Shown in pieces: positions 1 to 64,000 of a stretch of 64,000 nucleotides of DNA. Under the pieces are notes generated by a model. The model was not told where the DNA came from. It did not search any database and was given only the letters and a program-made list of their open reading frames with translations. Numbering within the stretch: the stretch's first letter is position 1; each line of letters begins with the position of its first letter. A program made the position numbers and the translations under genes. The DNA lies in contig JASCQW010000109.1 in NCBI GenBank assembly GCA_030264375.1, positions 56,906,778-56,970,777 of the forward strand, given 5' to 3'. The DNA is from Carcharhinus longimanus. Taxonomy: Eukaryota.

Positions 1-75
1 TTAAAAAAAAAGGGTGGCTTGAACAAGTTGGGCTGAAGGGCCTGTTTCCATGCTGTAAACTTCTATGACTCTCTG
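1..75 (+). mobile_element. CR1 (HER1-like) LINE 3' tail
   Basis: gggctgaagggcctgtttccatgctgtaaacttctatgactct; same tail type seen reversed at ~17885 and ~50210. Confidence 0.75.
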
Positions 76-204
76 ACCCTCAGGGGTTGCCATTTTGGGA
101 GAGGTTCATTTGAACAAACAGCAAGTACATCTGTCCAGTCCAATGCATATCCAATGATTTAGGATCACCATACCGGTGATTTCAGCAAAAGAGACAAGTT
201 TTAG

Positions 205-486
205 AGTTGATTTATTAGTGTCACAAGTAAGCTTACATTAACAGTGCAATGAAGTTACTGTGAAAATTCCCGAGTCGCCATGCTCTGGCGTCTTTTCAGG
301 TACACTAAGGGAGAATTTAGCATGGCCAATGCACCTAACCAGCATGTCATTTCGACTGTGGGAGGAAACCAGAGGTCCTGGAGAAAACCCATGCAGATAC
401 AGGGAGACTGTGCAGACTCACATAGACACTGACCAAAGCCAGGAATCGAATACAGGTCCCTAGCACTGTGAGGCACCATGCTAACC
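205..486 (-). mobile_element. HE1-like V-SINE, alternative (Rex1-like) tail
   Basis: tRNA-like head, V body GGGTTTTCTCC..TTTCCTCCCACAGTC, tail AGTAACTTCATTGC..CTTGTGACACTAATAAA. Confidence 0.85.
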
Positions 487-1429
487 AAGACTGATTGTGG
501 GAAATAAAAATCACAGTGACCCTTGACAGGTGAGTAATGAGGAACATTTTACCGCAATTTTCTGAAAAATTTTAAGAAACAATATTAACGTAAGGTGTGC
601 CGGGATGCTTTCCATCAGTTATATGGATGCGGGATAAAGCACATGTTTTGCCTGCAAGAGCTGTACCTATAAAACTGTACTTGAGTGACCTTCAATTTGT
701 TGAATATCCAATGCAGGTCTTGTATAGGTGGCATCTAATCACATTTAATTTAAAAGCTTCCTATTTATTTTTTTCGACAATCAAATACAACGATCTGTAA
801 ATATCCCAGTAAAGCAGGGACAACATAATTCCAATCTGATAAAAGACAGCTTCTGGCTATTTTTCAAAATTGTCTAGACCACAGCACATAATGTTTCAGT
901 GGAACAATCAAATCATTCAAAAGAAGCAAATGTGTCTGTTTTTTAAATAATTGTCCAGGAAAGATGAATACAATTTATATATATATATATTCCAAAAGTA
1001 GCTCAATGCACAATCCGACATTGCCTATATCCAACATTTATCCATACAACTTTATTTTTCATTTGACAGTTTGTTAATAGGATCACATAAAAGGTTGCAC
1101 TCTGTTAAAATCATGTTTCAATTCCCCTACAGATGGAACTAAAGAGCTTATTACAAGGGCTGGATGATAAAGTTAATTAGATACTGTCATTTCAAATCTT
1201 TGACCTGATTTTGAATGTATCATAGACTGATTGGATGAACGTCTTGAAAAGAATTGATTGATATCACATGGATTACTTTCGTCCACGTATCCACCAATCT
1301 GTCAAGGAACAAAATTCTACCTGTCTATAATTTTGCTTGTGGTTTGTTAATTATATACTCATCATCTACTTTCTCTGAGTCTGAAACAAGTGTGCTCACC
1401 TTAAATAAAAGCAATAGGATCCCTTGGTT

Positions 1430-1557
1430 GGCACACTCTGGTGCCCGTACAGCTCACGCAGACACGGGGAGAGCCCCGCGCAGTCTGTGACCCAAGCCAA
1501 GAATTGGACCCGGGTCCCTGGCGCCGTGTGGCAGCAGTGCTAACAACTGTGTCACCC
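1430..1557 (-). mobile_element. HE1-like V-SINE 5' part
   Basis: minus strand GTTAGCACTGCTGCCACACGGCGCCAGGGACCCGGGTCCAATTC head. Confidence 0.75.
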
Positions 1558-1589
1558 ACTTTTTTAAAGACTTTTTTGAAAAAAGGATG

Positions 1590-2285
1590 CAGCATCTGTG
1601 GCTAACTAAAGGAGTTTGGGATGGTTTGAAATTGGAAGCAGCAGCATACAATGCTGTGGGTATAGCAATCGGCCAGAAGACTGGGACCATTTTTAGAAAC
1701 TAGCGAAAGATGGCTAAAAAAAAAATAAGGGGGGAATTCGAGGATGGGGCAAAAATAGAAATATAAAAGCAGACAATAAAACTTTCCACAAGTCTGTAAA
1801 AAAGAAACTGGCAATGAATCTAAGCACTGGTCCTTTGGTGGATGAGAGTGGGGAATTAATAATGTGAAATAAAAAAATGGCAGACACTTTGAATCTATTT
1901 TGCATCTATTTTTACCATGGAAGACACATAAAGCACTCCAAGAATAGCAGAAACCAAGGTGCAAAATTTAGGGAGGAACTTAAATTTACTGGAGAAAAAT
2001 AATCCGAGGAAATCTAATGATATTGAAGATTGGCAAGTCCTCTTGACCTACAGCCTAAGGTCTGAAAAGAAGTGATTGTGGAGATAGTGGATGCATCGTT
2101 TGTAAGCTTCCAAAACTCTCAAGAATCTGGAAGCATCTCAACAGATTGAAAAACCACAAATATCATAACTTTATTCAAGGAAGGATGCAACTAGAAAGCA
2201 GGAAACTGCAGGTCAGTTAGCCTAAGATCTTTGGGAAAATGCTGGGATTATTACTCACGCAGCAGGGGCAGGACATTTAAAGAAT
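1590..2285 (+). mobile_element. Decayed CR1 LINE ORF2 fragment
   Basis: CR1-like region upstream of RT (gcctaaggtctgaaaagaagtg..gagatagtggatgca; ggaaactgcaggtcagttagcctaa); homologous to 63300-64000. Confidence 0.7.
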
Positions 2286-3745
2286 CTGAAGCATCTGAAC
2301 AGAAATAGATAGCCTCATGCACGTTTTCTGGGAGTTTAGCACAAAATCATCATTTATTATTAACTGCAGTGTCACTCAAAAAGGCCATCAAATGCAAAGT
2401 GAGAATATTAGATCAGGTTCTCTTTAGAGAGCGTAATAATATAAGATATATGTTTGGTGCCAAGCCAGATGATACATCATGCTCAGAACACATTATTATC
2501 CAAATCTATACTTAACTGAGAAGCATTTGATATTGAAGCTGTGTGCAAATTAAAGTTCAAAAAGTTTAATTTTCTAGAACTGTAATTCTGAATTTCAGCA
2601 TCACAAAAGAAAATAAGAAGCTGGATGGCTGAGGAAGACTATGATTGAATGGCGGAGCAGACTTGATAGGCCGAGTGGCCTAATTCTGCTCCTGTGTCTT
2701 ATGGTCTTATATTTGCATTTCCAAAAGACATGTGATAAGGTGCTACATAAAAGGTTATTGCGCGATATAAAAATTCTCAATGTTGGGGTGAATATTAGTG
2801 TGGATAGAGGATTGACTAACTGATGGGAAACAGATTGAGAATAAATGGTTCATTTTCAGGTTATCAAACTGAAACCAGTGGAGTGCTGCAGGGATTAGTG
2901 CTGGGACCTCAATCATTTGCAATCTATATTCATGATTTGGATGAAGGGACCAACTGTATTGCAGCCAAATTTGCAGATGATACAAAGATAGATAGGAAGG
3001 CAAATTGTTGAGGAGGATGCAACGAGTCTGCCAAGCAATGTAGATAAGTGAAATGAGTGGGCAACACTTTGGCAGATGGAGTGTAACGTGAGAAATGTGA
3101 GTTTGTCGACTTTGGCAAGGAGAATAGAAAGGTGGAATATTAATTAAATAGAGAGACTGCAAATGTTGCAATACAAAGAGGTGTCCTTTTACATGAATCA
3201 GAAAGAGTTAGCATGCAGCTACAGCAAATTAACTGCACAAGAACACAAGAAATAGGAGCAAGTGGAGGCTGTACGGCTCATTCAGCCTATTCAACGTGAC
3301 CACAGTTGTCTTGGGCTTCAACTCTATTTTTCCACCCACTCCCACATCCCTTAATTCCCTGACAGACCAAAAATCTGCATATGCCAACTTACTGTGGAAG
3401 GAAAATGGATTATTGACCTTTATAGCAAGGAGGGTGGAGTATGAAAGGAGGGAAATTTTTGTTACAACTGCACAGGACACCCTATGACTGCACCTGGTGT
3501 ACTCTGCATAGTTTTAGTCTCCTTACTTAAGGAAGGATATACTCGCACCTGAAACAGCTCAGAGAAAATTTATTTGGATGAAAGGGTTGTTTTATGAGGA
3601 AAATCAGAGTAGTTGGACCTGTACTCATTGGAAAACGAGAGGTGATCTTATTGAAACATTTACGCTTCAGAAGGGGGGCTCCACAGGCAGGATGCTAAGG
3701 GTCACGTGGGAGGATCTGGATTTAGGGGACACATTTTAAAGGAAA

Positions 3746-3980
3746 GGGCTAGGGATTCCACCCCCCCCCATCCATCTTCCCGCCAAGTTTTCTTTCTGCA
3801 GAGGCGGCCTATAATCGGCTGTCGTTTTCACCAGTGGCATGGCTGGCAAGCCACAGAAAACGCCATTGCCTTTGGCAGGAGCGATGATGGCACTGCCAGC
3901 CAATGGTGGGTCAGCCACCTCCACCACCAAGAAACATGCCATGGGGTGGGGGGCGGGGGGGGAGGCTGCTGACAAAACCT
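3746..3980. mobile_element. Probable MITE inserted in CR1
   Basis: GC-rich block interrupting CR1 sequence, starts gggctagggattcc; right TIR not clear. Confidence 0.4.
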
Positions 3981-4159
3981 AATTAAGGGGTCCCCGATTT
4001 GAGACTGAGATGAGTAGGATTTTTTTTCTCTCAAAGGGTCTCTGAAATGCTCTTCCGCAGACAGCAGAAGGAGCTGAGTTGGACATATCTTTGATTAACA
4101 AATGAGTCAAGAGTTATGGGGCGCTGGAAGGAAAGTCTTTTTGAAGTTGTTTTAAGTTA

Positions 4160-4435
4160 AAAGTTTATTTATTTGCGTCACAAGTAGGTTTACATTAACA
4201 CTGCAATGAAGTTGCCGTGAAAATCCCCCAGACTCACACTCAGGCCCCTGTTTGGGTACACTGAGGGAGGATTTAGCATGGCCAATGCACCTAACCAGCC
4301 TGTCTTTCGGACTGTGGGAGGAAGCCAGAGCACCCAGGGGAGAACTTGCAGACTCCACACAGACAGTAATCCAAGCTGGTAATCGAACTCAGGTCCCTGG
4401 CGTTATGAGGCAGCAGTGCTAACCACCATGCCACA
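4160..4435 (-). mobile_element. HE1-like V-SINE, alternative tail
   Basis: same head, body and tail as 205-486. Confidence 0.85.
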
Positions 4436-6644
4436 GTCCCACAATCAGATCAGCCAATAGGCCTAAGGGGCCAAATAGCTTCCTTCTGCTCATATTTCTT
4501 ACGATCCACAGCAGAAATTGTTATAGAGAAATAGCTGTCAGCTAATCAATCCATTTTGGTGTTTACCCTTCACACAGGAGTGGCCAAATTCTACATGCCT
4601 GTTTTTTCCCCTGGCCTGTTACCCGACTTTCCCACAATCACCGTTCCAAAATGCTCTCATTGTCACTGCTTCAATCCTTAGCTCCAGTTGTGCATTTCAC
4701 AGCCTCACAACCCCTCTTGTTTAAAAACACTCCCACTCTCCGATTTAATTTCTTCATACATCTGTGAATCTTCTCTCTTGTGTTGTTTATTTCGAGATCC
4801 ATCTGTGACTGGAAAAGATTCTATTCCGATTGATTCTGTCCCAGTCCTTCATACCTCTAAAAACTCAATTTGGTGAGAGGGCAATAAAGACTGGAAACTG
4901 GACCAGGTGCCTGGTAGACTGCACAATTAATTTAAAATAGGCTCTGTTTCATGATACGTGATAATAATAATTATTGACACAGTTGCGGCGTGTTCTGCTA
5001 ATGTAAGCATTTCACTGTGACTTATTTCTCTCCATTAGGCACGGACTCAGAATGTCTGTAGGACTCTGAATGGAGCCTCCAGGGAATAACAGATATAATA
5101 ATATGTACAGAGATATCCACAAGTTTCTTATTTTGCAGAATTTTAGATCTGACAGTCTATATGAATGTCTGAAAAGGACTCCCATTTACAAAACTATGAA
5201 TTTAACAATAGGACTGGATGTCTGAATTGAGGCCTATTTTGAGATGTTTACATCAAGCGGCATATTTAATAGTGCATCCACAATAGCTATAACAAAACGC
5301 AAATAACTTGAAAACGCTGTGACAATTGTTCTAAATATTATGCTACATACAATGTTCGACCAGTTTTGGTGGTTTTGAGAATTATGTTATTTTGTAAATA
5401 AATTCATGTATTTTATATAGGAGCAGAAGTAGCTCCTTAAATCTGTTCTGTCACTCAATTAGATCAGAGCTGATCTGGGCCTCATGGTAGAATTTTCCGA
5501 TCCTGCTAGCAGGCGGGGGTGGGGAAATTAAATTTGGTATGAGGCCAAACATTCCCAGTTGGGAAATTCTTCTGAAATTCTGCTCCCTGGACATTCCAGG
5601 TGGGTCCAGCTTCCCGACAGACAATGTTGGGAAGTCCTTTTGCATTAGCAAGCCATGCGTACTCATTAAAAGGCCATCTCAGTGGAAATAAGTTGCCCCC
5701 ATCAAATGAAGTTACCTGCCAGCAAGAAATTAGAACATTCACTTTAAGTAGCACGGATCTGGCAAGGTAGATTTCTTCCATGACAAACAGTGCGGTGCCA
5801 TTGCAGGGTCCTTCTTGGGGTCTATAAATGCCAGCCTATGGTTGATGGTGGTTAGTGGAAGTGCGAGCTGAATGCAAGATGACCAAGTGTCTGTAAGTGC
5901 TAACCTATGCTCGATGGCAGTTGGTGGAAGTGCGAGTTGCATGGAAGATGACCAAGGCGGAGCGTAACGGTTAGCCGGGGGAGAGTGGAGCACTGACCGT
6001 GCAAAGATGGAAGGGGTTGTTACCTGCCCCCCACTNNNNNNNNNNNNNNNNNNNNNNNNNNNNNNNNNNNNNNNNNNNNNNNNNNNNNNNNNNNNNNNNN
6101 NNNNNNNNNNNNNNNNNNNNNNNNNNNNNNNNNNNGATGGAAGGGGTTGTTACCTGCCCCCCACTGTGAAAATCAACAAACTCTTCGGGGATGCGTATTT
6201 AATAAGCTGACCAGCACAAGATTGAGAAATGAAAAATGAAAATTGTTCTCGTGCAGCAAGGAATGTTTCAGTGTTCTTCAGTATTCTTCTGAAGTTGGAC
6301 TTCAGGCCCATTGGAGAGTCCAGCGCGATTGTGTCCAAAATGGAAAAAAAAATTCTTTGACAGCATTCTACTGAGCCAATACATCAGAAAGGTGAGAAAA
6401 TGTAAATAGACGGAAGCAGATGAGTTTTGTCAGTCATCCTGGCCCCAAAGGGAATCATTCTCACTTCCACATCCACCACTGAACTTAAATTTCAGAGCAA
6501 AAAATTCTTTTCTCAATTTAGATACTTTTCATTAACGAAGAGCAACCAACTAATCTCGATCGGAAAATTTTAAGTGATCCTGTGTTGACATGGAAATTAT
6601 GGTAACGTTTTGTGTGAAAAAGTCCCATCTAATTTTATTCTTAG

Positions 6645-6680
6645 ATGGTCCAGATTACGCCCTTTGTTCCACTAACTGAG
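6645..6680 (+). other. Candidate 36-nt exon
   Basis: ctaattttattcttag|ATGGTC..ACTGAG|gtaaga; frame 0 open (MVQITPFVPLTE); no homology recognised. Confidence 0.25.
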
Positions 6681-6819
6681 GTAAGAGTATCTATCAAATC
6701 CACTTACAATNNNNNNNNNNNNNNNNNNNNNNNNNNNNNNNNNNNNNNNNNNNNNNNNNNNNNNNNNNNNNNNNNNNNNNNNNNNNNNNNNNNNNNNNNN
6801 NNNNNNNNNNATCTATCAA

Positions 6820-7620
6820 ATCCCCTTACAATTTTAAAGACCATTGATTAGAACAACTCTCAATCTTCTTGTCTAAAGGCTATACAAGTCAGATTTATGT
6901 AACCTTCTCTCATAATTTAATCCTTTAAACATTGGTGTAATTCTGATGAATCTGCACTGTACCACCTCTACGATTCATATACCTTTCCTGAAATTCTTTG
7001 CCCAAAACTGAACACAGTGTTCCTGTGTCCTCCAGATAGGATGTGGCCAAGTCAATGTACAACTGAAGCTTGATTCCCACATTTGAGTATTACTTTGAGA
7101 CAAAGGACATAATTGACAGTATTTTACGACCTGTCTCGAGCGAGCTCGTAAAATCCCGCCCCAAGGCCAACAGAGAATTCCATTCTGTGAACATAAGTGA
7201 TGGTAAAAAGAATGGTAAAATTCCAGCCAGTGTTTTTAACAGTTTTGTTTTTTTTTGTTTCTTTATGTTAATTTTTTGTGACCTATGCATATGGACAAAA
7301 TCTCTTTGCTCTTCCACTGCTTTTAGTATCTCATTGTTAAAATCTTCCTATCTTCCTTTCTCAGTCCAAACTGGATAGCCTCACACTTCTCTCAAGTCAA
7401 TTCTATCTGCTATAGTTTTGCCCACTCACTTAATCTGTCAACGTGCTTATTTAACTTTCAGCTCTAATTTTGTAGCTCCTTACTGAACGCTGTCTGCATG
7501 CCTGGACATACAATTCTGTATTTCTTCGTCCAGTTCAATGATATACATATTGGAAAACTGAGAAGTGCCATCTATTACTTAAGCTTGGAAATGCACACTT
7601 ATGTCCTTTTTTAATGGCAT
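6820..7620 (-). mobile_element. Decayed CR1 LINE RT fragment with small TIR element at ~7113-7229
   Basis: ttttgcccactcacttaatctgtc and cccaaaactgaacacagtg are CR1 RT segments seen in other copies. Confidence 0.65.
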
Positions 7621-8199
7621 GATAATTGCTTGTACAAGCCCAATCAATCCTTCTGATCCAGAAAGGGAACCATCTGAACAGTTCAATAACATTGCCACAA
7701 GTTTTTGTTGAATTGTTGTTCAAGATTTATCCACCTTTGTCACTCTAAACCCAATCATGTGTTCTTTTATTCTTCATTTCTCTTTCTGTATCCAATTTGA
7801 TTCTGATTCTCCCTTTTATAATTCATCCTGCTTCAACATTGTTCCTTTGTTTCTTTCTCAATCGTTAAGTCTCATTGATTAAGAAGACACATTTGGTTCC
7901 TCAAGCATTAGGTCCTAGACGTTTGGTTGCCATCACCACTCCATGATAATCTCACACTTCCAGCAAACTAAGGTGCAGAAATTATTCTGAGCTGAAGGGT
8001 ACTGGAAAAGGTCTGCGGTGTGAGTAACCTTGTTCCAGAAAGGTCTTTTCTATTATTTTTTCCACGTTCATTTTCTTTTTGATTCATTTTCTGCATCGAG
8101 AGACACACCAAGACAGGCAAAGCAAGTGCTTATATCTGTTTCTGCAGCTGACTTCTCTGGAACAGGTGGTTAGCCAGGGGCTGTAGCTTGAGGGGCATC

Positions 8200-8400
8200 A
8201 CTCCGTTTCAAGCATGGCTGGTCAGGAGTCTCTCCTGCCCGGGTTGTTTGCCATGGGCATACTGGAAGGGGTTTGCAGTCTGGTAATCAACCTGCTCAGC
8301 TGTGCTATGAATGCACCTTCTGTGACCATTAAGTAGGACTCGAACCTGGAGTTTCTGGCTCGGAGACAGGGATGCTACTCACTGCGCCAAGGGATCTCCA
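8200..8400 (-). mobile_element. tRNA-derived SINE, third type
   Basis: minus strand A box TGGCGCAGTGAGTAGC and B box GGTTCGAGTCC. Confidence 0.5.
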
Positions 8401-9524
8401 TTCTCCATATTATAACAGGTACATTTTNNNNNNNNNNNNNNNNNNNNNNNNNNNNNNNNNNNNNNNNNNNNNNNNNNNNNNNNNNNNNNNNNNNNNNNNN
8501 NNNNNNNNNNNNNNNNNNNNNNNNNNNTTTTCCCTTTGACTTATTCACCAATTCCCTTACACTGCTGTTATCAGCCCTCTTCCTTGACTGTAACAACTGA
8601 TAAAAAGCATTTGTTTAAGGTGGAAAAGTGAATTTAAAAAAAGTATCAATGTATCGTGTAATATGGCAGATAATAGTTGCAGCAGGATATTTTAAAATAT
8701 TTGGTGGGAGTGGGTTGGGAGGTGGGGGAGGGGGAACATGGTAGTTTATGGGGCCTTGTTGAAATGGAAACACAGAGAGTGGGGTCACTTAATTTGCCAT
8801 GAGCTGAAGTTTCACTTTCCTGATGGCATGTTTGAATACAGGGATTAATTTAGCCACATACTGGGATAAGTCTTTGGATGAGTTCTGATCTGTAAAACAT
8901 TTTGTATGCCACAATCACTCATTGCATTCAAGCTTTTTATAGTTACCTTCTACTTTAATGATCAAGTCAATAGCATGGGAGAATCTCTTGGCACTTGGTT
9001 CACGTTTGTTAATAAGTGGTGTGTAAGAGTTGGCTTTATGCAGTTGTGTCTGTGGTCAATGGTTTTCCATGTTGAACTCTGCAGCACAAGTAAAGGCAGC
9101 AGGAGAATGACAGCTCACACTGCAGCTTGGTGTTGGCAAGGGTGCCAGTTTGGGGGGTGTGGTGTGGGGTCGGACACGTGCAGGAATGGAACAGGGAAGG
9201 CTGGCAGCCTTGGTGTGGTGGGAAGGTAAGAGAATGAAGAGCCTCCAGATGTTAATACAGTCCATCTCAGTGTGTTGGCTGGCAGAGTCCTCACAGAGCT
9301 TTGGATTCACTTATTATGTTTCGATTATCCCTGCAGCGAGCAATCTTGGACAATATCCTTTACAATGTGGAGAAGGAGATCCAGCTGAGCGTGCAAGTTC
9401 AGCCATGTCCCACAGAGAGCTGCGTACCACATTGGACACGAACATGAATGCTCAATAAAGACTGAGTACAAAAACACATCATGGTTTATTCCACAGTATA
9501 GAAATGTCCTTAACTCCCTTATAA

Positions 9525-9785
9525 CTATCATAGAATCCCTACAGTACAGAAGGAGGCCACTCAGCCCATCAAATCTGCACCAACAACAATCCCACATAGG
9601 TCCTATCCCCATAACTCTACTCATTTCCCCTGCTAATCCCCTGACATTAAGGGGCAATTTAGCATGGCCAATTTAGTTAACTAGCACATCTTTGGAGTGT
9701 GGGAGGAAACCGAAGCACCCAGAGGGATCCCACACAAACACAGGGAAAAAGTGCAAACTCCACACAGACATTCACCCAAAGTTGG
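9525..9785 (-). mobile_element. HE1 V-SINE with CR1/HER1 tail, 5' truncated
   Basis: V body plus tail GATGGGCTGAGTGGCCTCCTTCTGTACTGTAGGGATTCTATGA. Confidence 0.85.
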
Positions 9786-9809
9786 AACAGAACCTTTTTA
9801 TTTCCTTTA

Positions 9810-10170
9810 GTCTTTCATGGCATGTGGGTATCACTGACTGGGCCAGCGTTTATTACCCATTGCTAATTGCCTTTGAACTGAGTGGTTTGCTAGGCCATTT
9901 GAGAATCAACCATATTGCTGTGGGTGTGGAGTCACATGTAGGCCAGACGAGGTAATCACAGCAGATTTCCTTCCCTAAAGGACATCAGTGAAGCAGGTGG
10001 ATTTTTTCGACAATCAACAATCATTTTATGGTCAACATTCGACTTTTAATTCCAGATTTTAATTGAATTCACATGTTACCATCGGCCATGTTGGGATTCG
10101 AACCCGGGTCCTCAGAGCATTACCCTGGGTCTCTGGATTTCTGGCAACAATGCCACTATGCTGCTGCCTT
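9810..10170 (-). mobile_element. tRNA-derived SINE family B
   Basis: B box GGTTCGAATCCC; body GTCCTTTAGGGAAGGAAATCTGC..CTACATGTGACTCC; six copies in window. Confidence 0.8.
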
Positions 10171-10708
10171 CCCTCGTTAAGTTCATCCATCTCATCAAAT
10201 GCATGTGAATAAAGTGAAACCAATGTAATGTGAAAACTTTACAGGTGAAATTTAAAATTGAAAGATACCTGTGCCACCTTTGTGTTCTGAACAAGTCTTA
10301 TGTTGATGGCAGTGGAGTTGGGTAGAAAGGTTGTGATCATGGGGAAGAGTCTTACTGTTTAACCATTAAGCTCTTTTGTTGCCTACCCCTCTGCATTGTG
10401 AGCTGGGAAGCAGCTCCTTTGCTGAAAATCTTCCCCCTTTGAGAGTTTGCATGCATCTTCCAACACTTTAAATTGTAATTGAAACCATGTCGGAATCAGT
10501 AAAAAGCAGAATGTGTGCCAACTTCCTATTCTCCCGTCAAGAACGGTGCACTGTGGTTAAAATTCTGCCCACTATCTTCAATGTTACCAGCAGTGTAAAT
10601 CAAACAACAATGCACATCATAGTAGCAGAGAACAATGCAGGGCTGTGAGTTAGGGTGGGAAGGAATGGAGTGAGTCCTCATTTCAGGAGGGCAGTCTTAA
10701 AATACAAT

Positions 10709-10924
10709 GGACGGTATTTTGCATCTCCCCCATGCTCCCCCCAGTGCCAGGCTTTCCAGTGGTAGAGGAGGCTCGCTATTGCTGCCTACCAATCTTCCAA
10801 TCCCAGCAAATTCTGTGGCAGTTTCCACAGCTCACTGGTCTTGCTACTGGGAAAGCTGTCGCAGGGTGTCACCTATGCAGGATTGGAAGATCTCACGGGT
10901 GGGAAGGGCAGGCAAATCCTGTCC
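10709..10924. mobile_element. MITE, Harbinger-like TIRs
   Basis: ends ggacggtattttgc / gcaaatcctgtcc; internal caggattggaagatct shared with 49796-50000. Confidence 0.55.
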
Positions 10925-11239
10925 ATTGCGATCCATGCATTCGACATTCCAGCATGGCAATACATAGGGATCTATCATTCAGAGAGGATAATCATAAAAT
11001 ATGGTCCACAGACTTCAATGTGAGACCTATCATCAGTGGAGTAGCCAGTATGGGTCCATTGTTAATTGGATATAATATATTGTATCGCAATATCTTCTGA
11101 TATTCATTTGATGTCTACTTCATGAAGTCACACCCTTTAGCTTTGGTAAGATTGCCAAGGCATCCAAGTATGTGGCTGAGAAACAATCTGATACAAATGA
11201 AAATGAAATGTTTCAAACTCAAAACTGCTTCTGAGCATA

Positions 11240-11450
11240 AAAGCAAAATATTGCAGATGCTGGAATCTGAAACAAAAACAGAAAATGCTGGAAATTCTCA
11301 GCAGGTCTGACAGCATCTGTGGAGAGAGAATAAAACTAATGTTTCGAGTCTGGATGACCCTTTGTCAGTTTCATCCAGACTTGAAACGTTGGCTCTATTC
11401 TCTCTCTCCACAGGTGCTGTCAGACCTGCTGCGATTTCCCAGCATTTTTT
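11240..11450. mobile_element. Penelope-like terminal-repeat palindrome with degenerate hammerhead motif
   Basis: inverted arms ~11281-11357 / 11371-11450; minus strand CTGACAA-AGGGTCATCCAGACTC-GAAA-CATTA. Confidence 0.7.
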
Positions 11451-11859
11451 CCTCCTGAATATTCTCTAATTTGCCTCCCCAAACTTGTGCTCAAACCATG
11501 AAATTGCCAGTGTGCCATGGAACTCATTTTTATCACATAGACAATCCTTTGGTATCTAGTTCCTGGCCATGTCATCAATGTAGGGAAAAGCATGTTTCAA
11601 AGTAGGTCATTCCATTTACTATGAGCAGCTTACAGAGAGAAATATCCCTGGCAGCTTTTTTGTCACCAAGTGATGACAGTTACTGTTGGCAGGTGTTCCC
11701 CTTCCAGTAATGATCGTGAAATTGAACTTTCACAGAGAGTTGCCAATTTTAAGCAGACTCATATGGCTTGACTCCCTTTTCTCAGCCTCAATCTTGGTTA
11801 TATACCCAAAGCAAAAATATGAGAAGCATGAGTGTCTTCCACCTTTCCCAAATTGAACT

Positions 11860-12197
11860 GGGTGGCATGATGGCACAGTGGTTAGCACTGCTGTTTCACA
11901 GCACCAGGGACCTGGGCTCAATTCCTGGCTTGGGTCACCATCCGTGTGGAGTTTGCACATTCTCCCCGTATCTGTGGAGTTTGCACATTCTCCCCGTATC
12001 TGTGTGGGTTTCCTCTGGATGCTCCGGCTTCCTCCCACAGTCCAAAGATGTGTGGGTTGGGTGGGTTGGCTGTGCTAAATTTCCCCTTAGTCTCAGGGGG
12101 ACGAGCATAGAGATATGAGGATAGGGCCTGGGTAGAATTGTGGTCGATGCAGACTCAATGAGCCAAATGATTTCTTTCTGTACTGTAGGATTCTATA
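11860..12197 (+). mobile_element. Full-length HE1 V-SINE with CR1 tail and internal 28-bp tandem duplication
   Basis: TGGCACAGTGGTTAGCACTGCTG head; tgtggagtttgcacattctccccgtatc twice at 11945-12000. Confidence 0.9.
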
Positions 12198-12344
12198 ACC
12201 TCCATTCTAAAACCTTGAATAATTTCTGTGTAAAGCTCATTTCCCTCAACTATCCATTTTCTGTCAAATGTGTGTGCCCTTTCTAAAGGAATTGGCTATC
12301 AGTGTATTTCTTGTTGACATCTACTCGTTATTTGTAATTAATTG

Positions 12345-13200
12345 TTTCATGGGATGTGAGCATCTCAGATAAGACACATATTTGCTTCTTTACTGAATTG
12401 CCCTTGAGAAGATGATAGTGAGTTATCTTCTTGAACTGGTTCAGGTACAAACAGTGCTGTTAAGTTCCTTGATTTTGATCCAGTGATAAATGGCAATTCT
12501 GAATCAGGATGGTCCGTTGGAGTTGAAGGGGAAGTTTAGGCGGCAGTGTTCTCATGCATCTGCTGTCCTTGCCCCTTGAAGTGGTAGAGGTGTTGTCAAA
12601 AGAGCCTCGGTAAGTTGTTACTGTGCATCTTGTAGATAGTCCACACTGCTGTCACTGTGTGTTGGTTGTGGACGGAATGACGGTTTAAGATGGTGGGTGG
12701 AGTGTCAAGCTGCTTTGTCCCGTACGCTGTCAAGCTTCTTGAGTGTTGGAGCTGCATTCATCCAGGCAAATGCTTCATAGCTCATCACACTTGTGCATGC
12801 TGATCATGCTTTGGGGAGTCACGAGGTGAGTTATTCACTGCAGTATTGACAACCTCTGCCCTTACAGCCGGTAGGTATATAGCTAATCTGGTTACGTTTC
12901 TGGTCAGTGGTAACTCTAGGATACTGATGGTAGTGAATTCAACAACGTTAATGATGTTGACTGTCAAGGACTGATCGTTAGACTCTCTTTTGTTGGTGAT
13001 GGTCATTGTTGGATATTTGTGTGCAACTTATCTGCTAAAGCTTAAATGTTGTTACATCTTGCTGCATGTGCAGCACAATATCTGAGGCACCACCAATGGT
13101 ACTGAACATGTGTGTAAACATCAGCAAACATTTCCACTCCTTACGCTGGGGGGAGGGAGGAGGGGGAGGTCATTGATGGATCTGTTATAAATGTGTGGGC
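12345..13200 (-). mobile_element. Decayed L2/CR1-group LINE, RT C-terminal part and 3' tail
   Basis: minus strand ATGTTTGCTGATG (MFAD) then MTITNKRESN..LT; tail related to SINE family B. Confidence 0.7.
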
Positions 13201-13544
13201 CTAAGACGCTACTAGCAACCATGCAGGTGGCATGGTGGCACCGTGATTAGCAGTGCTGCCTCACAGCGCCATGAACCCATGTTCAATAGGTGAAGCACAG
13301 ATCAGAAACTCCAGGGTATTTTCCATACATATCTTATAATTTTCTTTGGCAGAAAAATAATTCCATAGCTTATCAAGCATTAGAATAAACACTCAGAAAA
13401 GTGAAGAAAAGATTTCTACAACTGGATTGAAAATGTAATATTGAATTTGGAATTTTCCATCACCACCCCATCTCATCCCATTGCACTGACCTGTGAATTC
13501 TATTTGTCTGACCCCTTTGGTACTATCTTTGTAGTCATAGCATA

Positions 13545-13836
13545 GCATAGAGTCATAGCATCCTATGATGCAGAAGGAGGCCCATCGAGTCTGCACTGAC
13601 CACAATGCCAACCAGGCCCTATCCCTATAACCACATGCATTTGCCTTTGCTAGTCCCCCTGACACTAAGGGGCAATTTAGCACAGCCAATCTACCTAACT
13701 CGCACATCTTTGGACTGTGGGAGAAAACCGGAGCTCCCAGAAGAAACCCACGCAGAGAATGTACAAACTCCATACAGTGACCCAAGCCGGGAATCGAACC
13801 TGGGTCCTGGTGCTAACCACCTTGCCACCATGCTGC
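13545..13836 (-). mobile_element. HE1 V-SINE with CR1 tail
   Basis: head, V body and CTATG-repeat tail. Confidence 0.85.
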
Positions 13837-14519
13837 CCTTTGATACAGTTAGATTATAGGTAAAGGAAATGAACATAACAATTCTAAGTATTGTATACAA
13901 TGAGTGATTGTGGTGTTCACTGGGGCTCTGTACAATTAAAAAGTGCACAATTGTTCTAGTTGAATATTGTGCCAATTGGCAGAATCTCGTTCAGTTCTTG
14001 TTCTCTGCTGTATGAACTCGATATAGACAGATGTGATGATTCTCTTCTCTTCCAGCTAATTAAAATGAATTTGGGTTGACTTCAATCAGCTTCCTTGTTG
14101 GCTTCAGTCTGCAGCACTAAACTACTTCTAATGTGTCAGTGGAATGAAGAAAGCTGGCAGGTGTGGGAAATGGAATTGGAATGGCACAGTGAGGGGTACT
14201 CTTCAGAGGTTGCTTTTCAGGTGCATTAATAGGTCAGCGCAGAGAGTGTTCACTCAGCTTGTAATGTGTGGCGTATCTTTGNNNNNNNNNNNNNNNNNNN
14301 NNNNNNNNNNNNNNNNGGCTTGTTCTATTCTTCAGCACGGACATTCATCACTTAATGAACACATGCATACAATCTCGGCAGATAGCATTCAAGTAACACA
14401 AGCAAGATATTACATTTGAACAATGAAAAGGGTGAACCTATTTCAAAGTGGAGTTAATCTGCTGAGTTAAGGCACAGATTCAGATTCGGGTGGTAATTTA
14501 ATGCATCTGACATTTCTTT

Positions 14520-14990
14520 CTGCCCTCTCCCCATAGCCCTACAATTTTTTTCCCTTCAAGTACTTGTCTAATTTCCTTCCAAAAGCCACAATTGAATCTG
14601 TCTTTCAGCATTGCATTTCAGATCCTAGCCATTCACAGTGTAAAAAGGTTCCTCTTGGACTGTCACCTTTGGCTCTTAACCAATCACTTTAAATCTGTGC
14701 TCTCTGATTCTTGTTCTTTCTGCCAATGACAGTGCTGTCCAGATCCCTGGTGATTTTGAACACCTCCATCAAATCATCACTCAACCTTCTCTTCTCAAAA
14801 GAGAAAAAAAAACCCCAGCTTCTCCAATCTAACCACATAGCCCTCATCCCCGGAACCATTCCAGTAAACCTCTTCTGCAACCAACCTCATGCCTTCACAT
14901 CCTCCCTAAAATGAGTTGTCCAGGAATTGATACAATACGCCAATTGTGGCTGAACCAGTATTATCTAAAGGTCTGTTATAACACCCTTGC
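14520..14990 (-). mobile_element. CR1 LINE 3' ORF2 fragment
   Basis: ORF 14689-14880 QKRFTGMVPGMR..FSFEKRRLSDDLMEVFKI. Confidence 0.85.
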
Positions 14991-16054
14991 CTCACTGGGC
15001 TGGATTTTCTCTTTGAGGTAGGAATTACAACTTGAAAGATTCCCCAATGTCACAATCCCAACCCCTGTCCAGCAACATTATCCCATGAGCATGGGCTGCA
15101 AATGGGTTCACCTGCTGCCTCCCAAAGCAGGCCCGAGGAGCGAATGGAGATGGGTAGATGTTAAGGCAAGCAAGCTGTCCATTCAACATACCTCTTTTCC
15201 AATTCTGCATCCCCTGNNNNNNNNNNNNNNNNNNNNNNNNNNNNNNNNNNNNNNNNNNNNNNNNNNNNNNNNNNNNNNNNNNNNNNNNNNNNNNNNNNNN
15301 NNNNNNNNNNNNNNNNCCTCAACTCTATTCCAATTCTGCATCCCCTGACCAACAAAGAATTATCATTCCTTTCAGGGGCACATTCCGTACTCCGCAACTG
15401 GGATCATTTCTCCCCAGATGCTTATCAGCCATGAACTGTACAAGTATCACACACCAAAAAATTATATGCTTTTCATTTTTTTCAGTGTTGACATCTACGG
15501 GTATTGTTACAGTTTTGAGGCTTCTAAGATTGCTTTGTTTCGGAATTGTAGCTTTAAATTTAGGGTAAATGAAGGGGGTCATGTGATCTATTCAGCAATG
15601 CGCCTAAATGGTTTCGTTGTTTGGGACCAAAGGAGGCTCAGATTGTTGAGAAGCAGGTGCACAATCTTTACATTTGAAGACAATGGCGTACCAAGAATGG
15701 ACCCCGAATCTCTAGAAGTCCCAGAAAGACGTTGGCTGTGTTTCATGTTGCCATGGGGAAGAGAGCAAAGGATGCCAATTTTGAGATCAGGTTATACAGG
15801 CCACTCTACAAATCAATAAATGTATCACATACAGACAGCAGTTAGGTCTGGGGTGGTCTGCAGCCAAATGAAAGTCAGCAAGCAAGAGATAGAGGCAACC
15901 AGTCCTGCATGTGAAACAGAGAAAATGCTTGCACAGAGATTAAGGTGACTGACTTTGTGAGGATTTAAAAGAGACTGGAAGATACATATAGTTCGGGCTA
16001 GTAGGGAGGAATCTGCAGTGAAACTCTTACAGTGAAAGTCAATTCCATTTATAT

Positions 16055-16347
16055 TATTTATTAATTAGTGTCACAAGTAGGCTTAAATTAACACTGCAAT
16101 GAAGTGACTATGAAAATTCCCTAGTTGTCAGACTCCAGCACCTGTTCGTGTACACTGAGGGAGAATTTAGCATGGCCAATGCACATAACCTGTGCATCTT
16201 TCAGACTGCGGGAGGAAACCATAGCACCCAGAGAAAACCCACTGACATGGGAAGAACGTGCAGATTCCACAGGGACGGTGACCAAAGCCGGAAATCGTAC
16301 CCGGGAACCTGGTACTGTGAGGCAATAGTACTAACCACAGTGCCACC
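16055..16347 (-). mobile_element. HE1-like V-SINE, alternative tail
   Basis: same structure as 205-486. Confidence 0.85.
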
Positions 16348-16934
16348 ATTATCTGGCAGGGAAAAAGAAAAGGAAGCAAGCCATTGGAAGTAGAGAGCAC
16401 CTGTGGACAATTTGCTGTAATTCTCTGAAGTTTGTGATGTGTGATAATGTATAAAGAAGAATGTATCTTTCTCTAATTTAAACTATAAGCTGCAGGGAGA
16501 AAGAAAGTATTTTTTATTCAAAAGTGTATTTTTTTGTCATCTGTTCCAATAAAGTTTTACAAGATGAAATCTTACTGCATCACTCTTTCATCTAATATCT
16601 GGATGTCTGAATCTCCTTTTTAAGTTTTTGGTCTCTATGGAGATTGTAACAATGGTGAGACGTTTGATTTGAAAATTTAATATCAATTTGAACTTTATCT
16701 TTATGACTGCATGGTGCAATTGTTCACCTTATCCTTCAAGGTGACATTTTTATTGAAAGGACACGTTTTATTGATTATATCAAAATGTTTGCTGAATAGA
16801 TTCATATCAAGATGAGAACACTTAAACTTGCATACTTATTTTAAATAATTCAGTATGGTAACCTCATTAGGATACTGGACCAATAATGTAGAGTTCCGAT
16901 TTCAGTATGGCGAGTTCTGGAAGAAGTCAGGTCG

Positions 16935-17870
16935 ATAAGATCACAAGACATAGAAGCAGAGTTAGGCCACTTGGCCCATCGAGTCTGCTCCACCATTCAA
17001 TCATGGCTGATATTTTTATCATCTCCATTCCCCTGCCTTTTCCCCATAACCCCCGATCCCTTATGAATCAAGAACCTATCTACCTTTGTCTTAAAGATAC
17101 TCAATGACCTGGCCTCCACAGCCTTCTGCAGCACAGAGTTCCACAGATTCACTGCTTGAAGAAATTCCTCTTCATCTCTGTTTTAAAGGATCGTCCTTTT
17201 AGCCTGAGGTCGTGCCTCCTTTTTCTAGTTTTTCCTACTATTGGAAACATGCTCTCCATGTCCACTCTATCCAAGCCTCGCAGTTTCAATAAGATCCGCC
17301 TCATCCTTCTAAACTCCAACGAGTACAGATCCAGAATCTTCAAACGTTCCTCATACGACAAGCTCTTCATTCCAGGGATCATTCTTTTGAACCTTCTCTG
17401 GACCGTTTTTTTACGGGGTCCAAAACTGTCCCAGTACTCCAAATCAGAGCCTTATACAGCCTCAGTACATCCCTGCTCTTGTATTCTTGCCCTCTCGACA
17501 TGACTGCTAACATTGCATTTGCCTTCCTAACTGCCAACTGAACCTGCACGTTAACCTTAAGAGAATCTTGAGCAAGGACTCCCAAGTCCCTTTGTGTTTC
17601 TGATTTCCTAAGCATTTCCTCATTTAGAAAATAGTCTATGCCCCCATTCCTCCTTCCAAAATGCATAACCTCACACTTTTCCACATTGTATTCCATCTGC
17701 TACTTCTTTGCCCACTCACCTAACCTGTCCAAGTCCTCCCTCAATACTACCTGTCCCTCTACATATCTTTGTATCATCTACAAATTTAGCAGCAGTGCCT
17801 TCCGTTCCTTCTTCCAAACAATTAATGTATATTGTGGAAACTTGCATTCCAAGCACCGACTCCTGAGGCA
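16935..17870 (-). mobile_element. CR1 LINE RT 3' fragment with tail
   Basis: ORFs 17379-17696 (YNVEKCEVMHFGRRN..QRDLGVL) and 17149-17442 (VQRRFKRMIPGMKSLSYEERL..LYSLEFRR). Confidence 0.9.
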
Positions 17871-17879
17871 TGCCGTAGT

Positions 17880-18440
17880 GTCACAGAGTCAAAGAGGTTT
17901 ACAGCATGGAAACAGGCCCTTCAGCCCAACTTGTGCATGCCATCCAGTTTTTACCACGACACTAATCCCAATTGCCCACATTTAGGCCATATCCGTCTAT
18001 ATCCATCATACCCATGTAACTGTCCAAACGCTTTTTAAAAGACAGAATTGTACTTGCCTTTTCTACTACCCCTGATAGCTCATTCCAGACACCCAGCACC
18101 CTACGTGGGAAAATAAAATAGCCCCCTGGACCATTTTCTTCAGAGAGATATGGTCCTCAGAAGTGTAGAGTGTTTTTGTTCTCAGAGGCAGCATGGTCAG
18201 TGCAGGCCTGTTTCTGTGCTGTAAATTTTTTTGTTCTTTGTTCTTTTGTACCTCTCCCCTCTCACCTTAAACCTATGCCATGTAGTTTTAGACTATCCTA
18301 CCTTTGAGAATAGTTGTTGACTATCGACCTTATCTATGTCCTTCATTGTTTTATAGGCCTCTATAAGATCACCCCTAAACCTCCTCTGCTCCAGGGAAAA
18401 AAGTTCCAGTCTACCCAGCCTCTGCTTATAACTCAAATGA
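17880..18440 (-). mobile_element. CR1 LINE 3' fragment, second subfamily
   Basis: LSYKQRLGRLELFSLEQRRFRGDLIEAYK; tail as at 1-75. Confidence 0.85.
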
Positions 18441-18504
18441 GGTGATACGTGGATTGGTACCAGGAAAAGAAAATAGAGAGTTGGATTCTGAATAAGGAAA
18501 AAAA

Positions 18505-18702
18505 AGATCTGGAATACTTCTTGCCTTTTGAGAAGCGAATGAGCCATTCCCTCCCTAAGGGCATTGTAGGTCAACCCCACAGGACATGGACTACAGCGAT
18601 TCAAGAAGGCAACTCAACACCACCTTCTCAAGGGCAAGCGGGGATTGGGAAATAAATGCTGCCCTGCCAGCGATGCCCATGTCCTTTCAATGAATATAAA
18701 AA
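18505..18702 (+). mobile_element. 3' end of L2/CR1-group LINE, partner of SINE family B
   Basis: cagcgattcaagaaggcaactcaacaccaccttctcaagggc..ataaatgctgccctgccagcgatgcccatgtcc. Confidence 0.7.
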
Positions 18703-20644
18703 TATTCTGACTACATTTGCCTACATATAACTCCAATCCAGTGTTATGTGATTGATTCACAATGCAAAAAGGAATATGCAATGATTATTTCTTGATGGTA
18801 AATCCCAGAAACAAATATTGTTTTTAACATCTGAGCATTTAAGATGAAACATCTCTATGAAGTACCATGCAGGTTGTTGCTGAGGTGCTTTATAAATGTA
18901 ATTGTTATTGAAATAATATTCCAAAGGATCGAAGGAATACCAGGCAATGTGTTACTATCTCCAACTGCAATCTTCCTATCCAAGTTAGTGTGGTAGATTG
19001 GTGGGGGGGCTACTGGGAGCTTGACTGAGACAGGTTTCCTCTTAATAGTTACCTACAGCTGTGCTCTCTTTGTTACGTGGCCCCATTGCTTGAGGAAGAC
19101 TTAGGTGAAAAGCAGCGCCTGTGATCAACGTCCTCATCAGTAGACTGTTTGCATTGACAAAGGCACACACACAGTGCAGAGCAATCCAAATAGTCGTGGT
19201 AAGCTTTGAAAATCTGACAACTAATGCATACCTTAATAAAACAATTGAATGTCAATTATTGTACATATCCCTTCAATCTCATTACTAAATTTAATTTACA
19301 TCCTTCTGCCCAATCCCAGTGGACCTTTCTATGAAAATGCTATTCAGCACAGAATACCTCATAAGAACAGGTTGTGAGACAGAGTCTGGAAACTCACCCC
19401 TGAGGTGATCACTTATCCTCCACCTCCCAGAAGGAATGAGATTTGACAGAAGCAGGTGACATGTTATGTAGCCTAATCCCTTTTCCTCCATGGACACACA
19501 CAGAGTTGCACACACAACAGGAACTGCCTCCTGTAAAATAATCTCAAAGTATTGGAATCAAAGTCATTCAAAGAAATGTTCTGGAAAAGCAAAATAAAGT
19601 GCCAATCTTCCTTTATACATTTTTCTGCCTTCTTTCTAAATAAAGGAAATGGACCAGAGCATTATTGAATTTCAGCGAAAAAGCCTTATAATCAAGGGAA
19701 ATGGGAAGATGGTTGCACAATTTTAGATTAGATTATTAAATGCTTTTCTGCATTTCCCAAAACAAAGGAGTAATTCTGAAGATTACGAGTCAGCCTCTGT
19801 ATTGTTGTACTGCTTTAGCATTACAATTGAGAGTATTGAAGAAAGCAAGTATTGTGTACATGCATATTGTTATTGTCTGATTTAATCCTGGAGAGAACAG
19901 GTTTTCACACAGCAGAGATTAATGAGAATTGAGCCGTGGTTATCACCAACACTGTATCAGGGGACTGATGCAATGTTTCAAAGCTGCACGCTGTTTGAAC
20001 ACACTTTGGAAGAGTGGCTTGAATTCCCCCGAAACCCAACAGAACAAGGTGATTGGTTTAACTGGGATGGAAAAACAACATTCTGTATATTTTGTTTTGA
20101 CAATATTTCCTTTCAGTTCTGCCTTTTATAACTAATAAGAGAGCTTTATTTCACTGTGTTCTAAAGCAAGCCTGTTTTTGTGGTGGCAGTTTCTCATCCT
20201 TGGTGAATCGCAAACAGCAACACGATGAAGCTAGGTGGATAAAGTACCCTTAAGACATCCCGTGACACTTCGCTAAGGGGCAAAATGAACAAGGGAAATG
20301 TAAGCGGAAGAAGTTAGGGGAACAAAGCAGAAGCCTGAAGCATTCTTTAAAAATGGGGAAAATTAAATAAGGAGAGGTCTGCTGGCAAATCGGGCCAAAA
20401 GTTTTGGGACAAAGAGGGGAAGTGGGGGGACGGGGGAAATGCATCAAGGGCCGAAATTGCAGACTGGAATTTCGTGGCCACAGAGTTCAGGAGATGCAGG
20501 AAGAATTTGTCAATTAATTAGTGGATTTAGAAATCAATATGATGAAGAATAGGAAACAATGCTGGTTGACAAGAATTGAAATGAAGGAAAAATCCAACTA
20601 GAGACCAGATTGTGCATGATTAAAATGTGTCGAGAGTGGATTTT

Positions 20645-20946
20645 AAAGTTTATTTATTTATCAGTGTCACAAGTAGGCTAACATTAACACTGCGATAAAG
20701 TTACTGTGAAAATCCCCGAATTGCCACACTCTGGTGCCTGTTCGGGTACACTGAAGGAGAATTTAGCATGTCAAATCCACCTAACCAGCACGTCTTTTGG
20801 ACTGTGGAATGGAAACCAGAGCACCTGGAGGGAACCCATGCAGACATGAGGAGAACATGCAGACTCTGCACAGATAGTGACCCAAGCCAGGAATTGAACC
20901 CGGGTCCCTGGCACTGAGAGGCAGCATTGCTAACCACTGTGCTACT
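20645..20946 (-). mobile_element. HE1-like V-SINE, alternative tail
   Basis: full head, body and tail. Confidence 0.88.
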
Positions 20947-21546
20947 GTACTGATGGGGGTGAAGGGGATGATAAGTCATACAGTGCACATTGTGTTCAGA
21001 TCTCCATGCAGATACGTTAAGTACAGAAGTCACGTGTGCACTATATTGGAAAAAGTGGCTGAAGAGATTGCATGACATTAGCAGAGTGCAAAAGCCATTC
21101 TCTGATGCAATGCAATAAATACTTGGTCGTGAGGCTGCATAAAAGAAGCAATCATCAAAAATATCTCTGCTTTCCGGAGCAAGGTCAGAGAGCATTGCAC
21201 CCAGTTGAAAGAAAATCAGCTGACCAACTGATCCTTTCCAATGTATCTGAATTATGATCTGTCGCTCCTGAGTTGCAAATAATGAATCACACCAGGAACT
21301 GCTAACAATCAAGTGCTCAAATTATTGAAGTTCTTAGAACTGTGTTCTACACTACCATACTGCATTTCGCAATAAGTAAATAGAAAAACAATTGCCTAAT
21401 TTGTTCACATTATTGATAGAAATGATTAAGATTATGACATAGAGGGAAGCCAAATAAGAAATTTGACCAATATTTTTGATGACTTCTGTTGATGGAGTAT
21501 CTGGCTTAAACCATCTTCTTTCCCTATTTTCACGAGGTGACACATT

Positions 21547-21653
21547 GGGCAGGGTTTCTGGCTTGGAAAATCCCACCCGAGTTTAATGGACCTTCCCCCC
21601 CCTACCTCACTCACAACAAATACCGTGGCAGATGGGATGGGAAAATTCATCCC
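21547..21653. mobile_element. Harbinger-type MITE
   Basis: ends gggcagggtttc / gaaaattcatccc flanked by ATT on both sides. Confidence 0.6.
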
Positions 21654-21983
21654 ATTACGTGATGATTACTTACAGCTCTTTGAAGCATTTCTGGGACATT
21701 TTATTATGCTAGTTGTTGTTGTTATGGCCTTTCAGAAACATCTCTGAGTACTTCACACTTTACGTATCCTAGGTGAAATGCAGGAAGGGTCTCAATGGAA
21801 TGAAACAGGTCCCCAGAACACAGCATTGAATGCCAGTTAATATTGCATTGGTGATAGTCTAGAAACTCCTTCAAACACTGCCATGAATTCTTCAACATTT
21901 GCCCAAGCAGGCAAACAACATTTCAGTCCACCACGCTTTACAAAGCACAGTTCAAGTACTGTTGAGAAAAAGGAATGCTTTCC

Positions 21984-22016
21984 ATGTAAGCTTTTCATCT
22001 TGTACTCATCAGGACA
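21984..22016 (-). ncRNA. Degenerate minimal hammerhead ribozyme motif
   Basis: TGTC-CTGATGA-GTacaagAT-GAAA-AGCT-TA-CAT; core intact, stem I imperfect. Confidence 0.5.
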
Positions 22017-23189
22017 TTTGCAAGAATACAATGCAAGGGAAATCAATAAATTTATGTTGTATGGGAAGTGGCAGCTCATTGGTTGGCAAGTGGACTTTGA
22101 TTGGTGGAGGCATTGCCATGGAGAATGCACCAGTTGATGGTGACTGGTAGTTAGCTGCCAAGCATTGTTTGAAATTTAAGCCAGGTGGCTTGACTATGAT
22201 TGGTCAAGGTATTGATTGCCTGAGGAATGAACAACCAAATGGCTGTCACTTATCTTGATTAGCTGAAACAGGCACAATGTGTGTAATGCTTTTTCTGTCT
22301 GCCAAGAACAGGACACTTTTATTAATGTATGTAACTTTGAGTAAGGAATCTGACCAATCAATATTACCTTGGCCCCAGAGCTGTGCATCTTCATAAGGCT
22401 TCCCTTCCCTCAGAGCCTACATCTGTTCATATGCCTACCCTGAACCTGCCCACTCCCATTATCCATGCCACCTTTCTTGTCCATCTCAATGACCTTCCTG
22501 ATGAGGACTACACTCATCAAACACATACCATGGCCTTCCCACCCTACCATATCCCCCTACCCCCTTTCACTCTCATCATTCAGCCTGGGCTCTCCCCTTA
22601 GGACTCCACCATAGACCCCACCCAATAAAATACGTTCTCCAGACACTGCAACCCTCTTTCAGTCTTCCACCCACCCCACTCTCTGTCCCACACCCACCGC
22701 TGCTTTGCATCCTGAATCCCCCATGAGGCTTCCACGTTACTATGATGCCCGGATCCTCCACCCTTTCATGTGTACCATCTCTTGCTTGTCTCTTGGTACC
22801 CAAGAGTGGACATTAGGAATGGTACAGCAGCGCCCAGTGTCTGGTAAGTCCTGGAAGTCTCTCTCTCTTGATGTGTGCGTGCTACTTATGTTGATTCTGG
22901 AAACACAATAGCCTAAATTCTCACTAGAGGAGTGGAAAATCTAATGGGGAAACACAATTCTGGTCTGTTTTGGTTTTAATGTGCATTCATGAGCATGTAA
23001 AAGAGGTTCCAGGTGCACATCAACGAGCATTAACCTGCCATTATAGTCAGGAAAGCAATTCCAGCCGAATTTCCAAATGTGAAGAGACCACGTTTTTGAA
23101 TCTTGTCATGTCCTCTGACCCACCCATCACGATTCCCTGAAAAGGAGGCGGTGAGGGGCATCTTTCAGCTTAATGTTTATATTTTGCCT

Positions 23190-23550
23190 TTTACATTCAT
23201 TTGTAGGACATGGGCGTCGCTGGCTGGCCAGCATTTATTGCCCATCCCTACTTGCCCTTGGAGGGCAGATGAGAATCAACTACATTGCTCTAGCTCTGGA
23301 GTGACATGTAGGCCAGACCAGGTAAGGATGGCCGATTTCCTTCTCTAAAGGACATTAGTGAACCAAATGGGTTTTTCTGACAATCGACAATGATTTCATG
23401 GTTACCAGTAGATTCTTAATTCCAGATATTTTTTATTGAATTTAAATACCATCCTCTGCCGTGGTGGGATTCAAACCCCGGTCCTCAGAATATTAGCTGA
23501 GTTTCTGGATTAATAGTCTAGCAATAATACCACTAGGCCATTGCTTCCCT
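23190..23550 (-). mobile_element. SINE family B
   Basis: full-length similarity to 24905-25260 and 31945-32295. Confidence 0.85.
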
Positions 23551-24527
23551 TAATATAAGGCATACAGGAAAATTACTGGTGTCCTTCACAATATCATGAC
23601 GGTCAAAAGGTTTATTGTATTTTTTCATCAGTATGCTGAGGAAGGAGGCGAACTAAGTTAGAGTCTGTTTACATGCTGCTAAGGCAAGAAAATGATTTCT
23701 TCGAGCAATAGAACATCCGGCTCAGTGCTGCAAGTGTTAAATCAGTTGGGCTTTCAAAGCAGTCAAACAGGACAAAGCTGGTGGTCTGCTCTGAAACACC
23801 CACCGGGCTGAAACCTTCATACAAATAGAAATTGTACATGTCCACAGAAAATAAATATCTTCTTAAAAATAATTTCGAAGAGAATCCAATGCTAGCTGGA
23901 TTTAATGTACCAAATCCCTGTGCTTAAACCCAGCAATCATTGCTCTTTGTACTCTTAGTAAAAAGATGAGCCAGCTTAAAACGGCTCCAAAGGACACAAA
24001 CTCAAACCACATCAGAGGTCAAATGCCAGACTATATACCATGATTGCATGATTTGTGGAGCTTTAATGCAATGTCTGGTCTCATGTGGGTAAAAAGCAAG
24101 AGCAAGGCAGAGATGTTCAATGCCCTCTTTACAAGAATATAAGCAGACTTAATTTTCTTGCTCCTGCATCGGAGAACTTGCACGCACATGAAATCTTCGG
24201 AGCCTGTGATCATGTGAGCAAAATGTGTCCCATCCAACAGATGGTGCGCTTTCCCTATCACAATCTTAATGGTAAATACAATTTTATCACATTTATAAAA
24301 ATCGGAACAGCATATCAGACTGCCAAGTGCAGCAAGCTAACAGCAAGTCGTGAAGTTCAAAACATTTGTCTGTCCGCATTTTCCTCCAACAGAACTTGAG
24401 GAGCTCCTTGAACTTCAATTCCTATTTATTAGCAATATATTAGCTAAATTGAAACTCAGGGGGTTTAACTGAGAATGGCGGAGTGGATACAAAATTGGCT
24501 GAAAGACAGAAGGCAGAGTACCGGTGA

Positions 24528-24616
24528 ACGAAAACAGAAAATGCTGGAAAATCTCAGCAGGTCTGACAGCAGCTGTGGAGAGAGGTTTTGAGTCTGGATG
24601 ACCCTTCGTCAGAGCT
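24528..24616 (-). mobile_element. Penelope-like terminal-repeat fragment with degenerate hammerhead motif
   Basis: same family as 11240-11450; CTGACGA-AGGGTCATCCAGACTC-AAAA. Confidence 0.65.
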
Positions 24617-24904
24617 ACTGGAGAGGACTGGTGAATGGTTGTTTTCAAACTGGAGGGAAGTGTGCAATGGGATACTCTGGCGATTACTGCCTTGTTTCAA
24701 TACGATTTGGACTTGGATGTGCAGGGCATAACTGCAGCTGATACAAAACTTGCAAGCGTGGTCAACAATGAGGAGTTTGGCAACAAATGTTAGAAGAACA
24801 TAAACTAGTGAAATAGGGAGAATCATGGTAGATGCAATTTAATGCAGACTAGTGTGAAATAATTCATTTTGATAGGAATAGTGGGAGATGATATAAAGTA
24901 AATT

Positions 24905-25260
24905 AACAGGGGGAGCTGTTGGCCAAGTGTATAATCACTAGACTATTAATCCAGAAATTCAGCTAATGTTCTGGAGATGCATGTTCAAATCCCACCACGC
25001 CAGTTGGTGAAATTTGAATTGAATAAAAATTATCTGGAATTAAGAATCTACTGATGGCCATGAAACCATTGTCGGAAAAACCCATCTGGTTCACTAATGT
25101 CCTTCAGGGAAAGAAATCTGCCCTCCTTACCTGATCTGTTCTGGCCTACATGTGACTCCAGAGCCACATCAATCTGGTTGTCTCTCAAATGCCCCACAAG
25201 GGATGGGTAATAAATGCTGGCCAGCCAGTGGCACCCATGTCCTACAAATGAATGAATAAA
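24905..25260 (+). mobile_element. SINE family B
   Basis: gttcaaatccc B box; tail gggatgggtaataaatgctggccagccagtggcacccatgtcc..aatgaataaa. Confidence 0.85.
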
Positions 25261-25329
25261 AATTTTAAAACTGGTACAATTTTAAAGAGGGTGGAAGAAT
25301 CAAAGGTCCTGAAGGTGTTCAGACGTATA

Positions 25330-25610
25330 GATTTATTTATTTATTTGTCACACTTCAGCACCTGTTCAGGTACACTGAGGGAAAATTTAACATGGCCAAT
25401 GGCAATTTTAGCAAGGCCAATCAATCTAACCTGCACATCTTTGAACTGTGGGAGGAAACCAGAGCACCCGAAGGAAACCCACGCAGACACGATGAGAATG
25501 TGCAAACTCCACTCAGACAGTGACCCAAACTGGGAATCAAATCCAGGTCCCTGGTGCTGTGGAGCAGCAGTGCTAACCGTTGTGTCACTGTTCTGCCCCT
25601 TGCCACCGTG
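25330..25610 (-). mobile_element. HE1-like V-SINE, internally deleted alternative tail
   Basis: head and V body present. Confidence 0.8.
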
Positions 25611-26647
25611 TCACCCCCTTCAAAGATGGCACCTTCAAAGATGGCAAAACAAGTTGAGAAGACTACTTAATTAAAGCATACAGAATCCATGGCTTTATAA
25701 ATAGAGATATGGGGGACAAAAGTAGGGACGTTATGCAAAAATCTTTTTTTTTTAAATTGGTTTAGCCCCAGCAGGAGTGTTTGAACCAATTCTGAGGCAC
25801 ATTTAGGATGAATGTTAAAGTCTCAGTTAGAACGCAGATGAGATTTACTAAAAACCAGGGGCGTAAGGTGTGGACAGACTACAGAAGCTGAGAGCTTCAA
25901 CAATTTGCCCCTCCTTTTCTCTGCAATCACCTCCCGCCCCACAACTCTCTGAGATACTTGCACTGCTCCAGTGCCTCCTAGGCATCAACAATTTTGACTG
26001 CTCCACCACTGGCAACTGTTCCTTGAACTGCCTAGATCCCAACCTTTGGAGGATACAGCTCTTCACCTCACCTTTNNNNNNNNNNNNNNNNNNNNNNNNN
26101 NNNNNNNNNNNNNNNNNNNNNNNNNNNNNNNNNNNNNNNNNNNNNNNNNNNNNNNNNNNNNNNNNNNNNNNNNNNTCTTTTAAGATACTCCTTATAAAAC
26201 CATTCATCTCATTCAATGCAGATTGCATTTCTGTTTGCACTTGCCATGTTGACTAATCACCGTCTTCTAATCCTTCACTGTTCCTCATTTGCAAAACGAT
26301 AATCTAATTCATTTTTAGACAAATTCAACAACAGTTACAGACAAAGAACTTTGTGTTATGAAGCAGGCTCTGTGTGAATATTAATTTCAGAACTTTTCCT
26401 TCACAAAGGGAACGCGGTAATGTTGTGACAAACAAACAAAACAGAAACCAAAGAAGGAGTCAAGTTGGAGAGGAACATTTATTACGGATTTAACTTTCGA
26501 ACATAACTTTATGAGCACTAAAAGAAGGATTTAGAACATTTTAATATGGTCGGCTGACTATTCCTTCACCTCTGGACCCTGAGGTTGGGACCAAATGGGG
26601 TCCTGAGCCCACCCTTGCCAGCAGCGAGACAAGTCCAGCGCAGTGAA

Positions 26648-26935
26648 ATTTATTTATTTACTATTGTCGCAAGTAGATTTATATTAACACTGCAATGAAG
26701 TTACCATAGTCACCATACTCCGGCATTTATTCAAGTACACTGAGGAAGAATTTAGTATGGCCAATGGACCTAACAAGCATGTCTTTCAGACTGTGGGGGG
26801 AAACCAAACCATGCTGAGGAAACCCACGCAGACAAGAGGAGAATGTGCAGACTTTGCACAAGCATTGATCTGAGCTGGTAATCAAACCTGAGTCTCTGGC
26901 GCTGTGAGGCAACAGTGCTAACCGTTCTGCCACCG
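26648..26935 (-). mobile_element. HE1-like V-SINE, alternative tail
   Basis: head, body, tail. Confidence 0.82.
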
Positions 26936-27249
26936 TTCCACCCTTATTATTGTTGGAGATGCTGGAGATCACCATACAGTTAGGGTGGACACCCGCTGCT
27001 GCTCCATAATCAGAGGTTTGGCAGCCCTGGAGCCTTGGCAGCCCCTAGGAGTGGTGGGCACTGCTGAAGCAGGTACAGAATGAAGAGAGCAACTTAAACA
27101 TGGGGGTGCCCTCAAAGAGTTAAATTTAAAAGAAAAATTGAGAGGGTTTGAGCAGGAAGGCTTTCGAATTGACAGGGATTGCCCCTGGATGGCTTGTTAG
27201 AGTCAAGCAGACTGCTTTTCTTATCCTTGTATAATTTAATGGTTAAATT

Positions 27250-27545
27250 ATGGTGACACAGTGGTAAGCATTGCTGCCTCACAGTGCCAGGAGCTCAGGT
27301 TCAATTCCCGGCTTGGGTCACAATCTGTGCGAAGAGTACATGTTCTCCTCATGTCTGCGTGGGTCTCCTCTGGGAATTCCAATTTTCTCCCACAGCAGAA
27401 AGACATGCTGGTTAGGTGCGTTGGCTGTGCTAAATTCTCCCTCAGTGTACACCGACAGGCACTGGAATGTGGCAGCTTGGGATTTTCTCAGTAACTTCAT
27501 TGTAGTGGTAATGTAAGCCTACTTGTGACACTGATTCATAAACTT
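27250..27545 (+). mobile_element. HE1-like V-SINE, alternative tail
   Basis: head, body, tail; divergent inverted partner of 26648-26935. Confidence 0.85.
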
Positions 27546-28061
27546 AAAAACTTAAGATTCTTGATTGTCCTATTGCTGGAAATCATGAGAAACAGTTTTG
27601 TGGGATTGTGGTCCGTATTTATCGGTCACAAGTTCAGTCATGTTGTCAGAGTTTCTTGGAGGAACTGGAGGGACAGATGAATGGATAGACCTGGAAGAGT
27701 GAGGGGCAAATATATAGATTCAGGCTATCTGCCCATAACTTTTGCATCCTAGCAACCCTCACTCAGGTTTCTTACAACACAAAACTAGCTCACTGCAATT
27801 CCATATGACTGCCAAATCGACAGCAATTAAATGAAATAGCTGGAAGTTTTTTTTTTAATTTTCAACAATTAAATGACTGTAGCCTAGAAATGACAGTGGG
27901 TAATATTAACAGAAACATGTGATGCATTCTAATGACTTTCAATTAGTAACCGTTTTAACACAGACATCAATCTGTTTATTTTAAACAGTGGACAAAAGAA
28001 TCAATTTGGAGTATTTATCCAGTAAAATTGCCAGCTGTGATATCTCAGCTCGCATACTTAC

Positions 28062-28072
28062 CTGTCCTGCTT
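28062..28072 (-). other. Candidate 11-nt micro-exon
   Basis: cccctctctttcttttgcag|AAGCAGGACAG|gtaagt in unique sequence. Confidence 0.45.
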
Positions 28073-28399
28073 CTGCAAAAGAAAGAGAGGGGTGGTGGAG
28101 GGGAGATCTGAAACTACAGATTGATTGCAGAGTGCTTTGAATGGATTGAGAACTATGTGGGTGATAGGATCTGTAACCAAGCATTTTAGCAGTGGTTCCA
28201 ATTCATGAATTCTCAAAGGTCTTCTTCAAAACTGATGACTCATTATAGAGCAAAGTAGACATTTGCACTCATAGTGAAGAGGATATTCATTCATTCCATT
28301 CTGATCCCAGGAGTTGAAATTCACTGATTCAGTGGGCAATTAATTTAATCCTATGGGTTGTTCCAAAGCACCAGTCTATTAACAGGGGATAAGTAAATG

Positions 28400-29980
28400 T
28401 TCAGTGATTACCATACCAAGGTAAATGGGTAAGTGAGCTGTGAGGAGGATACAAAAAAAACAACAAAAGGATATAGACAGGTTATGAGACTGAGGAAGAA
28501 GATAATCGATGCAGCCAAAAATGTTGGAGAATTAACCATTCTGTGGGAAAAGTAGAATTTTTTTTTAAAATGGTGAGTTACGAGAAAACTTGGAATGTGG
28601 ATGAATATTGGCGTCCATATGAACAAATCACAGCAAGTTAACATACAGGTAGAGCAGACAATTAGGAATATAAATTTATATTAGTCTTTGATACAAAGGC
28701 AATGGGAATAAAAGATTAACCATGGCTGGATTTCACACTCACCCACCAGCATGCTTGAAGATGGAGCGCTTGTAAAATTTAGCAGGTGGCCTGCCGATGC
28801 CAATCAACCTGTCTAAAATGTTTTGGGTTGCACGGGAGGCGATGGTGAGCCTACCTGCCTTTGGGCTGCTTGACGTCCAACTAACAGCCATTTAAGGGTC
28901 TCATTTTGCCATCGTTAGTACTTTAGCTAGGGATGGCCCATGCCATGTGGGAAGCCTGACAGCTTTAGCTGTGTGGATTGATGTTGGGAAGTGGGGGAGG
29001 ACCACCTTTGTGAATACCCTGCTGCCATCCGAGGCAAGACCAGCTGGGTCATTCTCCCATCCTGGCTTCATGAACAATGCTCCCCACCTTCCTGAACAGC
29101 TCGTGGAGATCGCCGACCCTTGATTTTCTGCGGTTCTTTGACAAGGTGGAACAGTACATTGTCCCACCAATGGCTATTGCTTCTCTTTGCGCTGCAGGTC
29201 TATAGAGCTGCCAGTCAATTTGATTGGCTGACAGCTCTCGAGCACAGGCCCTTGTCCTGAGATTGGGATGGAAGTCTTACTTTAAAGCATTTTGTGCTGC
29301 TCTAGGTATTAAATCGCTATGGGGCAGCTGTCAGGGTCATGGATGGCTATCCGATCCCATCCACCCACTGACATTTTAGGGGTGGCAGGAACTCTGGTGC
29401 GTCATAAAATTCAGCCCAAAGTCTTGCCACATTAATCTTGAGCTTTAGCGAGATCACAGCTGGGGTACTTTGTAAAGCTCTCTGTCTTCTCATCTAAAGA
29501 GGTATATCATTTCCTTACAGGTGTGCAACAAAAGTTGATTAGATTGATCCCTTGAACGAGATGAGGAGTGGTTGAGTAGAATTGGCCTATACTCTCCAGA
29601 GTTTAGAAGAATGACAGGTGATCTCATTAAAGCATTTAAACTTCTTCAAGGGCTTAATAGACAGAGTTGAGAGGCTGTTTCCCCTGGCTAGGCTGTCTGG
29701 AATTCAGGGTGACAGTCTTGGCAATTTAGGACTGAGATGAGAAGTAATTTCTTCAGTAAAGACTTGTGAATTCTCTGCCCAAAAGGATTGTGGGAGCATA
29801 GCTGTTGAAAAGATTCATACGAGGATTGATAGATTTTTGGATTCCAAGGGAATCAAAGGAAATGGGGATAGGGTAGAAAAATGAAGTTGATGTTGAATAT
29901 CAACCAGGATCATATGGAATAGTGTAGCATGATCCAGGGGCTGAATGGCCTATTCCTACTTCTATTGCTTATGTTTACAT
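28400..29980 (+). mobile_element. Decayed CR1 LINE RT and 3' end
   Basis: ctatactctccagagtttagaagaatgacaggtgatctcatt; tail ggctgaatggcctattcctacttctattgcttatg. Confidence 0.8.
28724..29417. mobile_element. Non-autonomous TIR element inserted in CR1
   Basis: ends ggctggatttcac / ataaaattcagccc; CR1 sequence on both sides. Confidence 0.6.
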
Positions 29981-30116
29981 GATTGAGGAAGTCATTCCAG
30001 TCACTCAGCTACCTCTCTTCACACACCCCTCCTAACAAGCAGACAATAAGGGTCATTTACAGACCCTCTACTCAACTGGAGAACCAATGCAACTACATCA
30101 AGCCGACCAACTCTTT

Positions 30117-30242
30117 GGACAGGATTTTTTGGCTGCGTTTGCCCCAAGGCCAGAAAATTCTGCTCAACATCAACAGACCATTGCATGGTCTGTGTCCTGC
30201 CATTATGATTCCTATGGTGGGCGGGACAGAAAAATTCCACCC
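30117..30242. mobile_element. Harbinger-type MITE
   Basis: ends ggacaggattttt / aaaaattccaccc, TTT on both flanks. Confidence 0.55.
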
Positions 30243-31944
30243 TTTGGCTCACTCCATATCTCTGGCACTGAACTATCCAAATAATGGTCTGTGAATTGAC
30301 TTCAGTATAAAGTAACAAACCTTTGGCTTCCCTGGGGAAAAAAACAACTGACAATGATCTCTCTTCAGGACAAGGGCCATTTTATCCTGTGTTTACCCAA
30401 GCTATCTTTTATTATTTCAGACTTTCAAGTATCTTGATGCAAATTTTAAAAACATATATATGGACATTTGAAAAGAAGAATAGTGAAAAGGCTAAAAGGT
30501 AACAATTGTCAAGGTGCATTGTATCTGCATTGCTTTAGCCACAACAGGAAGGCTTCCCTCATTGAATTACTTTAACATAAATGAGTTACACTTCAGCTGC
30601 AACTGTAATTACAACCCTTTGCTTCACCTTTCCCTGTCCCACCTCAAATCAGTCATTTGACAGAAAAGGCACATGTCAGAGGAAGCAAAGCATTCAACTT
30701 TTGGATATATTTATAAAGTGAAGGAGACCTGTCTGAGATAATAACATCTGATGTTCCACAAAGACAGAGGCAATTAATGGTAAAACTCAGATGTAATTTC
30801 AAGTATACAGTGACTCCAGAGCACAGCCTGATGAGGCTATTCATTTTACAAAATATCTCACAATAAAATCAATTGAGATGATTAACTCCATTGACATGAT
30901 TGGTGCTTGCTGCTAAATTGGTACATGTCCATTAGCTCATTTTGAAAAAAAAAAGATCAGAGATGTGATTTCTAACATTCCAAAGAGTCTTTTTCTATAT
31001 ATAATACGTTTGAGTTTTATTCTCAGAGTGGGAGATGTTAATGCTGGGGAATGGAATACAATCAAATCTTGAGCTGTCAGCTTCTTCAACATGAAGCACT
31101 CACAGGTCAGCGCGACTGTGATTAGATGCAAAATAAAGCTTCCTTAACTGCTCCATCCTCAGACTTAACTGAATTTTCTTCCTAAATGAATGCTAAACTG
31201 CACTTACCCCAAAGCAGAATGTTCCATAGAAAGCTGTGACTCATCACAGTTGTCCAGGTTTGTTATTCCAAGATCTGGATTTTGTTTCAGATCGATGCAG
31301 GAAGGTGATGCGTACAACGTCTGTGTTGTTCAATGTTACTGTTATAATCTTTTGTTTTAATCAATGTGGGCATTCGAACGTACAAGGCGGACCATAATCC
31401 TTTTTTCTCCCTCCAATTCCACTTCCGCAAGAAGTCAAAGAGAGAGATTTCAACAGCTGAAACTCAGGTGCTTTTGACTTTTACAGCCATGAAACACTCA
31501 CTGTTCAGGAATTGCCAGAATAAACCTTCTTCCATGCCGCCCCATCAACAGCTGACCCTTATACATTAAACTTCAGCTCCAGAAGACCGCACATACTGCA
31601 CCAGTGTTGACATTTCCCATTTATCACCAGCTATACTTGTGTTCCCTTTGATTGAAATTTCAATTTGGAATTACTTATTGCCAAACCATGGGTAGCACTG
31701 TTTTTTTCCATGGACTTGTGCCAACTAGGAGCTGAGTTGAAAATATCCAAACTGATTTACTGCTGGAGGACAATATTGTCAAGGAGACACAGCAATAATA
31801 TGGGGAACATTGCTGGGAATACTATTGAAGGACACAGCAGGAATAATGCAGAAAAGACAGACAAACCCTTTTATTTCTTTCCTGATACCAGTAAGATTCA
31901 GAATGTAATACATCCTTCTTGCCAGTTTGGCAACAATTTTTAAA

Positions 31945-32295
31945 AATTCATTCGTGGGAAATGGCTGCCACTGGCCAGCCATCATTTATTGTCCATTCCT
32001 AGTTGCCCAAGTGCAGTTGAGAGTCAACCACATTGCTGTGGCTCTGGAGTCACATGTAGGCAAGACACGTAAGGAAAGCAGATTTTCTTCCCTAAGGGAC
32101 ATTAGTGAACTAGATGGACTTTTCTAATAATTAACAATGGTTTCATAGTCATCAGTAGATTCTTAATTCCAGATTTTTTTATTGAATTCAAATTCCACCA
32201 TCTGCCATGGTGGGATTCGAACCCAGGTCCCCAGAACATGAGCTGAGTTTCTGGATTAATAGTCTAGCAATAATACCATTATTGTCGCCTCCCCT
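31945..32295 (-). mobile_element. SINE family B
   Basis: near full length; B box GGTTCGAATCCC. Confidence 0.87.
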
Positions 32296-32371
32296 GTTGA
32301 GAGTAACATTTCAGTCAGACAAAACGTAAGAAAAGCTTAATGAAACAAAGTTTTCACAATCGCGCTTCAAA

Positions 32372-33458
32372 GGCTGGATTTTCATGGTTTCTGGGAGACT
32401 CTGTGGAAGTGAAGGAAATGGAAGTCAGGATCACATTCTGGGTGACCCCAGTTTTGTGGGTTAAGGATGCAGCCTAGTGCACACCTGGTTGGCTCCATTG
32501 TGGAGATAGGCATTTCCTAACCATTCTATTCCCTGCCTCCTGCCCACAGACTTCATGGAATTGTGCCAACCTTTAAAGGAGGTATGTTCATGGCCCATCA
32601 GAGATCTCATGACCCGTACCCTGGAAGAAAAGCACTTTTGAAAGGTAAGTTCAAAATGTCTTACTTTTGCCTCCCATGCCAAGCTATGTCCCTTCATCCA
32701 CCCCCATTGCACCTCATCCTTCATGCCAAGCTATGCTGTTCCATCCACTAGCAGCCCATGGGTCCTCATGTGTTCCATTCATATAAAACCATTATTAACT
32801 CTATACTGCACAAATCATCCCAATGGAAACAGCAGGATGTGTGAAGAATCTTTCATTAAAAAGCCACCCATTCATTCATAATTTTCGTAAAAATGCTGCT
32901 TTTAACACAACCAATCATCCAGACTCGTTAAAATATCAATTGCAGGACCTGTAAGTACTTGACGTCTCTTTATCCTTTGGAAATATTCATTGTGTAATTG
33001 ACAGGATAGATCACAGAGCAAGAGCTGTCAATCAAGCAATGTTTTCCCTGGACATGATTGTTTCAACAATGAAAAATGTTGAAGGAAGCTTATGTATGGG
33101 GAACAATTGGGGTGGGTGGTTGTACAAGGTTACATGAACTAGCATAGATGGAGCATGGAGGTGTGTGTAGGGAGTGAAGTGGTGTGAAGGGTGAGGGCTT
33201 TTGATCTATTGGTTTTATTGTAACTGGGACAATGTCCCCAAGTACCAAGGTGGGACTTTTAAACAGCCCACCTTGACATCCAACATGCCCCTGTGGCTGC
33301 CTTCAAATTCTTTCTGAGGTTGCAGGCCCGATTCCAGTTCTCTTTTGTGCTCCTGCAATGAAAATCACCCTTTTGCTGTCATTCTCTCCCAAGGCAGGCA
33401 TGCCGAGCCAGGCAATTTCCCAACTCCTGCGACCCACCTCGAGGATGAAAATCCAGCT
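32372..33458. mobile_element. ~1.1-kb non-autonomous TIR element
   Basis: perfect 13-bp inverted termini gctggattttcat / atgaaaatccagc. Confidence 0.55.
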
Positions 33459-33504
33459 GCCACATGATTGATGGGCTGAATGGTTTCCTTTGTGCTGTCT
33501 CAGA

Positions 33505-33735
33505 ATAACCTCAAAGAAATTCACATGCATTATCTACTTAGGTATACAGTTGTTATTGTTCCATCAGTGAATATAGCAGCCGTGTTTTCACACAGCAAGG
33601 TCTCACAAACAGCAAATGCAATGAATGAGAAATGTATTGTATTCCTTCTCAATGTTGATTGAGAGAAGAATGTTGGATTGGACATGGGGAGAAGCTACAC
33701 TGCTCCTTTCAAATACTGCTGTTAGTAATTCAGCA
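33505..33735 (-). mobile_element. Decayed Deu-domain SINE
   Basis: reverse similarity to 54851-55262 (cacagcaaggtctcacaaacagc; aatgttgattgagagaagaatgttgg). Confidence 0.5.
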
Positions 33736-33754
33736 TTCTTTGAATAATGCACTT

Positions 33755-34050
33755 AGAATTCATACAGTGCAGGAGGAGGCCATTTGGCCCATTGAGTCTG
33801 CACCAACTCTCTGACAGAGCATCTTACCTATCCCCATAACCCCACACATTTACCCTGCTAATCCCCCTAACTACACACCATGGGACACTAAGGTGCATGG
33901 CTAATGCACCTAACGTGCACACCTTTGGACTGTGGGAGGAAACCAGAGCACGGGAAGAACATGTAAACCCCTCACAGACAGTCACCCAAGGCTGGAATTG
34001 AACCAGGGTTCCTGGTGCTGTGAGGCAGCAGTGCTAACCACTGTGCCACC
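33755..34050 (-). mobile_element. HE1 V-SINE with CR1 tail
   Basis: head, body, tail. Confidence 0.87.
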
Positions 34051-35694
34051 TGAATGTAAATTTGATTTGCAGCGTGTGTGGCCAAATTCTGGACTGGCGT
34101 GAAACTTGCAAGCAAATATAATCCAACTTATTGAACAAGAGACGGAGCAGCTAACACCCAACAGACTAGGAATCAAAAGTGCTTTAGATAACAATTGGAT
34201 AATTTTGCTGCAGCATTGCTGGAGCTTCATGATAATAAGCATTGGCTACACGCTTTGTAGTTGATATTAGGTTGAAGTACTTCAGATCAAGTAAGCAGAT
34301 TTTTTTTTATTTTGTGGAGTTTGTTTAAGTTTTTAATATAATAATTGTAATGGCTGAATGAATGACTAACCTCCAAAATTGGATTGCGTAAGTACCCAGT
34401 ACATGTTAGTGCACAAGGGATAAACGGTTTATTAAAAGGGCCTGGCTTAAGTCCCTTGATGCTAAGACCTGTTCAGACACCGCAACTGCTTCTCACATCT
34501 GTTCAGCAAAGCCAGGTCAAATCCTTTATTGTGTTCTCTATCTTGTCCCCTTGTCTGTTTTCATTTTAAATACTGCATTAGGATTGAACATAATATTAAC
34601 TCCTGCCACAAATAGAACTAAAATGGTAGGCAAAATTGAATTCTGTTATTGCAAAAATCATTCCATTAAATCTGACAAACAAGTTTGACAAAGCAGATTT
34701 GTCAATGCCGAAATCAATTGTCAGAATTACTCTATCTCTGATTAGTGCAACCAAATGCCTTTTGCTTTCATCCCTTCCTTGCACGTCATGACTGATTGAT
34801 TTATTTTTGGGGTGTTTCCAGTAAAAATCTCATTGGGATTTTCATAAATCCAAAAGAAAATACACTATTATTTGTGTTCTCGACAGAGCCACCTTGCATT
34901 AAAGTTCTGAAGTCATTTCACTCCCTCCAGCTTTTTGTATAGAANNNNNNNNNCCTCATTACAAAACGCCCTTGAGATGATGGTGCTGAGCTGCCTTCTT
35001 GAACCGCTGCGGTCCATCTGCTATAGGTACAATTCTCTTACGCCCATTAACTATGGCACTGTTAATTGCATTGCCTTGACATCGCAGAGGGTTGATTGAG
35101 TAGCATGAGAATACAAAAAGAAGGCACAAAAGCAAGGAGGATAAGGAGCTAAACCTGTGATTGGCTCCATATTGACCTCCTTTCTCATGCAAAAATATAT
35201 CTGGGATGGGTGAGGGCGTGAGGAACCTTGGCAACACTGTCCTGCAGGACGTCTGTAATCATTTTTCTTAAGTTACTGTATTTTATTTTAATTGCTATTT
35301 CCCCAGGCTTGTTTCTCTTTGTTAATGTATTACAATGGAGACATTATTAAATATTAATTAATGGTCATCTAGCATTTAAAGCTGATGTGGTTTTGGCTAT
35401 AGGCATTGAATGATTCCTCAGCCTGCTACCCAGATTCTCCTGAATTAAATCCCTATGCCCCAGTTGAGTATGATGCTAAATTATGGCATGTTTTGGTTTC
35501 AACTTTCAATCAATATTTTTAAACCTGTAAGTGTAATGTTTTTTCTTTACTCCATTAACATTTTTTACATGCATTATTTTAATTCACAGTCCCTGTTTGT
35601 TCACCAAGTTTGAAATACAGGATTGCCAAAAACATAAGGAGCAAAATTTCACCTTCGGGGGTAATATGGTGGAGTGGATCATCATTTGATGGAA

Positions 35695-35995
35695 CCCGTG
35701 ATGGCAAAGTGGCTAGCACTCCTGCTTCACAGTAGCAGGGACCCGGGTTCGATTCCAACCTTTGGTGGCAACCTGTGTGGAGTTTGCATGTTCTCTCCGT
35801 GTCTGCGTGGGATTCCTCCGGGTGCTGTGGTTTCCTCTCAGTCCATAAGTGTGCGGGTTAGATGGATTGGCCATGCTAAATTCTCCCTTGGTGTCCCAAG
35901 ATTGGTGGGGTAAATACGTAGGGTGTGAGAATCTCCGTCGGAGAGTTGTTGCAGACATGATGGACCTAATGGCCCCTTCTGCACTGTAGCTATTC
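35695..35995 (+). mobile_element. HE1 V-SINE with CR1 tail
   Basis: head GGGACCCGGGTTCGATTCC, body, tail. Confidence 0.87.
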
Positions 35996-36059
35996 TGTCT
36001 AATTTTCCACAAGTAACAGAAAGAAAAATGTGATTTAATTTACACAGATATCCATGGCT

Positions 36060-36375
36060 TCCACCTCCAGGTATTCAAAGCACCACCAGAGGAAGTTACC
36101 AAGTGCAAGTTGTAATTTTCCAAAAGCTTCTGATTCAGGAAATTAACTTAAGAACTAGAAATATTTGCCCCGTTATTTAAGAAGAGAGGAAGAAACTAGA
36201 TAACTGTAAATCTGTCATTTTAACATCAGAAGTGAGGAAATTACTGACTCACAACATTTGAACAAATATGAACTGTTCAGAGAGAGTCAGCACAAATTTG
36301 TGATGGATCGGTCATGTCTGACTAATCTAGTTGAATCTTTTGAGGAGGTCACTGCTATGGTAGATACAGAGGATG
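36060..36375 (+). mobile_element. CR1 ORF2 fragment, resumes at ~38480
   Basis: agtcagcacaaatttgtg..tcatgtctgactaatctagttgaatcttttgaggaggtc (SCLTNLVESFEEV). Confidence 0.75.
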
Positions 36376-36589
36376 TGTGATGAGTGTCAACTATGGAGTT
36401 GAGAAAGGGGGTTGGTAACTCCAAATCCCAACAGACCTTGGAATCCTCATGCATGCTCAGGCCGGGAACATATGTACAGTTCTGGATTTTTGATTTCTTT
36501 GGGCCTGGCACTGATGCACGAAGGAAAATGGCACAAAATATCAGGTCAGGTGACTGAGAGTGGAACTCAATCAAAGACAGGTTCCAGGT

Positions 36590-37085
36590 TGGGGACAGGG
36601 AGAGATCCCAAAGGGGGAGGGGGAAGGGAGAGGTCGCAAAGGGAGACAGGGAAGAGAGAGGGGGCAGGGCGAGGTCCCAAAGNNNNNNNNNNNNNNNNNN
36701 NNNNNNNNNNNNNNNNNNNNNNNNNNNNNNNNNNNNNNNNNNNNNNNNNNNNNNNNNNNCAAAGGGAGGCGGAGAAGGGAGAGGTCCCAAGGGGAGAGGG
36801 GGCAGGGAAATGTCCCAAGGGGAGAGGGGGCAGGGAGAGATCCCAAGGGAAGAGGGGAAGGGAGAGGTCACAAAGAAAGGGGGGAGGGAGGGAGAAGGGG
36901 AAGGGAGAGGAGGCAGGAAGAGGTCCCAAGGGGAGAGATCCCAAAGGGAGAGGGGGCAGGGAGAGATTTCAAAGAAAGAAGGTACAGGAAGAGGGGACAG
37001 AGAGAGGGGGCAGGGACATGTCCCAAAGGGAGAGGGGATATGTAGAGTTCCCAATGGGAAACATGACAGGGAAAGTTCCCAAAAG
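36590..37085 (+). repeat. Purine-rich minisatellite, ~28-bp unit GGGAGAGGTCCCAAGGGGAGAGGGGGCA
   Basis: directly visible degenerate tandem units; spans an N gap. Confidence 0.85.
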
Positions 37086-37811
37086 AAGAGTCCCAGGCAA
37101 GGACAGGAAAGGGTTCCAGTTCAGTTAAAAAGAGAGGAGCAGAATAGACCTTAAGTGACAAAGGCTCAGGAAAAGCTCTGGCAATTGAAGCTGGCAGCAG
37201 GATGTCACTCCCTCCATGCTGTGGACCATTGGGTTGCTCCTTTAGAACAGTGGTATTTTGCTTGGCACAGCCCAAAAAGCTGAGGCTGTGCTTACAAGTT
37301 GGTGCTTGAATGCAGATTTGAGAATTCAGGGGAGCAGAATCTCAGCAGACAAGACTGGATTGTTGTTGAAGCCATCTGAGCTGGAATAACCTTTGGACAG
37401 CATTCCAAAGTGAAGATTGTGAAGACTGAGATTCCTTGTGAGAGAGATAGTGTTTCAATGAGATTGGTTGGATCACAGTGTCACTGCTATCTGAGGAGGG
37501 TGTTGAGAAATTTGTGGAACCTGTCTTGGTTGCTTCTGTCATTTATTGTGCTGTGTGTTGTGCTCCACCATGGGTTGCCTGTTAATTCACATGTATCTTT
37601 CTTTACCCAGGATACTAAAATATAAGATAGATGTTATAAATTGTTCGTCTTTCTGACCTTGTAAAGTTTATTGTTGTCTCATCAAAATCTGCGGAACCTG
37701 TGGCACTGAACAAATGTGTTGAATCTCAAACTTTGTCTCCTTTATCAAAACAGTGCTGGTCCCGAACTGAATCCTAACACTAACCTGGGGGTCTGATCAA
37801 GGGTCATAATA

Positions 37812-38473
37812 GCTGGGATTCTTCATTGCTGGTGGCATCAGGAACATGTGCAGCTGTGATTTAAAAATCATATTCCCAAGGGTGGCACTGGCTCCCACAA
37901 CCCCTGGAACTGGGTGCAATTTTCAAATGGAGGGTAGGGAGCAGGGGTGAGGGTGGGCAATCCACTACCTCCCAACTAATGGTTCAATAAGCTCCTTTAG
38001 GCGCTTGTTAATGGGCTGTGGAGACCAAGAACCAAATTTTCCAAGTGGAAACCATTAAATCCAAGCAGTTTCTCCACATTTGTTCACAGCTCATGGACTC
38101 AGGCTGGGTAGCAGTGAAACTTCCTTTTGATTTGAAGAATTTTGGGAGCTGCTGTATCTTGCACAGATTGTACGCTTTATTTACCATTTGGCTGTTTAGC
38201 TATTTTAGAGCTTGGTGAGGTTGCTGGCCCTGCAATGTTCTGCCTCCTCTCTTCCCCAAGGCAGTGGCAAGCCCCCTCATGACTGGCATCTGCCTTTACT
38301 GCTCATGATCTACAGGCCGCACTTGCCTCCCAGTTGTGCCCGATGCCACTAATTGAATGCCAAGCTTGACTCTGGCCCCCAATTTACATTTAAGAATAGA
38401 ATTGTGTGAGCAACTCAGGTCCTGAGTGGGTCAGAACTGGAAACTATCCAGGCCGATTTGAACATCATGCCCA
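37812..38473. mobile_element. Probable non-autonomous TIR element
   Basis: Harbinger-like ends gctgggattcttca / tgaacatcatgccc; lies inside the interrupted CR1. Confidence 0.35.
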
Positions 38474-38479
38474 GAGTAT

Positions 38480-39780
38480 TTCTGTCTATACGGGCTTGCA
38501 GATTATTAATTGAAAGTGCATGGAGTGGGAAGTAATTTTTAACACTGATCAGGACGTAGAAGACAGGGAGTAGAGATAAAGGCACCATTGTCTGATTGGC
38601 AGGGTGTATCTATACAAGGGCCTCAACCATGCACGAAATATATTAATGACTTCGCTGAAGGGATTGAGCAAAAACACATTTTGCAGAAAAAGATATATTC
38701 ATTTGTGCAGATGAGGGCAGGAACTTGGAAGCAAATAGACCAAAAAGTGGGAAAATGAATGACAGATGTATCACAATAACATCCAAGTTGGAACTAGGAA
38801 AGACAAACATTATGCAACTGGAGATAATTCAGAGCTGTGAAGGAAGAGAGTGACTTAATTGTTCATGTGCACCATTGAACCATAGAATCCCTACAGCACA
38901 GAGGGTAGTCATTCAACCCCTCAATTCTGCACCAACTCTCTGAAAGAGCATCTTATCCACCTCCCCTGCTCTATCCATGCAACCCCATGCATTTTAGCAT
39001 GGTTAATACACCTAACTGACACATCTTTAGACATTAAGGAGCAAATGAGCATGGGTAATCCACTAAACCTGCACATCTTTGAACTGTGGGAGGAAACCAG
39101 AACACCCAGAGGAATCCCATGCAGGCATGGGGAGAATGTGCAAAATCCACACAGGCAGTCACCAGAATTGAACCTGGGTCCCTAGTGCTGTGAGGCAGCT
39201 GTGCTAACCACTGTGCCACCTTGACGCCCACAGATCACAGCTGCAAAATATATTCAAATCGTGTATTGAAATGATAACCTTTACCTACAAAAGAGCTGGA
39301 TTACATAAGTGAAGAAGTGAAGTTTTAACTGTACAATGCCCTGGTCAAACCAAATGTGGAGAACCACTTTCACTTTTGGATAACAAATCTCAAGAAAGTT
39401 GTATTGACCTGAAGTGGGGCACAGTGATGATTCCCCAAAAGGATTAAATCATGAGATGTAGTTGCATAAACTTGTCCATCCATATTCCTTTGAGTTCAGA
39501 AGGCCGGCCAGTGGGGTGGGGTGGCCTTGTAGGGGTAATTAAGAAGATAAAGGATTGGGAGTGAAATCAGGAGGGGCTTTTTTTCCACTCTGAGGGCTCT
39601 GGGAATCTGGAACTTTCTCCCTCAAAAATGCTGAGCCAATTACATTTTTTCTGACTCAAATTGATGAGTTTTGTTTGGCAAAGGCATTAAGATAGGTAGG
39701 TAAGTGAAGATGGGTTACAGATCAGCTCTGATCTGGCAGAATGTTGGAACAAGCTTGAGGAGCTGAATAACCTTATCAGT
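38480..39780 (+). mobile_element. Decayed CR1 RT and 3' end
   Basis: ctgtacaatgccctggtcaaacc; gggaatctggaactttctccctcaaaa; tail aagcttgaggagctgaataacc. Confidence 0.7.
38878..39222 (-). mobile_element. HE1 V-SINE with CR1 tail, nested in CR1
   Basis: head, body, tail. Confidence 0.85.
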
Positions 39781-39969
39781 GTTACACTGATTTCAGTAGC
39801 ATTAAGATCAGACGTTTTCTATAAACAAGTGAACAATCTGTTCTGTTGAATTAATGTCCATGCTGTGAAGCCAAGATTTACCCACATATTTTGTCTTTGT
39901 GCACCTTGCAATCTGTTGGTTTTCCTCATGTTCCTCTCATTTGACGAATAACTTTCAATAACATGTTAC

Positions 39970-40555
39970 ATTTGATTTGATTTGATTTATTATTGTCACA
40001 TGTATGAGCATACATTGAAAAGTATTGTTCCTTGCACGCTATACAGACAAAGCATATTGTTCATAGAGAAGGAAAGGAGAGAATGTTGAATATAGTGTTA
40101 TAGTCACAGCTAGGGTGAGAGAAAAATCAATTTAGTGCAAGGTAGGTCCATTCAAAAGTCTGACAGCAGCAGGGAAGAAGCTGTTCTTGAGTTGGTTGTT
40201 ACATGGTCTCAGACTTTTGTATATTTTTTCCCAATGGAAGAAGGTGGAAGAGAGAATGTCGAAGTGCGTGGGGTCCTTAATTATGCTGGCTGCTTTGCTG
40301 AGGCAGCGGGAAGTGTAGTCAATGGATGGGAGGTAGGTTTGTTTGATGTATTGGACTACATTCACAATCTTTTTTGATTTCTTGCGGTCTTGGGCAGAGC
40401 AGGAGCCATACCAAGCTGTGATACAACCAGAAAGAACGCTTTCTATAGTGCATCTGTAAAAGTTGGTGAGAACCGTAGCTGACATGCCAAATTTTCTTAG
40501 TCTTCTGAGAAAGAAGAGGCATTGGTAGGTTTTCTTAACTGTAGTGTTGGCATGG
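39970..40555 (-). mobile_element. Rex1/Babar-clade LINE 3' end
   Basis: ORF 40132-40581 LFFLRRLRKFGMS..FYRCTIESVLSGCITAWYG..SFFPAAVRLLN; (CAAAT)n tail. Confidence 0.88.
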
Positions 40556-42715
40556 CGGGGGGAGGGGGGGGAGGAGAACAAGGGCAGGTTGTAACGGGAG
40601 GTGCATCATTAGAGCATACAAATCAGTTTCCTGTTCCATAAGTAGGATTGTGCTGCAATTTTCAGGTACTAATGAGTACAGTGCTATCATTTCTACTTGC
40701 TCATCTTTGGCTTACACGTTGTGGGCATTGGCTCACTCACAAGCAATGATGCTTAAAGCAACATATGCAGACCATTTAAAGACAGGTAAGCTAAACTCAG
40801 AATTATTTTTGATCTCCCCATAACAAAAAAACCCTGATCACTGTCCTTCCGCCAGGATCATTTCCCACCCCCTGACCCTTTTAACTTGCAGGCAGATGAA
40901 ATAAAAACATTAGGTTTCATTACAGGCCACCAGATGAGGAAGAGACATCAGCTTTCACATTCAAGTAAGCGTGAGATCAAATAAATGCTGTTGGGGACTT
41001 CAATTACCAATGTTACAATCCCTATGGGGGAACTGCAAACTAAAATAACCAAACTTAATAAACAAACCTCAAATGAAGATATCGTAAACAACATTTCACT
41101 TCATGTAACTTTTACTTTAACGTGAATTGGAACCAGCACAAATTAAACATGAATTAACAGGCACTTCAAACATACAAGTAAGTTACACTTTAAATTGTCG
41201 ATGCATTACACTTGTCTCTGTTGCAATGATGAACATTTCCCTTCAGTATGTATGACATTACGTAGCTACACAGTTCCACAGCATGCTGTTCTTTATTCAA
41301 GCAGCATAGGTCAGGATCCTGTCTGACAACAGCTTTCACTTCTGAGTTTCAAAGGTATGATTATCATCCACAGGGCAAACTTCTACCAATCCTCTCTTCC
41401 CCAAATCATGATCATCCTGGTGTTGCTTTCCACAATTCCTTTTCAATTGACCAATCAGTAACATCCCATTTCACAGTTTGGGTCAGTCTGAGAAAATACC
41501 CAGCTCTTTAGAACTACTCAACTGTTCATATGGCTGTCCAGATTTTCAACCTTTTTAGTTAACTTGCAGAGTTCCCTCAGGATCTTGTCCCTTTCTGACA
41601 AATAGAAAAACTGACTTCTTCCTGAGAAGATCTTCCTCACAAGAGTTCAGAGTGTTCCTCTCCTGTCTCCGTTTTCTTGTTGCGCCTACATCTATTCACC
41701 CTCCAGCTCTTCTGTTTGTAGCTCTTCTTTATGTCTACAACTCTTCTTTGTGTCTGCCAGATACACGGGTTTCCTTCTTAACTTCCTTCCTGCTAGTACT
41801 GTTTCCAAGTAAATGGTCAACAGATCACAGAGTATTTTTTTTATGATTGATGCAAACTTTTAAAATTCCTTTTCTAAACAATCTTTTCAAGAATGACAAA
41901 TTCTGCAAACCATTTAAAGCGATTACCAATTTTCTTACTGTACTGCATTCAGGACACGCCAGGGATTTTTTTTGGTATCAAGGAAAATAGAAGTGTGAGT
42001 AATACAGCACTATTGCAGGACCCAAATGATTAAGGAAAATCCAAGAGGAAGGGTAATATCAAACCTGCTATTATATAGCATCCAGGCAACGAGCTAAGAA
42101 ATCCGCAGGATCTGTCACTAATGCCTCACTTCCAATTTAATCAGCTATAGTGCCCATTGTAACCATTTATAACAGGGTAGTAATGTCATCTATAGAATAT
42201 AGGGCATAATTTCCCATGGACTCACACTCTCTTATTGGCTTCTCCAGTTACGTTCATTGTCAGCTTTGCTTAACATCATTTCAGTAAAGGAAAAATCTAG
42301 CAGACTGTGATTGAAGTGCCCTTGAAACTTTAATGAAAGAGATGAGAACAGAACAATAGGGCAGTCACACTGCCTTATTAAAACGACTGTTAAATGAAAA
42401 TTAACCTGCCCACTCTCGATGATTCTCGGTATATTTGTTTTCAGTGATTCGGTGCAAGTTGCTGATTCAATGGAGTATTCAGCAGGTATGGACTGTGGTG
42501 TCATCAGCAAAAGAATAACTCCATCACTTCTCATGGCATCCACCAAGTTATTAAGAGCATGACAAGTTTGCCCTGAAGGTAAATTAAATACAAGCTAGCA
42601 AGTTGCTTGATTGAGTGCAAGCACTTCTAGAAAGCTCAACCTGCAATGGCAACGAAGCTATTAAATTCTCCAGAAACATTTGTTGATGGAGATATAAAAC
42701 TAGATTGATTTGGTT

Positions 42716-43470
42716 GGCTGAATTCTCGGCCCATATTTTCCTGCTCGTATAAACCATTATGAAAGAGGTGCAGCATGCAAACTGGTGAGCAAATCTCTTC
42801 ATAAATTCCCGATAAACTGTCTGTTTATTGATGAAAGATAATTTGCTTCCGTATAAGGATTGATACGTAAATGCTGCCACAGGTCCATTAATTACTCACA
42901 TGTCAAAAGTGTTTCTTTGTACTTGTATTGCATAGCAGTTGATGCCTTCCTCAACTGATTAACAACTCAACTGGAGGCATAGAAATTAAAGGCTGCCATC
43001 ACCTTCATGTTCACGGGAAGCGGGCGGCCATTCCTCCTCTGAGGTGCCAGATGTGAAAGCATCTCACAAACATGTTGCACTGTGCTCTTGGACAGGTGCA
43101 GCCAGTGATGGCACATCCCCTCCGAGGGAGCCTCGAAGGAATTGAGGGGCCTGTGCCTCCTTGGCCTCAGCACCCTCTGCCTTCTGAACACCCTCTGGGG
43201 AGCCTGCTCACCCACCTCCTGGTTCTTTGAGGTTCTGGTGGTGGCTGCTCCTGCGGTGGTCTCTCCACGTCTGTCATCTCCTGAGACATCACCACCTCCC
43301 CCTCCGCCGCTGCTGCCACCAACATGGCCAGCTCCAGATCGAGCAAACCGAGATCTATCTGCACAGTGGGGTTTGGAAAGAGCATAGAATGATGGATTAT
43401 TCCCATTGGCTGCATAGACTCAGCACCACTCCAATCCCTCACTTGGGCCAGCATCCCCGCTTGTGGGAGC
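42716..43470 (-). mobile_element. PIF/Harbinger transposase remnant (N-terminal part)
   Basis: ORF 42967-43215 LSKSTVQHVCEML..PLPVNMKVMAAFNFYASS resembles the HARBI1-family N-terminal motif (AL.FY.SG); TIR-like ggctgaattc at 42716. Confidence 0.7.
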
Positions 43471-43481
43471 TGGCAACCCCA

Positions 43482-43669
43482 CACAGTAAGAAGTCTCACA
43501 ACACCAGGTTAAAGTCCAACAGGTTTATTTGAAGCAAACACCACTAGCTTTCGGAACTGCTATTCTCACCAAGGCCATCCCCACACCCCCACTTCTTGCC
43601 TTCAAACAACCACACAACCTCAAACAGACCATTGTCCACAGCAAATTACCCAGCCTTCAGGAGAACAGT
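43482..43669 (+). mobile_element. Penelope-like element: inverted terminal repeat joined to ORF fragment
   Basis: cacagtaagaagtctcacaacaccaggttaaagtcc (as at 53877), then LTKAIPTPPLLAFKQPHNLKQTIVHSKLPSLQE. Confidence 0.75.
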
Positions 43670-43769
43670 NNNNNNNNNNNNNNNNNNNNNNNNNNNNNNN
43701 NNNNNNNNNNNNNNNNNNNNNNNNNNNNNNNNNNNNNNNNNNNNNNNNNNNNNNNNNNNNNNNNNNNNN

Positions 43770-43907
43770 TTGGACTATGGGAGGAAACCCATGCAGACAT
43801 GGGGGGAATATGCAGACTCCACACAGACAGTAACCCAAGCCAGGAATTGAACCCTTGTCCCTGGCGCTGTGAGGCAGCAGTGCTAACCACTGTGCCACTG
43901 TGCCGCC
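43770..43907 (-). mobile_element. HE1-like V-SINE 5' half
   Basis: head and body up to the N gap. Confidence 0.82.
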
Positions 43908-43908
43908 C

Positions 43909-44068
43909 GTATTCTCCTCTACACTTCCTGAAGTCAATGACAATCTCCTTCATTTTGTTGACCTTGAGAGAGAGATTTTTGTCACTGCACCAGTTCACCA
44001 GATTCTCTGTCTCATTCCTGTACACTGCCTCGTCATTGTTTGAGATCCAACCCACTACAGTGGTGTCA
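43909..44068 (-). mobile_element. Rex1/Babar LINE RT fragment
   Basis: GWISNNDEAVYRNETENLVNWCSDKNLSLKVNKMKEIVIDFRK. Confidence 0.8.
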
Positions 44069-44299
44069 GATATTAAGTCAATGCCAATTGATACTGTTTC
44101 TCAACTCAGCCATGACTTCTTTATTCAAGTGGTGTGAGATAATTGACTACTTTGTGTTCAGTCAAATGCATGGTTATGTGTGGGTGATTTTCTTGAGCAG
44201 GCAATGAACACTGAGTGCATTTTCAGACTTGTGAAGTGTACTCGTAGCTAGTTTGCCAATGTGGGAATAGCTGTTGCTCCCACTCCTAACTGACAGCAT

Positions 44300-44485
44300 T
44301 TCATACAATCCCTACAATGCAGAAGAAGGCCATTCAGCCCATCAAGACTGGACTGATTCTCTGGTGGAGCATCTTACTCAAGCCCATCCTTCCTACCTCA
44401 TCCCCGTAACTCTATATATTTACCTCAGTAATCCCTCTAACCTACACAACTTGGGACACTAAGGGGCAATGGCCAATCCATCTCA
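44300..44485 (-). mobile_element. HE1 V-SINE 3' half with CR1 tail
   Basis: ccctacaatgcagaagaaggccattcagcccatc..gggacactaaggggcaat. Confidence 0.75.
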
Positions 44486-44669
44486 CCTTTGCTGCTGAAT
44501 TTTCCAATAAGCCAAAGGCACACATTCATAGTTAAATGAATCATCATTATCTGAGTAACCTCCTCCAGTCCTACAAACCTCCCGGCCTTGTGGATTCACA
44601 ATTTCCTTTACTTTATCAGTGTTTGCCATATGCCTTCACTGTCTCCAAGATATAAAATTACTGGAATAG

Positions 44670-45780
44670 GAGCAGAGTGAAAATGTCACTGGACTAGTAA
44701 TTCAGAGGTTTATATTAATGATCTGGAGATGAGTTCAAATCCTACTAAGCAGATGGAGAATTAAAATTTGGTGAACATAATAAATGTAGAAAAATTATCT
44801 GGGGCATGAATTTAACTGCCCCTTGGGGATGGACTGGCAGATGGAGGGGTCTATAGTGCAGTAAGATAGGTGGTGTCTTGCCCACTGCTTTCCTTGCCAT
44901 CAAGGCTGGAATTTCCTTGCTGTTCACACCTTGCTGCTGCTGCAAGCGAGGACTAAGAATTTGGCGCTCAGTCAATTCTTCAGTCACTGTAGCAGGGTGT
45001 GAGAATCCCGCTGGCATGAACAGTTGCAAAATTCTGGCCCATATCTTGCCTGTGGCAGGGAAGATAGCAGACAACCCCCCTTGTCCAAAGGCCAAGTAAG
45101 AGCCTCTCCCTGCTGGATTTACCAGTGCTGGCAAGTGTTTGGGAAGGGTCATTTGCTGCATTAAACCGTGGCAGATTCCCAGTAGGTTTGGGGGTGAGGT
45201 TGCCAGGTTTGAGGGGCAGAGGGTGGGGACGGTGGGAGTGGTGGACACTCCTGTTTGGACAGTCTTTGGTCCAAAGAGTGAGCCTGCAGTAAAGGGTGTT
45301 GCCTGCCCGCACCAATACCCCAATCCACACCAGGACCTACTAACTGATCCCCTATACCCTTCCTACCTGGTTGGGGGGTGCCAACCTTCCATTGTGCCCT
45401 CTTGTTCCAGGTGTAGTCCCAGCATTGATCATCACACCCAGTCATGATACTGTGACTGCTGACCTGTCAAACCTCTGCATCTCCAGCACCTCTGGACAGC
45501 GCGCAATCATCCTTAATATGCACTGCCGCTTACCTGGGTCCCACAGCTTTTCACTTACAGGCCTGTTTGTGGGACCCCTGCCATGAAGACTAAATCCAGC
45601 CCCTGGTATTACTAATAATGACCATACAAACACCGCAGAGTCATACAGATCCATCTGGTTTACTAATGTCCTTCAGGGGGGAAATCTGCCATCTTTACTT
45701 GTCTGGATTACATATGATTCCAAACTTTGCAATGTGGTTGACAATTAACCATCTTCTGAAGTGACCTGTCAAGTTGCTAA
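44670..45780 (+). mobile_element. SINE family B split by an 801-bp TIR element
   Basis: SINE head 44670-44801 and body 45603-45780. Confidence 0.7.
44802..45602. mobile_element. Harbinger-type non-autonomous element
   Basis: ends gggcatgaattta / taaatccagccc with CTG duplicated on both sides. Confidence 0.7.
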
Positions 45781-46269
45781 ACTGCCAGGACAAATTATAA
45801 TTCAAAATTTCCCTCCTTAAACATTTTGATCACATGTCTTAAGGTTTCCGACTTTGGTTTGCTGTCACTGATTGTCTTATTACACTCCTGAGAAGCACCT
45901 TGGAAAATTTTGTTGTGTTAAAAGGTGATACATAAATGCAAGCTGTTGTTGAACATTATATAGGATAAGAAACAGGCCCCATGAACGTCGCACCTGAATT
46001 CTTTATAAAATGTATGCATTCAACTCCACTGGGAAGACTACATTGTAAAATTCATGTTTTTGCACATGTATATATAAACCCTTTTAAAGAAATGAATGTG
46101 GACCTGCAGAATAGAAATTATTCGCCACTGGATCATATATCTGCTGAACTAAAAGCTGGAAGAAAATTCTCATGCATCTTTCACAGCAATTCGTACAGTT
46201 ACTTCTTCCCCATTTATAGAGGCAGTGAAAACAACCTCACTCCACTGGTGTGAGCCTGAATGCTTGGCT

Positions 46270-46515
46270 CCCCAAACGCACTCTGTCAGGTACTCGACTC
46301 CAATGTCTCTACGAATGACACCAGTAGCGTCTCTGTAGAATACTCAAAGTCAAGTGGGAAGTCAGGCGAACAAACTCCAGCATCCTCACCCAAGCCAATT
46401 CCTCCAACATTGCAAGCATGATCACGCAAAGTGAGCTCCAGTGGTCTGGACACTCCATCCGCATGCCATATAATCAGCTTCTGAAGCAGATACTTTTCAC
46501 AACTTAAGGATGGCA
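46270..46515 (+). mobile_element. RTE-clade LINE fragment
   Basis: translates as WEVRRTNSSILTQANSSNIASMITQSELQWSGHSIRMPYNQLLKQILF, like RTE (LRWAGHV.RM..LPKQ.L). Confidence 0.75.
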
Positions 46516-46534
46516 CTTGATCTCAAGGAGGGCA

Positions 46535-46885
46535 GAGAAAATGTTTTAAGGACACTTTGAAGGCCTCACTTGTGAGAGAGTATAGGAGCAGAGGGTATAA
46601 TTTCAGAGTCAGAGCCACCCATTTAAGACAGAGATGAGATGAGGAGGAATGTATTTTCTCAGAGGATAGTGAATCTGTGGAATTCTTTACTGCAGAGGGC
46701 TGTGGAGGCTGGGCCATTAAGTATGTTCAAGGTTGAGATGGATAGACTTTTAATCAGCTATAGAATCAAGGGTTAAGGCAGGAAACTGGAGTTGAGGATT
46801 ATCACATCAGATCAATCATAATCCCAATGAATGATGGAGCTGATTCAATGGGCCGAATGGCCTACTTCAGCTACTCTGTCTTATG
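46535..46885 (+). mobile_element. CR1 LINE 3' end
   Basis: atttaagacagagatgag..gtgaatctgtggaattc..gggccgaatggcctacttc..cttatg. Confidence 0.85.
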
Positions 46886-46959
46886 GACAAATTGACCTTG
46901 GTGCAAGATAGGAACTTATCACTAACCAAGACATGTGGCAGCACTTCATCCACTCCATG

Positions 46960-47328
46960 GGGAGGCAGTGGTGCCGTCACAGTGTCACTGGACTAGTGAT
47001 CCAGAGACCCAGATCAAGATCAGTGGACCAAAGTTCAAATCCCGCCAAGGCAGATGGTGACATTTAAATTCAATAAGAATCTGGAATTTAAAGTCAAACG
47101 ATGACCATGAAATCATTATCAATCATTGCAAAAACACATCTGATTCACTAATGTCCTTTAGGGAAGGAGATCTGCTGTCCTTACCTGGTCTGGCCTACAT
47201 GTAACTCCAGAGCCACAGCAATGTCTTGAACTCTCAAATATCTTCTGAAATGGAGGGCTGTTAGGGATGGGCAATAAATGCTGACCTAGCCAGCGATGCC
47301 TACATCCCATAAAATGAACTTAAAAAAA
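46960..47328 (+). mobile_element. SINE family B
   Basis: full head, body and tail ending in an A run. Confidence 0.85.
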
Positions 47329-47959
47329 CTGTAACAGTCAGAAACTGACCACATAAACTACACAATGGATAAGTGACAAAAGTGGAGAGAGCGCAGAACC
47401 CTGGCTCGGGAACACTCTTTCCTCAGGGCAATTCTTGCCCTCTCTGACCAAAGACATGAGTCAGGTGAGGGCTGACGTCCTGCTCATTTCAAGGAGCTGA
47501 CAACAATGACAAATGACAGAGAGAGCCTTCTGAGCACAAGAAACTTGCTTCCCAAACTTCCTTCCACACCGGAGCCTGCACATAGTAACATAGTATCCAG
47601 ACTCTCTTCTATAGTACCGCAAGCACAAGCAATGTTCTATACCCTTAGCCTATTGCACTTGCAAAGCATCATTTTCTGAAATAGATACTTAATGAGAAAG
47701 TCGATTAGGAAACTGGAGCAGAAATCATTCATTGGTCCAGATAGATTTTGTTTGCAATAATCAATGATACTGCACAGTCATTTTCATTTTTCGAAAATGA
47801 CGCAAGAATATCTTACGCTAGTCACCCCTCCCCCTTCCCCTACAGCTGTGTCCTACATATGTAGAATTCAGGCTTATCTTTCATCAGTTACACAATGCAA
47901 CATGCTTGATGTCTAATTGTGAGGTCCAATGTGGGATGCACTTTGTTAAAGATTAATCA

Positions 47960-48305
47960 TTGTAGAATCCCCACAATGCAGAAGGAGGTCATTCGGCCCA
48001 TTAAATCTGCACCAAATCTCTGACAGAGTATCTTACCCAGGCCCTCTCTGGCACTCTATCCCATTAACCACACACATTTACCATGGCTAATCCATCTAAC
48101 CTATACATCTTTAGACAGTAACCTTCAATGTAGCATGTCCAATTCACCTAACCTTCACATCTTTGGAGAGTGGGAAGATACAGGAGCACCCAGAGGAAAC
48201 CCAGGCAGACACAAGGAGAATGTGCAAACTCCACACAGACAGTCACCCAAGACTCTGATTACTGGCGTTGTGAGGGAGCAATGCTGATCACTGTGCCACC
48301 GTGCT
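47960..48305 (-). mobile_element. HE1 V-SINE with CR1 tail
   Basis: head, body, tail. Confidence 0.85.
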
Positions 48306-49795
48306 GTCTTGTGTATCCTGAGCCAAGAGCGAGGAAGTAAATAGTGCAGCTTCGTCTTGAAGCATGAAATGACGTACACACACTGACATACGAGAAGATG
48401 AATCAACCAATGCCCGTTTGCTTTGTATCTGCAGTGATACTGGGGCATAGTGGACAGTTTCAATCTCAAGACAGAGCGAGGACACAAATTAGACATGTGG
48501 TTGGTATCTGTGAAGCGCAGCGGGTGGGACACACTTGCCTTGTGTCCTTGAGACAGAATAAGGGAAACAAAGTGCTCACTTGCTCTTTAGCCTCAAGGTT
48601 CTGATATGATCAACCGGGGACTGACATTCGAAATCAGATATTCCCATCACCCTGAGGATGAGCTCAGAGAGAGGTGAGCAAGGCTACCCAACTTGCTCCT
48701 GGGACACACCACTTGTTTGCAGCAATAATACAGTTAATCACTTTGTGGCTACGTTCCCCCAATATTCTCAGTCACGCGATGAAAGAATGTGAGAAAAGAA
48801 GTGAAGAGAAAGGAAAACAGCTGGTAATGCTGCAAAATTAGGAGAGATTATGTGGAAGGTGGGAATTATCTCACAGCATGTTTTGGACTGTTTTTAAAAC
48901 TGCAAAATACACAGCTCCATTATGAATATTTATATCAAGTAATAACCATCACTCATTCTTTGTCTTTGTTCTATTTTTCCAGACGACCTGTCTTTGGTTA
49001 TTTGTGTCAGACTTGTAATGCCTTTTCTGTTGTGTTGAATGGTCTGACAATAACAAAAAATTCTCTGTGGATTTTCCTGCTGTTTTGAAGGACAATATCC
49101 TCACTTACTTCTGCAACAGAGAAATAATGTCTAGCTTTGCTAGCTTTAACCGAAAGAGGATAACCATGATAAAGCAGCTTGAGCCTCATAAAGGAAGAAA
49201 GATTTTTTTTACCCCTATTTCCCTGTTCTTGTTTGGTGCAGGCAATTCTATTGCTGCTGTCACAGAGAAATCTGAGAGTCCTCTTTCAAAGCTAAAACCA
49301 ATCTCCTGTCTCTCTCCCCCAACCTTTACCAACTGAATGAATTCAACTGTCACTAACAGGACTTAATAAACTACGTCTAACCCTCAGCACATTCAGAAAT
49401 CTATCTTAAATGATTACTGGGCTATCAATGAGACAAAGCAACATTAGTTAAGCAAATAAATCACATTTCCCACTTTAGCACCTTTCAGAGGCATCCCATC
49501 TTCGTCTGACCTTTATTAATGTGACATTTGATTAATCTTGTTAGCTTCATTGTACACAATCGTTAACTGGCCCAGTGACAAAAAGCGAGTATTACGGTTG
49601 CAGCTGCTTTTAGGTTGCATCAGTTCTTCAGATGTTCAGTGAGCATTTTGGGATAAAAAGCACACATAAAGTAAATCAATGATTCCGAACTGGATTCAAC
49701 GGACTGACCAGGTAGGATTAGGATACAGATAAACCACGATCCAGCTGACTGGTGGAGCAGCTTCAAGCGGCTGAATGGCCTATTCCTATTTCTAT

Positions 49796-50000
49796 GGGTG
49801 GGATTTTCCGTCTCTCCCGTCCCCCCCTGTGGTGTGTTTTGCCCACCATTGGCCAGTGACAAGATCTCCCAGTCCTGCCGCTGTCAACGGATTTTCCTGC
49901 TGTTTGCACCATCCGCCTCCAGGGAATCTGCTGAGGGAGGGGTTGCACCGTCGGCAGGACTGGAAGATCTGCCATTGACAATGGCTGCAAAACTTTGGCC
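49796..50000. mobile_element. Harbinger-type MITE inserted in a CR1 3' tail
   Basis: ends gggtgggatttt / aaaactttggcc; TAT duplicated at 49793-49795 and 50001-50003. Confidence 0.72.
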
Positions 50001-50039
50001 TATGTTCCTCAAAGAGCAGCTGCTTCCATTCTGAAAAAG

Positions 50040-50200
50040 ATGAGCCAGTTATTTGCTCCTTGTGAAAAAATTGCTGTGCATAAATTGGTAGCGCCCATTG
50101 CTTAGATTATGACAGTGACCACACTTCAAATGTGCTTAACCTGCTGAGGGCCTGATATGAAGTCAGGAAAGACATTATATGAATGCAAGTCTTTATTTCA
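50040..50200 (+). mobile_element. Deu-SINE/L2-type 3' fragment
   Basis: gctgtgcataaattgg..acagtgaccacacttcaaa..tatatgaatgcaagtcttt. Confidence 0.55.
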
Positions 50201-50207
50201 TTCAGGA

Positions 50208-51050
50208 GCATAGAGTTATAGAGGTTTACAGCGTAGAAACAGGCCGTTCGGCCCAACTTGTCCACGCTGCCCTTTTTTTAGCTGCCCTAAACTAATCCCA
50301 ATTCCCCCATTTGGCCCATATCCCTCCATACCCATCTTATCTATGTAATTATCTAAATGCTTTTTAAAAGACAACATTTTACCTCTTCTACTACTACCTC
50401 TGGCAGCTTGTTCCAGACACTCACCACCCTCTGTGCAAAAAAATTGCCCTTCTGGATACATTTGTATCTCTTCTCCCCTCACCTTAAACCTATGCCCTCT
50501 AGTTTTAGACTCCCCTACCTTTGGGCAAGATATTGACTATCTAGCTGATCTGTGCCCCTCATTATTTTATAGACCTCTATAAGATCACCCCTCAGCCTCC
50601 TACNNNNNNNNNNNNNNNNNNNNNNNNNNNNNNNNNNNNNNNNNNNNNNNNNNNNNNNNNNNNNNNNNNNNNNNNNNNNNNNNNNNNNNNNNNNNNNNNN
50701 NNNNNNNNNNNNNNNNNNNNNNNNNNNNNNNNNNNNNNNNNNNNNNNNNNNNNNNNNNNNNNNNNNNNNNNNNNNNNNNNNNNNNNNNNNNNNNNNNNNN
50801 NNNNNNNNNNNNNNNNNNNNNNNNNNNNNNNNNNNNNNNNNNNNNNNNNNNNNNNNNNNNNNNNNNNNNNNNNNNNNNNNNNNNNNNNNNNNNNNNNNNN
50901 NNNNNNNNNNNNNNNNNNNNNNNNNNNNNNNNNNNNNNNNNNNNNNNNNNNNNNNNNNNNNNNNNNNNNNNNNNAATATCCTTGCGTAAGTACGGCGACC
51001 AAAACTGCACACAGTACTCCAGCTGCGGCCTCACCAATGCCCTATACAGC
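50208..51050 (-). mobile_element. CR1 LINE 3' fragment spanning a gap
   Basis: [41 protein letters not shown]. Confidence 0.88.
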
Positions 51051-51051
51051 C

Positions 51052-51162
51052 CACACAGACTTGGGGAGAACATGCAAACTCCACACAGATAGTGACCCAA
51101 GGCCATAATTGAACTTGGGTCCATGGCGCTGTGAAGTAGCAATGCTAACCATTGTGCCACTG
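51052..51162 (-). mobile_element. HE1-like V-SINE 5' part
   Basis: tRNA-like head abutting CR1. Confidence 0.78.
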
Positions 51163-52364
51163 TAATCTTGTTTTACTTCATTGTCTTTAACTTTGTTTCC
51201 CACTATCTGATTGTATCACCTTCTGGCTGCAAACAGAAACATGACCTAAATGGAATTTTAATAATTATTTGCCAACCAAGGATGGCTAAACTTGCCTGAT
51301 GGACCACAATTGTTGAGGGCATTGAGCAGGGGAGGCCTAACATGTCAGAAATGTCCCAACTTTAGTTCCTGGTCTGTGCTGGCCCATTTGATCTCAACTG
51401 GAGTCTGATCAGGGTACTGAAAATGACTTCCATGCATTTAGGTTAAGATACTGAACAGTATTAAAAATATCATCCAAGGCCACCAGTGTGACTGTCAAGC
51501 AGAGAACTCAGCTGGAAGTGCACATGTAAGAGCATATCATGAATGTAGGCACATCATTGATACTCCTATGTGAATTTATCAATGATCTTAATACATGTAT
51601 GAACTGCATGTCCTAGCTATTTTGATCAATGTATCTGTTCTATAGTTTGGTCAGCTTGGTTCAATTGAATAGCATTCCTCCATATGAAACAAAAGGTCGT
51701 GGATTCCGGAACTTAACCAAGCCCAGAATTTATGTCCCATCCTCACAGTGGATTCTGAAGCATGGAGCAGCATTGAATTGTATGGAGGAGATTTTCTCTG
51801 GATTCCAGCTTGCCCCTGTCTGGTAAAGGTTCCACCTTGGGGTGGGTAGGGCATTATTCAGGAATGCCCTTGCCCAAATTCACTTAATGGTCACTTAAGG
51901 GCCTTTTCCCTCCCAGCCTTAATTTTAGGTTGGCAGGTGGACGACAGCTCAGGGGGGTGGACAGGTGCGGGGCAGACTACACAAATGAACATAACTGGAT
52001 CTCAGATGGGAAGGGCATGGGGGGGGGGTGCCTCCATTAGAAGCCTCCCTTCAGTGCCTGGCAATCTCTGGACCACCCTTCCACACTAGCCCTGGCACTC
52101 TGATTACAACATCCCCTGGTGGCGCCAGGCAGCTCCATGCAATGCCTCTTCCGGCCACTGCAGTGCTGTTGCTGGAGGGTCTGGAGAGCTGCTGGCTAAC
52201 CTGATAGGTCTGCAACTCTCCTGTGAGAGAGGTGGAAGTCTCGCCTTATTCAAATCAATGCTTATTCGGGTGCAATATAGCATTGTGGAAGTGTTTTCCC
52301 AACAACCTTTTGGATGGTGAGGGCTGAGCTCTTGCCATCCTGAACTTTCAGACCAAAATAACTC

Positions 52365-52675
52365 AAACTGAGTAAGTGCTGCATTGTCAACAATGGTGTC
52401 TTTTGGGCAAAGCTGTTAAAAAAGGCCTCATCTCCATGTTTGGGCAGTACAATTTGCAGAGGAGCTTCCTAGTTATTTGACTTCTGTTTGTACCTTGACC
52501 AATTCTCCTAAAAATAGATCAACTGGTCATTTATATAATTTGCTCCTTTGTTATGCCTAGGTTGGTTGTTGGATTTGCATACAGAACACCAATGATTACA
52601 TTTTGGAAATAATTCATTTTAATTCCCTTTGGGACATCCTACAAAAGTGAGTCTGTGATTACAGTATGTATAAGT
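52365..52675 (+). mobile_element. Highly decayed Deu-domain SINE
   Basis: colinear similarity with 54851-55262. Confidence 0.45.
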
Positions 52676-52984
52676 ACATATGTTTTCATTCTCATTCCTC
52701 TTAACTTCATGTTCCTCTGTGAGCACGTGCAACTACTGGGAAATAATAGGCACCACTCCTCACAATCACAGAGGTACGAAAATGCAGATGGATCAAATGT
52801 TCAAGTACTGATGAAAATCTGTAAGTCACCTCATCCAGCAGCTGTCCATACTGAAGCAGTTACTACAGTAACAACTTGCGAATAAAGATCTTCAACTGGA
52901 TAAGAAAGACTTGATCCAGCACACATTGCAATTGATTCACAACAAAGTGAAGTGGATAAATGATGGTAATAAAAGTAAAATAAC

Positions 52985-53247
52985 GTTTATTTATTAATCA
53001 CAAATAGGCTTACAGTAACACAACAATGACGTTACTGTGAAAATCCCCCACACTCTGGTGCCTGCTTGGGGATACTGAGGGAGAATTTAGCATNNNNNNN
53101 NNNAATGCACCTAACCGGCTTGTCTTCGGGCTGTGGGAGGAAACCAGAGCAATCCCATGTAGAAACTCTACACAGACAGTGACCCAAGCCGGGAATCGAA
53201 CCCAAGTCCCTGGCGCTGTGAGGCAGCAGTGCTAACCACTGTGTCAA
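52985..53247 (-). mobile_element. HE1-like V-SINE, alternative tail
   Basis: head, body, tail. Confidence 0.85.
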
Positions 53248-53394
53248 CCATGTCAGGTTGAACTTGCTGCATTAGAACACAATGGTTTGATGTTTGTTCT
53301 GGCTGCACAATAAACACGATAATTGACTTCACTTTTAATTTGAGGACAGAACTTTGTTTTTTCTCTCAAGTCTCCCCTCCACACATTGTGTACT

Positions 53395-53780
53395 ATTTAC
53401 ACCTGAGAGCTTGAGCAAATGTGGCAAGCAATCTGGTGCCAGGTTTCCCCTTGCATCATTCTAAGCCATAAGGAGACACACGAGGATTGCCTGGTATTGG
53501 CTTTCTTTCCAACATCCTTACCATCTTGATGGGTAGATGCTTGGCTTCCATTTGGTGACGGTTTAAACTGGAATACCTGACACGGTGAGCATAGGTGCGA
53601 GTCCACTTTCCCAACTTCCTTGGCATGAGTTGCTGCATCAAAGTAATATGACACAATAGAATTTCAGCTGCCTTTCATTGGCCTTCAGCAAGTTTGGATC
53701 AGCAGATGAATGGATGACAAATGAAGCTCACTGACCCAAAGTCTATCTGTAGGATGTGTTTGGCCAGGATGTTCAGGGTT
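53395..53780 (-). mobile_element. Possible decayed RTE-clade LINE 3' end
   Basis: frameshifted fragments with a C-terminal Cys/His-like region; weak recognition. Confidence 0.35.
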
Positions 53781-53829
53781 TTATCTGTTCTGGGAGTTAT
53801 GCCTTATAGCCATTCTTCATTCATTGGAA

Positions 53830-54039
53830 GCCATGATGTGGAGATGCTGGTGCGGGACTTGAACGGGCACAATAATAAGTCTCACAACACCAGGTTAAAG
53901 TCCAACAGGTTAATTTGGAATCACCAGCTTTCGGAGCGCTGCTCCTTCATCAGGTGAGTCACCTGATGAAGAAGCAGTGCTCCAAAAGCTCATGATTCCA
54001 AATAAACATGTTGGACTTTAACCTGGTGTTGTAAGACTT
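53830..54039. mobile_element. Penelope-like terminal-repeat palindrome with two back-to-back hammerhead motifs
   Basis: 81-bp inverted arms 53877-53957 / 53959-54039; CTGATGA..(G/A)AAAGCT on each strand. Confidence 0.8.
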
Positions 54040-54274
54040 CTGACCATTTTTTGGCGTTTCAGTAAATTAGCATAATTACTGCATGTCAATTGTGTACGGT
54101 AGGTGGAAAGAGTGGACCTTTCTGTTTTGTCTACACTGCCTTAGATTTTATTGGTCATTTGTCTGTCAAGACAAAAATGAGCCAGAACAATTATATTCTA
54201 ATGGCCATTTTTAGGCACCAGTATACCTCAAGTAACACATGCATTCCTGCAATAATATTAATCATCTTTATTAA

Positions 54275-54399
54275 GGGCGGAATTTTACCAGCACGTCTGC
54301 CCAAGTTTCGCATGATCCCGCCCGAGGCCAACAAAAATACTGTTCTCCGAGCTGAGCCCCTCCCGGAATCGGGACTGGCATGCTGGTAAGACTCTGGCC
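54275..54399. mobile_element. Harbinger-type MITE
   Basis: 21-bp TIRs matching 16/21; TAA duplicated at 54272-54274 and 54400-54402. Confidence 0.75.
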
Positions 54400-54850
54400 T
54401 AAGTTTTAGTTGTTACTGGGTCAAGTGGTTTCTTTCAACAAGTGACCTAATATTTCTCAAACCTAGTCAGAAACCAGCTTCAACTGGCTTTGAGATTTTC
54501 AGTGTCATTCAGGAATACTCAGGCAACAAATCATGCTACACAGGAAAATAGAATTTGGGGAATTTCCTCCTGGGTTACCACACTAAATCACGTGTGCTTG
54601 GTTTAACAGACATCAGGTCACTGAAAATATTTTGGTATGTAATTTACATCAGCTTGAAAGGAAAACCTCTATTCTTAATGTGAATACTCACCATAATAAA
54701 CCATTGAGAAACACTTGTCAAATACTACAACCAAATAAATGACCTGTGGTCGGCTTACCATGTGTAGATTGCATTGTTTCAATGCACCACTCACACAGTC
54801 AGTGTACACATTATAGGTGGTTAGTGGTTAATAGGCACAAGTCATTTGTC

Positions 54851-55262
54851 AGACTTGGCTCAGTGATGGAATTTTCATCTCTCAGTCATAGGCCTTGGGT
54901 TCAAGTTCCATCCCAGAAAGATGAGCACATAATCTATGCTGATATTTGAGTGCAGTGTTGAGGGAGTGCCCCGCTGTCAGAAATATTGTCTTTCCTATGA
55001 GACATTAAACTGTCTCAGTTCTGTCTGCCCTCTCGGCTGGCATCATTTGAAGAAGAGCAAAGGAGCTCTTCCAGGGTCCAGGAAAACAGTTGTCCCTCAA
55101 CCAACGTCATCTTAAAATAGACTAACAGATTGTCATCTGTGAGACCTTGCTCAGTGCAAATTAGCTGCTGTAGCTTCTCTACAAACAGTGACTACACTTC
55201 AAAGATACCTGATCATCTGCAAGTGCTTCGACATGTCCTGATATCAAAAAAAGCAATGTACC
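54851..55262 (+). mobile_element. Deu-domain SINE (SacSINE1/AmnSINE1-related)
   Basis: tRNA head ttggctcagtg..ggttcaagttcc; tgagggagtg..gtctttc..tgagacattaaac; ccctcaaccaac; acagtgactacacttcaaa. Confidence 0.75.
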
Positions 55263-56180
55263 AAAACACATTCTATCATCCTATGCAGCATTTCTACATC
55301 TGTTGTATCAATCCAAGAAGCTTCAACAAAGTAAATTAGCAAAATGAAACCTGATTATACAAGAGGTACAATATGAGTTTAGCTTCTACTTGCTAATTCT
55401 TTTGTAAGCTCTGCGCCAAGCAAACAGGCATGAGAACCTCTTTTCACTGAGGCTTGACATGTTGATGTTCCTCACTGGGACTGACGTGACAGAAAGGGCA
55501 CAATCTAATCAGACCCTTAGAGGTAATTATCAAGTTGAGAATTTAAAACACCTGAAATCCACATTTTAAAACACTTTCATCAGTTAACTACTCGGAGACT
55601 GTTTAGCTGAAGCATGAAGAAACTTTTGTTTGTCTTTGACTTCCGCTCAATCAAGTTTCATTTAAAATGCTCTTCACAGATTACTAACTAAGAGCTTTAG
55701 TAAATCCTTGTTGTTGTAATTGAACAACGTTTTGGCAATCATTTGTTAGCCCTTGAGCACTACACTGTATTGTATTATACCCCATACATTATTTAGTTGT
55801 CCTTAAGACCCAGTGAAGGTGTTCTTCATTAATTGTGCCACAGTGACTGAAGGCAGCTGGTCAGAAGTCAATGGTTCTTTACACTCAGATCTCTATAGGA
55901 CGATCACGGATAGCCGTGTCTATCTTCAAGCTCTTGATACTTAATTTAATAAACAGGGCACAGGTCGTGATAAAGTGCTCGACTGCAGATCACTATTCTG
56001 ATCACTAGTGTACCACCAGAGATATTTTGATCACTGCACTTTGTATCAATCCTAAAATACATCGTAAAGAGAATGAAAGAGAGAGACTGAAATTGAGTGG
56101 GGGAACATATCTTAACATAATTTTATACCCTATCTTTATCCCTTTGTATTGTGTCAAGTAATTACAGATTGATAAAATGG

Positions 56181-56320
56181 CCAATATCCTTGGGGAAAAT
56201 GGTCAAAATAACCTTAAAAGAGGCAATCTCTCGGTGAGTGGCAGCTGTGTTGCTGAATCTAAATGCTGTCCTCACAATCGTAGATCTAGTACTACAGCCA
56301 TGCTTTACACTATAAATACC
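56181..56320 (+). promoter_or_regulatory. Candidate core promoter (CCAAT, E-box, TATA)
   Basis: CCAAT 56181, CAGCTG 56242, TATAAAT 56311 inside a repeat-free island. Confidence 0.25.
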
Positions 56321-57436
56321 TCGCTTCATTTAAAAATCATTGCTTTAACCCTCAGAGGACTGCAGCAGCAAGGCTGCAGCAAAATCAGAGACTGCAACAG
56401 GGTTACAATTCCTCCTTATTTTATTTAAAGTTTACTTTGCAGGACAACCAATGCGTTGGATTGCTCCAGATTGCTTTAAGAGAGAGACAGAGAGATTTAG
56501 AGAAAAAACAATAGTCAGAGAACTGGATTTCTAAGTATCACAGGGAAATCAAAAGAATGGCTTTGTATTCTGGAAAGCTAGCTCCTTAGCACCCTGGGGT
56601 TAAATCATACAGCTCAATAGCAACATGGAACCCACCAAAGATCAATTATTGCAAATCAGGTAGAGACTGTAATGACTTGAGGAAGTGTTAACATCATACA
56701 AGTTAAATTAATCTCTGACCTAACTGGTTTGTAAATCACTACTGATGAGGAAGAGGAAGATGATAATGATGATGAGGGGCAACACAAGCCTGACAGCATG
56801 TGGAAATTGCCTGTTTATGTATTTTAGAAAACAATAATAATTAATGTTGTATATGATACTGAGAACAAGACATTATGTGGAAAATTCCTACGGTTAGAGC
56901 GTTAAAAAGCAGCTTGAACAATTTATGACAGGGATCTCCCTGTCTTTGCATTCCAGCACATGCTCTCTGAATGATAGCAAAGCTACAGAGTGCATCAGCA
57001 TACACTGGGAAGCAGCGAAGCCCTTTTATCAGCTCTCTGCCTTCTCCAGATCAGCCTTGTTTCACCTTCTCCGATACATTTGTACTCCACTCAATATTGC
57101 CACCTCAAAGCAGGCATGACGGTCAGAAAGCGAGAACCTTGAAAGGAAAAAAAACATTTGTACATCTGGAATCATCTGTTAAAAATTCTACAAGAGTCTT
57201 AACATTCCTTACCACTCCATTCACCACGACCGACTTGCTTCCTCTATTTCCTAGCTTCTGAATCAAAGTTTGTCCACTTTTTTTTCTCTGCAGTGAATCA
57301 GTCCTTTACATATAATATTTGAAAGGGAAGACAAGCTGGCAAAATCATAATTGAAACAGAAAAAAAAACAAGGAAACCCCCGAGATATTGTCAGCTCCAG
57401 CTGCAGNNNNNNNNNNCAGCATGAAATGTTACTCAC

Positions 57437-57580
57437 TAGGTGAGCTCAAACATTACGGACGACCGAGCTAGTGTATACAACCTTCTTCCGATTCAACCCA
57501 AAACAGTGCCACAGACTGAATGGAGGATGACATCCAATCCTGTGCTTAGAGCCAGGAGCACCCATGCATAGCAAATTGGG
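57437..57580 (-). other. Candidate non-coding exon
   Basis: cctccccctttcccttgccctgcattggtacag|..CTA|gtgagt; stops in all frames. Confidence 0.35.
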
Positions 57581-57846
57581 CTGTACCAATGCAGGGCAAG
57601 GGAAAGGGGGAGGTTGGCAATGGTGGTGTGATAATAATCCACAGGAATCAAACATATTCTTCTGATCTGCTAAAAGATTTCATTGCAAGCCGTTAACCCC
57701 ACTGAGTCCAGAAAGGTAACCTTCGCAGAATGCTGCATAGCTTCCTGGAGAGTATAAGGCAATCCAGCTAAAATGTTGCCAGAGCAGCCTTGCTGAAATC
57801 CTCTTTTCAAAGCACTTGCCAGTATAAACAGTGGGAAGCACCTTAC

Positions 57847-57934
57847 GGTGGGTATAGATCGCTTCAGAAGCGATTTTCACCAGGTGGAAACCCAGGTTAC
57901 AAACTCCTCCCCATCAGCTGCAATCCAGCACTCG
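57847..57934 (-). other. Candidate non-coding exon
   Basis: tttgttgtgcttgcag|..ACC|gtaagg; stops in all frames. Confidence 0.33.
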
Positions 57935-58553
57935 CTGCAAGCACAACAAATAAGATGGGACAAGACTCCACCCCTAGAAATAAAGCTCAATCTGACTGAT
58001 GAAGGTGACAGAGAATCCAGAATTTTAAAAGGAATGGCACAGCAGGAAAGAGCCACAGATCTTTGTGTGTACGTGTTAAATATAGAATCACAGAATGAGT
58101 AATAAAGCTGGAATTTAATCAAGGGGTTCAGATGATGCCATAAACCATGAGAACAAAGCTCGAGTGGGTTTATGGACATCATCAGAACCCCCAGAGATCA
58201 AATTACCAGCTCTCTGCTGCCTTATTATTGTATTTTTTTCATCTGCATTACGGCCTGTATAAAACAGGTGCCGTGATAAGGATAGCTGAAAGTATTGCTG
58301 AAATGACATGTAATAGAGTGGGAAAGGATCTTGTGGTGTCACCACTGCAGCATAACTCTGTTCTCTGGGACTCAAGAGGCTACAATTACCCTTACAGTTC
58401 AGAAACAGAATTGAGTATCTCTGACAGAGTTGTAGAAATTATAATGTGCTCGGAGCATTGTGGTGTTAGCTTGCACTCTGTGAGTTTATACAGATTCCTG
58501 CAGACATTCAAATGCTATTAACTTTACGTAGATATTGAGGTCATTGAGACCGT

Positions 58554-59749
58554 GGGTCAGATTTTACACCCCCGCCACCTCCCCGCCTTCAGTGTGGAGG
58601 TAAGTGGGTGAAGCTCGTAAAGTACAGCATGTGGCCTGCCCAACACCTTCCTATCCATCCCCAGCCTGTCTGACATTTTACAGGGGAAGGAGGGGGCTAT
58701 AAGTGGCCATTAATAAGCACTTTGGTGCCTCACCCCACCCCTGCTATTTTACCCACGGCAGGGGAGGTTCAGGCCAAGTGGAGAGCTTGGCAGGTTGTGC
58801 TCGAAGAGCTAGGGTCAGGCAAGAAGTGAGACTGGGACCTTCTTAGTGTCCCCTGTGTCTAATAGAGCCATCTCTCCAACCGCACCCCACCCCATTCAAA
58901 GCCCTTTTCATGCTTCCCCTCCTAATCTTCCTCACACCCATAACTGAGGCCTGCGAGCCAGATTCAGCCAACACCTCAGGCTTACTTTCAGTCCAGCTCC
59001 ATGTTGTTATATGTTGTAGTCTTAATGAAAATATTGAGTTATTGAAACTAGCATGGGAATCATAGTGTCTTTGAATTGTTATTTTCCATTGAAAAGTTAT
59101 TGACATGACCACTTTTAAAAAATATAACAATAAAAAAGGCAATAGTTGTGAAGTCATCCACACATCCATAGAATAGGAAGCATAACTGTAACAAGCGTGG
59201 CTGGCAACGGCGGGGTTGGGGAAAGATGTGACACTTAAAAAGCCCATTGGAGCACTGTGCCTCTGATCTGTCACTTCCTCTCACCGGGCATGTTTCATCT
59301 ATGGTTGAAACCTGCCTGTAGACTGGAAACTTGTCGGTGCGTGAAATAAGTGTTAGAAGATCCATTAATCAGCTTTATTGGCTGCTCACCCCTGATGGGC
59401 AGCTAGTTCTGACCCTGATGAGGCCTTTTTCAAAATGATTCCAGGTTTGAATCATGCCAGCAAACCAGCCAGTGGCTGGAAATTCCAGGCTTGTTGGCCT
59501 CCTTTCCATCCCTCAGCTCACCACAAAAATCTGGCCCAGGAAGTTTCCATATGGGGTTTACTGGCTTTGTGAATATTATTTCCAGCACCCACCTGGAGTG
59601 TCCAGGACATGATCCTGCAAAGATTGAGGTTGGGATTTCTTTCCCCCCCTCCCCACAATTCACAGTAAGCTGCTAAGGCATCAAAATAGTATTTTCTGGA
59701 AGGTTTCAGCATCCTTTCGCAACGGAAAGTCGCAGTGAAAATTTTGGCC
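58554..59749. mobile_element. Possible TIR element or two fragments
   Basis: Harbinger-like ends gggtcagattttac / gaaaattttggcc; 5' part resembles 28724-29417. Confidence 0.4.
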
Positions 59750-61464
59750 TGTGGAATAATCCTAATACATGTCCCAGTAGGTATCTTATGCCAAGAGCAA
59801 GTTTTGGAGATCTTTTAATTCCACAACTTACATTGTTACTGCATAATTAGCTTGGCACCATAGATCAACTCACTCTGACATGGTTAATAGAGGAGAACAG
59901 TGTCATTTGAATCCCAGCACATACGCTAAGATCCCTTCCTGCCACTTCTCCTCAACTTTGAATCTGGTGGAGTTTGCTGGTTCAGAAGACATCTGCTCAA
60001 TCAGCACAGATTGGACAAACTCTTGTACTGCTTGGGACAGGTATTGGGAATATCCCAAAGGCCAGTACATCCTGGAGTTCCAGTTGAAGTTATTGAGCCC
60101 CTGTAGTGCATGTAAAAAGAAGGATCCCCAATTCTCTGCCTAAGATGACTTTTGAGTCAGGACACTTCTTTACGCTAGGTGGGAGATGGCTTCTCTCTCC
60201 TTGTTTTGTCCAAGACTGACCTGCCTTGGCCTGTCCTTGTAGATTAACAAGGTATTTCTAGATATCTCTCATCACAAGCATGTTTCTGTCCTGTGACAAC
60301 AGTATAAATTTCTTTCCATTATTGACAATAATGGGTTGATGACCAATCAATTCCCTATACAATGGAGGGTGTTTGATAATCTGTCAATTCAGGCCATGAA
60401 TAGACTCCAAAATATATTTAATTGTAATTCCATCTTCATGGGGCCAGCAAGTCTAACAGTTTTTGTTCTTTTATGTCTCTTCAATGGTAGGCACTCCAAG
60501 GTCATCTACAAGTTAATGTGTTTCCAGAGGAATGTCCAGACATGAAGCTAATCCTTGTCTGTGCAGAAACCACAAATCCGACAGAGTTCAGTTAGTGAAG
60601 GTGATTGTCCACATTTCAGGATGCCCTTAAAAGTAAAAATGTTTATCTTCCTCATAGGTTTTACAGGCACATGGTACAACCATGACAATCCATTTTCAGT
60701 TGCACTGATCAAACTGCACCAAGTTACCATTCATCAATATATGAAGAAATATTTCCAAGCAAGTTATTTAAAAGACAACATTCTAAAATATTGCCTGATA
60801 GTGCATGTCAAATTTTATATTTAGCAACATGCAAATGAATTTGAGCAGAAATCTGAAGACAATCAAACAGTTCCTAAACCGAGCAGAATCTTGCTGCAAT
60901 TTTAAAGCCAATTGAGTCCAAAGTGGAAATTCTATCTTTTATTTAAACAGAAGATGTCTTGGATCATGTCCAATCCACATCTCTTTTATTATAAGAACAG
61001 ATTTGGCTTCTTTGGTTTCTCTTCATAGCTCAATATCTTAAACCTGGATTCATCTCATTCAGTCCTTTCAAGTGCTTTATGGATTTTCCTAAAGTATCTC
61101 ACACTCACAATGGATCATAATTCTTCAAATATCTTCTTTTACATTTCTTTTAACTCAGAATATCAGAGTCACTTTTTCATCTATACACATTAACACTAGA
61201 TTTGTCTGAAACATTGCCAGCATATGATTTGATGATGTTTTCACTGTTTGGTCACTGAATTCTGACTTTTCATTGCTAATTATACATTTCTTAATATTAA
61301 ATCTATCTCCATAATTAGTAGCTCACTGTAAATCTCTTTGCATTCTAGCCTTTTTCTCCAAACTCCTCACTTGTACATGCAACTTAGTATCAGTTACAAT
61401 CTTAGATATTTTACATTTAACAAATTCATCTATGTATTGTATAAATTGTTGAATAATGTATAAA

Positions 61465-61595
61465 TGGTTAGGTGCATTGACCCGAACAGGCGCCGGAATG
61501 TGGCGACTAGGGGGAATTTCCCAGTAACTTCATTGCAGTGTCAATGTAAGCCTTACTTGTGACTAATAAATAAATAAACTTTACTTTAAACTTTG
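61465..61595 (+). mobile_element. V-SINE alternative tail, 5' truncated
   Basis: cccgaacaggcgccggaatgtggcgactagg..cttgtgactaataaataaataaacttt. Confidence 0.8.
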
Positions 61596-62374
61596 CTTCA
61601 AATAAGAACAGCTAAGGGATATAGCCCTGGAAAAAGTCACTGCAATGCAGTGTTAATGTATGCTTTACTTGCGATTAATAAATAAATAAACTTAACTTCA
61701 AATAAAAACAACTAAGAGATGTTGCCCTGGAAAAAGTCACTGGTTAAATTGTCCAATTGCAACATCCTTAAATGATCACCCCTTTATTTCCTTTCATTTC
61801 ATTTCATGTGGTTGAAATTTACAATCTCACTATTCACAAGAAGAGTTTTCAATCCAGCTACATTTTTTCAAATGTCTTGCAAAAATTAAGATGCAAAACA
61901 ATCACATCAATACCAGGCAACTTTGTTATATTCTCAAAGTCCTGAGTTAAAAATTTCCAGTGGCTGTACGGCACAGCCTGTTTTTCATGATTTCCTATTA
62001 TCTAGGGATTTTTATCTATATGCTTTTGCAACAGCTGTGATTTCACTTTCCTAACTTGCATGAAGAATGGATAATAACGTATTGACATGATCTTGGTAAA
62101 TCAAGACAAAGGGAAGAATTTTCCCCTCTACTGCATCCCTGAAATGTTCGCTTCCCAAGTGCAGTGAAGAGGAAGTCTGAATGGAGAATTGTTCCATCAG
62201 ATATCTGCTCCCTGATCTTGGATTGCTGCCGCTCCAGATGAATTTATAGAATGTTTTCACAAAAGCTTCCAAGATGTTGAGGAACTAACTAGTGGTAAAG
62301 CTATTTTAGACATAGTATTGGGTAGTTAGGGAGGGCTAATTAGTAATCTCTAATTAGTAAGCTAATTAGTAAGC

Positions 62375-62620
62375 TTTTTACCATTTATATAGATGATCTG
62401 GAGGTGGGAACCGAGTGTAGGGTGTCGAAATTTGCGGATGACACCAAGNNNNNNNNNNNNNNNNNNNNNNNNNNNNNNNNNNNNNNNNNNNNNNNNNNNN
62501 NNNNNNNNNNNNNNNNNNNNNNNNNNNNNNNNNNNNNNNNNNNNNNNNCTTATTGAATGGCGGGGCAGGCTCGAAGGGCCAGATGGCCTACTCCTGCTCC
62601 TATTTCTTATGTTCTTATGT
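62375..62620 (+). mobile_element. Young CR1 fragment collapsed across a gap
   Basis: IDDLEVGTECRVSKFADDTK before the gap; CR1 tail after it. Confidence 0.8.
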
Positions 62621-62629
62621 AATCTCGTA

Positions 62630-64000
62630 GTAAAAGACCCCTTGAGGAAAAAGTGATTGCAATACAATTGAGTCCTGTGATTGCAATACAATTGAGTCCT
62701 GCAATAAGTTTGAGAGTGACAAAGTTGGGCTCAAAACAAGAATCGTCAAATTAAATTTAAAGCCAATTAAATTATCATGAGGTGAAAGTTGGCTAAATTT
62801 GACAGGTGAACAGTCTAAAAATTGTGGTGGTAACATCATAAACAACAGAAAACATTTAAAGTAATTATTCAACAAAAATATTTTTATTCCATCCAAGAAC
62901 AAAAACTCAATGAGACAGTTGCGCCTGTGGCTCACCAGGGAAGTTAAGGATCAGGCTGAAATAAAGCAAGGTCACATTGGTGCAGTGGTTAGCGTTGCTG
63001 TCTCACAGCACCAGGGCCCTGGGTTCAATCCCAGCCTCTAACTGTGTGGAGTTTGCACTTTCTTCCTGTGTCTGCATGGGTTTCCTCCAGATGCTCTGGT
63101 TTCCTCCTACTTTCCTCCAAAGATATGCAGGTTAGGTGGATTGGCCATGCTCAATCGCCCCTTACTGTCAGGGAGATTAGCAGGGTAAATATGTTGCTTA
63201 CACAGATAGGGCCTGGGTAGGACTGTTGTTGGCGCAGGCCTGATGGGCTGAATGACCATTTTCTGCATTGTATGGCTCCTAGGAGCCTCATTATATGATA
63301 GAAATCTGACCAATTCTGAGGAATGGACGATTTTAGAAACCAGCTAAGGTCAAATAAAAATGTGATAAAAAAGTGAAGAACATTAATTCACCAGGAATAT
63401 AAAAATAAATGGTAACAGATTTTACAAGTATATAAAAAAAATTAACTAAAATAAATGCAGATCCCTTAGATGCAGGAACCGGGATATGGGATATGAGCAA
63501 ATTGCAGAGACATCAAACAAATATTTTGTGCCTGTTGTCACAGTTGAAGACACAAATGACATACCAAAAATAAAGGGGAACCAAAAGGCTAATAAGAATG
63601 AGGAAGTTTAAATAATCAGTATCAACAGATCAAATGTAGCAGAGAAACTTAAGGAAATAAGAAAGGGTCAAACTTAGAAAATCAACATTGATAGGGACAA
63701 GTCCTCCAGGCCTGATGGCCTACAGCCTAGGGTATTAAGAGATAGTGGACCCATTGGCTTCAATATTCCAAAATTCCCTGGACAGAGGAAAGATTCCAAT
63801 GGATTGGAATGTAACATCCTTTCAAAAAGGGAGGGAAGCAAAATGTGGGAAATTACAGACAAGTTAGTTTAACATCTGTTGTTGGGAAAGTTAGAATCAA
63901 AGAAACAATATCAGGACATTTGAAAAGTCAAAACACTATCCATCAGAGTCAGCACGGTTTTAAGAAAGGAAACTCATGTTTGACTAATTTCCTAGAGTTC
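62630..64000 (+). mobile_element. Decayed CR1 LINE ORF2, continues past the window
   Basis: aagtcctccaggcctgatggcctacagcctagggtattaa; agtcagcacggttttaagaaaggaaactcatgtttgactaat (SQHGFKKGNSCLTN). Confidence 0.8.
62970..63275 (+). mobile_element. HE1 V-SINE with CR1 tail, nested in CR1
   Basis: head, body, tail. Confidence 0.85.

Follow-up and report, generated by a model that had tools for sequence, protein, structure and literature searches.

A hammerhead-bearing palindrome in Carcharhinus longimanus as the probable product of a Penelope-like retroelement insertion

We analyzed a 64,000-nucleotide stretch of the Carcharhinus longimanus genome (referred to as the window here), in which a first-pass annotation had picked out a 163-bp palindrome encoding two divergent hammerhead ribozymes. 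The palindrome itself was borne out: its arms at 53877-53957 and 53959-54039 face each other about a single G at 53958, with 73 of 81 positions complementary and no insertions or deletions. It is the strongest ungapped palindrome of the window, the sole other one above the threshold of our scan being located at 11322-11406, and it folds with a z score of -21, a value that none of 200 shuffled sequences equaled. The symmetric 163 bp did not hold up as a unit, being the core of an asymmetric insertion of ∼216 bp. The left arm runs ∼45 bp further, into a tail and the first bases of an open reading frame (ORF), while the right arm stops at 54044, and copies elsewhere likewise have one arm ∼40 bp longer than its partner. 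The coordinates of these features and of two further insertions in the window are collected in Table 1. The candidate duplication flanking the insertion is decayed and scores 4, under the threshold of 7 that was used for counting duplications. As for the surroundings, the window contains 1,212 N and no long ORF, a further high-copy repeat lies just to the right of the insertion (54268-54355, seen as a spike in contig depth), and repeats of 100 to 220 bp with 71 to 85% identity, which we take to be SINE-like, are dispersed over the whole window in both orientations (e.g., 11862-12117, 20811-20942, 25398-25588, and 35702-35840).

Table 1. Positions and strands of the features discussed, as numbered in the window.
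Feature	Position	Strand	Basis
Whole insertion, ~216 bp: two 3'-end stubs (pLTR) from a single Penelope-like family, arranged head to head	53829..54044		Family-reference BLAST against the window; arm ends
Long arm: putative RNA start A (53959, -6 from the hammerhead core), hammerhead, pLTR, tail, ending just past the ORF ATG (53834-53832)	53829..53959	-	Same pLTR-tail-ORF order in a longer family copy (L194)
Tail of ~38 nt plus first ORF bases, long arm only	53829..53870	-	Bimodal 3' ends among 100 arms
Minimal type I hammerhead with intact core words and G at position 17 (53925), predicted non-cleaving	53921..53957	-	Motif; NUH rule
Junction: five-base interrupted palindrome about G53958, putative RNA start plus one extra G	53956..53960		Junction-base counts; G at -7 in 0/18 long natural copies
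Short tail-less arm; second hammerhead, predicted dead, without G12 (53984) and without one base of stem I (53992)	53959..54044	+	Motif reading; family-reference BLAST
Candidate 10-bp target-site duplication, left copy, weak alone	53818..53827	+	8/10 alike
Candidate 10-bp target-site duplication, right copy	54045..54054	+	8/10 alike with left copy
Second family A insertion: inverted arm with no tail, ending at ~+16 and abutting ORF sequence immediately ahead of the endonuclease domain, followed by an N gap	43485..43669		Family-reference comparison
Family B insertion: hammerhead-containing tailed arm (minus strand, mutated core) and inverted arm starting inside the hammerhead	11236..11448		Family comparison

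Both hammerheads read as the annotation had quoted them. The one on the minus strand has intact CTGATGA and GAAA words but a G at position 17, which is found in 4 of 139 arms of the GCT type, and the one on the plus strand has lost the G of GAAA by a CpG-type change. According to the NUH rule, a G at position 17 blocks hammerhead cleavage. We agree with the annotation that the two are inactive, since by the rules for hammerheads both are predicted to be dead, the minus-strand arm because of G17 and the plus-strand arm because G12 is lost. A search with hammerhead models, as had been suggested, gave chance matches only, with no Rfam hammerhead at an E value of ≤5, and the ribozyme call therefore rests on motif and structure. 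The motif fits the minimal type I hammerheads of Penelope-like elements (PMC4209133), in line with the reading as a minimal hammerhead. The majority sequence of the family has CUGANGA and GAAA, stems I and II, a remnant of the palindromic helix III, and a cleavage triplet that conforms to NUH, and 31 of 66 arms are intact. At only 6 of 33 loci with exactly the same axis as here are both cores intact. In the predicted dimer fold the AGCT remnants pair only partly, and a transcript of the whole unit would, as modeled, form one long hairpin that buries both hammerheads. We observed no hot spot of 5' ends at the cleavage site, with 6 of 87 ends at +26 to +29 and 8 of 162 at +26 to +31 (positions counted from the hammerhead core). 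An apparent pile-up at +30/+32 was an alignment artifact of a 7-nt subfamily insertion and disappeared when several references were used. The shape of the palindrome could be explained without cleavage, with the hammerheads as passengers. By eye, the subfamilies (with L105, L133, and L106 among the examples) are distinguished by the 7-nt insertion, which lies directly after the cleavage site, and by the stem II variants GGAGC/GCTCC, GGAAC/GTTCC, and GGGG/CCCC, all of which retain pairing.

The annotation had linked the palindrome to Penelope elements, and this was confirmed: both arms are pLTR ends with a minimal hammerhead, from an abundant family with reverse transcriptase (RT) and GIY-YIG domains (family A here). 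A 27-mer from the arms has 23,104 exact matches in the 2.68-Gb genome and a degenerate hammerhead pattern has 7,780, while the backwards control of each has none. In extended copies, the sequence upstream of the hammerhead is a 3' untranslated region (UTR), preceded by GIY-YIG and RT. The GIY-YIG domain of one copy (L177) scores above the Pfam cutoff (E = 7e-5), and RT fragments (RVT_1) were found below it (E = 5e-6 and 2e-5). RT and GIY-YIG, the latter at the C terminus, are collinear in L194 and L177, but every copy seen is broken, and none of the family copies examined is an intact autonomous copy or has an intact ORF; an open frame of 930 amino acids was an N gap, and one of 1,071 amino acids came from a locus with no long gap-free ORF of the family. 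L194 has the order inverted stub, hammerhead pLTR, tail, ORF, UTR, and second hammerhead, the latter in a truncated pLTR. Its tail ends at the equivalent of the ORF's ATG, and only 4 of 79 tail ends reach ATGGCT. At another locus (L091:1692-2750, minus strand), a frame of 352 amino acids with what we take to be a cysteine-switch motif like that of matrix metalloproteinases adjoins a Penelope fragment. Translations of L177, L182, and L186 have a CX4CxxC linker before GIY-YIG and a pair of cysteines within the core of GIY-YIG. A CX2-5CxxC linker and two core cysteines mark the Neptune/Nematis type (PMC8557442), to which family A would belong by these motifs. The arms differ from their majority sequence by ∼12%, CpG sites included. 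Contigs from two other samples join the unique left flank to the tail arm (by 63 and 21 nt), suggesting that the insertion is probably old and shared.

To describe how such arms are arranged in the genome, we used the first 100 of the 23,104 anchor matches, a sample taken mostly from the start of contig C1. The 3' ends of these arms are bimodal, with 54 at +76 to +92, 44 at +110 or beyond, and only 2 in between. Of the 87 arms left after 13 N-bounded ones were dropped, 54 have inverted sequence of the same family at most 50 nt away, and of 53 partnerships between inverted pLTRs, 44 combine an arm with a tail and one without (pairs with both arms in the sample are counted twice). The same head-to-head form of tailed and tail-less ends also occurs with coding arms of ∼1 kb (L191 and L195). 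In most head-to-head pairs the two 5' ends are independent, spacers or filler of unrelated sequence being present, and within the window itself the second insertion of family A (43485-43669) has an axis that differs from the one at 53958. An inverted pLTR with a one-sided tail and a target-site duplication is a published architecture (PMC3846280, PMC8557442, and PMC8969392), and the palindrome is an insertion type already known for EN+ Penelope-like elements. Of the two origins that the annotation had offered, this supports the recurrent by-product of Penelope inversion.

The other proposal was a self-propagating, nonautonomous palindromic element that gives a ribozyme on either strand, for which many copies with an identical axis would have been expected. 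We counted exactly this junction in 53 of 607 close head-to-head pairs; by eye, 8 of the first 50 close pairs had the spacing of the window palindrome. Matches ranked by similarity all have the axis of the query by selection and were excluded from these frequencies. The axis thus varies, but not at random, as the annotation had considered it might, since this is the commonest single junction and lies at a pile-up of 5' ends (see below). It is found in at least 53 copies, ∼3 times what an even spread over the 31 searched spacings would give (P = 1e-10), and copies with it insert as single units with target duplications, as a mobile unit of its own would. These duplications were detected at 22 of the 34 loci where both arms have at least 73 bases, compared with 0.3 in permutations (score threshold, 7), and their called lengths are 8 to 13 bp, ∼10 bp. 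The remaining evidence points the other way. Among the 49 exact-axis sites analyzed of the 53, C occupies the center 24 times and G 18 times when read along the tail arm (7 unscorable; P = 0.44). The two arms of a locus belong to the same subfamily in 13 of 14 typable loci, while several subfamilies occur across loci, and rare non-CpG variants are common to both arms of a locus 54 times, versus 23.2 expected and a maximum of 38 in 2,000 permutations. At 33 loci, none of 71 alignment columns distinguishes arms with a tail from those without (best P = 0.027), and the distance among long arms (0.174) is no smaller than that between the long and the short arm of the same locus (0.170). Several subfamilies, either center base, no arm-specific changes, and duplications of ∼10 bp together indicate that the palindromes are products of insertion and not a self-propagating element. 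The scarcity of loci with both cores intact and the predicted hairpin that would bury both hammerheads weigh against it as well, so that this possibility is largely refuted and highly improbable. More generally, the copies have neither the fixed structure nor the diagnostic changes of a nonautonomous element with its own master (retrozyme, SINE, or MITE-like). Later gene conversion could add to the likeness of arms within a locus, but it would neither randomize the center base nor yield varied axes. At two places (L213/L214, at G000:C1:25813988 and 25814190, and L252, at G000:C122:38284108 and 38284285), two junctions with the same axis lie ∼180 to 200 bp apart in direct orientation, reflecting either a palindromic unit duplicated locally in tandem or an assembly duplicate beside an N gap. 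A mirror duplication made in assembly is hardly credible as the source of the window palindrome: no contig from four runs bridges the axis with at least 31 letters on each side, but the arms mismatch at 8 of 81 positions and are of unequal length, the form recurs with target duplications at dozens of independent loci, and the contigs of the two other samples already connect the unique left flank with the tail arm.

The position of the preferred axis coincides with the start of stem I, where 15 of the 87 5' ends fall within -10 to -3. In an enlarged set, from which arms chosen by the core pattern had been removed, 36 of 162 ends do so (4.5 per nt), compared with 0.8 to 2.4 per nt downstream and 0.4 per nt at -50 to -21. 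The pile-up is not a single base but ∼8 nt broad with its mode at -4, and the reference sequence at -10 to -25 varies between subfamilies, which may shift mapped ends. Position -7 is C or T in each of the 18 long natural copies and G in none; by a loose match, all 18 also have TATA-like words at -27 to -33, ∼30 nt above the A at -6. Non-C bases at -7, tallied over the first 100 of 1,844 matches, comprise 68 G, 17 T, and 15 A, whereas the control position -3 has G in 51 and A in 49 of the first 100 of 482 (both counted by eye; Fisher P = 1e-5). The natural upstream sequence was missing from 22 of 23 inspected loci with G. A T precedes the extra G in 65 of 100 cases, or in 50 of 85 once perfect palindromes are left out (by eye), a pattern compatible with an added A as well as with a short fold-back. 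Against fold-back onto the complement of stem I, the GG that it predicts before the start was seen in 16 of 100 cases by eye, no more than background. An extra 5' G has been read as a copy of the cap in L1 (PMC9341517), but it can instead be templated, by self-annealing of cDNA ends or by fold-back. Rotifer pLTRs contain TATA and initiator-like words (PMC3846280), while the promoter in Drosophila virilis is reported to be internal and TATA-less (PMC2377424), so that the TATA spacing is not general. Taken from the DNA junctions, the pile-up likely marks a capped RNA start.

A second family in the window (family B, 11236-11448) has no detectable similarity to family A. The annotation had described the same design at 11240, which is correct for the head-to-head arrangement but not for the two hammerheads, as the inverted arm starts ∼11 nt inside the hammerhead and is without the catalytic core. 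Most of the 30 best copies of this family start 4 to 6 bases before the core (by eye; the query itself began at -4), and at least 4 of the 30 loci listed (L310 to L339) have a TATAAA-like word ∼30 nt above the A of stem I (by eye). The base before this A is G in 23 and A in 5 among 100 listed copies, or 16 to 5 without perfect palindromes (by eye), the other seven G's being perfect palindromes that need no cap. The site also reads as a pyrimidine tract followed by YAG, similar to a splice acceptor. A single arm of family B, beginning at the A of stem I and with a possible decayed flanking duplication, is located inside another repeat at 24527-24617.

We consider it almost certain that the palindrome is a Penelope-end insertion that arose de novo. 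The best explanation overall, to which we assign a probability of roughly 0.7, is one old insertion of a tailed and a tail-less stub, likely built during insertion, when the first 90 to 125 bases of the element's probably capped RNA would have been copied onto the two cut ends of the target. It starts from the family identity, the asymmetry, the variable axis, the target duplications, the two preferred 3' ends, and the 5' pile-up with its extra G, all of which were observed. As for how such copying might proceed, a capped start and twin cDNAs are the mechanism that we favor, with some reserve. A promoter with TATA and initiator in the pLTR would start the RNA six bases ahead of the hammerhead core, at an A, and the element's protein would nick both target strands ∼10 bp apart. 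Two cDNAs, ∼125 and ∼88 bases long, would be primed, one from each of the start sites that bound the tail, and both would run off the 5' end of the RNA, where copying of the cap would add a C and often a further A. The cDNA ends would then be self-complementary over 4 to 6 pairs about one G-G mismatch and could anneal, which would place the axis at this position, and repair of the mismatch would leave G or C at random. At other junctions, either cDNA would have stopped earlier or would derive from a longer RNA. Such a mechanism would account for the axis, the unpolarized center, the one-sided tail, and the target duplication with no need for a special element. Extended to Penelope-like elements in general, at slightly under even odds, head-to-head inversions may arise when a sense, capped RNA that begins with stem I serves as the template for twin priming, with copying of the cap completing a short palindrome that seals the insertion. 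This cap-completed palindrome would be interrupted in family A and perfect in family B.

A different origin for the mirror arm would be fold-back, in which a single cDNA, possibly made on antisense RNA, primes itself and copies itself into the second arm, as has been proposed for head-to-head palindromic junctions of rotifer Penelopes (PMC3846280). The greater likeness of arms from the same locus than of arms from different loci agrees with this, as does the finding that the bases before the inferred start often extend the mirror by 1 to 3 nt. A tail-less first cDNA could not, however, yield a tailed second arm, and the center base shows no polarity (24 versus 18). Moreover, both arms end at the two known start sites, the 5' ends of most pairs are independent of each other, with spacers or filler of unrelated sequence, and a sense template would agree with the extra G being on the sense side, so we regard fold-back as unlikely. 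The pile-up could also be real without being a capped start, for instance a splice acceptor, a pause of the enzyme, or microhomology in a short palindrome, with the extra G templated. In D. virilis, the 5' end of helix I coincides with the end of an intron (PMC4209133), and the breadth of the pile-up and the pyrimidine tract with YAG in family B could be read in the same way. Yet there is no AG at the site in family A, and what lies above the G is unrelated flanks or partner arms and not a shared exon (22 of 23 G loci being without natural upstream sequence); TATA-like words ∼30 nt upstream recur in two families that have no detectable similarity. This reading is therefore quite improbable to us, and the capped start remains the one that we prefer.

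Published EN+ Penelope insertion units resemble the present one in their head-to-head arms, a tail of 30 to 40 bp at one end, a target duplication of ∼10 bp, a palindrome at the junction, the hammerhead, and TATA plus initiator-like words in the pLTR (PMC3846280, PMC8557442, and PMC2377424). They differ in that here both arms are reduced to the pLTR end, with no coding sequence, and in that the statistics of the junctions favor two cDNAs made on a sense, capped template over the published antisense self-priming. The protein of PAc, the Poseidon element of Anolis carolinensis, both cuts the two strands and extends them, with two start sites bounding the tail (PMC11167929), and its two reverse-transcription start sites match the two 3' ends found here. 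In vitro, PAc requires downstream ORF sequence but not hammerhead cleavage, and no ends were reported at the cleavage site. Unlike in family A, where the ATG lies at the end of the tail and CX4CxxC precedes GIY-YIG, the PAc ORF starts inside the hammerhead and there is no Cys linker, and the part of that account available to us offers no explanation of the inverted arm (PMC11167929). The hammerheads here share with the minimal ones of metazoan Penelope-like elements an extra base before stem II, G10.1-C11.1, a palindromic AGCT for helix III, and a short helix I (PMC4209133). The same source notes thousands of truncated copies and pairs of hammerheads on opposite strands 100 to 700 bp apart, whereas the motifs here are 10 bp apart and both mutated.

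Non-LTR retrozymes likewise have no ORF, contain hammerheads, and derive from Penelope-like pLTRs (bioRxiv 10.64898/2026.07.22.740005; PMC7229834). They are tandem direct repeats that give circular RNA between hammerheads of the same strand (bioRxiv 10.64898/2026.07.22.740005), and we rejected this class for the window palindrome, which is an inverted pair on opposite strands with no sign of a master copy. A MITE was rejected as well, given the asymmetric ends, duplication calls of 8 to 13 bp, and retroelement sequence. The extra G is shared with the 5' ends of full-length L1 copies (PMC9341517). 

In L1 twin priming, both target ends prime cDNA and a different, upstream part of the RNA becomes inverted. 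Here, by contrast, both cDNAs would copy the same stretch. For Penelope-like elements, our literature search, with most subscription papers outside its scope, returned general reviews only and nothing relevant on a cap-based or twin-priming account, which does not imply absence from print.

The palindrome itself is unremarkable, being the decayed remnant of a retroelement insertion of a familiar type, and its value is mechanistic. How Penelope-like elements form inverted repeats has been described as unresolved (PMC8557442 and PMC3846280). The junction statistics yield predictions at the level of single bases, namely, an RNA start at stem I, an extra G that depends on the cap, a random center base, and two cDNAs, and the in vitro system for Penelope-like elements (PMC11167929) could test these directly. 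If the proposed mechanism is true, thousands of genomic stubs would record the position of the promoter and the step that seals the insertion, and they would argue against antisense self-priming.
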